Assembly (NCBI GenBank): GCA_000708835.1 | Contig: DF236977.1 | Coordinates: forward strand, 284,623 to 348,622 | DNA from: Klebsormidium nitens | Taxonomy: Eukaryota > Plantae > Klebsormidiophyceae | Length of the DNA: 64,000 bases | Direction: 5' to 3' | Part shown: in pieces, positions 1 through 64,000 of the stretch | Layout of the letters: the number at the start of each line of letters is the position of its first letter | Numbering within the stretch: position 1 is the stretch's first letter | Made by a program: the position numbers and the translations under genes | The notes under the pieces: generated by a model | Database searches by the model: none | What the model was told of the DNA's origin: nothing | Seen by the model: only the letters and a program-made list of their open reading frames with translations

Positions 1-71
1 ACAGCAACAACTATGTCACAGAGCGGCGCATGACACTTCTAAAAGCTCTGGAGCAGGGAGTTTGCAACGCT

Positions 72-1832
72 CTAAAGAGGTAGCCAGCTCACATCCTGAT
101 GCGCAAACCCAAAATCCCTCGCTTTCCGCTTGGGCGGATCCTCCGAGGACACCCGCTCCCTCCCCCCAAACCGCCCTGGCTCCTGCCAGTGCTTATTGCC
201 CAGTCTCTCATGTTTCCACTCCATCGGCCCTGCTCCCATCACTGGCCCCTCGGCCCGTGTGCCTCCCCGCAGGCGGTCCCCTTTCTTGTCCCCCACCCGC
301 TCAGCGCCGCCCTGCTGCCCTGCAGCATCACTGTTCTCCCATCTATCCCCCTTTTCTTTTTCTACAGCCTCCTCCTGACTCTCTCCTCTGCTTCTCGGTG
401 CGCTCGGAGACTCCGCAGTGGCTCCTTCCTTCGGGGCATGCTCGTCCGCCTCCCCTCCCGACTCCTTTCTTCTTCCCTCGAAAACCTCATCTATATCTTC
501 CTGAGCCTGCCTTGGCCCCTCAGTGGGGTCTGGCGCACCGCCACTCCCAGGAATGCTCTGGCCATCCTCATGGCCCCCTCCCTCCACTGCCTCCTCCCCA
601 CCCCCTTCTGGATCCGCTTCCTGCTCACTACTTGGACTGACCCCTTCCCTGTTCTCCCTGCCCCGCTCGCCGGCCCCCTCCTTGCCAGAGGGCGCCTCTG
701 CTGAGGCTGTCACTTCAAGTGGCTTTCCCAACGCACGTTCCTCCTTCTCATCAGAACGACCCTGGCGTGTGTAATCGCTGTCAGCAGCGTTTTCGGCCCT
801 CCCCCCCCCAGCAGCGTCTTCCGCCTCCCCCCTAGGAGCAATCCTCATCTTGTCTACGTTGTCCTCCGCCTCAGGCAGTTTCTCTAGGTCAATCCCGAAG
901 AATGGCCTAAGCCTCCTGGTTTGCAAGCCCCCAGACGGAGCCACCTCTACTCTCTCCTCCACTAATCTGGCAATTCCTGCTTGCGGAACCAATACCACAC
1001 TTGGCAGTTCCGGCTCCCCCTGCTGTGCCCCTTGGGGGCACCTGAGCCGCTCATTCGACCATTCTGGGTGGGCTCTACTCTTCCTACCAGCGCCTGGCGC
1101 ACCCGGGCGACGGGCACCACCCTGTGGCGGAAGTGCCCTGAGGAGGTGCGCTGCGGCACCGCCAGGCTCTGCTGCCGCAAGTAGCACAAGAAGAGCGGGG
1201 TCCGGCCAAGACCCAGGGGGCGTGCTCTGTAGCAGCTGGCAGGCAATCTGCCACCCTGGGTGATTGACCACCGCGTCAGGGACCTGGGAAGGGGCCCTTG
1301 CAGGGGGGAAGAGTGCGGCGGTCTGAGGTGGGGGCTGGTCCTGGGGGGCTGGAGCTAGGGGGCCCTGACTGGCAGCCTGGTGCAGTGTAAAGCCAAGCGA
1401 TTCAGGGTGTGGTGGTGGTGCGCTTGGTCTTGCCTGGCCTGCACTTCTGGGAGCCCCCAAGTGCAGGCCCTGCACCTGGTTCGCCAGGTGCTGCTCTGTG
1501 TAAGCGGCGTGTGCCCTGACAACACCTTCTGGCGTCTGGAGGCTTTCCACATGCCCTTGTCTTGAAGGCTGCCCCTCCGCTGCTTGCTCAGTGGAGGGGC
1601 CCCTAGGGCCGCTCTCCTCCGTGTTGGACCCAGTAGGTGAACTGGGGGCCTGGTCTTTGCCCAGCTCGGAGTCTGGGCTCTTGCGCCTTCCTGCGGCCTT
1701 CTCCGCTTCGCTTTCCAGAGATTCCTTAACGTCATCTTCCTGCAAATCCTGGGAGCCACGGTCGCATTGCGGCACGCCATGGTCTCCATGAACCGCCGCC
1801 GCGGTTTGCCCAGAGCCAGCTTGCGGCTTCAT
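72..1832 (-). CDS. Large exon (~580 aa) of an unidentified, mostly disordered protein; the gene probably continues past the left edge
   Basis: 586-codon stop-free frame rich in E/G/A/S/P/Q. It has one ordered-looking patch (HPGWQIACQLLQS...ALLVLLAAAE), an FFGIDLEKLP motif and a basic KRKAR near the end. A good donor (CAG GAT|GTGAGC) lies just before the stop at 72-74, so the exon likely splices onward. No family recognised. Confidence 0.6.
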   Translation of the reverse strand: MKPQAGSGQTAAAVHGDHGVPQCDRGSQDLQEDDVKESLESEAEKAAGRRKSPDSELGKDQAPSSPTGSNTEESGPRGPSTEQAAEGQPSRQGHVESLQTPEGVVRAHAAYTEQHLANQVQGLHLGAPRSAGQARPSAPPPHPESLGFTLHQAASQGPLAPAPQDQPPPQTAALFPPARAPSQVPDAVVNHPGWQIACQLLQSTPPGSWPDPALLVLLAAAEPGGAAAHLLRALPPQGGARRPGAPGAGRKSRAHPEWSNERLRCPQGAQQGEPELPSVVLVPQAGIARLVEERVEVAPSGGLQTRRLRPFFGIDLEKLPEAEDNVDKMRIAPRGEAEDAAGGGRAENAADSDYTRQGRSDEKEERALGKPLEVTASAEAPSGKEGAGERGRENREGVSPSSEQEADPEGGGEEAVEGGGHEDGQSIPGSGGAPDPTEGPRQAQEDIDEVFEGRRKESGGEADEHAPKEGATAESPSAPRSRGESQEEAVEKEKGDRWENSDAAGQQGGAERVGDKKGDRLRGGTRAEGPVMGAGPMEWKHERLGNKHWQEPGRFGGRERVSSEDPPKRKARDFGFAHQDVSWLPL

Positions 1833-3436
1833 GCAGGCTGCTTACTTGACGTCCGAGTTGCAGCATGTTTCTATGTCAAGGGTAAGCAAAGTAGTGACGT
1901 TGAACGAGCTTTCGTCGAGCCGAGAAAAGCCTGGCCCCTCCGCTTCTTCCTCCTGCCTGCGCAGGGCTACAAAAGCCTGAACCAGTTGTGTGGGAGAGAA
2001 CTTCTTTGACAATTCTGTTGAGTGGAAGTCTTGTTCTCGAGCATCCAAACGTGGCGCAAAGGTGCGAAGCGACGACAGTCCTGACAGGCTCACTGCCAAG
2101 CTAGGGGCAAGCCGCAAGCTGCAAGACAGAATCAGAAGATCGGATACTCCACCCCCACATGTGAGCCGGAGCTGGCCGCCTTGCTACCGTCATGAGTGCA
2201 TGCACTCATTCTGTCTGTTTTCAGTCGCGTGCTCCGTTTGCGAACGGTCCTGAATATCGTCAGTGGGCGGTGCTGAGCTGGCTGAGTTGCATGGCAACTT
2301 CCGCTCTCTTTTGCGACATTGGACGGTGGACGTCTTTGCCATGTGGCGTATTGCATGTGGCCGCGTCATATGTCAACTCGAGAACTGCTTCTTGAAAGCT
2401 CTAAAGACTTCACGTGATAACTTCAAGACCGTTCGCTCATGATTGGAGATCATTAATATCGTTCGAACAGCACTGGAAATGACGCCACGCATGATTGAGC
2501 GGGCTTGCCCGAGCTCCACGTAGCAAGTTATAGGTTTGTACTCGATCGACTTTCAAGACCGCGAATCGATTTTGATCGATCTGAGCGCCGATCGGCATTC
2601 GACTTGGGCAGGCCCGAGCTGACAGCTAGACTCGCAGCCTGAGGGCCTAGCTGAGCAGCATGAGCCGCCCCTAAGACACCTATGGCTTCAGCAGGGCTCG
2701 TCAATGGCGGCCGTCGGGTAGGGGTCAACGGGTATCTTGTGACTCTGGTCCGATGCACCAACTACCTACCAGCTGCTCGTGGTAGTAGGCGTGTGTAGAA
2801 GCGACATGAGCATCAAACCGATTAAGTATGAAAAGCATAAGAACGTAGCATGTGACATGCGAAGGTTGAAGAGAATTACCATCATTGAGTAGCATTATAG
2901 ATCGCTTTGAATCAATTCAAGTGTCAACAAGAGAGCAAGAGGGGCGGCACATAATCTGAGAGCTCAACCAGAGGAAACGAGTTGTAGATTGTTAGCCTTA
3001 AATTAGCTCGCAATGCCAAGAAGAGCTCCACCAGTGACGAGGGGGCCCGAGCAGGGTGTTACTTCGAATCAGAAATTTGCTCACTAGTTTACAATATATC
3101 ACCCCTTTTGCCGGTGCATCAGATCTTGAAGGTGGGCTCAGATGTATTACTTGATTGACAAATCAGAGATGCATACGTGAACCCAGTTCTGTTAATTGGA
3201 ACTATAGTATGCGTTCTTTTGCAGTGTAAAAGAACGCAAGGTTTTCGTTCGTGCGTTGATGCACATCCCATATGCATTAAGCCGGTATTAACACAAGAAG
3301 TGCGGGTACAAAAAATGGACAACAACGCCATGTACGGAGCGAAGTGGTGCAGCATCCAACGCGTTCTTTGGGATCGAACCGCAAAAGAAAAGTTGCAATA
3401 AGCAAAAGTTTGACGCAAAACATCTGGATTTCGGCG

Positions 3437-6355
3437 TCACGCCGAAACACGAAGTTTATGCAGAAGTTGTTGCAGATGCTCGTCCTCCGGGTTGACAAGG
3501 AGCAAAGCAGCATAATCCGCAGCTGCTGCTTCCGGCTTTCCAATGAGCACCAAGCTGTCTGCTCTTTGGCGGCAAGCTTTTGTGCACGAAGAATCAAGCT
3601 CGAGCGCCATGGTGCACGCCTGGACAGCTGGTTCATGCCTGCAAGCCGGATAGGAAAGTTAGGGGGAGGGAGTTCACGGACGAGTTTTTAACCGATACGC
3701 GCAGGACCTCAGGTTCCAACATGAAACCCATGAATGCACAAGGTTGCAAAATGTGTTGGTTGCTGCTTCTTCGGGTACATTCGCTAGATAAGATTGAAAA
3801 GATTGTATCCAATAGAGGCAGTCAATTTCTAAGATCCTAAGTGGCCTCGAAGAGCAAAAGAGTCTCTTGTAACATTGCATGCGAGACTGCGGCTGCACAG
3901 TCCTTTTAATATCGATGCACAATCCTTTTAACATCGACAGGCTGTGGTAGCGGCCCACCTTCCGAGTGCTGCAAGCGCCATGCCCTTGTTGCAGTGCAGA
4001 GTCGCACACTCGTTAAGCACTCTGAGCCCGCTCTCATACGCTCGCAACGCCCCAGCAAAGTTGCGCTTCCGGTACAGCTCGTTTCCCCGCGCGCGGTGGC
4101 GGGCCCCCAGCTTCAGCCGCGCTAGCTCCTCGACAATGCCATCCACCTCTGGCAGCTCGGTACGCCCCGCATCCCCAGCGGCTTGGCCTGTTCCCACACA
4201 CTCTGCGGCCTGCTCGAGGCTCACCTCTGCCGCGTCGAGCTCACCCAAGACCACCTGGGCGCGGGCCTGCAGCAAGCAGACAAAGAGAGGACCAGCTCAC
4301 AATCCGTCGGGCAACTTCTCCAAAGGTTGTCGTATAGAAACCAAGTAGAGTGCAAGGTCTGGCAGATAAGTAGGACCAGAATTCGACGACTGCAACTGCC
4401 CGAACTTTGAGAAAATGACAACCGAGTTCAACGTGCTCAATATCCTGTCAATGGAAGTCTGATCGTTTTCGTCTTGTTGTTCTCAGGATTTGGCTACTGG
4501 AGTGTGTTTCACACTCGTCCATGGAAGCATCCCTAGTAGCTGCCAGGCCTGTAGTGACATACAAAGGCTTTTAGGTCAACAAAAAGCTCCTCCATATGCA
4601 AAGTGGCAGCTCCAGGAAGAAATTCGGAAAACCGACAGTTTGCTAACTCTTCTCACTCTTCGAAGCAACGCGTCAGCCTGGCAAGAGCCCGACCGACTCA
4701 GTAGCTCGACTGGTGGCCCCGCGCCTCCGGGCCCCCGTTCCACTTGCTGTACCGACTCCCGCTCACCGCTAGAGGCCCTCCCTGGCTGTGGTAGTCTGCC
4801 GTTTGTTGATGACTCTGCCTGCTCGGCCCGAGTTGTGCTCGTTGATCGGACGTCCTCCTGATCAGACTGAACTTGAGCGCTCCCAAGTCCCTCCCGCTGC
4901 TGAGCCTCTACAGGCTCTGCCGTACTGTCACCTCTTTGATCTACCTCTGGCTCTTCCCCTCTCCCTTCCGTTGATCCCGGGCCTGTTGCTACAGTCACAC
5001 CCTTGTGCTGACCGGCCTTCTGCCTCTTCTGCGCCTCTGCAGCCAACGTCAACAGATCCGGGAAAAGGTTGCGCAGCACGGGCCGTTCCTGGATGTACTG
5101 CAGAGACGAGGCAGCGATCTGGTGCTTTTCGACCTCCTGCACAATAAAACACGCATAACCAAGCTGGTCAGGTAATCAAGGGTGAGGCTTCAGAGCATTT
5201 GTGAACATGTGGGGAATCCCATCGACCAGACTAAGGACTGTGGTGCGAGAAAGCACCATAACATCGCAACATCGTGTTTGCCCTGCTGTGCTCACAGTGA
5301 TATTACACTTTTGCTTCTTGTTGCTTGGAGGGCGAGTCTTACTGAGGTCTCAATGGAGCCCGTCGTCGCAGTGTCCTCCAACATAAAAGACAGCAGCCCG
5401 GTGCAAACTGTGCTCACGGACCACATTGGGTTCCACAGCTCTGCACAAAGACATGGGGGTTTGGCACCTTGCGCATGGACGAAGCGTAGGATGTGTTGGG
5501 GACGATGTGGGGCAAAGCAAAGAGAGCAAGTACCAGTGGATTTTGACTTTCAAAAGCAGCTCTTCTTGGAAGAGTAGGTTTGAAAGTGAGTAGGCATAAG
5601 GCCCCCGAATTTCGATAGCAAGACTTTTCAGTCCAAGTGCCTTAATAGCATGACGGCAGTGGGGCTGCAAATCACCTGGGTGGAAGTCAGACATGGAGAG
5701 GCAGAGACGTGTGCTGGTCTTGAACCTGCCCGTGGGGGTCACCACCGAGATGGCAGGTGGGGCAAACGGGTAGTCAGGCTCAAAGCGTAACTTTCCAATG
5801 TACCTGTGCAGACAAGCATGGAAAAGTTCCGACACTGTTTTTGGATGCTGAAGCCACCTTAGACTGCAATCAGGATTTGAAGGGGGCGCAGCTCCTGATG
5901 TTGATTCTGGACTCTGATTTGCTTGAGCAGCCCCCAATGGCCTCTGAGAGAGGAGATGAGATTGAGGTATGTGCTTCTTACCAGCCTCCGTCGTATGGGG
6001 TTTGCGGTGGCCCTTCGACAAGGAAGTGCCATGTCAGCATGTCGCTCTCATTTACCGCAATCTGAAGAATCAAGAGAGCACAAAAGAAGTAAGAACACAG
6101 GCCCTGATCACAAACACACAACAAAGCAGAAGCTGATGGCTTGCCACAATCAAACTTCATTTCATTGTTGCTCTGATCTTGCTGAGATCAGCTCGACCTA
6201 CCAAACTCCATCAGAAAGTGCAGTACAGATTCGATGAGTCAAATCAGCAATCAAAAAGAGGACTGCACCCGCACCGCTGGAATGTATGGCGGCGGCTCCT
6301 TCATAAATGCAGTCATCTCCTTCTTCAGGCGCACTAAACAGCCCTTTCTGGCCAT
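3437..6355 (-). CDS. Ubc6/UBE2J-type ubiquitin-conjugating enzyme (E2) fused to C-terminal TPR repeats, ~458 aa, 7 exons
   Basis: Exons 6355-6275, 6061-5982, 5803-5676, 5440-5343, 5136-4657, 4266-3959, 3638-3437; all GT-AG and phase-compatible (1377 nt). E2 part: MARKGCLVRLKKE..PPPY..WHFLVEGPPQTPYDGGWYIGKLRFEPDYPFAPPAI..TPTGRFKTSTRLCLSMSDFHPELWNPMWSVSTVCTGLLSFM, which is the Ubc6 signature with the catalytic Cys intact. TPR part: ADALLRR|ARAQVVLGELDAA, RARGNELYRKRNFAGALRAY, LHCNKGMALAALGRHEPAVQAC, TKACRQRADSLVLIG. Confidence 0.85.
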
Positions 6356-7668
6356 TTTGAACTGTTGTTTTAGAACGCTAGCTTCGAGTCAGATCAGTGA
6401 TGCCAATCTGGGGGTCTGGCTCCGCTTTCTGCCCCTTCAATCGAGCCTTTACTGTCAGTTTGCTGGAAGTGGAACTTGGAAGATTGAAAGACGTTCTTTG
6501 TCTGAACATCTTCTCGGTAACCCGAACGACTTTATGTAACCCAAAGTCGCCCGGAGGCTGACTGAGAACTAGGGACAACAAACCGGTTGAAAAATTCGTC
6601 GAACAGGGTTCCAGCCATTTGGGCTGCACCAGCATTCGGTACTAAATGCTTGGCGCGGTCACCCCGAAGCTGTCTTTTGTCATCACCCGCAGTGAGGCTA
6701 GCAGTAAAGGCGCCGGCATCGGCCGGTGTCGCGCGAATTTAATTCAAGATCGAATGTCGCGCGCGGCCGCGTCGGCGGCGAACAACTAGCCGTGCGAGGA
6801 AAAAACAGAAGGCAGCTGGGGGCCTGACGAACGACCGTAACGCTAGTGCAGGCCCAAGAAGAGCTGGATGGAGGGCTACGACGCGAGTCCGATAGAGCAG
6901 GGAGTATGGGAAGCCGAAGGCGACTGGGCTGAGGCGAGCAGGTAAGTTGAAAGAATTTTGAAGTATACAAGGGTGGGCCAGGGTGGGAAGCGCAAAATTC
7001 TTCCTAAGCGGGCGCCATGGCGCCCTTCGAAAGCTCTTCCGAAAATGCACAGGACCACTGCGGGGTCTCATGCATTTTTGTGCCGAAAGTTCGGTAGTTC
7101 GCAACCGTCCGATTCGAGGTATCGTAATCGGACCAATCAAAAAGTTGTCCACTATCTCGGTGACTGAGGCCTGCGAAGACCTGCTCAAGAGTCTGCTGTT
7201 CTCAGAGGACCTCGACCTACGGCTAACCCAAATCCTTCCAGCACTTGTTCCTGTTCCCCTCTCACAAGCCAGGTTGAAAATGCCCATCGACGGCATTGCA
7301 TCGCCATTGGCCCACTGGCATTGAGGGCATCAATTGGCATTCGACCATTGTGAGTGCTCCAATTTCAAAGGAAGCAACCATGCTTCGTTATTGCATCGAC
7401 TCTTTGTGAGATGTCGGTCTCCGCAACGGCAGTGCGCCCATTCTTGTCCAGCACCCCCGATTGTCAAGTCAGCGCCTGCCGTCGCTGGGGATCCTTCATC
7501 GGCACCGTAATCTGTAAAACCCGCTGGAATCCACCACTTCCTTTACTGACTAGCTACATTCAATCGGGGCTGAACTTTCGGAGTGCTGCACCGCGAGCTG
7601 GTCCATTGACACAGCATCATCCGTGGGCCTGCAAAGTCCCATGCCAGCAGAGCAGGTTTATATGCAGC

Positions 7669-9701
7669 ATGGCCCTTGGAGAAAAGTCTGATGGAAGTGG
7701 TGGTGCAGACGTCAGCACGAGCGCCCCCCATGGGGACACATTCTTTCTGGACGACTTTGCCCAGAGGCAATGGGATGATCCAGATTACAGTGGCACACGC
7801 ATGAGGTAAGGCCCAGACACCGACTAGGTCAAATTTTGGTGGTGGTACACAGTGCGCGCAAGCCCGCGCAAGCGAGCAGAACATGCAATGGTATGGCTGA
7901 AAATCAATCTGCAGCAAAGACATAGCTAAAAGTCCTTGACTTCCTTCTGTCAACTTTATTGCTGATGTCTACTGGAAACAATGCCTTGAGTGCGTTAGTT
8001 CAATGCTCCATGTGCTACGTCCATCCTTTCTCTTGCGATTCTGACGCCCTCATTGCATACTTATCTGAGCAGATGCTGTGAAGATCTAAACGCCATTGGC
8101 TGGCTCATTGCAGTTCCAACAAAGCGGACTTTGTGCGCACGGTTGAAGAAGTATACGAGGACGGGGCCAAGCTGGTTGATGGCTATGCAGGTGAGCCCAG
8201 CAGGCACAGCAGGGGAGAGTCTGCACAACCAGCACTCATGTGGTCAGGAAATGCCATTTGGCCCTCCGAGAGAACTCTGGGTTAAGCGCACTGACAGTCT
8301 CTTTGATCGGCAGAACTGCTGATTTTGCGCCCTCAGGCTTCTCAAACACATACCTCTCGTTCCAGATTTCTGCAAGCACCTCTTCATTCCAAATTTTGTT
8401 GGGGCACATGCCGGGCACCTCCACATTGACAGGACCAACGAAGGCCTGCTTAGGTCGGGCTACAAAGCCCGGTCAGCCTCTGAGTTGCCTGTGAGTCTAC
8501 CCAGATTCGCAGCACCATGCGAAATTTTTATGTCATCTTCTTCCTCACTTTCATTCCTCGGTAGGTCTCTGTGCCCATTTGAAAGATTTTTACTCACCAT
8601 CCGATTCCGGAAATGCACAGTTGCAGTGACAGGGTGATCAGCCCCTCGTTCCTTTGACCTACTGTTCTGCCTTGTGTCCATGACCAGGTCCTCTCCAGAT
8701 GGTTCCCATCTGACCAGGTGAAAGGGCATGAGACAAAGGTGAGCCCAGACCCCTTCATGTACTATCGGACCACATATCCCAGAGGTCCAAGCAACCTGCT
8801 TCTGGGGCGCTTTGTTTAGAACAGTATCTGCAACAGATTCTCGAACGGTTTCCTGTTTCCAGCAACCACAGCTTTGCCCTACTGCACTTGACTTTTTTTT
8901 TCCCTTTGTTCCTTCAGATGCTCGACATTATTCTCTACTCGCGCAGCCAGCTGCTGCTCGAGCAGAAGGCCACCGCCGCTAGGAAGGGCCTCAAAGAGAA
9001 GGACCTGCCCCCGCTGCCAGATGCTCCCTGGGGAATCATCTCCATCAAGGTCAGCCACCCATGCGACTGAATGAAAGCGGGGACAGTACGAAAACTGTAG
9101 CCATACGCTAAATTGCGTGACTTGCATCCGTGTACCTTCACAGTCATCTCCTCCTTCTAAGTGAAGGCTCCGCAGTGGGTCCCACTATTATCAATCAGCA
9201 GGTTTCCGTTTCGATCTTAGACATGCTTGGCTTTTGCTCTTAGGCTTCGATTGGCTGAAGGGCAACTTACGAGGCAACTTACGAGCAATTACAATACTTG
9301 TTCCGCACACTCTCAGTTTGTCAACCCTAGTAGGATTTAATTGGCTCCGATAGGGGCCTGGGAAGCACACTTATAAGGTCGGTATCGATCATCAATGTGG
9401 CGCCTTGGTTGACTCAGTCTAAGGAGATCTCTCAATGCACATGACTTGCAGTAAGACGCTTACTCCATACACTGCATAACTTTGGGCACTGAACCTAATA
9501 TGTGAGAAAGGTTGTGTTGATCGAACATGTCCGGCTCTCTACACGCAGGCTCAGGACGAAGACTTCGAGCTGCCCATGTCGCCCATCACAATCATGCGCA
9601 ACGCGCTGGGGGCTGAAGAGGGGGGCAGCGGCGTACCGTTGGATCGTGAGGCTTACCTTGCATCGGTCAAGTACTGGGATCAGCATGCGATGATTCAATA
9701 A
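7669..9701 (+). CDS. DUF3228-like conserved protein of unknown function, ~224 aa, 6 exons
   Basis: Exons 7669-7805, 8114-8190, 8366-8490, 8688-8738, 8918-9049, 9549-9701; GT-AG and in phase. Motifs FFLDDFAQRQWDDPDYSGT, LVDGYADFCKHLFIPNF, LLRSGYKARSASELPVLSRWF, LDIILYSR, WGIISIKAQ, PMSPITIMRNALGAEEGGSGVPLDREAY match my recollection of DUF3228. The start codon is tentative. Confidence 0.78.
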
Positions 9702-10461
9702 TGGTATGCAAAGACGACAGATCCGACATGATCTACATCTGACATTTTAGACTGGATTTGACGCTTCAAGACTTAACTGCACCGGGTGGATGTGTGAATC
9801 ACGGAAAGCATCCACATCAAGCCTAGAGTAATTTGCATGTGTTCCAATTACGAGCAGACGGATTGATGGACCATTGTCATTCCGGGGGCCATTGTGGGTT
9901 GAGAATCAAGTGCATAGTTTGCAATTTGCAACGCTCTGGCCCAGTCATCAATCATGATTGACCTAGCTCGTGACATGGGTCGGATTATCTGAGGCCGAGT
10001 GTTATATCAAAGAAATAAGCATATGTACGATAAGAGTCAGTGCATGTATGTACACCGTGTACGTACCCTACAACATGCCGCCGCGTGGGTGTGCACGTAA
10101 TCTAAGCCTGCTTGCAAACGATCAGGCTGTAAAACGGACTGCACATGCATGACACCTCGAGATTTTGGATGGCGCCTGCCCATACAATGGTATACTGCCG
10201 CAAATGTAACAATTAGGCGCGACTGCATCAGGGTGCCATGGCAGGTATAGCATGATGCTTTAATTTGGCGCAGTGCGAGGGTCTGCATGTATCTAGGTCC
10301 AGGCCACCAGCAGGTGCAGCCCATCATCATACGACAAAAGCGTGCCATTTATGAAAGCGCCACATGCTTGTATGTAGAACTTGCCCTGATGAAAACCACC
10401 CTGCATGCTCAGCCAAACAGCAGAACTGCATAGATCGCTTTGCAGCACGTTTTTGGTCGTG

Positions 10462-12366
10462 TTAAAGCAGATCCTCTAAAGCAACGGAGCCCCCTTTTCC
10501 GCGCTTCAACCCCGATTGTTTACTCTCTGTTTCTAAGCCCTCTTCTTTGCGGGGTCTTACCTCGGTCGCTTGTACCGCTTGCACTGCATCCCCCGCTGGA
10601 CCATCGAAGCTGGTCCCCAAGTATGACGAAGCAATCTTCTGGGCTTGTGCAAGATCTTTTGCAGGCACTGACTCAACCAACTTGCTGAGATCGCTTCGAA
10701 AGTCTGCTACACTTCGCTCAAGTGCAACTTTGTCTACTTTCTCCGCTGACGTCCTGCTCGCATCCAAGAGTCGTGCATCTAGGTTCTCAAGAGACATTAG
10801 ACTGCTGTCTGCAACGATGCCCACGTTTGCTCCCCAGCCATCTTCAGAAGAATATTGTGTGATCTGGGAGGAACGTTTTACAAAGAGCGAGGTGTCAGAA
10901 GGCTGCACTAGAGGTAAACAGAAAAGTCTATGAAAGTCACGCGCACCCTAAGTTGCCACACAGCGAGCTTTGGGAGGGTTCCAGTGGACTCATAAAGACA
11001 TACGACGAGAATCACAATGTGTTAAGCGAGAATTCAATGGGCGACTTCAAGTCGCACCACTCTGGTTGTTGGCGGACAGCCATCATGAGCATGTTACGCT
11101 TCCCGATTGCAAGCAGGTTCAAGGACGGGCCACATATTCCAGCAAAGTCTGAATTGGGCAGTGCTACGTATATGGAGTTGTGGGTTGTAGACGATTCTAC
11201 GAGCAGCGGCCTTTTCTGACATTTGGATCGCAGGTGGGCCTCACCGCTCGCAGGTCTGTCCTGAAAGATGCAAATGCTCCTGACCGCAACCGCTGCCGCA
11301 ATGCAGGATAGTCTGGCGCATCACCAGCAATAGAGTCTCCTGCAAGGATCTGGTGAATTTGGCATCCGATGGGATGAGAAGAGTAGCCCCCAAGATTTTG
11401 GGGGAAAGACTCACCATGTAACACACATGCATAAGCAGACCTATCAGCAGCCTCCAACAGTCTGAGATACATACAATGGTGGCTTGATCGACCTAATCCG
11501 CATATTCTTGTTTCCCAAAAACTTAGGTCGCTGCCAGCACGGGCATATTGTTGCTGCAACGAAAAAAATCTCATTGCATTGGAGCCCAGCTGATTGTCTC
11601 CTTGCCCACAGCCCAGCTGATTGTCTCCTTGCCCACAGCTCTGATGGTGAAAGAGAGGTGCAGCTTACCCAGCTTTTGTAGTTGTGCATCCGACAGCAGG
11701 ATCTGTGACAGGTATGAATCCAGCGGCTCCAGCTTTTTTCTCTTGATGTAGCGACTCAATGCTCCGTTTAAAAGCCCGTTCTGATCCCCTTTACCCTTTT
11801 GCACCTCAAGCCCTGCAAAGATAAGTTGTAGACATCCGAGTTACATGGCATTGTCTTTCAAGCAGCACCTAGTCTTCCTCTCATCCTTGCTCACAATTCC
11901 AGCCTACAGTTCCAGCTCTGGAAGCACCGGCGCCAGCAATGATGCACGGGCAGCCAAGCACGAGGACGTTGGTGTCACCCTCACCATGAGCTGGCAGCAC
12001 TGGCAGTGCTAGGAATGGAAACGCCGCAATTAGCATTGCCTCCCTCCTTGTCCTTGCCGCACTTGACTTCCCCCGATTCTGACTGTCCATGCATTCTCCC
12101 TCCTCCGTACAGACGGACCTAACATGGATTTTTCTTTGGAGGCCACAGACCCTGATCGGCGGCACTCTTAGCCAGCATTCGCAGCAGTGGCTTCTCTGCC
12201 CCATGGCGGGAAGCACACCCAACAACGGGCTCCCAAGCCAGCTCTGCACCGGAGCACCTATTGCAGCCTTCCGAACCGCAGCAACCCCAGTGGTGGCATT
12301 CCTGGTCACGGCATTCGCAATGGCCGGGCACATTGTGTACGCAGACGCCGCAACCACCATGTTCAT
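10462..12366 (-). CDS. Uncharacterised chloroplast protein with transit peptide and twin-arginine (Tat) lumen signal, ~340 aa, 4 exons
   Basis: Exons 12366-11985, 11812-11669, 11339-11245, 10863-10462; in phase. The A/S/R-rich N-terminus is followed by TRREAMLIAAFPFLALPVLPAHG (RR, hydrophobic stretch, AxG cleavage-like site). The mature part YIKRKKLEPLDSY..LRSGAFASFRTDLRAITQY resembles a land-plant plastid protein family that I cannot name. Confidence 0.75.
11583..11636. repeat. 27-bp perfect tandem duplication in an intron
   Basis: agcccagctgattgtctccttgcccac occurs twice head-to-tail. Confidence 0.9.
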
Positions 12367-14711
12367 CAAAGATCTTGTGGATAACCTCTTCTGAAGCCAG
12401 CTCAACGGCGCTTCTTTGCTAGTCGCCTTCTCGTACTTTTGATCCGAGTCAAAGTGCCCTTTGTCCTGGCACCGCCTGCGGTCCCACCTGCGCTCTTGGC
12501 CAGGCTTGCAAGCTTGCCGCTGCAGGCTGAACCTCATGCCAACAATGGCATGATGGGGTCGAGTCCAAGCAAGTCCAAGGTGGAAAATTAGGGTTCTGCT
12601 CACTCATGAGTCTACCGTATGCCAGCGTGCATCATTGAATCGACCGCAATTTCCGGAGCGCGCCTACTGGCGACAATGGCTGCCAAAATCGCTCTTTTCA
12701 GCTGCCAAGCGCTCCCGCCACAGTGCATCACTTTCATAGCTTCAAAACGCCCTGAAGAGCCCTGCTCAAGGGCTTCAGAGTCACACTAGGTGCAAAAAGC
12801 CTAGCTCGCCCCTCGAGCATTACCCATTAGCAAAATGCTTTAATTTGACACAAAGAGCTCTGGTCGCTGACGGCATGGGCATAGCCAGCGGTCTGCGTTG
12901 CAGCACCGGCCAGACCAGCCGCATTGAAGGTGCCAGCTCAGCACATGCACCAATAAGGATTAAATTGCACGCTTACCCGCTGCAAGACGCTGAGCTAAGT
13001 TCCTTGCGTTATTTCTTGAGTCTGGATGATATTGCTCTTTGTTTTAGATCTCCAGTTCTTGTTTGCTTGTTTGCTCTGCATCCCCTGCTTCCAAATCGGT
13101 GCTACTACTTAATTCCCAGTGTCAGGGGACACGTTGGGTCTTTCCCCGGTGGGGATTCTGCAGGTTTCAGTGTTCGCTCCTAGACAGCCAGACTTGTGTG
13201 TATGCTTGCATAGGTTGAGGTTGTCACTCAGCCAGCTTCCTGTGAGACCAGCTGATTACGCGTAGGCTGTTGAGATGGTGTACACATTGCGTGGGAGCTT
13301 ATTGAGAGAGCTAGCACACTTGCGGTCGTCCAGACAGTTGCACATTTGAGAGATCTCTTGGTGGTGTTGGCTTCTGTTGGTATTCCATGGCTACTTTGTT
13401 TAGCATAGAGATCAGGAGTGTTTGCTGTTCGGAGGACATCGTACAGTACAGGCGCTGTGTGGGAGATTTTCTGCCACCCTTGTCTCTGTCTGACTAGTGT
13501 CCTTGTTGCTGGTGCTGCTTGTGACCCTTTGAGTTGCGTCCAAGCTCACAAAGTCTCAAGCCTCCAACTTACAAGCAAAACTTGCCTTACACCAACTTAC
13601 AACTTATTGGCGTACACCAAGCTTGCCTTGTCACAACTACTTATCAAGCCTGCCTATTGCATTGCACCCAATCTTGGCACTTTGGAAGTAAACGCCAGTT
13701 TGTCTAGCGTGTCTCACGGGATTGGTGTCCTACATGAGGATTAGAGCTGATCGTTAGATTGCATTGTTTGTGACGTATTGGTAGCTTTGAGTGTGACTAG
13801 CAGCTTTGATACTGCCGAGGGGAGGCACAGTCTAGAGATTGTGTCCAGAGTATATGCACAAAATTGATACCGCATCGCAACAAATACTAATACTTATTAA
13901 GCTTTCCAACTTATCAGCTCTACAAGCCTACATGTCAGCTTACCAACGTACCGGAATGTGCTGCCAACTTGCTTGCAACGACAGGCTTCATCAATCTGGA
14001 TTTCAACTATTATTGTACTTCAATCACTCAATTTCTACTTGGTACAACTTCAACTTGGCAGCATGGCTCAAAAAGCGTGCGTATGATGCATCAAAAACCA
14101 GCAACAAGTTATACCACGTTCTTCAACCAAGAAAAGATCCATGATATCAACAAGCCGCCTGACATTGTTTATCAGGACACAACTTAATTGGCCACAACTT
14201 TACAAATCTAACACAATTGAAGATTGCCAGCATGTTTCTGGCATGACGAATCCCAGTTATGATCGAACTAAGACATGCTACGATGAGGTTGACTTGTTGC
14301 AATGATCTATCTACAGCCGCATGGTTTTCCAATATCCCGAAGCGAGAGGCTAGCGCTTCTGCTGTCGGATCGATGCTGCTCAGGTCAACTTTTGCGTAGA
14401 TCATCATTCAAGTGCAAACCCTTTGGAGTTGTCCACAACTACTTAGGCCCCTTCTGTGCGAGGTGCCATCTTTTGATGCCACTGCTAGGGGTACTAGCAA
14501 GGACGTGTGACCGAGTGACGACGCTTCTTCGACAACCGGCCAGACCCGACGTCCGAGGACTCTCGCAGAAGCACAGCTTTCGATAGGTCCACATGTGAAT
14601 TAGCTCTTGTCTTATAGATAACATATAAGATAAGAATAATGTTCATCGTTGGGCCTTCATGAGCTTTGCGGTAGATTACCGTAGTGCAAATGCAGCCGAC
14701 GTTGCTAGGGT

Positions 14712-14877
14712 NNNNNNNNNNNNNNNNNNNNNNNNNNNNNNNNNNNNNNNNNNNNNNNNNNNNNNNNNNNNNNNNNNNNNNNNNNNNNNNNNNNNNNNNN
14801 NNNNNNNNNNNNNNNNNNNNNNNNNNNNNNNNNNNNNNNNNNNNNNNNNNNNNNNNNNNNNNNNNNNNNNNNNNNNN
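14712..14877. other. Assembly gap (166 N) flanked by an identical 42-bp sequence
   Basis: ggtagattaccgtagtgcaaatgcagccgacgttgctagggt at 14670-14711 and again at 14878-14919. Confidence 0.95.
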
Positions 14878-15557
14878 GGTAGATTACCGTAGTGCAAATG
14901 CAGCCGACGTTGCTAGGGTTTACGGATGTCAGAAGTTTCGAACTTGGACTACGCCATGCCCTTGTACCCGCACACCGCCCCATGCCTTTGATACGCACGG
15001 GCTTTAAGAGAAGTATCCATAAAACTTGGTACCCCTGTTGTCCCTTCTACCGGTCATAGGCTCAGTGCTACTTTCAGTGCGCAGCGCTTTGGTTGGAGTT
15101 GCAGAGAAGAGGGCGGTTGTCAGCTACCGGTAACAGAAACGGTAGGTACTTACACGTTGGGATGTTCGAACGGGCACTTCAGATCGTACGTCCTGCAAGA
15201 GGCTATAGGTAGGACGCGATGATACATTGATAGACCTGAACATTCTGCTGCGCTTGCCTTCAACATTTCAAATGCGAATGCCAATGCCAATGGCATTGGG
15301 TTTGGCAGCTTTGTTGCATGTTCCTTGTTCCTCCCACCCTTCTTTTGTAGCTTCACATTTCTCAGGTTTTCTCTGCTCCTGAGCCTCTTCTTATGTCTTC
15401 CTCTTGATTTCAGCGCTCTCGCACCCTGCGCGAGTGCCCGCAGGATTGGTAACCCATAAGTTGCGCTCTGCCCCATCTCAAACAAGGGGCATGTCAGCTG
15501 CATACCTGGAGCACTGACATTATCTGCCAGAACCAGTCCCAGGCACGCGTAATCCTC

Positions 15558-18500
15558 ATGGCTGCGGCTGCGCAGCTGCCGCAGTTGCGCTTGTATTCTG
15601 TAGGCAACGTGCAAAGGAGCAGAAGCAAGGTGCACGCCCAAGCAGAGCTGACACCGCGACCCTGCAAGCAATGCTGTTGGGCAAGCAGACAGTCTTTGTT
15701 CCTAAGTGGTGCCACCGGCGGGCTGAGACTGACCCCCGCGCCGATACAGACCCCGAAGCCTGCCACTAACAAGGGGCAATGCAGAGCGCTTGCAGACACA
15801 AATGCAGTTGCGGGGGCGCTTGCTGGGTGGGTGCAGGCTCCTTTGTACAAAATTGCTCTCTGCTGATTTTACATGTGCAAAACTTAAGTGGAACTGCAAG
15901 ACAATAGCTGCGCATTCACAGCATTGCAGTCGAGGCCGGTGCCCTTTCTGGAACCTGCACACTGCTATCATCTTCATGCCCAGTCCGATCATGAAGATCA
16001 AAAAACACAGGGCGTTGCTTTTCAGTCCCCCTCCCCCCTTGCAATGTTGCGCAGTTTATCCTCCATGGCCCCCTTGGCATTCATTGAAGGCGAGCACTTG
16101 GCGCGGGGGGCAGTGGCTGCCAGCGTGAGTGCCTGGTACCTGACCGCCAAGCCGGGGGCCCTGCAGGGACTGCTGGACATTGTGGCAGCACCAGCCTCAG
16201 AGCGGCTCTTCAAGTAAGGCACCCGCCACAGAGATCTCATCATCTCCAGAAACGGTGCACCAAGCTTCATACATCTCTTAATATGTACTCCTAGAAGGGG
16301 CTACCAGCCTAGTTGACCTTTTCACCATACTCAAGAATGCTGCATCGCCGCATTACCCCCTTCTTCTGTCCTCTTGTTTGTCTGCATCATGTTTTGGCTG
16401 GTGTATTGGCTCACGGCAGCGCTGCCGTGTGCTGCAGGTCATTTGAGCCCACTGCCGTGCGAGTGGGCAAGCAGCTGGGGGAGGGCAGCTTTGGCGTGGT
16501 CTACAAGGGGTGAGCCACACAAGCATGCCAACGGCAGGCGTCCCGCTGTGCAATGGCAGTCACTCGCTTGGATAATGCCCCATCTCCTCTCAGACTGTTC
16601 CGCAGTTTACCAGAATGACCTGTCCAGTACTGCAGTTGGAATAAGAGCACATTAGCCCCGACCCCCATTGAGTACGGTCCTGTTCCAGAAGTGCAAGCCT
16701 GCTTTTGGTAAGCCTCAACAGGTTCCAGTAGATAGTTCCTCAGCATTGCCCAGCTGTACGAAAGCGACAGCAGCTTCTGAACCAAAGTGGCTATTCTTGG
16801 TCCGAGCGGGCGAAGCCCATGTGTCTAGACCCCCCTCAGTGTCTGTGTCACACTGACTATCCTGGACATTGGCGGCTGGTCTATGATGACCTGTAATATC
16901 CACGGGAGAACCTGAATCGTCAGGCTTTGTGGCCACTAATACAACCAGTGATAGTGTTGCCCTGGTGCATGAAGGTATGTCCCACAGGGGGTCTTAGATC
17001 CCCATTGACTGACATGCTTCACATGGTTGGAGACAAGGTCCTGTATTTGAGGATCTTGTTTGGCCCCGTTCAGGTTCATCAAGGACCCGACCATCCGAGG
17101 TGACGGCCCAGGTGTGCCGGTGGTGCTGAAGAAGGTGAAGGCCAAGGTCTCGGGCGCAGAAGAAATGCGCGCATCAGAGCTCTACTTCAACCAGCGCCTG
17201 CAGCGCACCGCCCCCGGCAGCTGCGCTGAGTTCCTAGGGACCATCAACGTGGAGAAGAGCACACAGAAGAGGCGCCTCAGCTCCAAGCTCAGCGAGGTCA
17301 GCACCCAGGGACAGGCTGACTACGAATCCCCGAAACAGGCTGATTTCTCTGGTCCCTACAGCAGTGTACGACTCCACTTCGGTTCCCTGGGAAAGTCTGT
17401 TCTGAGCAACTGCGTGCGTGCGTCAGCCTGAGCCACTATTTCTCCTGACTTCCCCAGGGCCTGTGGCTGGTGTGGCGGTATCAAGGGGCGTCCTCGCTAG
17501 AGTGGTTCTTGCGGCGGCGTGACGCATTGCCACTGCTGGCGGGGGCTGTGTTGGGTGACAGTGCGATGCAGGTGCGGAACAGCCCCGAGGACCTGCTGCA
17601 GCGCGACTGCGCCGTGGTGCAGGCCGTGATGCGCAACCTGCTGGACAGCCTGCAAGCCATTCATGCCACAGGTGGGGCCCAACTATCCCTTTCACAAGAA
17701 ATGCAGTGGGCAGACACGGCTCCGAGGAGGCTGCAGTGGTGTGCTTGAGAATGCTCTAACTTAGATCAGCATCAGTATGGTGGGCCTGGTTCGAAAGATA
17801 AGGGCGACAGAAATTGGTTCCATCAAGTGCTGACAAAAGTGTGTCATCAGATTGTGCACACTTTGCGGCTTGGTTGCAGTCTTAATCGCAGGAATCACGC
17901 ATTTGGGCATGAGGATGTCACACGAGGCGTTTGGGATTCAATAACGTTTCTCGTCTCCAATCTGATTCGGATTGTTGACTGCGTTTAGGCGTGGTGCACC
18001 GCGACGTGAAGCCCCTGAACCTGGTGCTGGACGAGGAGATGCGCAGCTTCAAGCTCATCGACCTGGGCGCCTGCGTGGACCTGCGCTCGGGATACAACTT
18101 CGTAAGTTCCGCCCCGACACTGTCCCTTTTCGTTTCCACAAGATGGTGGATATCAAAGCGTTCAACCATATGTCTACTTTGTCCCAGTTCTAAGTTGTGC
18201 TTTCACTCCGGCTCCATCCAGCGGTGTTACTCTGCACCTTGTGAATGCACAGCTGGAAAAGCTATCGTAAGTAGCTGACGTGACTTCTCTCCGGTAACTG
18301 CGTGCAGGTTCCGGACGAGACGATCATGGACCCGGTGTACTGCGCCCCCGAGCAGTACGTGTTGCCCATCAGCATGCCGGACGCGCCGCCCGGCCCGCTC
18401 ATGTCGCTGCTGGCCCCGCTGCTGTTCCTGGCACACGCCCCCGACAAGTTCGACCTCTTCTCAGCGGGGCTCGTGCTCGTGCAGCTGGCGGTGCCCTCCC

Positions 18501-21489
18501 TCCGCTCCGACAGGAACCTGGTGAGCCACCCCGGCCGGCCGCTGTGGACAAGCTGGGGCATTGCTTCCGTACAGAGGTTGACTCTGGGATTGGCAGACCC
18601 TGGAGCTCGGCCGCTTTTGTCCCCCCTTCGCCTTCGGATGCCGGCCTGGTCGTCATGCCTTCTCGTGATCGCTCAGTGGTGTGTCATTCCTGTGCTGCGG
18701 CAGCTGTGTGGCGGCAAAGGGCGGCTCTGGGTTTTCCACGGGGCCTGCCCGTCGGCTGAGCTGGCTGCTTTGCTTTGCGTGCAGGCCCTGTTCAATGAGC
18801 AGCTGGCCGACACCGGGTTCGACCTGGACCTCTGGCGCGCTTCCAGCCTCACCTTCCCCGAGGCAGAGCTCCAGATCCTTGATGCCAACGGTGAGCACAA
18901 CACGCTGCTCGCAGCATGTGCAGATATCCATCGAGCTCTGCACCAGACCCTAAGATGCAACCGCAAAGGGTTTCCGTTTTTCAAGAGTCAGAGTGGTGAA
19001 GTATGGAAAGTAGACTTACTCGGATGCGTCTGGTACCGCAAGTACAACAGAGAACTTCGTTGCTGGGCTTCGGAACTTATGAGTCCCTTCAGGAAAGCCT
19101 CGATCCATCTCAAAGCGCAGCCTGAGTTTGAGTCTCTCTTTTCGGTCTTATTTCCGAAGGGAGACGCCCTGGGGAAGAACACCGAGTGTTTGGCGTAAGT
19201 GCAGTAGTCGCCGCGCGTTAATGCCGGGCTGAAAAGCCCCGTGGGCCGGTTCTTGAGGATCTCTTTCTGAAAACACCGCCACCTTCACCCCTCGCCGCCT
19301 CCTTTCTCCAGACGGCGCGGCGTGGGACCTGGCTCGCCTGCTGCTGCAGCCGCGCGAGGGCCTGCGGTGCCGGCGGCCCACAGCAGAGGCGGCGCTGGGC
19401 CACCGCTTCCTGACTGCGTCCCTGCAGTGGCAGACGGAGAAGCGGTCCGGCTCCGCCAAGGGCCGCAGCAAGAGCATGCGCAGGGCGGGCAAGAGCAACA
19501 CGCGGGAGCTCGAGCCGGCATTCGCGCCCACAGGGGCCTTCCGCTTTGCGCTGCCGTTTGGGATCGGGAGCGACGCGGAAGAAGAGTCCGAGCCTGAGGA
19601 GGAGGAGGCCCCCAGGCGGCGCCGGCCGCTCATCCCGTTCTTTGGCCGGCTGCGGAACGACGCGGGTGACGAGGCGCAGGAGGTGGAGAACGGCGGGGCC
19701 AGCTTCGACCGCAAGGTCAAGCTCAAGGCGGCGCCGCAGGGGGCGCAGTCCGCAGTCACGTGGAGCGCCCTCCTGCCGCTGGGCCGTCGCTTGGGCGCAT
19801 CCGCGGAGCCGCAGCCGGCAACCGCTGCAGCCGAGACCGGCTCGGACCGTCTCCTGGGGCTCCGGCGCCTCGTGGGGCTGGACTCGCCGTCAACAGGGGT
19901 TCCGGTCGTGCAGATCCAGAAGAACGAGGGCGAGGAGTTCCCGCACGTGGCCGCACTGGCCGCGCTGCTGGGGCAGACGGCCCTGGCCGGGCCCGCGGCA
20001 GCAGCAGGGGAAGGGCTCGCACCGTGGCGGGACACGCAGGAGCTGGTGGACCTGGGGCGCGCGTCCGCACAGGGACTGGCCAGCAACGCGGGGCCAATGG
20101 CAGCCGCCGGGGGCGTTCTTGCGGGCGTGGGCTGGCTGGTGAGTGGGAAGAGCCCTGCGCGAACGTCTGGCCTCATGGACCGGCGGCATTTTGTGAACTG
20201 CATGTCTGTGGTTGACTCAGACTGGGCTTCGAGCTCCGCCTTCTCCCCGGCTGCTGACCGCGCTGCCCGGCCGCCCGTGCTCGTGCAGGGGCTGACGTTC
20301 GTGAACAGCAGCGTGGAGAGCGGCATCTGGAGCGTCTCGGACCTGGCCGACGCGCTAGGCGCGGCCGGCCTGCTGGGGGTCGTCTACCGCTATGTCCTCA
20401 AGTGAGACCCCCGAGCCGACGGCCCTGGCAGCAAACCAAGATCTCCGTTTTTGTGCTAGTGAAGTTTTTAAGGAGGATCTTGATTCGGGCTTTCTATCTT
20501 ACGGGCGACTTCGGACTGGCGTATCCCTGTCTTAGCTGGCGCCTAGCGATGGTACCCTCGAGTAGCGCGTTCTGCTTCCATTCAAAAGATTTACGATCAA
20601 CCTGGCGGCCGCTAGTTCTGCATCTTCTCCAGAAGCAGACGCAGGATCTCTTCTGTCTCGGATCACAGCAGCCCGTGCAACGACCTCTACATGGCTATCT
20701 TCCCTGCAACTCAGGTTCGTTTTTGGCCGTATCACCCCTGTGGATGCGTCCATGCTTATACTCCCTGACTCGCTCTCACCCCCTGCCCCTGTCGCTCTCC
20801 CGCAGGCCGGGCCTGACCGCCTCCCCCGTGGCCCTTCGGCCGGCCGTTCCTGCGGCTCCTCCCTCTCCCGCGCAGCCGTCGCTGCCGCTGTACGCGCGCA
20901 TGCAGAAGAAGGTGGGCAGCATCCTGGAGCGGGCGGGGCTGAACCGCGCGGGCGGCATGACGCTGAGCTACACCAAGTGGCTCGTCAAGCAGGCCAAGCA
21001 GGGCGGCGGCAACAAGAAGGGCGGCCAGAGCTCGCGAGGTACGGGAGCACACATTAAAGGGTTGCGGGCGAAATCCCTGCTAAGTTGCGACACGGTTGAG
21101 CGCCTCTACATCTTGCAGCTCTCGGTGCTGTCGAACAGCGTCCTGTGCTGGGGTCGAAATTCCACATTTCTGCCCCGTCTTGGCTTGCCCCCGCCCGTTG
21201 CTTAGTCTCTGGTGCTGACAACCGTCGGGGCACTGCAATCCCCACTGGTGTTGCTTTCAAGAATGCACCGGCTCTAGGGCGGGCTCGCTTCTCCTTCAGT
21301 CTGTTATCGGCAACTTTGCTGTGCGCAGGGTTGGTGCGGTCGTTGCGGGAGATGGAGCAGCAGCTGGCCAACCTGGAGGCGGCAGCACGCGACGGGCAGG
21401 AGTTCGACCCGCGGCAGAAGGAGCTGCTCGCGCGTGTGGAGGCGCTGCTGCAGGAGACGGCCGGGCAGGGCAGGCAGGGCGGCCGGTGA
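15558..21489 (+). CDS. STN7/STN8(Stt7)-family chloroplast Ser/Thr kinase with a long C-terminal extension, ~12 exons
   Basis: A transit-peptide-like N-terminus precedes a TM ending in AWYLTAKPGALQGLLD..AP. Kinase motifs: [103 protein letters not shown]. The frame continues without a stop through exons ~19312-20138, 20289-20401, 20806-21037 and 21329-21489. The first intron boundaries are uncertain. Confidence 0.85.
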
Positions 21490-22853
21490 CACGCGGGGCG
21501 AGCGGGGGACCGTGTACAGCCGGAAGAAACACGGGGAGGGACGGCCAGCACCAAGGCCACCACCCTAGCAGGAAATGATTTGGAAACATGGTTCGTAGCT
21601 GCGCAGCAATGGTAGGTGTACATGTGCAGAAGTTAGCAGAGCATTAGGGTAGCGCACTAGGGATAGGGCTTGCTTTTGTCAGCTATCAGCGTAAAGGACT
21701 GCGTGTTGCTGGACTGCGTGCCTAAAAATAGGCAATGTGCTGCTGGGGGCTCGAGTGCCGATGCATGAAGACGAGCTCTCCTAGAGTCGCTGAATAAATC
21801 TCACCGACTAGCTGGTGGGACAATCGTCAAGCAAAGATTAGAGAGAGGTAAGAGGAAGGCGAATGGTAGACCTTCGTATTGGTGCACATTGGAGTCTAGG
21901 TCGTACGAAGTGATGCAGATACATCTGTTCATATAGTTTCGGTTTAAGTCGAATTGTGAATGTACGCTTTCAGAAGGAGGTAGACTCGATCAGTGGCCGG
22001 CCATTCGCGTGAACAAGATATGCGGCCGACTGGCAGGGCCGCGCTGCATGGCACAGCCGATCCTCCTAAATCAGACCGGCTCTTCACGAAAGTGGATGTA
22101 CGTCAGGAAAATTTCACAAAACGTGCAAAATGTGCAATTTACCATACAGTACGAACTTACAAGGACATTGAACTACTGGTTGGAGTACATCATCCTGCAG
22201 GATGATGCATACTGACGTTGATGTGTTAACGTGTGTTGTTGATGTGTGCTGACGTTCATGTGTGACGATCCCATGCCCCGCCGCCAATTTCGCTCCAGGA
22301 CTTTTCATGTTTTCGCGATCATGCATGCATAGACGATTGAGAGTACGAGCCATGGGCCAGCTATAGGCTTTCTCTACATGAGTGTAGGTCAAGCTGCCGA
22401 GCGTCATATGGTGCGTACCATGCAGTGCTTTATGATTCTATGTGTGTGTGTATGCATTACGATCTGGCAGCTGACGACTATTACGGAATAGGTTTGCGCA
22501 TTGCAATCTGCCAAACTTTGCGGTCGCTTGGATTGCACGCGCACTGATTCCGAGAGGCATACGAGGCCGGCTGCGCTGGTCAGCCGGCTTTGCAACAGAA
22601 AGATCGTCTCGAGATTGCATGCTTGTTAGTGGTGAGTGACCAAGCTGCATCACAATGCATGCAGGCTAGTTTCACGTATAATTGTCTTTATTTTATTGCA
22701 CCACAACGCTATCTCGTCAGTCCACGTGAGCTGTGCACCTGATCGCGAGGTTTGCCAGGCTTTACAACCTAAACTCTCTAAGTATTTTTGTCGCGCGCGC
22801 TTCCTCAATCGCCCCAAAAATTCCATGGCCGCGGCTGTCGCCCCCGCGAATGA

Positions 22854-25800
22854 TCACCGCGCGGCGGTGAGGTACGCCCCGTCCACGGTGTACTCGGCGC
22901 CCATGACGAAGGCGGCGTCGTCGCTGGCCAGGAAGGCGATGACGTTGGCCACCTCCTCGGGGCGGCCCAGGCGGCCCGTCGGCTGCTTCTCGATGATGCT
23001 GGCGAGCACCTCCTCCGGGTTGGGCCGCTGGTGCACCGCGTCGTCCAGGCCCGCCGTGTGGATCACCCCGGGCACCACCGCGTTCACCCGGATGTTGTCC
23101 TTCAGCAAACTCACCGACGCGCCGCGCGTCAGCGACGACACGCCGCCCTTGGCCGCGTGGTAGGCGGCGAAGCCGGCGGAGCCGACGTGAGCGTACGCGG
23201 AGCTGCGACGAGAAGAACGAATCTGTCAGCGACTACGAAGGACAGAAAGGGATCCGTTCTCGACTTGGACACAGCGATTGCCAGAAAGCTGGGTCCCCAT
23301 ATGCTTAAGTGGCCACATGAAAGGGCATTTGTCTACACGATTCTTCGTCTAACTTGACATTTCGTCACAGTCGATTCAGAAGGGCAACGTAAGTGTGAGA
23401 GTCCGTTCCACTGTTGCAAGCTTGGCCAAGAAGCGGCAAAAGGCCGACCACGGGAAGTATGATGAAAGCAGTACGGGTTTCCTCCCGTTCTCACCTGGTG
23501 TTGACGATGGCGCCGCCCCCCCGCTTCTTCATGTACGGCACCGCCAGCTTGATCCCCCGGAAGACGGACACCAGGTTGATGTCCAGCATCTTCCAAAACT
23601 CCTCCTCCGACGTGTCGACCACCGACTTTATACTCTGCGGGACGAAGCAAGACCGGGTAAGAGGTGGTGGATAGAAGAGCCTCGAAAGGGAGGCAAACGA
23701 CTCAGCCTGAGCTAGGACTCTTCGTGGGCAACGGTGGCGCATTGTCGTCCCGAAATACTATTCTTTGCAACGAGTCCTGGCTGGACGGGCTTTCCAGATC
23801 GGTGCACGAAGCTCCGCCCCTTTTGAAGCTCTCAAACTGAACGCAGCTTTTAGCAGCGGGGACGTCCCTGCACAAGTGCCGCCAGCGTTCGGCCGTCGAC
23901 CTTGTTTCGCAGGCACCAACCTTTGTAAGAGCTTCCATTGTACACGCAAGCGGTACCATATGTAAATGTAGGTTTCGTACTTGCAGCCATCTTGCAATCC
24001 TTGCAGATTTCCTGAAGCGCCGCGATCTTGGCCGAAGGCATTGTTTCAAGGCCATTTGGACGCCTCGGTCACAATCGGGCTTCCACCTTATCATAAAGAC
24101 GAGGCGTCTATACAAACATAATCATCTTGCGGGAGCCTGGGACAACCAGTGGCGGAGCACTCACCCTCATGCCCGCATTGTTGCACATGATGTCCACGCC
24201 CCCAAAGGTCTTCTCTGCTGCTGCCAAAGCCGCTTCAATGTCGTCCATCTTGGAGACATCACACCTGCCGAAGGAACAGAATGAGAGAGATATCGGGCTT
24301 GCTCAAGTGATTCTACAAATCTTCGCTGGCCGTCTGACAATGTCAAGGGCATACCGTTTCCAAGGGAGTTCAATTACACAACCTTCCGATGGGTAGCCGA
24401 GTGGGGCCAAACTTTGACCTTGACTTTCCAACTCTTCAATCAATCGGCGGAGTTGCGCCTGCAAGGTCAAAGCCGTTATGGATGATAGGATCTGCGGTCT
24501 TTTGAGTGTTCAAGTACGGGTGCGTGGCTTACACAAGGACAGCCACTCGAAGTCCCAACAACGACTGGACATTTGGTTAGTGCTCATCTCAAAGAGAAGT
24601 TGCAGAACAAGACTGCAATTGTCGTCCAGGTTGATATTGAGAGTCATCGATGAGCTCGGACAAGTGCACGTGACTAAATGTGTTTTGGATGCCAGTTCCC
24701 GGCGATTCTACAACCGTCATAAACGTGCAAGAAGAGCGGGCCCAGCACATTCCGTTTGCAGCAAAACCAGCTGGTTTCTGCCCAGCTACAATGACTGCAC
24801 TTGCTTCCCGTCCCTTCGATCACACGCCCCACTGGGCATCTGAGCCTGGACTGACCTGACGGCCAGTGCCACTTGGCTGCCCCCTGCGTTGAGCTCGTCG
24901 GCCAGCTTCTCAGCTGCAGACAGGTCGATATCCGCGATAACGACACTGGCCCCCTCCGCCACAAACTTGCGGCACGTCATCTCACCGATGCCGCTTGCAG
25001 CTCCTGCACAACCGAGCAGATGTCATGAGCACGTCGCGAACAAGAGTAGATGCCCTGTGATAAGGAAGTCAGCTTGGTCGAGGTGGAGCCAAAATCTCTG
25101 TGGTGTGCATTCTGGCCATCAGAAACTACAGGATTGCATGGCAAGCAGATACCAGAACCCGTATCTCGGTGAGGGATTGTCTAAGGAGATCTTGCCAGCG
25201 GGAAACGGAGGGGCTGTTGGACGAAGTGTCCAAAGACCGAACCCGCTGCCGCTGGGGTCAGATGATGCGTGTCTCCTTGGACTCCATGGCATGGCACGCC
25301 CTTGACTGGCACAACAACTGACCTCCCACACTTGAAAACTCAGATGGTTGGGACTGTGCCTCGGAAGCTAGCCAAGAACGATGTAAACCTTTGGGATAGA
25401 GAACTTCAGGAAAAGCTGGCAACATGCGTGTTTGGCAATACACATTGGCTGGTTCCACCCACTTCTCATCGCACTTCACTGATATGGGAAGATCTGCTAC
25501 AGTTGCTGGCGGTAAACACACCAGCTGATCTCCTATCCAATGATGAGCACTGGCGCCGACAGAAAGGTCCTATCATGATCCAAGTTCACTGGGGGCTGCC
25601 AGTTGTGTGTCTGAGTCAAGCGGTGCTGAGTGTTGTTTGTTGCTAGATAGAGCGACAACGTTAAGATTCTGCAAGTACACCGTCCACAGTGTGGATCATG
25701 GTTCTCCGCTCGAAGCGCCACCAGCTAACCGCATTCTGTGCTAATGACCAGGACGTGGTTGAAGCAAACATGCTGAACAGTCCACAAGCCCTCCACATCA

Positions 25801-26138
25801 ATGAAGATTTGGGACAACAGGGCTGGATCTAAACAAGCTGGCCGCCTTTGCCTGTGGCAGCATTGCAATGCTTACAGCAGACGAACAGGGAGACTCGAGT
25901 GGCCCAGCCAGTAATCTCGGTAAGGACAGAGGTGAATATGCACACCGTGCTGCTCACGTATAGTGGTGTGTCAGCTTGTTTGCATGCTTCTTTACCCTGC
26001 CACTGCTGCTGTCAGAAAGAAGATGCAAGCATTGAGGGTCGGTTGGATCCGCTGCGTACAGCTGCTCCCTCGCTCACCTGTGACCACCCCAACTTTCCCT
26101 GCCAGCTTCCCTGGACGCTGAAAGTCAGACGCCGCCAT
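22854..26138 (-). CDS. Classical short-chain dehydrogenase/reductase (SDR), 5 exons
   Basis: Exons 26138-26078, 25003-24856, 24264-24165, 23634-23495, 23202-22854. Motifs TGAASGIG, CDVS, NNAG, NTSS, YHAAK, IRVNAVVPG, GRLGRPEEVA, TVDGA. Confidence 0.93.
25100..25570 (+). mobile_element. Possible degenerate 3' fragment of an RTE-clade LINE in SDR intron 1, antisense to the host gene
   Basis: Two adjacent frames give RIAWQ..RISVRDCLRRS..RCRWGQMMRV..ALDW and then VPRK..LWDRELQEKL..WEDLL..NDEHWRR. This loosely follows the RTE RT C-terminus (ISWxDRxxNxEVLxR..LRWxGHVxRM..RPRKRWxD..WExLAxDRxxWR). The host intron is unusually long (~1.07 kb). Confidence 0.4.
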
Positions 26139-27192
26139 TTTGGAGAGTCCCAAGTGCAATGCTGAGCCAATTCGACCGCAACACAATCTGGAGCGAGTGT
26201 GGTGGATGAGTTGACGGTGCGCACTGTAAAATGTTGGACGAGGTTGCAGGAGTACTGTATCCTAGTGCGCGACCTCAATTACGAGCTGTGCCACCGAGAA
26301 TCGAGGTGAACGAAGAACGGAATCGCCCCAACTGGAGGAACGGTACCAAGCTGCGCTTGTCACATTGTGCATTGTGGATTGTGTACGTGGTGCCTGGGAC
26401 AGTACCCAATACTGGTCGGTAGAATGTCTATGTGGCAAGGATGTGACTGGATTCTGGAATCTGGACGACCGGTAGTCCATTGACTGGATTTGCCGACAAG
26501 AAGCGACAGGAAGCAGTTATGACTGCTGCGCATGCAAGCAGTCTACGTAGGCTTGGGATCCTTAATCGACGGTCATGCGATCTCCAATGCGGTCACAGAG
26601 CTTTCGCATCCCGCCACGTTTCACAGCGTTGTGCAGCTAATGCCAGTGCAAGACGTACCGGGCCTAGGTACCTACCTATCATCTCCCTTCTATTCCTAGG
26701 TACTCAGGTACCGGTAGCCTGGTATGATTCGGCCTGCCTTCAAAGTTCAGAGTCACGAATCAGCAACCGGTCATCATGCAGTGGATCAGATCCTTCTTCC
26801 TCCTCGATCTTGCAACCATCTTTTCTTACCGAATCTGTACATGAATTGTGACAGCAACTGAAAGGGGGCGCTGTGGCCCTGGGTCAGCAAAGGGGGCACC
26901 GAAGTTGCTCATCGCCATTTCCTCCCAAAACTTAGAAGGGAACCAGTCTGACCGGTCTTGGCTTTCATGGTTGTAGTAACAATATACCGGTAGATGTGCT
27001 CTTTGAGTAGCTTGAGCTGAGGTCCTGCCAGTAGGGGGCTAGTAGGACTTCGGTACTCGGCTAACATGGCCTGGCATTGGCAGTGTCGCTAGCGCTGTGA
27101 ATTTTATAAGTTAGTGCTAGTGCTAGTGCACCTGTGAGTATTGCGAGCAGGGTCGCGTATTCCGCTTGAGTAATAGTGAAAGCAATCTTCAG

Positions 27193-27808
27193 ATGGGGCA
27201 GCGCTGCTTACCTTGGGGTTTTGACTTGACGCGACGATCGCTAATCCTTGTAAACCTTGCTTCTATCGTGGAAAAAGCAGATGAAGTCCTTCTGCCAGCA
27301 GGTATGGCTCCTCTGTCAAGCCTTGATTTCAAGTGAAATGCAAGAAAAAGTAATGTCAACCTTTTAGCTTCCTACTTCAATTTCGTTCTGTGGTCATATG
27401 GAGAGTCATAGCGCAGGCTTCCGTGCTCAAGTTTGAATTTGGGTACAACATGTTGACCTTCTACGCAAGACAGAGTATCCATCTTCATTTATTTTTAAAT
27501 ATAAAGGGCAGGCACCAGATTTTGCAGAAGCTGTGCACAATTGGTTATAGGTTTCAAAATTGCTGTCACTAAACGAGGTACGCCCGGCACTGTTGAATGC
27601 AGTCTTCTTTGAAGTTGGCCGCGCCTTTGGCATCTCCCCCGCAGCACTCGGGACCCTGACCTTTGCGAGAGGGATCATCCAGGTATGTATGCTCCACCGT
27701 AGTTGGGACCCAGTAAGGCAGCTGTGGAAGAATTCCTTTGAATCATCAAACTACCTTCCAAGCTCCCCTCCGCTTTCTAAGATGAAGTGGTGGTAAAGCA
27801 GGTCCTTG

Positions 27809-27839
<31 letters not shown>

Positions 27840-30800
27840 GCACAAAGCCATTGCAAGCAGGTCAAAAGGATCACGATATCTCCATTTTACAAAGATCAAG
27901 GACACGGGTGGTTTCAGACTACTTGCTGCTTGTATCCTGCGGATGCTAGAAGGTGTAAGCCAGAGGCAAGTCCCTGCCCAAGCATCCCTGCGCTGTACGC
28001 CCAGGCTGCTGACGGAGACCTGCGTGCATTGTCAGTCGGCGTGCTCCCCGCTTGCTGCGTACGTGGCGCAGCACCACGACCGCACGCTCATCATTGCGGT
28101 GTCCGCTGTGTGGTGGGGGGCAGCCACTGTGGCGGTGGGGCTGAGCCGCAGCTACTGGCAGCTGGCAGTCGCGCGGGCGCTCAACGGGGTGGGCCTCGCG
28201 GTGGTGCTGCCGTCCATCCAGTCGTTCGTGGCCGATGCGCACGCAGCGGAGCACCGCGGCTCCGGCTTTGGCTGGCTGCAGTTCACCAACTATTCAGGTG
28301 GGCGACGCAAAGCTCCGTGGCTTCGTTGGCATTGTTTCCTCATAAAAAAGGCAAGGCTTTTGGATGAGCATTCGCAAGCTGACCCTGATTGAGATGTGGA
28401 ACCCTGTGTTGACCCACCGCAAATTCGTTGAGAACCGCGTTTACCAAGATCGAAGCCGTTTTTAAAGACTGCTAAGATTTGTCTGGGCCACTGGGCAATT
28501 GAGCATAAATTGAAACGGATTCTATCTGATGGCCACTGGCTGACACCAACTTGACTGAAACCGATCATGCTTGATAGCGAAAATGAAGGTAGTAACGACA
28601 TACCAGCTGTTTCTGTTCCCCACGGACAAGGTCGCTGAGCCCCTCCTGCGTGCAGGGTCCATCGTGGGCGGTGTTGGCGGCACCTTGCTGGCAGGCTCGT
28701 CCTTCCTGGGGATCGCCGGCTGGCGCTTTGCCTTTTATCTGATGGCAATCATCAGTTTCATTCTGGGGGCGTTGGTGTACTTCTGCGCGGAGGACCCCTG
28801 TTATCCTCGGGACGTCATCAAGCTCGAGTGAGGCGACTCTGGCACGGGTCCTTCTCAGTTGTTGCCTTTGGGAAATGGAGCAGCCCACTCACATGACTTT
28901 GATCGCAGAGCTAGCAATCCTGAGGAATGCTGGTCGATGTGTTTGATTTTGTGTTTGTTTTTGTGTTTGATTCGAGGGCACAGATATCGTCCCGCAATAA
29001 GGAACGGATTCACAATGCGTGCTCTTTCCTGCTTCCACTGGTTTGGAGTACTAACTCAATCTGTTGTAGAAACTCTTTGAGACAGACGGCCAGCCTTTCT
29101 GCTATCATGATTCTCGTTTACTATGTTTTATCAACAATGGGTGATTGCTTTTGGTCCCTGCTGGGGCCCCTTTTGTCAGAGCTTCCCTGTTTGGGGCCAC
29201 GCTGGGCGGTGTGAATTCTTCGTTCCAGTCGCCCAGCTGTGCGCGAGCAGCACGTGACACTCCCTTCACAAGCAGCGCCCTGACGTGTGCCGGCTGTGTG
29301 CAGGGATGGCAGCCATGTCCTTGCGCGCCCTCCCTCGTTACGCGCCAGCCTGGCGCAGCTCTGGGCATCTGCCGCCACGGTGTTCCGGCTGCCGTCCTTC
29401 CAGGTCATCCTCACGCAGGTGGGCCGAAGCAGGGAGGGGCAAAGCCTGCGACCAGAGGACCAACGGATTCTCAAGTGAAACAGACAGTCTCGGCTTTGCT
29501 GGCTTCATGATGAAGGAAAATACGAAAGCCTGACTGGCTGTTCGCACGAGGAATGGTGAAACGGGCAGTAAGTGCATTCTTGAGTTCTTCCCGCCATCTT
29601 GCTGCCGTGTGACGCCGTTGCTTGTTGGGTGTGGTGGCAGGGCGTGGTGGGCAGCATTCCGTGGGCCGCGATGGTGTTCTACACGCTCTGGCTGGAGCTG
29701 CTGGGCTACTCGCACCACGCCGCCGCGGGCCTCGTCGCGGGCTTCTCGGTGGGGTCCTGCCTGGGGGGACTGTTCGGGGGCTACCTGGGCGACTTCTTAG
29801 CGAAGAAGAGCCCCAACAAAGGTGTGCAACGACGCGTCATGCTGCGGCCGAAGCAATCCTACTTGAAGCATTGTAGCAAGTCCATGGCTTTAAAAGAAGG
29901 CTAGTCCATGGTTCGGAAGAAGGCTAGCCGGCATACCGAAAGCTGTCTACATTTCTCGGATCGGGTGTCGTCAGAGCTTGAGGTATGGTGGAGAAGGTCG
30001 GATGTAGTTACAATTGAAGACCCTCCGGGGCGGCCCTGCCAAGGGAACGACCCCTTGGCTGATCGACCAGATTTGCCGGCAGTCTGGGAGCCCTTCAGGT
30101 GCCGCGTTTCGCCGGAGAGCTGTTTTCTTGTTACCTGCGGCAGAGGCGGAGCAGTATTGCACTCTTCTTCCTGTTGCCGTCACTTGGCCTCTGGCTGGCG
30201 CGCTCGACTCCGCCATGTTCGGCGCCTTGCTTTCTTGGAAGAGTGCCATCATTCCCGCAAGCGCTCTCGCAGGTTCAGGTCAATCTGACCCGATTCGAAG
30301 TGGCGTCAATTATCGTCCAAGTAAAAATCAAAGCGTACCGTTTGTCTCAGCCTGCTTCTCCTTGCTCCGCCCTGGCAGGCCGCATCGCGTGTTCCCAGGT
30401 GTCCGCTCTGTCCGCCATCCCCCTGACTGCGGCGCTGCTGTTCGCGGTGCCCCGCTCCCCCGCGTGGTGGCCGCTGCACGGCCTCACGCTGGGCCTCAAC
30501 GGCTTCCTGGTGTCGTGGAACGGGCCCGCCACCAACAACCCCATCTTCGCGGAGATCGTGGAGCCCAGGCTGCGGACTGCGGTCTACGCGTTCGATCGAT
30601 CGCTGGTGCGTCTCGAAACAATCTCGTTCTATTTCCGAACGGTCTGAGAGGCTCTTGACGTGGCTGGTTCGTTTGCCTCGGGATACTTGTTGAGGAGGTT
30701 CGACTCACGGTAGTCTGACTCGCTTTCCGATTGTTCTGTAGACCGTGGGTGCTCCTAAAACTTCGTAGTCCTACGTCTTCCAACAACTGCGTCCTCCAAC

Positions 30801-31391
30801 CCCCGTGATGTGGCAATTGACACTAACCATACTTTGCCGAGAAGTTTTTTCGCTTTGCGTGTCGACTTGCTGCATGTGGTCAGCAGCCCGTGCTCCTCGT
30901 TGGTGCAGGTTCCCCTGGCGGCCTTGGGGGCCCCTGCCGTGGGCATCATCGCGGAAGTGTTCTTTGGTTACAACGTCACCGACGAGCAGAAGGGCTCGCC
31001 GCCGCTGACCCCCGCAGAAAGAGCGGCCAATGCGCGCGCGCTGGGGAACGGCATCTTCGTAGTTGTGGCTATTCCGTTTGTGGTGTGCGCCGCCATCTAC
31101 TCGCTGCTGTACCGCACGTACCCGGCCGACCGCGCGCGCGCCCTGCACGCGCAGGAGTTAGCCATGGTGCGCGACCCGTCCTTCGTGGGACTGCCCAGCA
31201 GCGGGGGCGAGGCCGGGGAAGGCGACCCCGACACTGAACTGGGCGAGTTCAGCGGGGCAGGGGAGCAGAGGGCAAAGTCACGGCGGGGCGGCGGGGAGGA
31301 AGAGAAGCTGCTACAAAACTCAGAAACGGGGCCTCCTCTGAGAAAGGCCGCTTCGGAAGGAATGATGGGGCGACCGGGCGGTGTCGAGTGA
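27193..31391 (+). CDS. Major facilitator superfamily (plant Spinster-like/MFS_1) transporter, 8 exons
   Basis: Exons 27193-27301, 27603-27682, 28036-28297, 28656-28827, 29304-29418, 29641-29821, 30379-30605, 30909-31391; all in phase. Motifs LVNLASIVEKADEVLLPAVF, ARALNGVGLA, GWRFAF, QGVVGSIPW, WNGPATNNPIFAEIV, VYAFDRS; many hydrophobic helices. Confidence 0.92.
27809..27838. repeat. (GGGCAT)5 microsatellite in MFS intron 2
   Basis: Five perfect GGGCAT units. Confidence 0.9.
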
Positions 31392-32815
31392 TATGGGGTG
31401 GTAGGTCGTGATTGTTGTGCAGCAGAGTAGCTTTGCATGCAGTCCAATGTATCGAGCTCTGAGAAAACACTGTAAAATGGACGGTTACTGTAGTATACAA
31501 AGATAACGCTACTGTAGGACTCGCTTGCAATTGTGCACTGTTATCAGCAAAAGCACATGTCTGCCAGATGTTACCGCGTAACGGCATCTGAGCAACATCT
31601 GAGCAACCTCTGGAGAGAGTCATGCTTGACTGTATCAAGCTTGATTCCAGAAGTATCCAGAAACAGGTTAAACACGTTCAGCTGCAGAGAAGGTCGGCCA
31701 TTGTGCAGCAAGCGCGTCATCTTGCGTCGGGAGCCGTACATATTTTCTTTGGACGCTAGCACAGGGAGCATAGCTAAACGCGCGGAACACTGCTAGATTA
31801 CTCTGCGATTGTCGAGGTCATCGATTTAACATTTAGATCAGCCTGCTGACTCGGTCTGCGCATGTGCAACGGAACCTGACAGTTTGCCCCCGTAACCATG
31901 TGCAGTCAAAGCTTTGACCTAGCTACAGAAAGGACCTACTCCCGTTGAACAGTTGCAGCCATGACATCTGCTGTCCGGCTGAATTGGTGATTTAAGCTAG
32001 CTGTACTATAAAGTGTAGCACATTTGCATTGCAACAGATGTGCATAGCTTGGCGCATGCCCATCTTCTAGTATCATGTAGATTTCTATGATCCGATCGGG
32101 CCGTGCTGAAATTGGAATCAGTTGCACACCTAGATTGTATCTATTTTGGAAGTAAGCTGCATGCATGAGGTCGACGTACTGACCGTCGCAGTGTATGGTC
32201 CATCATGCAGTGCACAGCTAGACGGTTCCGATCGAGTTCTAACGCCAAGGCTAATTGGCCCGCAACATGAGTGAAAAAGGTCGCATATACGGAATTGACA
32301 TGCGACGTGCGCCGACATGCCCGGGTGCATAACGCTGCTCATATGGTGGCATTGCTGCTGGGAAAGTTGCAACCGAGTCATCTGCGAGCAGGATAATCGG
32401 TACCTCCTCCATTGCCAAAAATCACTCGCGGTAAACCGGGCTCCAACAATCGACAAATGTGTCCCACCACAGGAAGCATTGATTGATGCACTCAGGATGT
32501 TTGAGCCTGATTGTAGGGTTGAGACCAATTGTACATCGATTGAGTGCCATTGGGAGAGCTCTGGTTATCGCGCGCACGACTCTGTCCCGCTGCTCGATGA
32601 TCAACTCTCGTACAACTCTTGGAACTTATTTCGAAACGGCCTTCAAATATCAGGACAAGCCCTTCACCACAAGTGCCCTTCAAGAGTATCAAAAGGGGCG
32701 CGCCTCTTGGCGCAGCCACAAGTCAGCGCTACGTCCAAGCGCACTGGAATAGCAGATCAACGTTGGAGATATGAGGAGCTGCAAAGTCAACCGCTTCCTG
32801 CTCACTTCACTTTCA

Positions 32816-35800
32816 TCAGAGCCTTTCTTCTTCCTCAGCGCCGTTCTCCAGCGGCGCCTCCCCGCTCTCCTGTCCTTTCTTCCCCCCTTTTCGTTTCCTC
32901 GGCCCCTCCTCGTCCTTCTCGTCCTCGTCTTTTTCCCCTCCTGCTTTCTCCTCCTCTTCCTCCTCGCTGCTGTACTCGCTCTCGTAGTCCTCGTCGTCCA
33001 TCTCTTCCTCCTCTTCTTCCTCCTCTCCCTCCTCCCTCTCCTCGCCCTCCTCCTCCCACCGTTCCTCTGTTGCCGCCAGCCCTGCCTCCGCGCCGCCCCG
33101 CGTGCCCGCCCTGCTCCGCTTGCTCACCCGCAGCTTGATGCTGCACTTGGCGTCCACGCCCAGCCACGTGTCCGACAGGCAGTGGCACGTCAGCAGGTGC
33201 AGCCCCTCCACCGGCGCCAAAAACTTGGCCGTCACCAGCCGGCCCCCTGCCCGGATGCGCTCCATGTCGCGCGCCACCTCCTCCGCGGCCTTCTCTGGCT
33301 GCCCCAGCTGCTCCGCCGCCTCCTCCGCCAGCTTCTTGACAGCCGCAACCGCCCCCTCCTCGTCGGCCCAGCTCACTTTCTGGCTCACCAGCGTCTCGTT
33401 GCCGTCCGCCAGGATGAGCCACCAGCCCTCGTCGTGCGGGTACGGGAAGAGCGGCGTGTGTGGCACCGTGTGCGGCGGCGCGTCGCGGCGCTGCAGCGTG
33501 ACCCAGGCGCGCAGCGTGAGCACGTCCCCCTCCTGCACGCCCTCCTCGCCCTCCGTCTCCGCGGCCGCGTCCACCTCCACCTGCGGCACCACCCCCAGCA
33601 CCGCCTCCACGTCCGCCGCCTGCTCCTCCGACAGCCCTGCTGCCGTCAGCGTCGCAGCGCGCTCCGCATCGTCCATGTCGATCAGGTCCTGCAGGCTGCG
33701 CACGCGCTTGCGGCCCACGCGCTTGGCCGCCTGCTCGCCGAAGTGCGGCAGCTGCAGCAGCTCCGCAGCGGCCGGGATCTTCTCCCCGGCCTTGCGCGCG
33801 CTCAGCGGGATAGCCTGCACCAGCCCCTGCCGCAGCTCGCACACGCCCTGCGCCGGCCGCAGCCAGCCGCGCCCCTGCGGGGGCCGCGCCACGAGCGCCA
33901 TCTTCATGAGCTCCTCCAGCAGGCGCGGCGTGAGGGCCAGGCACGCCGCCAGGTCCGCCTGCAGCGCAGCGGGGACGGCGGCTGCCTGCCCCGTCAGCTG
34001 CGCCAGCAGCAACAGCTCCGCCTGTAGTCACACGAGCACAGCGACCATCGATTAGTAGGGGAGGGCAGCAAGTCTTGGCAGGAAAAGACACCAGTGAAAC
34101 TGGCAGGGGAGATGTCAAGGTGCGCAATGAATAGACGCCAGCATGCTCAAGAGGGAACACAATCAGAGGTCCCGCATCATTGTTTTTCGTCGATCTCATT
34201 CTGTGAAAATGCCAAACAGTCTCTGTGGCATTTGTCTTGTGCTGCTGGAAGGTGGGCGTGCCGTGGGGCTGCACCTTGATGAGCGCGGGGTGCTGCTTCT
34301 TCCAGAACTTGGCCTGCTCCTGCTTCAGGTTCTTGGGGTCCAGCCCCAGCTCGCTGCGCACCAGCGTGAAGACGCGCGCCAGCGCCTCGTCGTCGCTGCG
34401 GCGCACGGGCATCTCCACATACTCCTGCGCGTGCACCGCCACCTCCAGCACCTTGCTGCTCGCCAGGCTGGGCTTGATCAGCTGGTAGTAGTACGCCAGC
34501 GTGGCCGTGCGCACCGCGTTGCTGTTGTACTGCCCCGCGCGCGACAGGTACACCACCGCCGCCAGCAGCGGCGCCAGGATGCCGCCCCCCACCAGGCACG
34601 CCAGCAGCACGCCCCCCGACCCGCCCTGCGCGTCCAGCATGAACTTGGGCAGGGCAATGCCCACCGCCATGCCCTGCGGCCCGTCCACGTTGCCGTACTT
34701 CTCCAGGTTCGCGCGCGCCGCCTCGTCCGTCAGCGCCTTGTACGCCTTGGTCACGTAGTCCACAAAGTACGCCGTCGCCTCTGCGCACACGTCGTACAAC
34801 CGCATTCAGCACACGCGCAAGACAGGCTTCCAGCATAAGAGGAGGGCTAAGATCAGAACTGCAGGACGTGGCCACCCAGCATGGAATGTGCGGACTTTCA
34901 GGGGGCCTGGGTGTGTGTGTGCTCACTAGGGTCGGGGTTCTTGTCGGGGTGGTACTCGCGCGACTTGGCGCGGTACGCCTTGCGGATGTCCGTCTCGGAA
35001 GCGCCCGGTTGCAGCCCCAAGATGGAGTATGGCTCAAAGGGGGCCACCTGAGGGGGGGCAAGTAAACACCTCGAGTAAACAGGTGCCGCTGAGTGATGCA
35101 GCCCAGCTTTGCATACCTATGTACTAGCGTTCCAGGACGGCACTGCAATGGTGGTGGCCCCCCAAATAACTATGCTGATCATGTACTCAGATGTTGGAGA
35201 TTAATAATCCAAGCCAAGCAGTCTGGGCTCAACGATCGCCGCAGTGCTCTGCAGAGATCAAAGGGTGTATTCCCACCTCTCCCGGGGAGCTCTTGATGGC
35301 CAGCAGCAGCACCGCCATGGCCAGCCACGCCAACACGAGGAACACATTGGTCACTGTCAGGAAAGTCGACACCTGCAAAGGGCAGCGCTCAGGTATCATA
35401 ATAGGACAAACCCAAGCCTCACATTGAAGCTGAGACAAACGGGGCTTAGTTTGGTAGCTTCTCGGAAGCCAGAAATCCACCAGACAGATCCGGCGTATCA
35501 GTCATAACCTTGATTTCAGAAAAAGAGCGCAAGACACACCTCAAACCTTTAGTCGCTATCAGAGGGTAGCAAGAAGCATGATCCATCTTGATCATTGCCC
35601 TCCATTATGCTTACAAAGTGCTGCGCTGGCCACAGCAATTGCCCGGGTTGGCAAAGCGGAGGGCGGGCAATTGTGTACCTGCTTGGCGAGTGTGGTCTGG
35701 TGCTTGGGCGCTCTCTTGCAGAGGCTGCAGGGGCAGTGCGGGGCGCGCTTGCGGTGGCGGGCGCTGACCCCCAGCAGGCGGGCAACGGTCCAGGGGATGA

Positions 35801-35882
35801 CCACGAGGGCCATCATGGACAGCAAAAAGATGGGGAACAGCGCACTCATCTCCTCTCGCGGGGGCGCCATGGCGCTGGCCAA
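32816..35882 (-). CDS. SEC63: SEC63 / ERdj2 J-domain translocon component, 5 exons
   Basis: Exons 35882-35679, 35372-35277, 35047-34927, 34780-34275, 34021-32816. N-terminal TMs ([14 protein letters not shown]), J-domain [52 protein letters not shown], Sec63/Brl domain ([24 protein letters not shown]), and an acidic C-terminal tail. Confidence 0.95.
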
Positions 35883-36617
35883 GCGGGTCCAACCCCAAGT
35901 GCGCTACTAGCCCGCTACTAGCAATTCAACGAGAAACAGTGAGGCCGTCACGCTTGAACTTGGCACTCGCTTGAGCGAGGCTGCACCCGCCTGATCACCA
36001 TTCACAAGTCGCCCACCGCACAACCAAGCAAAGCAGATCCGCCCACCAGCTCCCCAGCTGGACCCTGATCGCTGAGCTCAAGAAGGAAGATCTATCTACG
36101 ATAGACAGCCTCCATCCTCGGGAGCTGTTCACAACCTGTTGAAACGTGAAAGAACAGAGCTCGGAGTCGTGGTCGAGGAGCTCTCCACAGTGCAGTCTGC
36201 AGAGCCTCAGGCTCAGGCTCCAGTCTCTGGCTCGGTGTTCACGCCTAGCTCCAGTACCTCTAGTCAACTTCTTTTCGGCCGTTCAGTTGCCTGGATACCG
36301 AGGAGTTCTAGGAGTCCACTCGAGAGTTCAAAAGATGTCCCTGCCAGCTGGCACTTGTCCACCAGGCTGCAGCTAGGGAAGCGTAGGGCTCCTATGGTTG
36401 AGAGATCAGGGCCTTGGGCAGTGCATTGCCGCGCCGTTGCACTTGGACAAGCATTGATGGTGGACTCTGCAGCTGCGGTGGCCAGACCTTGAGAAACTCA
36501 TCTGGCCTGCTCGCTCTCTTGAAGTTGAAGCCTGTGTGCATCTCTTCTGGGGCCGCGTCGTTTTGCAAGACGAGGTTTTTTGACAAGCCGTTTCGGCCGG
36601 TTGTCCCTTGATTCATC

Positions 36618-39600
36618 ATGGGGCTGTTTGGGACCCTTCTGAGTTTCATGGGGTTCGGGGGGGGCATCGGCGTGGGCCTGCTGATTGGCTACTTCATGTT
36701 TGTGTACACCCTGCCCAGCAAGGTGGAGGTGAGCGCGCACCGCCCCACCCAATGGGGGCGCACCGGCAGCACTTCTCCCACCAGCATTGGAATGCAAAGT
36801 ATTCTTCGCCAAATTCTGGCCTTCACTCTCGCAATTTGCATGCATGCATGCAGCCGTGACTCCGCTGAACTCTGCCCGGTTTGCTGTGCAGGACCCTCCG
36901 CTGAAGTCGGTGTCTGACCAGGACCCCAAGGGTCTGGAGCGCATGGTCAAGGATGTGCCCATGTGGGTCAGCTCCCCTGACTGGGAGAGGGTGAGCGCAC
37001 CGCCACCCTTGCATGCAATGGAGTGGCTTGGAGGGCTCTTCTCGCCTCGTCTAGGAAAGGAAGTGGAATGCGGAGTTGGGGTCAAACCTGGCCTGCACAG
37101 TCTCAACAATTTAAATTCTGGGCACATGGGGATCAGATTCTCCTCTCTTTCTGCAACAGCATTGCTTGATGCTTTAGGGGCTGCCTCTAGGATTCAGTGG
37201 GGTTTCTCAGCTGGACCATAACCACTGTAAGTTCTTTCGCCTTCTCATCCAGGGCCTGACCTCGTTCCGCAATCGAATGTGGTGCAGCCCCGTAAGCACT
37301 GTTGGTGCAGAAAGGTTGAGATGCCAACCGTCAATGACGCCGCCTCTCCTTGCAGGTTGGTTGGTTGAACCGCTTTGTGCGGGAGCTGTGGCCCTTTCTG
37401 GACCAGGTACGATTCCACCATCACTGCTTTCTTGTGCATCAATGTCAATGTGGATCCCCTGCGGCAAGATTTGTGCTTGCTGGCCAATTTTGGAGGCAAT
37501 TTGGTAAAGAGACACTGCAAAAGTGTTCAGGCCGCGGCTAGTGACGCTTTCGTGCCGGTGCTCAAACTCTGCCCGTACTTCTTAGTGAATCGCTTTGGGC
37601 CCTCGACCCCTGGTGGCCATCAGTGGCAGGGGCTGGTGCGGTGCATCAGTGTGTCCCCCTTGTCTTGCGTGCAGGCGGTGGCCAAGACGGTGCAGGACAT
37701 GGTGAAGCCCATGATCAAGCAGTACAAGCCAGCCCAAGTGGAGAGCGTGGAGTTTGAGGCGCTCACACTCGGGACGCTCCCCGCGCTTATCGACGGTTAG
37801 TGTTGCCCCCAGATTCTTATCTGCCTTTCAGCGTACGTATGTTAGCAAGAGTGACAAGGTCTAGACCAGCGGGGGTAGGCAGCGGGGGTGGCATGTTACC
37901 GGTGCGGCACCAGGGCTCTGAGCTTGGCGGGGTCTCGTGTGCAGGGGTGAAGGTGTATGAGACGAACGATGACGAAGTGATTCTGCAGCTCAACGTGAAG
38001 TACGCTGGCAACCCCAACATCATCGTTGCTGCCAAGGCGTTTGGAATGAAGGCAACCGTGCAGGTGGGCGCCCACTACAGCACCCCTATAGCCTCGCGCC
38101 ACCTGCCCCTGGCTCACGTGGTGGTGTCTCTGTTGAATGAAGCAGCACGAAGACTCGCGACCCTATTGTTAAGATCTGGGGGCTATTTCGAGCGTGCGGG
38201 GGACTGCTCTTATATTTCTCTTTAACGGCCTCACATGTGCGCCCTTGCTTGAGTTGGCGCCGGAGGTGCTGCGTGACTGCGGGCCCCATTGATTGCTGGG
38301 GTTGGGTTGTGCGTGCAGGCGACGGAGGTGCAGGTGTGGGCGCAGGTGCGCGTGACGCTGAAGCCGCTGATCCCGGTGTTCCCGTGCTTCAGCAACATCA
38401 CCATCTCCCTCATGACCAAGGTGCGCGCCCGCCGCATCAAGCAGCGGAACAAGCGCAACCTGTACGATTCTGCATCATGAAGGCTAAGCAGCAGCTCGTT
38501 TGCTGTTTGACATGTACGCGGATCTGGAGTGCACTGATTGACGCGCTCCTTTTGTCTCGTTCTTGCAGCCACATGTCGACTTCGGGCTGAAGCTGCTGGG
38601 AGGGGACGTGATGGCTATCCCCGGACTTTATCACTTTGCCCAGGTATGAGGCTCCGGGAGTTCGACGAACGTTTCAAGTGTGGTTTCTCTTATCAGCCGG
38701 TCGTTTGTCCTCAAGGTTTCTTCAGATGCAGAATCCCACATGGAGGCTTCCCTCAACGCTCCTATTCTGAGACAAGCCTTCGCACTTGGCAAAAAACCTC
38801 TTGTTATCTCAAGCACTCGGATACCTGGACGATATAGTTCCTGAGTCGAAGTGCTGTCCCTTGCCTTCCTTTCTCTCCGTCCCGCCGCTGTTGCTCACCT
38901 GTTGCGGGGCACCCGGGTGCAGGACCGCATCAAGAAGATTGTGGACACCATGCTGCTGTGGCCCCACAAGATGGAGATCCCGCTCGGCGGAGTTGTCGGG
39001 TGAGCCCCATCGAACCCCTCTTCCTAATCCGGGACTTGCCTCCATAACATGTCACAGACGTGCAGTTGAGGCTGCTTTCTGTGGCTGCGGCTGCCTTGGC
39101 GGAAGCTTGTCTTCTCCTCAGTGCACAGCCTGTCGCACAAGTCACTGTCGGGCCTTTGAAAACTTAGCATGGCGGTGCCTGCGTCCCGGCTCCCCTGGCT
39201 GACGGGGTGGCTGTGGTGTCGTGCGCTGCGTGCAGCACGCGGCCGGTGGGCATCCTGCACGTGAAGCTGGTGGAGGGCAAGAACCTGCGCAAGACGGACG
39301 TGTTTGGCTCCACCGACCCCTTCGTCGAGATGGCCTTCACCGGGGACGACAAGCCGCAAAAAAGCAAGGTACGGACTCCGCCGTTTCCGTAAGTACCCTC
39401 GCAAGGGCGCCCGAATTGGGCCTGCCGCTGTATCGCTGCTCTTATTTCTTACAGAGTACCGCGTTGCTACATCCTGTTCCGGATAGTCGATAGCATTGTA
39501 GATTCTGGAAACATCTGGTCGTTATGACCGTGCTCTGACAAAGAGTAGCCTCCTGGTCCGCCTCTGCGGGTTGTGATGTTGCCTCTACTGGGCTTCCACG

Positions 39601-41392
39601 TGCTGATTGCCGCGTTGTCCTCGAGCAACATCAGCAGTCGTAGTCCTTTCTATCCGGGGCGGGGGCCTGCTCGAGGGTTTGTATGACGATTCTCACCCTG
39701 GCTGCTTGTGAACGTGGTGCAGACGCTGAAGAAGGACCAGAACCCGACGTGGAACGAGGAGTTCCAGTTCGTGGTGCGCGACCCCACCACGGACAAGCTC
39801 ACGCTGCAGGTCTACGACTGGGACAGGACGTCGTCCAACACAAAGGTCAGCACACCGCCCGCCCGACGGAGACAATCAACCGGGAAAAGCCTCTTGACGA
39901 TCGTTTCAAACCGATTTTTGAGTTCGCTTAAGTTGCCTCGCCGTTTGCTGGCCTGGTTGCGGGGTACTGTCGTTGACGCGTGGACGTGCGTCGGTGTGCG
40001 TGCAGACGGGCGTGGCGGTGGTTGCGCTGAAGGACTTGGTGGGCAAGGGCGAGCAGGACCTGTGGCTGGACCTGGCCAAGACGGCCGCGGGACCGACGGA
40101 AGGCGACAAGGGGTACGGCCAGCTGCACGTGGTGGCGCACTACAAGGAGCTCAAGGACGAGATGGACACGGACGAGACGCCGCCGGGGGGGGGCGAGGCC
40201 GCCGTGGAGAAGGCGCCGGCGGGGACGCCCAAGGGGGGCGGCGTGCTGGTGGTGATCGTGCACAAGGGCGAGGAGCTGGAGGCCAAGAACGGCACGCCCA
40301 CCGCGTACGTCAAGCTCAAGTACCGCAACATCGAGTTCAAGACCAAGGTCAGCACGGCAACGGGCGTGGCCACAACGTGCAAAGCCGCACCACGGGATGA
40401 ATGACTTCAAACGGCACCTTGTACGTTTCTCGTGCTGAGGATCCATCTCAGGTGCCTCGTGCCTATGTCTGTTGGCCACCTTTTCTCGTAGAATAAGGCC
40501 GGCTGGAGCGCTGAAGGCGGTGCGTGGTGGGTGTTGTGTGCGTGCAGCCGGTGAAGAAGAGCGAGAGCCCGGAGTGGGAGGAGCGCTTCGAGTTCATCTT
40601 GCAGCAGCCGCCCGCGGGGGACCAGCTGCACGTGGAGGTGAAGAGCAAGGACTCGGACATGCTGGGCAAGCTGACGCACCACAAGGTATGCAACGCGCAG
40701 CCAAACTGGCAGGCACGGCAGCTTGGAGCATCAGGATGGGCGTCGTCAGTACGTCGAGTCAGTACCGTGAAGTGATGGAAATGTGGTGAAAGTTGTACTC
40801 TCATCATTGACTCCTCAGCCACACCTCAACTCCAGTCAAGGCCATCCACTATACATCTGAGATTGGAAGAGCGCTCAGACCGGAAACGTTGAGACCGTGC
40901 CAGCTGCTCGGACGTTAGGTTTGAATTCCCCGGGTCTGCTGTGCTCTGCCTCAGCGTTGAGCCCATTGTTCGCTGGTGTGGGCACCGCTTGAGCTGCCAT
41001 GTGACTAAGAGTCGGCAGAATGCGACGATTGTCGGTTCCTCTTGCAGTTGCCATGCAAGATCTGCTTAGCCGCAAGGAACACTAGGCCTGACTGATACAT
41101 CCGCTTCGTAGCCCCGATGCGAGCCCTTCCACAGCAGGTCGTGCGCGCTTGGAGACTGAAGATAGACAATCCTGGGCAGGCCTCCAAGCAAGGACCTTGG
41201 TTGTTATATGCGAGATGTGAGCCATGACATTGACCTGCTTTCGGCGTTCGTTTGCACGCGCAGAGTACGATTGGGGACGTGGACATTCCGCTGAACGACG
41301 TGGTGTCGAACCGGCGCATTAACGACGTGTACCAGCTCAACAACTCACGCCATGGCGCCGTCAAGATCGAGCTCCAGTGGCTCACGCCCTAG
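36618..41392 (+). CDS. SYT: Plant-type synaptotagmin (N-terminal TM, SMP domain, two C2 domains)
   Basis: MGLFGTLLSFMGFGGGIGVGLLIGYF TM; SMP motifs PMWV..PDWERVGWLNRFV.ELWPFLD, LTLGTLP, YAGNPNI, RVTLKPL..FPCF, PHVDFGLKLLGGDVMAIPGL; C2A GILHVKLVEGKNL.KTDVFGSTDPFV..NPTWNEEFQF; C2B ..PEWEERFEF..KIELQWLTP stop. About 12 short GT-AG exons. Confidence 0.93.
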
Positions 41393-42854
41393 GGCCTGCC
41401 AGATGCAGGCTCCGCTCGCGCGTCTCTGCCACTAACGACACTTGTCATCCGGTCCAGTGTTTCGAGTGCCCCTCTGACTCTTCGGAAGACGTGCTAAAGT
41501 CAGCTGGATGTTCCTAAGCGGTTGTACAAAAGAACTGGTCGTAGTCGTTATTTACAGACAAGGTAGTTACTGTTCTTCGAAGTGTTGACCTGAGTTTTCT
41601 TGGCCGTTGGTTGGCGTCGTCCATGAATGGGCAGTTCTAGTCCACAAGCCTGAGGACTCCAGCGGGCGGTGCTGGATATGGAGTGCACGTTGTCATGGCC
41701 CTACCGCACATGTGCGACGTGTATGGAATTACATTGTACGCAAGGTTATACCACCGGCCTTAGATCTTTGTAGGGGGTGGCAAAACGATTCTGCAATTCT
41801 GCTAACGCTCGTTTGTGCGTAAGCGATGAAACTGCTCCTACGTTTCTTGTACGACCAGAGCATTGATCAGGGTAGTTGCACGCTGATATATCATTGTCAT
41901 GTGCGCTGGTCGTCGGACGCTGCTGTCAGCTGTGCAGCCGAACCATTCTGCGTGTGCACGTCGATCAATGATCTACTCTAAGCTCCTCGATCAGATATCC
42001 GCGTTGATCCGCAGCATGCAGCGTTGCTTGAGAGTTAAGCAAATGCGGAGGGATCGCAGCCTGGTCCGTTTGCATGCAAGATCCTGTCGAACGATACAAC
42101 AGCTAGAGCCTAGTGTGGATCATTCGCAATCATGTAATTTTTCAACATGTGTTTTGTACGGCCCTATGAAAGATAAACCTTTCAAAAGAGTCAAAGCCAT
42201 GTACGTGCAGCTGCCCAATCATGAACGCGTCTTTTCAGGACGTTCAATACATGTATACAATCAAGGACCACGGTGTTCAATGATTGGACCCCCGCATAAT
42301 GCAAGTCTCATGTATCCCAGATTAAATCATAAAGCAAAGTAGTACCTATAGGAGACCGAGCAGCTATTCTTAGAAACCGCATAGCTCGCTCTGAGCATGC
42401 TTACCATGCGTCAATGCCTATACGCTCATTACATGTAGACCCAGAATCCACTTCCGAGGCCCCGCGGCCAGCTCAATTGCACTGTACGCGCCTGTACAGC
42501 TCCTACATACTCCGCAACTCAGGTGCTAGCTAGCAGGGCTAAACGAAAGCATTGATCTCGGTCACTTGGGCTCAACGGCCTCTCGATGCCTAGCAACGAC
42601 CTTGCTCATGATACACTCATTCTCTCATCTGCATCCTACGCTGCCCTACGTACTGGCGGTCCAGGCCTATAGCTGGATCTGGTGACCAATGTTCCACTAC
42701 TGAACAGCACTACCCGCCCCGAGCAGGCGGTGCTCCAAGGACGGTCCGTGCTAACTAGGCATGCTGCAAAACTGGGTCCTCAATTACCGCAGCCGCTGGG
42801 CGCCTGCCCTTATTGTACACTCTTCGGCCTCCGCAGCTGCGCGGCCGCTTGTTT

Positions 42855-44959
42855 CTAGATGGCGTAGCAGAGCTTGTTGTCCAGGTTGGCGATGGCGATG
42901 GCGAACGCCTGCAGCGCGCTCAGCGGCGGGCTGTAGTCCAGCGCGAAGCTGTTCTTGCCGGTGCGCCCGCACAGCAGCACCGGCGCGCCGGGGCCCTGCG
43001 GCAGAGCGGCGCGCGCGGGCACCAGCAGAAAGTTTTTGCTGCTCGCCACCTTCACGCGACCCCTGCAGAGGCAGGAGAGGCGGGTCAGATTTGGTTGGAA
43101 CAATACAGTTATCCTTGATTCAACGGCCGAAGCCGTCAGCGCCCGATCACACTCCGGCGAGTTGTGCACAAAATGGCTCACTTAAACGTAAGAATGAGGG
43201 TGCAAGGCCTGCCACATGGCCTACTTGGGGAAGTCGAGGTTGTACGCCTTTGTGGTGGGGCTCCACACGGGCGCCTTCGTCTCCAAGACCAGCCCCGGGC
43301 TGCTCAGGCCGTCGGCATCCGCGGGCAGCCCGCCCAGGCGCAGCGCAGGGAGGCCCGCAGAGGGGGGGCCGCCAGCCAGGCCACGCAAGGGGGGGGAGCT
43401 GCACGAGCACAGGTGAGGACAACGGTCAGATGGAGAGAAAAGTACGAGCGGTCGACGAGACGGGCCCGGATGCAAATAAGGCCCGAACTATTCCTCGCAA
43501 CTTTTAGAGCGTAGTGTACGCGCTCTTTCAACGTCCAGGCGGTGTCAGTGACGGGCAGAAGAGCGCCGGGCGTACCTGGCGCAGCGCGCGTACTGCGGGC
43601 TGGACGACTCGGAGGGAACGGCAGGCGGGGCGCCGTCCGGCATGGAGACGCCCGGCAGGACGACGGTGAGGCTGCGCGAGCCGGGCTCGCCCACAGAAGC
43701 GAAGCTCTGGCAGGGGCGCAAGGGACGGAGTGGGCGAGGGCAGGAGGAGAGGCCGTTTGCCCGCGCACACAGGAAGTGACAACCAGAGCTAATGTGTCAA
43801 TCAGACAGTAAGGAAGCAGTCGAGCACCTATTCGAACACCGTGACGGGTTCCAGAAGAGCTCTGACAGGATCAGTTTGAACCCATAACAGCTCAAAAGGT
43901 CGTTTTCTCACGGTCTTCATTTCACACCTTTGTCCTCACGCGAACGCAGTGGCTGCAGTGGGCGGCAGTGGCTGAAGATTCGTGCTCTGTTGGATTTCGA
44001 AAGAGTGATAAGATGGGCATCGGCCTCTCACCTTGCCAAACCGGACGATACACTTTGCAGTCGACTCGAGCTTGAGCCTGCTGCGGGGGCTGCGCGGGCT
44101 GCCCGGCTGCACGTCCCCCGGAACGGTGTCGGCAAACAGCATGTACTCGCTGCCGGCAAGGTTGGCGCGCAGCTGGCCCACGCTGCCGCTCTCGCGTGAC
44201 CCTGTCGAGTTGTCCTCGAAAAAGGTGTACCAACTGCGAATAGCCGTCAGGGACCTGCAGGGAGGTGGTCAAGCAGCAAACTTAAAGGCGGATGAGGAAC
44301 TCTTTCAACAAGACGCCCAAAGTGTCCGAGGGCTGCTTTGCGGTGTCGCTCTAAAGCGTACAAAGCAAAGGTATGTCCTCCCTTCGTGTAATATACATGT
44401 CTCTGCTGATCGAGCCCACTTGGCAATTAGAATCAACCGGAATGGCATGTTGCCCCTTGGCCGCATACCTGCGGGCTGTGTACAGGAACTTGTCCGTTCC
44501 GTCATCCAGGTAGCACGAGTACTGTGGCCTCATGGTCCCCTTGCGCATGATCCGGCATCGGACAGCCAATTCAACGGGCGCTAAGCATCGTGCCACCTGG
44601 AGGCTCTTGTGCCCAGTATGACCAACAGCCGGCCGGCCCTGTTCCCCATTGGCTCCCTCGTCCCTAGGGCGGCATGCTGCTGCCTCTTCCTCCACTGGAT
44701 TCACCTTGCTGTGGCCCGCCCTGCCCAGGCTCAGCATGCGCAGCAGGCCCAATCCCATGCCCGCCCCCGTGGGGCTGCCAGTACTGGCCGCCAAAGCCTC
44801 CGGAGGGGCCGCAGTCCACCCTGGGGCAGGCCTGCTTGAACTGCCCTGCACATCGTCCTGTGGCTCAGCGCGCGAGGAGGGCTGAGCCTCCGTGTGAAAG
44901 GTGTCGTCGTCCCGCCCTGTGACTGGCGACGACGGGAGCGACACACTCAGTTGGGCCAT
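42855..44959 (-). CDS. Divergent Tubby-like protein without an F-box, 5 exons
   Basis: Exon 1 44959-44469, exon 2 from 44254, then internal exons and a last exon ending at 42855. Motifs VRCRIMR..YSCYL..KFLYTARR, GQLRANLAGSEY, GSRSLTVVLPG, LETKAPVWS..YNLDFPKGRVKVASSKNF, GRTGKNSFALDYSPPLSALQAFAIAIANLDNKL. The N-terminus is low complexity. Confidence 0.85.
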
Positions 44960-45497
44960 CCTCAGGCTGCTCGAAGATCAGGCCTGCCACACCGTAACGG
45001 CAGCCATCCTTGGGTTTGAAAGCCGATGCCCTCAACTCCGTCTAGCCAAGTGAACGGATTGAGAGCAACGGTCCCGATGGGCGTGCTGACCAGACACGAC
45101 ACTTCCTTCATACGGCGGTCTATAGCTAGCTGGCGTTCCTATTCATTCCTTACACCAGTCAAAGATGCATACATATTCCTTACACCTGTCATTTCAGAGC
45201 TGAATTTCGGAGCGGGCCCGACCCATGAGGGCCACACTCTTGATCAAACGAGTGCCTCGCTGGATACAAACATAGTGACGTGGCAGGAAGTCGGCCATGA
45301 CAATGCAGTGCCGTTGTTTGGACGTCGACCTATTCAGACTGGTCAGACCGGCTTCTCCTGAGCGTTCGCTGAAGTTTAATCATGCAAGTTTCTTTTGTTT
45401 CATAAGTCAGGGGTTCCGCATCATACTTATACCTGAGAATGGCATTCATGACTATACCATCTAACCGGAATTGAGTGGGCAAGAAGCCCCAAAACCT

Positions 45498-45519
45498 CAA
45501 CAGTTAATATTAACTGTTG
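45498..45519. repeat. Perfect 22-bp palindrome
   Basis: caacagttaat|attaactgttg. Confidence 0.9.
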
Positions 45520-46720
45520 GCGTCAAACTCGGCTTTAGATGAGTTGGTTAATTGCAATATGCCAGGTTGGACTTGACCCCGACTTGAGCTTGCCGATCAA
45601 CTCAGCAAGCGGAAATTTGTTGCTTTGACTGCCAATTGTGCACACCGTTACGTCTCTCCCGATCAGCTAAGCAGCTAGCGTCGACAGCTTCGACGCGTCA
45701 ACCGGTAACCATTCGCTTCGGGTTGACGTCCATAGTCTGATAGTCCCCGCCCTCCGCTTTGCCGCTTTAAGACGTTGTCACTGCGTACACCTGCCGGCAT
45801 CTCCATCCTATTCTACTCGCTCAAACTTCCAAGTGGGTTGGTTACCGAGTACGTATCTAAGGTATGTAGACTCGGGTGATTGAAGCACTACCTACCTATT
45901 TACAAATTAGTGAAAGTCTGCGGAGTCCCGTGTCAGTCAGGACTCAGGATACCCCTCGGGTCAATGCATTACTTCCACCTACCTATGTTCCTATGTGCAG
46001 CGCACTGATTACCCACATTCTTTATTCTGATTTGGTCAACAGACACCTCCGCCTCAGCGCGCGCACACTATTCTCCACATCCGACGGCAGGCCCGGCAAG
46101 TAGATCTGCCCTAAATTCATACTTCGGGATCGACGGTCAGATTTGACAAGATCGTGAAGTAGCCGGTCTCTACTACCCACAGGGACCGGTGGATCCCCAA
46201 AGGGTCCGGGAACGCCGTGTACGAACAGCTCGGGGATTGTTTCCGGGGAGTGCCACGGAAACTGTTTTCAAATTCCCCGCCAAGATGCCCCATGCATGCA
46301 CAGGTGGCGGTAAAGGCCCAGCTAGAACGGCATTCTGGGCATTGAATCTTGATCAACCTTCAAGGAGTACGGCAGAGAGCAACAGCCTGCCAACAGTGCC
46401 AACAGGAAATGCGGTAGGGTTCCCATACGGTAATTGAAAGGTGTACCGTGTCCCTAAGAGAAGTGGCTTTCATTGTCATCTTTGATCTGCAACACTTTCA
46501 ATAGCAGTTGATCAAGGTGCCACCGTTTGCGCGAAACTTGCTCTGGGTCTGAGTACCTTTGCTTGGTCTGCTCATCTAATCTGCACCTAGGCCAGTCTTT
46601 CGAGTCTTAAGCAGCACTTCGAGTAGGGCTGGAAAGAGTCTGAGGGATCCTGTTCATCAGCAACTGCGCAGCAAAACACCGCCAGCTGTCGAGAGAGAGT
46701 TGACAAACGGCGCCGTCACC

Positions 46721-47636
46721 ATGCCGGCTCAGATCCAGTACTCTGAGAAGTATTTTGATGAAATTTTTGAGTACAGTTAGGTTTTCCATCCCTGACAGTC
46801 TCGAGTGTTAGTATTACTCCAGTACAGGAAGTATCTACTCCCTCCTACTTTGCTTTTGCCTCAATTGTGCTCTGATGCCCCAAACATGCGAGCTGTCTCC
46901 GTCAGGCATGACTCCAGCACGACTCTGTCAAAGAGTCAAAAGTAACAAGGTTCTGCCTGCTTTCTGCAGACATGTGGTGCTGCCGAAGGAGATCGCAGAG
47001 CACCTTCCCAAGAACCGGCTCCTTTCAGAGGTGAGCGCTCACCAATCACCAGTCAGAAAGGCTCCCGTTGCATGCGGAGTAAGACTGAACAAGGTTGGGC
47101 GGGTCCATAGGCTATCCCTACGGTGGCAGGAGTTTGCGAATCGGTCCAAAGAATTTGGTAGACCCAATGTCCAGCTGTGGCGCCAACCTATCAGTCGCGA
47201 GCGCGAGCAGACTCATGGATGGATGAATCTGCCAGGTGGAATGGAGGGCACTCGGTGTGCAGCAATCAAGAGGTTGGGTCCACTATGCAATCCATCGGCC
47301 AGAGGTAAGCTTTTCGTCTCTACTTCATCAATTTGTGATAAACACTTGTTGGTTCAAGCAGATAAAGCTCTGCTTATCTGCTGTGGCGAAGCCTTCGCTT
47401 CTCCCTCATGGAAATAGCCTGCTTCCTTGTTACATTCTGCTTAAGGTGGGTTAATTGTTGGAAACTTGAATGATGCCCTCTGATGACGCAGCATCAATAT
47501 GTTCCATGAATCTACTGAACCTCAACAAATTGGATGTATACAGCCACACATAATGCTCTTCCGACGTCCAAAAGACTATCAGCAGCAGCAGGCGCCAGCT
47601 GTACAACAAGTTCAGGCGAACGGAGTCCGGGTCTGA
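46721..47636 (+). CDS. CKS1: Cyclin-dependent kinase regulatory subunit CKS1, 4 exons, with an anomalous first donor site
   Basis: [18 protein letters not shown](R) | [20 protein letters not shown] | [23 protein letters not shown] | PHIMLFRRP plus a Q-rich tail. Exons ~46721-46776, 46970-47030, 47236-47304, 47544-47636. Confidence 0.93.
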
Positions 47637-48733
47637 TGAAAGCCTAGTCTTGGAGCTCCTCGTATGCTTATCACAGTCTGAAGCCTCCTCCTACTAGCCG
47701 TTGGTCATGTATGGTTGATACGCAGCCAGTGCAAAGCTAGGGCACCATGACTGGAAGGTAGACAGGACAGCTCAGGGGTTGTCAAATGATCTCTTTTCCA
47801 TCGTGCACCGAGGCAACTAATTTCCTGAGATCTAAATGGTTGGTAAATTGTGTGCTTGTCCAGCCATGAATTTTGTCTGTTGCTTTTGTGGCCATGTGTA
47901 TCCCAGCTTAAAAGTATTCACCGGGTAGTATGAATGCAATCGATCACGTTGAAGTGTTGGAAAGAAAGTGATACTTGTGAAGTCGAGGAAGTTGTGCAAG
48001 ATACTAGAATGAGATGGTAAACTGTAACAAATAGGTACAGCAAATGCGGGTTTTCCCTGTCCAAGCTCGTACATGAGGCGCTCTCATGAAAGCAATACAA
48101 GACTACGAATCGCATTTAGGCGTCCATAAATCGCAGAACGGTGACCACGTAAGTTGTGCTTATATTAGTACGTTTGTAGCCATGCAATGCATGTTTTAGC
48201 ATGACCATTCATTGCGAATTGTTCGCATCGTTTGGACGCCCTTAAAGATTGAATTGGACTCGCCGATTAACGAAGTCATATGCTGTTAAAAGTATTTATA
48301 AGCTGAAAGACTATCATGACTCACAACAAGCGATCCGAGCAAAATATATAGTGTGTCACTCTCTCGGTAACCAGTGAACCAGTCTGACAACGACCCTTAT
48401 TACAGCATGACAATGTTCGATTACATTTGGAAAATTGTGTAATGACTACAGCAAGTTCGACCAGGTTGCAAATGAAATCAAGGAACTTTCTTGCGAGAAA
48501 TGTGCAGCAACTTTCTTGAAAGTTTTCTCAAAGCCGGGCGGAACTTGAGGTAGCCAAGAAAAGTAGATCGCAGAATACCGGATACGTTTGGCCGGGTCCA
48601 AGTCGACCAACTGTTGACATCGCAAGAAAGCTTTGATTTTCCTGTGATAATAGAACAGCTAGCACGATAACCATGACGAGCTCCTAACCACTGAGTGGGC
48701 TGAGCTTGACTTATAATTTGGCTGCTTAGCATG

Positions 48734-51700
48734 TCAGACGCCTCCTGCCCTCCGTTGCATCTCCCGTTTAAACCACGAAAGCGGTTTCTCTTGTTGGCTG
48801 GGTGCAACGGGCTCCTGGAAGAGGCACACCGTAAAGGCGCAGATTGTCAACGTTTGAAGCACGGAGTGAGAAGCATTCATACGAGACAGCCAAATACCAA
48901 ACGGGGTGGTAATCTCAACACTGGCATCTAGACCTTCAAAAGATGGGCATTACTGATACCTTTGGCAAGCGCAGGAACCAAAGTGCAGAACTTCACCTGC
49001 ACTTGCGTGCCGGTTGACAGGAAGAAGGTTCACAGAAAATCACAAATCTTGACATGTACCTTGCAGGTAAATCGCAAGTGCCACACATGGCAATGACCAC
49101 AGACACATGAGGGGATGGAAAGGTCAGTCAAACCTACTTCGAAGGTTGCCAGCGACGTCACAGTCCCAGGCGGCTCCTGTTTCTCGACGATTCTGCCCAC
49201 AGGGGCCTGCAGATTACCAGGATATCGGTCAGTATCCAACAGCCAATTAGGGGCTTGTTGGCAAAACCTTGCGCTTAATGCTGCCTTGAGATAATTCGGC
49301 TGCGTCAACAGCTTTTTGAAGCACCCTTTGAATGCAAGCACATTCGTAAGGGAATTGAAGGCGACTTCGTCAGGGATCAAGCGAGAAACAGATTCTGGAA
49401 AAAACTCGTTGCTGAGCAAACTCTCGGAAGCAAACATCATATAAGCATCCTCGGCAATAGTAGACCAGTCACGCACAGTGTTCCTGTCCGGCCTCGCTTC
49501 CATCTTCCCCAACCCTCCCGGCGGTCCCGCGACCTCTGGAGCAAAGTCTTCAGACAGAAAGCGCTGAAAAGCCGCTTCCTTCTCGTGCAGAGAAGCGAAC
49601 TGGTGCTCGCTCTTGTGAGCAGGCCGTTGCGGGGTCTCGCGCACAGGCTCTGGCAGTCCTGCGCCTCGCCTGCGGTCGCCGTCAGTTGGACGTCCACCAC
49701 GGCCCGGCGGGGACTCCAGTCTCTGCAAACAAGTGCATCCTTAAATACCTAAGCAACTAGAGTATGCCGCTGCTCTGCCCAACCCTCCAGCATGGGACCT
49801 GCTCTGCGGGCTTGCGCAACTGGAACGTCCCGCCAGGCTCCCCGCCCGGCGATGCAAGCTCCACGTTTTACAAAGCCTGGTGCAGGTCACTCGAGGCCCC
49901 TTTCGAGGACTCGGGTCCGTTGAGAGGATAACAGCTTCCAGCAATGATATGCGTTGACAAACGCTGGCAGGCGTTCCGCGCCATCCTGTGCCACTGGTCT
50001 CTTGACCTTGAGCGGCAGCCCAAGCGAGCGCTCACCGTCCGCTCCTCGCTTCCCTCGTCGCCTCTCGTACTGCCGTCGTGTCCCAGCCCCTGGCCTTGCT
50101 GCCGGCGCACCTGCTCCGCTCTCTGCCTGAGCCGCGTCCGAGCATCTTCCAGCGCCATGTCGCGAGCATACGCCGACGTCAAGGCGCGGCCACCTTCCTG
50201 GGCAGGGCCCGCCGGTGCGCGGCGCGCCAGCCACTGCTGGATGTCAGCGGATACCTGCCAGAGTGCGGAGCAGCAAGGCGGGCAGAGCTTGTGGAGCACA
50301 GCATAGAGAAACTCTCGAGCGATCAGTAAGCTGGGGCGATGAGGCCAGGGCCGGGACATAATGATGATTTGTGAACGCTAAATTTTGCGTGACAAAGGTT
50401 GCAAACAACGTGGCCGCCAAGCATCTTCATCTACGAAGGGACAGATTGACTCCCTTACACCAACTGCGGTTCGGGTTCGTTATCGAACTACTTGTCTCGA
50501 GACGACACCAGCTTCAAATGGCAGGGAGGACCGGAGGACAACCGAAAACTCTCAGAATCTTATAAGGTAGCCAATACTGAAGGCATCTCCACGTGGTCAA
50601 CCAGCACACTTACAAGGCCAACACAAAGCGTCCATGGTGGTCCAACCTGTCAACCGTCAGCCGTGGCCTGTCCCCTCACCTGGCGCCCTGTTTCGAAGGA
50701 CGGGCCCCCCTCATTGTCGTCGTCGTCTCCCTCGTCCCCGCTTCTCCCCCCCTCCTCGTCCTCCGCCCACTCGTCCTCACTGCTGCCCCCCTCCTCCACC
50801 GCCGCCAGCTCCTCAAAAAAGCGCCGGTCCGCCTCCTGTTCGTCCTCCCCAATCCCTTCGCTTCCGCTGGATCCGTCCCCACTGTCATCACGACTTGCCG
50901 CCGCGCCGGGCCCCTCATTCGTCCTTTCTTGTGCATCGCTGTCTGTGTCATCCGCAGAGCCGACCTCAGCGCTCCTCCCTGGGCCGTCTTCCCCCACGGC
51001 TCCACTGGTCGCCCTCTCGACCACCTGCCCCAGTATCGGCCGCGCTCTCTCCGCCCCTTTCCCCAGTGCTGTGCCAGCGCCTGCTACCGAGGCATCTCGT
51101 CTCACAGCTGAAGGCCCTTCTGATGGTGGTCCTGTCTGTTTCACTCCCTGCTCCTCGTTGTCCTCTGCAAAGCGGACCCGCTTCTGCTTGCTCCCCACTC
51201 CAGGGGCCACCCTGCTTCCGGCGGCCACACTGCGCCCAGGCTCGGCCTTGCTCTCTGTCTCTCCGCCCCGTTTTACGATTGCGTCTCCGGTGTCCTCCTT
51301 GTCGTGCCCCATCTCCGTGTCATCTCCTGCTTCCGCGGCCCCCTGCGCCGCTCTTGCCTCCGCTGCCTCTAGCTCCTCCAGCCGCCCCATCAGCTCTTCA
51401 AATTCTGCGTCCCCGTCTGCGCTGCCCCTCCTCAGGTCTCCCGGCTCTCCGCTGGCTGCCAGCACGGTCCCTGCCTCGGCAGTGCCTGCCTGCTGCCGCC
51501 CAGGAGCCGCTTCGACGGCTGCGCCATCGTCCTTGTACTCCTCGCGGATCTCCAGGAAGTCCCCCTGCAGGCAAGCATGGCCAGGATGGTCACCACAGGG
51601 AGTGGCCAGCAGGCATCCTCGGAAAGACTCCATGCCTGCGTAGGGAGTCCGAACAGGCCCTGGCCAACGTGAGGACCAAAAAGCACAGGCCGTCATACGA

Positions 51701-52923
51701 CGCAGAAGTATTCGTGAAACCTGTTCGTACTACAGACCGTAGTGCTGCTGATGAAAGTCAAAGCATAGTTGTTTGCATGTCCGTCCTCTGTATCAAGGAA
51801 CAGCATCAGTAAAATAGAGGTGGCTTCCTGCCCAGGCAGCAGCTTCCCACCCTGTCCGCTTCTGCCAGGCGCTGTGCCACCTCCAGTCGTTCCTGGAGCC
51901 CCGCCACCCTCTCTCGAACTGCCTCGAGGCTGCTTTGTGTCACTGCACACGCACATACCACAGTTGCAGCAGGAGGTGCCTCAATGACCTGAGCGCAAAT
52001 TTAGGAGGCAGCTGAGATGATGCTCTAACCAACCCTTGCTCCACTGGTACCTTGGTTTGCTTTGTCCAATACAATAGATGGCATGAGATTGCAACGACGG
52101 GTGTGCCCTATTGCTTCGTCAGGTCCCCGCCCCCTCACCGCCAGTCCTCCTCTCCAGGATCTCCCCGGCCTGCCTTGCTGAGCGCTCCGCATACAGCTGA
52201 TCCCCCAGGTGCACCAGCAGCTCATTGCTATGCACCAGCTCGCCAGCAAAGAAGGCCAACCGCCCAAACGGCACCTGCAAAGCCGGCGCGTATCTTGGAA
52301 TTCTGTGCTTTCAGGCAGGGTGCGCTTATGGAGGTGGACGCAGCGGGCATCTGCGGTTGGCGCCATAGCCTCCTGGCATCATGGCCTTGCGCACCGGATG
52401 ATGTACTGATTCCACTTTTTCCAGCGTGCCACAGAGGGGGGTCACATGACTGCCCTAAACCACACCGCCACACCACCACCGCCACCTCCACCTTCATCGA
52501 CATCATCGCCCCCACAAAACCAATAAGCACCACCACCACCACCAATCGCCCCAACGCCAGAGAAAAGTGGAGCTGCACCCTTGATCTTACCATGATGGGG
52601 TGGCGGGTCTTGTGAGGCAGCCCTGCAGTGGTGCGCACCAGGGCGGCATTCTCCTTCAAATTGGCCGCCAGCCTCTTTTCCGCATCTTCCTCCACTGAGA
52701 GCGCCTGCTGTGCAATATTGAAATGCTGTGATGTTGCTTGTTCCCAACCAACCGTGCGAATGCAATGCAAATGTCCGGCTCATTTTGGGATGCTGTTTGC
52801 AATTGCAACATTGATACAAACAAGCGCATGAGGGTGGTCAGGAAGAAGAGCGCTCAGCGACTGCTGCATCAGGATCCTCACCTTCTGGAAGTGTGCCGCC
52901 ATGCGGGCCGAAGACAACTCCAT
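48734..52923 (-). CDS. URI1: URI1/Bud27 unconventional prefoldin RPB5 interactor, ~8 exons
   Basis: Exons 52923-52882, 52707-52591, 52274-52139, 51942-51851, 51564-50680, 50254-50111, 49722-49138, 48814-48734; in phase. Prefoldin-alpha motif LPHKTRHPIM|VPFGRLAFFAGELVHSNELLVHLGDQLYAERSARQAGEILERR, LEIREE, long acidic region, VGRIVEK and C-terminal KPLSWFKREMQRR. Confidence 0.88.
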
Positions 52924-53292
52924 GGCAGGTCACCAGCACGGGAATGTCCGACGGTTTTGTCAGGTAGGACGAGAGGTTGAGCTGTAGCCGAGCTGTGGCA
53001 GCGTGCAGGCGACCAAGGGACACTGCAGGTTACCTAAATGGCCATGGTCTACACGGGCAACAAGCCCTATCCTACAGTAGACGTTTTCCAAGTTAGCTGG
53101 GACATACCGGTAGAGGGCCCTGGCCACTGGCCTCCTTGGCCCCTGGTATACGTGGCCAGGTGGACCCTGGGCCTCTGCCAGCTGGCGGCCAATTTATGCA
53201 ATTATGCACCATGACGAAATCAGAGAGGATCACATTATCGATATGGTAGGTCTCAATTTTTATGTTGACTAAGGAAAAGACCCGGGGGACGG

Positions 53293-53301
53293 TTAGGGTT
53301 T
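53293..53301 (-). promoter_or_regulatory. Telo-box-like motif (AAACCCTAA) upstream of URI1
   Basis: ttagggttt on the + strand ~370 bp upstream of the URI1 ATG, with a second ttagggt nearby. Telo-boxes are known in plant promoters of translation-machinery genes; function here is unproven. Confidence 0.35.
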
Positions 53302-53772
53302 CCTTGGAGGTTAGGGTGTGGCACCGTGCACAGGTGCGGAGCGGGTGTCAACTATCGGTTTTGTTTATTGGTTTGTTCGTACCCCGAGCACTACATATCC
53401 TTTTAATAGTCAAGACTCAACAATGAACATGATCAATTTTGAGAATTGAAATCAATCATCATGAATCATGATGATCGTACAGGTAGACGAAGAGATCGGC
53501 CGGTGTTCGTTTCAATCCCATGCGCGTGTTGTGCGCACGCTGGACGTGGTCACCGACAGCTTTTGCTCTCTACCGTCTGCACCACAATCTCACCGGCTAA
53601 CCAGCCGGTTTAATCAGCCGGGCACCTACTTCACCTGGGCGCCCTGATAAATCCAAGCCGGTTTTCCAGCCGGTGCCAGTGTGGGCCGATGTCGGCACCC
53701 GGTGTATCTCTCAGGTTTGCCGAACACAAGCAAAGAGATGTGGCCATGCGTCCTATGGATGCTGGGGCTGCC

Positions 53773-54152
53773 CAATGTTCGTGGCGAAACTAATTAATTT
53801 CGCCAAGTTGATTTTCGCCAGCTTGTCGCCATTTAGTGTCTGGCAAGGGAATTTCGCCGGCCTGGCGAAAAAGCCTATGCTACCAGGCATTTTTTCCTGC
53901 TCGGGCGCCTTTACCAACTTTGACCGCTCTCAACCCTGATTGTAACCAGTCGAACCGCCTGCGTGTGTGCTTGGTCAGGTAAAACATCTGAAAAGTGGTT
54001 GGAATAAGGTCGAGACAAGAAACAAGGTACCCGGGACAGGCTCCCGGCCATAATAGCCGCTTGGAATTTCGCCATTAGTGTCATTTTCGCCAATTAGTGT
54101 CCGGGAGGTCCTATTTAGTGTATTTCAGGATTTATTTTCGCCACGATCACTG
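53773..54152. mobile_element. Non-autonomous hAT-type DNA transposon (MITE), 380 bp
   Basis: Imperfect TIRs caatgttcgtggcgaaactaa (left) and cagtgatcgtggcgaaaataa (reverse complement of the right end). An exact 8-bp TSD gggctgcc lies at 53765-53772 and 54153-54160. Subterminal TTTCGCC(A/G) motifs are repeated about 8 times. An 8-bp TSD with CA.TG ends is typical of hAT elements. Confidence 0.88.
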
Positions 54153-54374
54153 GGGCTGCCCTAGGTAGGTAGCTCGCGAGACGCCTTCTCTTATCTTTGA
54201 AACATCTGGTGAAGGCCGAAACTGGCACAATGGAAGGGGTGCAGGGACGCCACACTGACAACTCCAACGAGTCCAAGCAGGGGATGGGGATCCGCTTTGA
54301 CACCATGTTGAGGGGGTGTACCATCTCTCTTTCTAGGCGAAGTTCGTCATTGATTGCTCTGGCCACTGTCTCGC

Positions 54375-57300
54375 ATGGAGGGGGCCCATCCCCGCGCAGA
54401 AGGAAGTTCCATTCTGAGCGATGACCTGCTGGCGCTCGTCTTCACGCACCTTGGTGACTCCGAGGACCGCCACACTGCTGGCCTGACTTGCCGCGCATGG
54501 CTGCGCGTGGCCAGCACCCTGGTGGTGCGCAGCCTGCACGTGCTGCGCCCCGGCGTCCTGCCCGCCCTGCCGGCCCGCTTCCCCACCCTCACTGCCCTTG
54601 ACCTGTCTGCCGCGCGGGCAGTGCCGGAGGATGCCGTGAAGGCCATAGCTGCGGCGTACCAGGGCAGCCTGGTCAGTTTGAGTGTGGCCAACAATAAGGG
54701 GCTGGCTGTTTCTGCCCTGCGAGCTATCAGCAACTGCCGCAGCCTCACCTTGCTCGACCTCAGCAACTGCCACCACGACGCCCGCCCCATCACTGACGAG
54801 GCCATTGCGCCCCTGGCAGCATGCCGCATGCTGCAGACGCTGCGGCTGGCAGGCTGTCGCGCTGTGACTGACACAGGCCTGGGGGCGCTGGTGCCTGCAC
54901 TGGGGGCCCTGCGGGAGCTCTCGCTGCGCTGGTGCAGCGGCCTGACTGATGTGGCGCTGGGGGGGGTGGCACGCCACCTGGTCGGCCTGCAGCGCCTGGA
55001 CCTGGCGTACTGCGCGGTAGGGGATACGGGCCTGGCCGCTGTGGGGCGCCTGCCCGCGCTGGCGGAGCTGGTGCTCGCGTGCTGCTCCTGCATCTCGGAC
55101 GCGGGCCTGTGCCGCCTGGCGCAGGGCAGCCCCGCGCTGCACAAGCTGGACCTCTCGGGCTGCAAGGGGGTGAGGCCCCCCACCTCCCCCCCCCTTCCCT
55201 TCTGGCAGGTGGTAGGGCCGTATCAGAGCACAGCATGGCTGCTCATTGGGCCTGTGCCCTCACCTGTGCATTCTGGCCCCTGAGTTCTCCCTTGTGTGTG
55301 CAGATCAGCGAGCGGGGCGTGACATGCTTTGTGGGGCGATGCCTGGGGCTGCGTGAGCTGGTGGTGGCGCATGACGCGCAGCTGCTGCCCCGCGCGCTGC
55401 ACGCGTACCACCACCTGCAACACCTCCAGGTCAGCCCGCACGCATACCCACCCTCCAACAAGACAGGCATGCCCCCTATACTGCCTGTCCTGGGGGGCAG
55501 CTTGGAGAGGGATGGGGGCAAGAGGGGTATTGCTGTCTGAAATTGATTGCCTGCAGTTGGCCCAGGGTGAGGCCCTTCTGGCTGTTTGCGTCGAAGCTGG
55601 TATTGATGCTGTTGCTGACATGTTGGGGGAGGCTCAGCGACAGCCCGTACGTAAGCCCCGAGCAGTTTGTAGCAACATGGGCAGATAGCTCTGTGCCTTC
55701 AGACATATAATAGGAGGTTGGGGCTGTGTTCGCTCTGTGCACCTTGCAACTCCTTTACAGCGCCATTCGGACCCCGTTGTGAGCCCCCTGCCTGGCTTCT
55801 GCAGGTGCTGAACGTGTCGGCCTGCCCCGTCAGCGAGGAGGGCCTCCTCCTGCTAGGTAACCTACCTCCACCCTCAGCCAGCCGCCGTAGTCTGACCCCG
55901 CCTCAAAGGCACTCCTCGCTTGCCCTGCCTAGGCTGCAGCTGAGCCCCTCGTTGAGTCTTGTACTGCGTCTGGTGAGGGAGCATCTTGCAAGCTTGTTGG
56001 ATGAGCCGCATCCGCCTGTGGCCTGGGCCCCTTGAACCCCTGCCTGCTCAGACTGGCCTCTCACCGTTCCTCTGTTGTTGCCCCTTCCAGGTGCAGGGTG
56101 CAAGCACCTGACGGTAAGCTGGCCCACCTTCCTCGTGCCATCTGCAGTGTGTCTACCTGCCTGCCTCACTTGGGTGTCCCCTGCTCTTCAGCGGTAGATG
56201 CTAGTTCAGAAATTCAGCCAGTAAGCTGGCCAAGGTCATTTGAATGATGGCGCTCATATTAGGAATAGCTAGAGTTTAATAGCAACGTACATCCTGAGAG
56301 TTCAATCTAGGCTCTCTGTCTCTTTTAGAAACCTGATATACTGTGCGCATAGAGAGCAAGAACTTGAGATGGCAGACGATCTGATTACCAGGGAGAATGC
56401 GAATAAGATGAGATTCAGAGTTGGTCTCAAGAAAGATAGCATAGATAACATCAAGGGTGACAAGAGAGACTTGGACTTGTGTTCGGAGACTGTTGATATA
56501 CTCGAGGTGGTAGGTAAGGGCAAGACTCAGATCAACCTGCACTTCAAAGAGTGCCTGATGCTGTACAGGAGTAAGGATAGCGACAAGTATGGCAGGGAGT
56601 ATGTCATAGTGGGTATTCCATGGATATATATGATGCACTGGCCCAGTTAGCTCATGAATCAGGCTACAGAGTCAGCAAGTCGAACAGGGTGTCAAGTAAG
56701 AAGGCTGTTGCTTTCAGAACATGACAGTAAGGAACAAAGGCACTGAGGGTGGGGTTGTGACAACCTACAGCGACAAGGAGAAGGAGGAAGTACTTAGTCA
56801 GGATATGGACAGCCTGGAAGTAAAATTGAACAATTCAAGAAGTCAACACTTGCTTCCATAGGAGAAACCATTACAAACGCAACATATCCCATTCTCCAGC
56901 AGCCTAACCCCCCTGTCTCGCCCTCCTTCCTCAGACTGTTACGCTGTGGCGCTGCCCCGGCGTGACTGACCGGGGCGTGGCTGCGCTGGCCCTCGGCTGC
57001 CGCCTGCTCACGGCCCTCGACCTGACGTGCTGCCGCGACGTGTCGGGCGCCAGCTTGCTCGCGCTGGCCGACTTCTGCCCCCACCTCCAGGTGCTGCGCC
57101 TGGAGGGCTGCCCCGCCGTCACCCCGGCTGCGCTGCTGGCCCTCGCGCAGCGCTGCCCCGGCCTGCGCCACCTCGACCTCACTGACACCGCCCTTGACGA
57201 CACCGCCGCGCCCGCCCTCGCAGCGGCCGCCAACCTGCAGGTACGCCTGGCCCTGAGTCGCCCCGCTCCTCTTGCACACACTGGTTGACGTTCTTGAGTC

Positions 57301-59031
57301 CGGCCGTCGCTATTTAGCGCACATTTGGCGTGGTCCGCAGGTCTACATTGACGCCCGCAAGTTCGAGAGAGGTACTGGTTCCAGCAGTTGGTTGGACTAC
57401 GAAATCATTGTGCCGATATCATCAGACTCATGATACGTCATTGGCCGTGCGCGAAAAGGGTTCTTAACCGTAGGGGGGCCGGAGCTCAATCCGAGACCAC
57501 GTTTCCTTTCCGCGGGGTCTGCCTGTCCGCCTGCCCCCTGGCCCTGTTGGGCGGCAGCGCTGCTCGCTCTTATTTTCCATCCTTCTCTTCTCTTTCTTTC
57601 CCTGGTCTCTGTTTTCTCTCTTATCTTGCTGCACATCGTTTGCGATTTTTGCACCTTGTTTCGGTCAGCGGTTGCAGCAAGCCTTTTCTTTTTTGCTGAT
57701 GCTGGTTGGCTCTTTGCAAGGACGTGCACTGAAACTCTGCTCTCACTCTCTTGCCTTGGCGCAGGTGCTGCGGCTGGGGTTCAGCGCGCTGACGAATGCG
57801 GGCTTGCTCATCCTAGCGGCCGAGTATGCGCGGCGTGGCGGTTCTGTGCTGGAGGAACTGGACCTGTACAGGTACGGTGTGCCCCGCCCCTGCCTCTGCG
57901 CTGCACGCACTGCCTCACCTTCCCTGCTTGCTCTCCTGCACACTCGCATTCTTTCACGACGGCTGCCTCAGCTCTGCCCCGGCTGTGACCTCCGACCCCT
58001 TTCCGTCTCCGACCTTCCCTCCCCGCTTGCGCTGCAGGTGCTCTGCGCTGGAGGACGCTGCCCTGGCCGCCCTGCTGCCGCACTGCCCGCGCCTGCGCAA
58101 GGCCAACTTCTCCTACTGCCTCCGGCTCTCCGACGCCACGCTGGTGAGTGCATCATCGCACAGCCGGCCATTGTGTGGTCGTATGAGACCACTGCAGCTG
58201 TGCACTCGGGGCACACAGCGGCACCGCCTCTGCTGTGGAGCAGGAGCGTCCATGTGGCCTGTGCCTGCTGCCCGCCCCCTCGCTGACTCTGCAGCCCTCT
58301 TGCGGCGGCCTTCCGCTGTGGCTCGGCAGGTGACCCCCACCCCCGCGTGGCTCTGGCTGTGTGCAGGCTGCGCTGGCGGGGTGTCCGCTGCTGGACAACC
58401 TGGAGATGCGCGGCTGGGCCGGCGTCACGACCGCAGGCCTGGCCCAACTGGCGAGCGGCTGCCCGCGGCTGGCGGAGCTGGACTGCAAGCACGTGGCCCT
58501 ACAGCCAGACGCGCTGGCGGCCCTGGTGGCGCACTGCCCCACCCTGCGGCAGATACACATGAGCGGCTGTCCCGCCTCTGACGCCACGCTTGCGCCCCTC
58601 GCCCAGTGTCACACCTTGCAGGTGAGCCCGTGCCAGGAGCGCATGATCGGCGTAATGCTCGCTAGAGGGTCCGAAGTCATCCTTCTAGAACGACTTGCAC
58701 TTGTCTGTGTGAGTAGAAGGGGCGTGCATGGACGGTGAGAGGTGCATGGAGTGCATGCCCCCAAGCTAGCCAAAGCACTCTATTAAATCATTTCGTTCTC
58801 TTTTATCCATGTCGCTTCAATCTAGTGTCTTCCTTTCTGCAGACAATCAAGATGGTTCAATGCCGGTTTTTGACGAGTCAATGTCTCAAGCCCTTTTTGG
58901 CTGGATGTGAGAGCCTTCGCAAGATCAAGCTCGATGCTAGGCTCAGAGCGTGCGTTCCTCACCAAGATGTGGCAGCGCTAGAAGCGCGGCTCTGCTACAT
59001 CAAGTGGATGCAGAAAGGGGAGGACAAGTAG
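54375..59031 (+). CDS. F-box / cysteine-containing LRR protein (FBXL-like)
   Basis: F-box LSDDLLALVFTHL..AGLTCRAWLRV, followed by many LxxLxLxxCxxxTDxGL repeats (e.g. LQTLRLAGCRAVTDTGL, LRELSLRWCSGLTDVAL, LTALDLTCCRDVS) over ~10 GT-AG exons; stop after YIKWMQKGEDK. Confidence 0.92.
56369..56724 (+). pseudogene. Foreign-looking frameshifted ORF nested in an F-box intron (56114-56934); unidentified
   Basis: 93-aa ORF MADDLITRENANKMRFRVGLKK..DKYGREYVIVGIPW. Removing 2 nt from the ATATAT run at ~56624-56631 extends it as IYDALAQLAHESGYRVSKSNRVSSKKAVAFRT to a TGA at 56722-56724. All Arg codons are AGA/AGG, unlike the CGN-rich host exons. Confidence 0.5.
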
Positions 59032-59216
59032 CAATGCGTTGGGGTGCTTTTGCAATAGTTGTGCTGGGTATTGCTCGAAACAGAGAGCAAAATGCTAGGA
59101 TAGGTGGACGAGAAAGTTGTGACGTTTGGGTCCGTGAGCTTTCGGCCGGAAACCAGAGGAATTGATTGAAAGCTGAATTTTGTAGCATGTACTTTAAGAT
59201 GTTGATATAGCCACCG

Positions 59217-59297
59217 ACACATCATCGACATCAAGGGTAAACGTGAGTATCATTCACCACCAACACATCATCGACATCAAGGGTAAACATGAGTATC
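59217..59297. repeat. 35-bp near-perfect direct repeat with 46-bp period, downstream of the F-box stop
   Basis: acacatcatcgacatcaagggtaaac(g/a)tgagtatc at 59217-59251 and 59263-59297. Confidence 0.85.
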
Positions 59298-62200
59298 TGA
59301 ATGATTGATATGCTAGCACATTCGCCCCATCACAAGATTGATTATGGATCATTAGTCAGGGGTAACCCTAGGGCCGGGTTTGCCACGTTGGACGAACTGT
59401 GAAATTTTCATACACAATATACATAGTTACGAAAGGCCAACAAGAGCTTGCCGCTACATGTGCGCAATGCTAAGGACCTCAATACTAAGACTTCACAATT
59501 CTAGCATGTCTACCCGATTATTATGGTCACCTACCTCAATCCCGTTGTGGTCGGCTCAAAGATTTGCGCATTGAAATTGATCAAAGTGATCAAAGTGATT
59601 TGCAACTTCCTTCCAATGGCCGGAGGTTGGCTTACGCCCTTGCATGGAGAAACTTCATGGATCCCACAAAATTCGGATGGCTTTGAAGAAAAGCAAGCGG
59701 GCGCAAATTTATGCCTACAATTACGTACGGCCTGTTGATAGTAGTCTTATTTGATCTTCTCATGATTGCCTGTTGAGATACGCAAATTAGGAAGTGCAAG
59801 TCTGTACGCCGTTAGCTTGAGGGTTCAAAACTCAAGAGGCGTCGAATTTCCTTCCAATGATAAGAATTCAATGCTAAGTGGTAATTGCAGTTCGTGGAAC
59901 GTGAAATGCATGCGGATTACATGATCATGCCCATTGCATGCAAACAACTGCAAGCAATCACCGTCCAAATTAAGTAGGTTCAATGAAAGCGCCTTATCGT
60001 ATAGATTGCGGATAGTGGTAAATGTTTAAGACCTACTTCATGAACGTTCATTCGAATTGACAATCCTACTAGGTTGACTCGTAGATTTAAAGATAGAAAA
60101 TGACTCTGGCAAAAACTACAAATGCCGATCGCATATCACACAAACTTGATCATATTCCAATTATCTGCAATGATAATCTGTGGGCCCACTGTGCTAAAGA
60201 GGAGGTATCATCCAAAGAGCTTATGTCGCATGGCGTTCCGAGTGTTTATCAATTTATGGCCATTGGGTAGGCAACTGGAATAAAGCCGCAAGGTATGGCC
60301 GATAAAGGAAGCTTGTATAGGCACTTGGTAAATACCCGTTATGAATTATCAGCTGATCAGCTTCAAGGAGCGTGCTTGCCACGTGATTGCCAAGCTCGAA
60401 CAAATTGCCCCAATGATTGAAACGAGAGAGCCTTTGAGCCCGATTCTTTTTAAGCTTGGTGTTGTGATTTTGGGACCAAGCCCTTGAGCAAGGATTGAAG
60501 CTGTTCAAGGCAGGATCAATGGTGGGCTGGACTCCGTGCTGAGCGGAAAGTGGAGCAAAGTGAAGATCCACGCGAAAATGAGAGCCGCAGCCGATGGCTC
60601 AACTGGTATGATTGCAAAGAATTTGGACACGTTGCCAAAAATGTTGTTACCGGATTAGTGCGGCCCCAGGCGCGGATGGAAACCTTTCCGAATGGACTGA
60701 CTTTAGCATAGGTGAGGAGAAAATTGCCGACTGACAGTGCCACCACTGGTACGTGTCGAGTGTAGTAGCCACAACTCAACTGGAGTCGAACTTAGCCTTT
60801 CGCACGCGAAGTCGTAATTGGACTCCGCGCGATAGATAGACTGAGTTTCGACCCACTTCAGATCCGTATACGATCCCGGAAATCAGATTTTTCCAAAATT
60901 GTGGGGTTTGAAGCGCATGAGGAGCTGTGGACCACAATATTTAGTAACCTTTGTTATGACCTATATGGAACCGAAAAACTTGTTCCCCGAGTTGCAACGA
61001 TTTCAAAAGTGGAATTACTTCAATCGTAATGGAGATCCACTATAAATCTTCGGATCTTTTCCAAGTGATTCGCAGTAACTTATGAAGCTACCCGAAGAAC
61101 CCTTCCTAAGATCTTGATAAAATGAACTTCAGGCCATCGTTTCCCGATCAATTACGACTCGCGGATAGAATCATAGAGTTGTGTGTGAACGTTAAAAGAT
61201 AGCCCCTCACTTGGACGTGCATGGCAAGCCCAACAGCTTGATAGCAACAAGCTTATGCCTTTTTCATACCCTCGAGATGTTGGGTAGGAGTGGGCCAAAG
61301 TCCATATTCGAGAATGAAGTTACTCTATGGCAAATGCAGCGGCTAATCTAAGTATATGTGCATGTGTGCATTGTTATCGAAACGAGCCTCTTTGCAGACC
61401 ACTTTCTAAGTTGTCCACCATTGAGGGACTCAGGCTCCACAATATCCTCTCATTATCCTGTCGCCCTCGTCATATTGAATTCATTGAGGTCGCTAGATAC
61501 GGTCTATTTGCGGCCTTCGCCGAATTGACAATCATGGAGACAATGACTCAGTAATTTGACGCGCTACCACTAAAGTCACATTAGCGCCAATGTTACCCAA
61601 GTGGTTGCGTGTCCAACTCAACAAATGTTTAGACCCGATTGATGTCACGACGACGCCATTGGCCGGCCGGGGAGGCTGAGTGACCTGGTTCGAATCGTAG
61701 TCTGAGACAATTTTGACGGCACTGCGCGAAGAGGATGCTTGTGTGGCATAAAACGAGTCCCAAGGTAGGGCGCCAATTACTAATAGGTCGTAGTGAGGGG
61801 ACCAATTGGCAGCGTGTAAAACTTAACAAAATGTATAGACGAGGATTACGTCACAAAGACGTCACTTGCCGGCCGAGTGGGCCTTCGAATCCATGGCATC
61901 CAAGTGAAACAGATTGGACGGCTTCGCGCAAAAAGGTTGCCTATGTGGCGTAGAACGTGATTCTTGAGCGGGTGCGCCAGTTAAGGCTCGTAACGAGACG
62001 AGCCTCAAAAGAATGATGTCCGGAAAATTCGGTCCACACATTCTGTCGAGTTTGACGCCCTACCATTCGGTTATACAGGCGCCCATGTAAACGAGTGGTA
62101 GTGCGTCAAACTTGACGATGACCTTCTTGTGGACGCCTCTCTCTAAGCGCCTGGTATTCCATGAAGTCCATCTTCAACTACACAAAGGCACATTGCTTCT

Positions 62201-62715
62201 TTATCTATCCAACCTTTGTCTCTGGTGCGTGCGGCTTGTCTAGATCCGCTCATACCCTCATGTGCCTTGTTGAAACTCATGGTGAGGGACTCGTAGTGAA
62301 GTTGTTACTCGTCATTGCGTCTGATACCGTGCTGCCCGGCACCCATACTCAGCTCTCATTGATGGCAGCTATGCATTTTAAAAGGAACACACGAAGCGCC
62401 TGACGAGCGGCTTCCTTTCCCACAACCTTCTTTTGGAATGATGTGTCAGAATAGTGTTTCTCTCCACATTGTCTCACGGATCTCTTGTTGAAAGCAAGCG
62501 CCTTAGAGCGCGTTTCAAGTCAAGCACAACTACTAGGAATGAGTGACCAATACAAGTCCATGGTCCAAATCATAAATCCGTGGCTAGGTCTACTTGGTCG
62601 AGTCCAACTCTAGCTCTATGTGAGTCAACTCAAACATCAACGGCCTAGCCTCCAAGATTCCACAAAGATGCTTATCTAACGGTCCACACTGGCCTAGGGA
62701 GTAACTACCACTAGT

Positions 62716-62801
62716 GGGGGTAACTGCCGGTGGGGGTAAATGCCAGGGGGTTATTGCCAGTGGGGTAGTTGCCAAGGGGTAATTGCCAGGGGGTAATTAC
62801 C
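62716..62801 (+). repeat. G-rich degenerate tandem array, 6 units of ~14-16 bp (GGGG(G)TAATTGCCA)
   Basis: GGGGGTAACTGCC, GGGGGTAAATGCC, GGGGGTTATTGCC, GGGGTAGTTGCC, GGGGTAATTGCC, GGGGGTAATTACC in tandem. Confidence 0.85.
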
Positions 62802-63091
62802 ACTCTATCAAACTTAATGAAACGGCTACGAAATCATCTAGGATCTTAGGGCGTACTCACACAATAGTAGTACTACCTAAATCCAACATCTCTTCCGTTC
62901 CATTAGGCTCACTAGCCTACTAGGCTTACAAGTCTAAGTCACACACTACTAGCCTCACTAGCTTAGATCGATCACCGTCACACTCAATCTTTAGCCATTG
63001 ATATCCTCACGGCATACACTGACGGTCCTCTCAACCGCCTAAACTCCAAAGTGCCTAACCGCCGTACAAAGACGCCGACGCTCACTATTTC

Positions 63092-63752
63092 AAACCCTAA
63101 ATCAGTCAAACCCTAATCAAACAATAATTCGACTGAACTAAATCACCGGTTTCTGACATATACCACGTTTTATTGCACCGCCACTAAGCCTCTTAGAGGG
63201 ATCTATAGGGGTGCATCGAGGGTCCGGTATAAAGTGTAATTGGTCGTCACGTATTGAACCCCTTCCGCGCACACCGCCTTTAGCAGAATTGAGACTTCAA
63301 GCATTTTCTAGATTGAATCTACCCCTTTCAATTGCCGAATGGCCCATTCGGCCATTCTGCTTGTCCGAAAACGGGCGGTCGTCGCATCCACCGTCTGCGT
63401 GCCTCCGAACACAACATCGCTAGCCGTGGGGGCTTTGGCGCACTACACGAGCGCCCTGATCAAGGCGCACTAGTTGGCAGCGCTTGGGATGGTGCGTTAA
63501 TTTGCAGGAATTTCAGGAGGCATAATCATCTTTAGAAGAAGCGACGAGGTCCTCAAGACGTTCTGCTCGTTGCCAACCATGCATGGAACGTCGAGAGAAG
63601 GCGCTCTACAACGGGTACGTCTCTTTGATGTACGGGGGAGCGGTGGGTTGATTTGGCCGTTTTCAAACGGAGGTGTCCGCATCGATAGTCGAGAGGTTGT
63701 TGAGATACGGGCATTTAGGGACCGAATTTCCGGGTGATTCTAGGGTTTTAGG
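63092..63752. repeat. Scattered telomere-like motifs
   Basis: aaaccctaa at 63092-63100 and 63108-63116; tttaggg at ~63714-63720; tagggttttagg at 63741-63752 in the opposite orientation. Confidence 0.5.
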
Positions 63753-64000
63753 ATCACGACGTCGACGGTAATTCGACGGTAATTATAGTTACGGTCACAC
63801 GGTTAACTGCGCGCGGATTACAACGTTACACCCGAATGACTTGGCGATAACCATCGATACTGTGTAGGTTCGATGATAGTCGTCGATGTACGGTTTAGAG
63901 TGAATTTTTCGGACTTACTAGATGACGGTCCACTGAGCCTACTAGGCTAGGGTGTAGACCTAGAGATAGGCCGTGACTCGGAACACTGTATATACATTGT

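Follow-up and report, generated by a model that had tools for sequence, protein, structure and literature searches.

The soluble, single-gene E2-TPR protein of Klebsormidium nitens described here may be a chaperone-docked, CHIP-like ubiquitin-conjugating enzyme of the J2 type, a reading to which we assign a probability of about one half. Its gene lies within a window of 64,000 nt on contig DF236977.1 (the whole stretch of DNA that was analyzed), where an independent recount gave seven minus-strand exons within positions 6355-3437 (Table 1). The coding sequence of 1377 nt yields 458 aa, and the six introns, with lengths of 178-390 nt, are all of the GT..AG type. A public 458-aa protein, P0001, annotated as 'ubiquitin-conjugating enzyme [Klebsormidium nitens]', corresponds exactly to this seven-exon model: all exon translations are present and in order, with split codons at W54, E97, and R392, and the exon 6 translation shows 100% identity to residues 290-391. 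This public record was used for the full-length protein analyses. When the exons were scanned for protein families one by one, UQ_con was matched by exons 2 and 3 and TPR families were matched by exons 6 (TPR_1, TPR_2, and TPR_16) and 7; no Pfam match was obtained for exon 5.

Table 1. Features of the K. nitens E2-TPR gene (positions in the 64,000-nt window)
Feature	Position	Strand	Content
Exon 1, start of UBC fold	6275..6355	-	Residues 1-27; ATG 6355-6353; junction 6275|6061 in 4 runs
Exon 2	5982..6061	-	Residues 28-53 and 2 nt of W54; UQ_con E 0.0022 for the exon alone
Exon 3	5676..5803	-	Residues 54-97: GRF loop, Cys88 (5703-5701), Ser90, Asp93, Phe94, His95 (5682-5680)
Exon 4	5343..5440	-	Residues 97-129: crossover helix, Thr-flap T122, T123, G124
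Exon 5	4657..5136	-	Residues 130-289: end of UBC (~171), linker 174-279, hairpin helix 1 from 282
Intron 5	4267..4656	-	390 nt; spliced out in the main form, kept in the minor form
Exon 6	3959..4266	-	Residues 290-392: second half of hairpin (G297), loop, TPR1, helix 1 of TPR2
Exon 6 clamp codons	R347 4095-4093; N351 4083-4081; N382 3990-3988	-	
Exon 7	3437..3638	-	Residues 392-458, TGA 3439-3437: remaining TPR2, TPR3, capping helix
Exon 7 clamp codons	K412 3580-3578; Q416 3568-3566	-	
3' UTR	3334..3436	-	Transcript contig ends at 3334-3349
5' UTR	6356..6591	-	Transcript contigs extend to 6489-6591

One expressed gene occupies the locus, and its transcript is spliced as modelled. Transcript contigs from four runs, which belong to four studies, showed all six exon junctions as CT..AC skips, among them the two junctions that the initial annotation had singled out for RNA-seq reads (4657/4266 and 3959/3638), and the recount, the junctions, and P0001 agree on the phase-consistent seven-exon model it had put forward. 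In each of the four runs, a contig of ~600 nt extends from exon 6 through exon 7 into the 3' UTR. Transcripts ending after exon 5, with the TPR exons on a separate transcript, would have pointed to two genes; the stop at 4576 would be reached in a minor form that retains intron 5 (contig 4237-4685, depths 28, 10.8, 9.7, and 13.4 in the four runs); its read-through translation adds 26 residues up to a stop at 4578-4576 and lacks any TPR. The main form, however, is spliced into the TPR exons, the junction 4657|4266 having depths of 137.6, 52, 22.7, and 59.3. Since only a short unitig, with 29 nt on its shorter side, crosses this spliced junction, the case for E2 and TPR exons on a single molecule rests on the unitig together with the public model and the orthologues. 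The retained contig, present in 4/4 runs, and the shortness of the bridging unitig are what could be held in favor of a gene-model artefact in which an E2 gene ending at the 4576 stop was falsely merged with an adjacent TPR gene. This is extremely improbable and is already contradicted by the spliced junction, which was found in four runs of four studies and is deeper than the retained form. In addition, the motif that the intron interrupts is conserved as a continuous stretch in 13 orthologues, several of which come from transcriptome assemblies that are marked complete. By their E2 cores, the fused proteins group in a clade of their own, and exon 6 starts within a helix and lacks its own start codon context. 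Spliced contigs and the conserved exon 5/6 junction motif thus bear out the earlier view of one gene rather than two adjacent ones.

The E2 part had been assigned to the Ubc6 family with an intact catalytic Cys, and this assignment was confirmed: Cys88 is present and invariant in 13 relatives, and the closest structures are Ubc6 and UBE2J2. P0001 matches UQ_con with an E value of 8.2e-18, and exon 3 matched the solved structures of yeast Ubc6 (9en5, E 8.5e-15) and UBE2J2 (2f4w, E 2.2e-13), the next E2s having E>0.03. The domain was predicted with a pLDDT of ~85-94 outside the active-site loop in the full-length model. The signature residues of the J2 family, as defined in PMC11649903, were inspected in an alignment of the 13 relatives. 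A GRF loop, G79-R80-F81, replaces HPN, with R80 and F81 invariant, and the same holds for C88, S90, D93, F94, H95, T122, and G124. The three-residue insertion after the Cys is present, exon 3 being gapless against both Ubc6 and UBE2J2, and the invariant S90 and H95 correspond to S89 and H94 of Ubc6, which belong to the J2 signature (PMC11649903). The Thr-flap, which is J2-specific as against J1 (PMC11649903), is found as the invariant T122 and as T123, conserved to at least 90% (T121/T122 in Ubc6). E119 of Ubc6 is T120 in K. nitens, and the same position is unconserved in UBE2J2 too. An interpretation of the Thr in 'TPTGRF' as a lost catalytic HPN Asn was rejected, as J2 enzymes carry a GRF loop and no HPN motif; N or S is common at this position among ordinary tail-anchored Ubc6 proteins. 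Judged from the alignment, the K. nitens E2 retains all residues that define J2 catalysis, namely the GRF loop, Cys88, Ser90, the general base His95, and T122/T123.

No hydrophobic C-terminal tail had been noticed in the protein, in agreement with a maximum 19-residue Kyte-Doolittle mean of 1.3 that lies inside a helix of TPR3. In the hydropathy table a C-terminal transmembrane segment was found in 0 of 13 fused relatives, and nearly all tail-anchored relatives have a C-terminal segment with a mean of ~1.5-2.9. A hidden tail-anchor exon was rejected, as a hydrophobic reading frame is absent downstream of exon 5. From its sequence, the J2-type E2 of K. nitens is a soluble protein without a membrane anchor. 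The idea that the anchor had been replaced by the TPR module is correct as regards its absence but not as a local event, as the change is old and the TPR forms make up a paralogous clade of their own. J2 enzymes with a tail anchor still occur in members of the green lineage such as Closterium and Chlorella.

To the UBC domain is joined a linker of ~105 residues (174-279), rich in G, S, E, and Q, with a net charge of -7 and predicted to be disordered (pLDDT 31-48). Structure predictions were made as monomers for the full-length protein and for the TPR module. The module model reached a pLDDT of 87.6 and a pTM of 0.81, with a pLDDT of 93-99 for the TPR domain. The full-length model has predicted helices at residues 330-355, 359-372, 377-389, 393-406, 411-423, 427-440, and 445-457, corresponding to three TPRs and a capping helix. 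Of the 'about four' TPRs originally counted, three are thus canonical, and the fourth is only a TPR-like hairpin (residues 282-314) that precedes them. This predicted hairpin spans the exon 5/6 junction, and its G297 is invariant in 13 aligned relatives, consistent with the observation that a TPR motif is rebuilt across the intron. In sequence-profile searches, the TPR region matched RPAP3 (4e-39), SPAG1, Hop, SGTA (3e-22), PP5 (2e-19), and TOM70; exon 7 matched the TPR of RPAP3 (E 2.7e-7) and also PP5, FKBP51/52, Cyp40, OM64, and TOM70. The top Foldseek match was TPR2 of RPAP3 with an Hsp90 MEEVD peptide (rmsd 1.3 Å, TM 0.91), followed by OM64, SGT, PP5, and Sec72-Ssa1, with rmsd values of 1.3-1.8 Å across RPAP3, OM64, SGT, and PP5. 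Profiles and predicted fold therefore support a C-terminal module of the dicarboxylate-clamp co-chaperone TPR type. The full-length model (pTM 0.45) has no fixed contact between E2 and TPR and is uninformative on geometry.

The canonical clamp K-N-N-K-R is formed in TPR1 of Hop by K8, N12, N43, K73, and R77. In K. nitens, the clamp residues are as the initial annotation had described them (R347 with G350-N351, C381-N382, K412, and Q416 flanked by R415/R417), so that three of the five positions are identical, one is conservatively exchanged, and one is lost. Across the 13-member family, K occupies position 1 in 10 proteins and R in the other 3, N occupies position 2 in 12, positions 3 and 4 do not vary, and R occupies position 5 in 11; G350 and N351 are conserved almost without exception. 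The full clamp is seen, for example, in orthologues from Myrmecia and Cymbomonas. Of the 203 query positions in the TPR part, just 4 are invariant, among them N382 and K412. Since so few columns of the family are invariant and clamp positions are found among them, the alignment indicates that the clamp is under selection, and by the same comparison the K. nitens clamp is the weakest of the 13. In PP5, mutation of the Arg equivalent to clamp position 5 reportedly abolished Hsp90 binding (this is attributed to Russell et al., 1999), and R347 for K and Q416 for R count against Hsp90/Hsp70 docking in K. nitens. It is conceivable, if rather improbable, that because of these two exchanges the TPR no longer binds a C-terminal peptide and serves as a structural or regulatory appendage instead, for example as an intramolecular regulator of the E2 or as a dimerization module. 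Among the 13, Q416 is unique to K. nitens and R347 is shared with only two other members, and the intron-5-retaining form seen in all four runs implies that a TPR-less product may also be made. However, N351, N382, and K412 are intact, Q416 is flanked by two Arg, the high pLDDT of the TPR domain is accompanied by obvious constraint, and an E2-TPR contact is missing from the full-length model.

The E2-TPR architecture was found in at least nine named green-algal genera of both Chlorophyta and Streptophyta, where the public relatives are annotated as unnamed or 'hypothetical' proteins. On a tree of E2 cores only, the TPR forms are a single clade (support 99/83) apart from tail-anchored Ubc6, so that the proposed search for UQ_con+TPR proteins and the phylogeny gave a green-algal family with an E2 clade of its own. 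On this tree the fusion is an old, monophyletic family across green algae. The members of its sister clade, from other protists, have a different, unnamed C-terminal module. The suggestion that the architecture was undescribed stands insofar as no description of an E2-TPR fusion was found in the literature searched; it does not extend to the databases, where sequences from at least nine algal genera are public. A search with the TPR region of P0001 returned generic TPR proteins, led by one of the TTL type from a plant, without any additional fusion, and the protein-cluster atlas gave only generic TPR clusters, UQ_con+TPR occurring in no cluster of at least 50 members. Two metagenome loci emerged from a scan with exon 6: locus L001 was rejected as encoding a bacterial TPR protein, and the match of the second is confined to a generic TPR stretch.

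We propose that the TPR domain would grip the free acidic C-terminal end of a partner, with the EEVD tail of cytosolic Hsp70/Hsp90 as the most probable ligand, and that the flexible linker would bring the charged E2 within reach of clients held by the chaperone or of the chaperone machinery. By analogy with other J2 enzymes, the E2 would pass ubiquitin to Ser/Thr as well as to Lys, and a RING E3 may assist, as RING domains sharpen J2 reactivity. By docking on Hsp70/Hsp90 and ubiquitinating their clients, the K. nitens protein could act as a CHIP-like triage device with an E2 in place of the U-box. An alternative that we consider unlikely, though less so than a mere appendage, is that the clamp TPR docks on a non-chaperone acidic C-terminus, such as that of an E3, a proteasome or organelle-surface receptor, or an import receptor, and places the E2 at a particular site as a protein-protein anchor instead of a membrane tail. 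EEVD tails are by far the commonest ligands of clamp-type TPR domains, Hsp70/Hsp90 binders overwhelmingly dominate the top matches by profile and by fold, and no candidate partner emerged, all of which argues against it. Nevertheless, the same clamp also binds the acidic C-termini of Tom20 (DDVE), Hsp104 (DDLD), Rpn13, and USP19 (PMC6212638), the second-best structural match, OM64, is an organelle-surface receptor, and two of the five clamp residues in K. nitens are non-canonical. For the family as a whole, we consider it possible but doubtful that a green-algal E2 sitting on Hsp70/Hsp90 EEVD tails primes clients on Ser/Thr and Lys, in parallel to CHIP, and was apparently lost in land plants; unimported organelle precursors are an example of such clients.

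J-family E2s have been described as a UBC domain followed by a linker and a transmembrane segment, with a role in ER-associated degradation (PMC11649903). The K. nitens protein shares with Ubc6, UBE2J2, and Arabidopsis UBC33-34 the UBC fold, the GRF loop, the CLSMSD[FY]HP loop, the general-base His, the Thr-flap, and an unstructured linker after the UBC domain. In contrast to these enzymes, it has a TPR-like hairpin and a clamp-type 3-TPR domain instead of a C-terminal transmembrane segment, and its E2 core falls in a separate clade that also includes other soluble forms from protists; the known J2 enzymes act at the ER membrane with ligases of the Doa10/MARCH6 type. With CHIP/STUB1 it has in common a clamp-type 3-TPR domain and a ubiquitin-transfer module, and a shared chaperone-directed logic is hypothetical. 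The TPR of K. nitens is C-terminal, however, homology is restricted to the TPR, and CHIP requires a separate E2, whereas the catalytic part of the K. nitens protein is itself an E2. As the Pfam scan of P0001 revealed no U-box or RING family, the protein is at most CHIP-like in its working and not a member of the CHIP family. RPAP3, SPAG1, Hop, SGTA, PP5, and OM64 share with the K. nitens family three TPRs, a capping helix, and the K/R-N-N-K-R positions, but none of them has an E2, and clamp positions 1 and 5 are taken by R347 and Q416 in K. nitens. The E2/E3 hybrids UBE2O and BIRC6 likewise combine an E2 with a built-in region that recruits substrates or partners, although they are giant proteins from other E2 families with other appended domains.

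The green-algal E2-TPR family provides a defined case of E2s acquiring targeting modules. If our interpretation is correct, a soluble J2 branch with a co-chaperone-type TPR would bring Ser/Thr-directed J2 chemistry into the cytosol and tie it directly to Hsp70/Hsp90 triage, a job that is otherwise given to CHIP.

The gene under study, read and counted in window positions 3000-7000, has seven exons on the minus strand with a coding length of 1377 nt, corresponding to 458 amino acids. All introns (178-390 nt each) start with GT and end with AG and the phases are consistent, and this independent count yielded the same seven exons as the initial annotation. Family scans of the model were run exon by exon.

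Exons of the E2-TPR gene in window positions, with the Pfam families matched by each exon
Feature	Position	Strand	Pfam match
Exon 1	6355-6275	minus	
Exon 2	6061-5982	minus	UQ_con
Exon 3	5803-5676	minus	UQ_con
Exon 4	5440-5343	minus	
Exon 5	5136-4657	minus	
Exon 6	4266-3959	minus	TPR families
Exon 7	3638-3437	minus	TPR families

Searched with HMMER across the library, exon 6 retrieved P0001, a public K. nitens protein of 458 aa with 100% identity over residues 290-391. All exon translations lie inside P0001 and in order, the whole-codon pieces missing only the split codons W54, E97 and R392, and P0001 was used for the full-length analyses. Since this record is present in NCBI and UniRef, in both under the title 'ubiquitin-conjugating enzyme [Klebsormidium nitens]', the joined E2-TPR model is already public as a prediction. 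A second record, the 183-aa P0002, was predicted from a 12.7-kb Logan contig. It shares 85% identity with exon 6 and continues into unrelated residues exactly at the start of intron 6 (…ALAALGR|W), so that both the gene and this intron position seem to be present in a close Klebsormidium relative.

Each of 20 public runs from seven studies contained at least 30% of the words sampled from 3300-6500, a share compatible with spliced RNA. Transcripts were checked over 2800-6900 in the assembled contigs of four runs from four studies. All six junctions were seen as CT..AC skips (GT..AG on the minus strand) in all four runs, including 4657/4266 and 3959/3638, the two splices singled out initially for RNA support. 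Contigs of ~1000-1100 nt joined the 5' UTR to exons 1-5 and a contig of ~600 nt joined exons 6 and 7 to the 3' UTR, while the exon 5/exon 6 junction lay in a short unitig (shorter side 29 nt; depths 137.6, 52, 22.7 and 59.3). Intron 5 was also found retained in all four runs, in a 449-nt contig (4237-4685, minus strand; depths 28, 10.8, 9.7 and 13.4), and pieces of the other introns occurred at a depth of ~2-5, contig depth being a poor measure. Both the spliced and the intron-5-retaining form therefore exist, and the spliced one looks like the main form. Read through, the retained intron adds 26 residues up to a stop at 4578-4576; the product would be a 315-aa protein of E2 and linker without TPR, which could be a regulated isoform or the result of slow splicing.

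On the 5' side, a loose contig end at 6562 overlaps the 5' UTR in three runs, preceded in two of them by the same 30 foreign letters, and run X9 holds a 1845-nt contig (depth 524) with a match starting at 6751 (region 6751-6900), which indicates that a strongly expressed neighbouring transcript lies very near, or overlaps, the 5' end of the gene.

The element cut by intron 5 (…LLRR|ARAQ…) is a TPR-like hairpin, whose motif (consensus LLxLKAxAxxxxGDLDAA) runs uninterrupted in all family members and so lends independent support to the exon 5/6 splice. The original argument that a TPR rebuilt across the intron speaks against two adjacent genes thus gains from both the unbroken motif in the relatives and the spliced junction in the contigs; that the fusion is an annotation artefact is extremely improbable.

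Pfam matched UQ_con (8.2e-18, residues 9-119) and TPR_1 (4.5e-13) in P0001. In a full-length AlphaFold2 model built on a 13-sequence family alignment, the UBC fold, whose active-site loop (80-94) is poorly modelled, reaches to near residue 171 and is followed by a stretch predicted to be without order (residues 174-279, pLDDT 31-48) that is rich in G, S, E and Q with a net charge of -7. Helices follow at 282-296 and 299-314, and seven more over 330-457; the C-terminal 203 residues modelled alone reached a pLDDT of 87.6 and a pTM of 0.81. About four TPRs had been claimed, of which the model helices retain three canonical repeats plus a capping helix, the fourth being the hairpin. The lack of a hydrophobic tail was borne out: the 19-residue Kyte-Doolittle mean never exceeds 1.3 in the protein, and no hydrophobic reading frame that could form a tail-anchor was found downstream of exon 5. 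In J-family E2s the UBC domain is followed by an unstructured linker and then a transmembrane segment (PMC11649903), the last of which is lacking in the K. nitens protein.

Compared with solved structures, exon 3 alone matched yeast Ubc6 (9en5, E 8.5e-15) and human UBE2J2 (2f4w, 2.2e-13), and every other solved E2 only at E>0.03. In the J2 family, a GRF loop replaces the HPN loop and three residues are inserted behind the catalytic Cys (Swarnkar et al. 2024, PMC11649903); further defining features, in Ubc6 numbering, are Ser89, the general-base His94 and the Thr-flap T121/T122. The insertion, Ser89/His94 and the Thr-flap underlie the serine reactivity of J2 (PMC11649903). P0001 has G79-R80-F81, C88, S90, D93, F94, H95 and T122/T123, and all of these are invariant in 13 aligned relatives except G79 and T123, which are conserved at ≥90%. 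T120 occupies the position of Ubc6 E119, which is not conserved in UBE2J2 either (PMC11649903). Judged by these signature residues, the Ubc6-type assignment with its intact Cys extends to a full J2 enzyme with an apparently intact catalytic apparatus. The Thr of 'TPTGRF' was considered as a lost catalytic Asn and rejected, since an HPN motif is absent from J2 enzymes and this position is commonly N or S in ordinary tail-anchored Ubc6 proteins.

A family census by P0001 word search, in which the 8000 candidates with most common words were scored, and by cluster look-up recovered UQ_con+TPR proteins from Streptophyta (Klebsormidium nitens, Mesostigma viride, Closterium sp. NIES-68) and Chlorophyta (three Trebouxia strains, [Myrmecia] bisecta, Elliptochloris bilobata, Pycnococcus provasolii, Cymbomonas tetramitiformis), with more transcriptome or metagenome records (P0270, 601 aa; P0272, 747 aa; P0183, P0154, P0156, P0162). 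The linker is missing from P0158 (267 aa), a record whose gene model is probably faulty. No land-plant member was found among the 8000 best word-sharing candidates scored, which does not prove absence. A C-terminal hydrophobic segment is absent from every UQ_con+TPR relative and present in nearly all tail-anchored relatives of the same hit list. In an unrooted maximum likelihood tree restricted to the E2 cores (52 sequences, 166 columns, J1 left out), the 13 TPR proteins group in a single clade (ultrafast bootstrap 99, SH-aLRT 83), sister to nine soluble protist E2s with another C-terminal module (100/96). Both together (98/94) are separate from tail-anchored Ubc6/UBE2J2, a group that contains the canonical Closterium (P0167) and Chlorella ohadii (P0251) enzymes. 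Since the TPR proteins form one clade apart from the tail-anchored forms, the fusion looks like a single old event, and the E2-TPR form appears to be a paralogue alongside the anchored enzyme in the green lineage, with coexistence at genus level in Closterium. The replacement of the anchor proposed initially would accordingly be old rather than local: the TPR forms are a separate paralogous clade, and anchored J2 persists in the green lineage.

The sister clade (P0166, P0168, P0172, P0173, P0178, P0180, P0182, P0185 and P0223, some of them MMETSP records) consists of soluble J2-like E2s with neither anchor nor TPR. Their C-terminal module of ~60 aa (motif LxGLxxxxxLNGxxGxV…GRxxVxL, no Pfam match) gives this E2 branch a second type of tail, as yet unnamed.

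Exon 7 alone matched RPAP3, PP5, DNAJC3, FKBP51/52, Cyp40, OM64, TOM70, UNC-45 and SGTA, and exon 6 weakly SPAG1, STI1, Hop and SGTA. Against natural proteins, the family C-terminal profile found RPAP3 (4e-39, two domains), SGTA (3e-22) and PP5 (2e-19), as well as SPAG1, Hop, TOM70, SGT2 and OM64; further scores, for OGT and designed consensus TPRs, reflect repeat similarity. The best Foldseek match of the TPR model was RPAP3 TPR2 with Hsp90 peptide (6fdp; rmsd 1.3 Å over 116 columns, TM by target 0.91), followed by OM64, SGT, PP5, RPAP3 TPR1 with peptide and Sec72 fused to the Ssa1 tail. Profile and predicted fold thus identify the domain as chaperone-clamp type.

Only four of 203 query positions are invariant in the 13-sequence alignment (G297 of the hairpin, N382, K412 and A413), and G350 and N351 are nearly so. 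The five K-N-N-K-R clamp positions are occupied in P0001 by R347 (K in 10 of 13 sequences, R in three), N351 (N in 12), N382 and K412 (both in all 13) and Q416 (R in 11, K in Mesostigma). This conservation is strong evidence that peptide-carboxylate binding is the function under selection in the family. Of the clamp described in the initial annotation, N351, N382 and K412 are canonical and R347 is shared with other members, but Q416 occurs in K. nitens only, making this the least canonical clamp among the 13 sequences. That its TPR is degenerate or regulatory is improbable in our estimate. Members from Trebouxia and Pycnococcus (P0153, P0156, P0162, P0273) end a few residues past the first helix of TPR3 (…KARRRxxDS…), with ~2.5 TPRs, no capping helix and all five clamp positions kept.

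We infer, with a probability of about one half, that the TPR domain would grip the free acidic C-terminus of cytosolic Hsp70/Hsp90, so that the ubiquitin-charged E2 on its tether of ~105 residues could sweep over chaperone-bound clients and pass ubiquitin to Lys or Ser/Thr. A RING E3 would probably help, because RING binding sharpens J2 reactivity (PMC11649903). The parts of this mechanism already shown are the expressed fusion, the J2 residues, predicted solubility, a flexible tether, a clamp-type fold and a conserved clamp. The main alternative, somewhat unlikely, is that the clamp is kept for a ligand other than the Hsp70/Hsp90 tail, as dcTPR domains also bind the tails of Tom20, Hsp104, Rpn13 and USP19 (PMC6212638) and OM64 ranks second among the fold matches.

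The literature searched yielded no account of an E2-TPR fusion, and no large Atlas cluster combines UQ_con and TPR. In an Atlas structure search, the second neighbour of the protein's Atlas model (TM 0.40) was a cluster of 121 giant-virus (Nucleocytoviricota) proteins with a RING-variant (RINGv) finger, a DUF179/AlgH-like domain and UQ_con, possibly a viral E3-E2 fusion. E2-TPR proteins are already in public databases but unnamed there, titled 'hypothetical protein', 'UBC core domain-containing protein' or 'ubiquitin-conjugating enzyme E2 34'; the novelty lies in a J2 E2 carrying a new targeting module.
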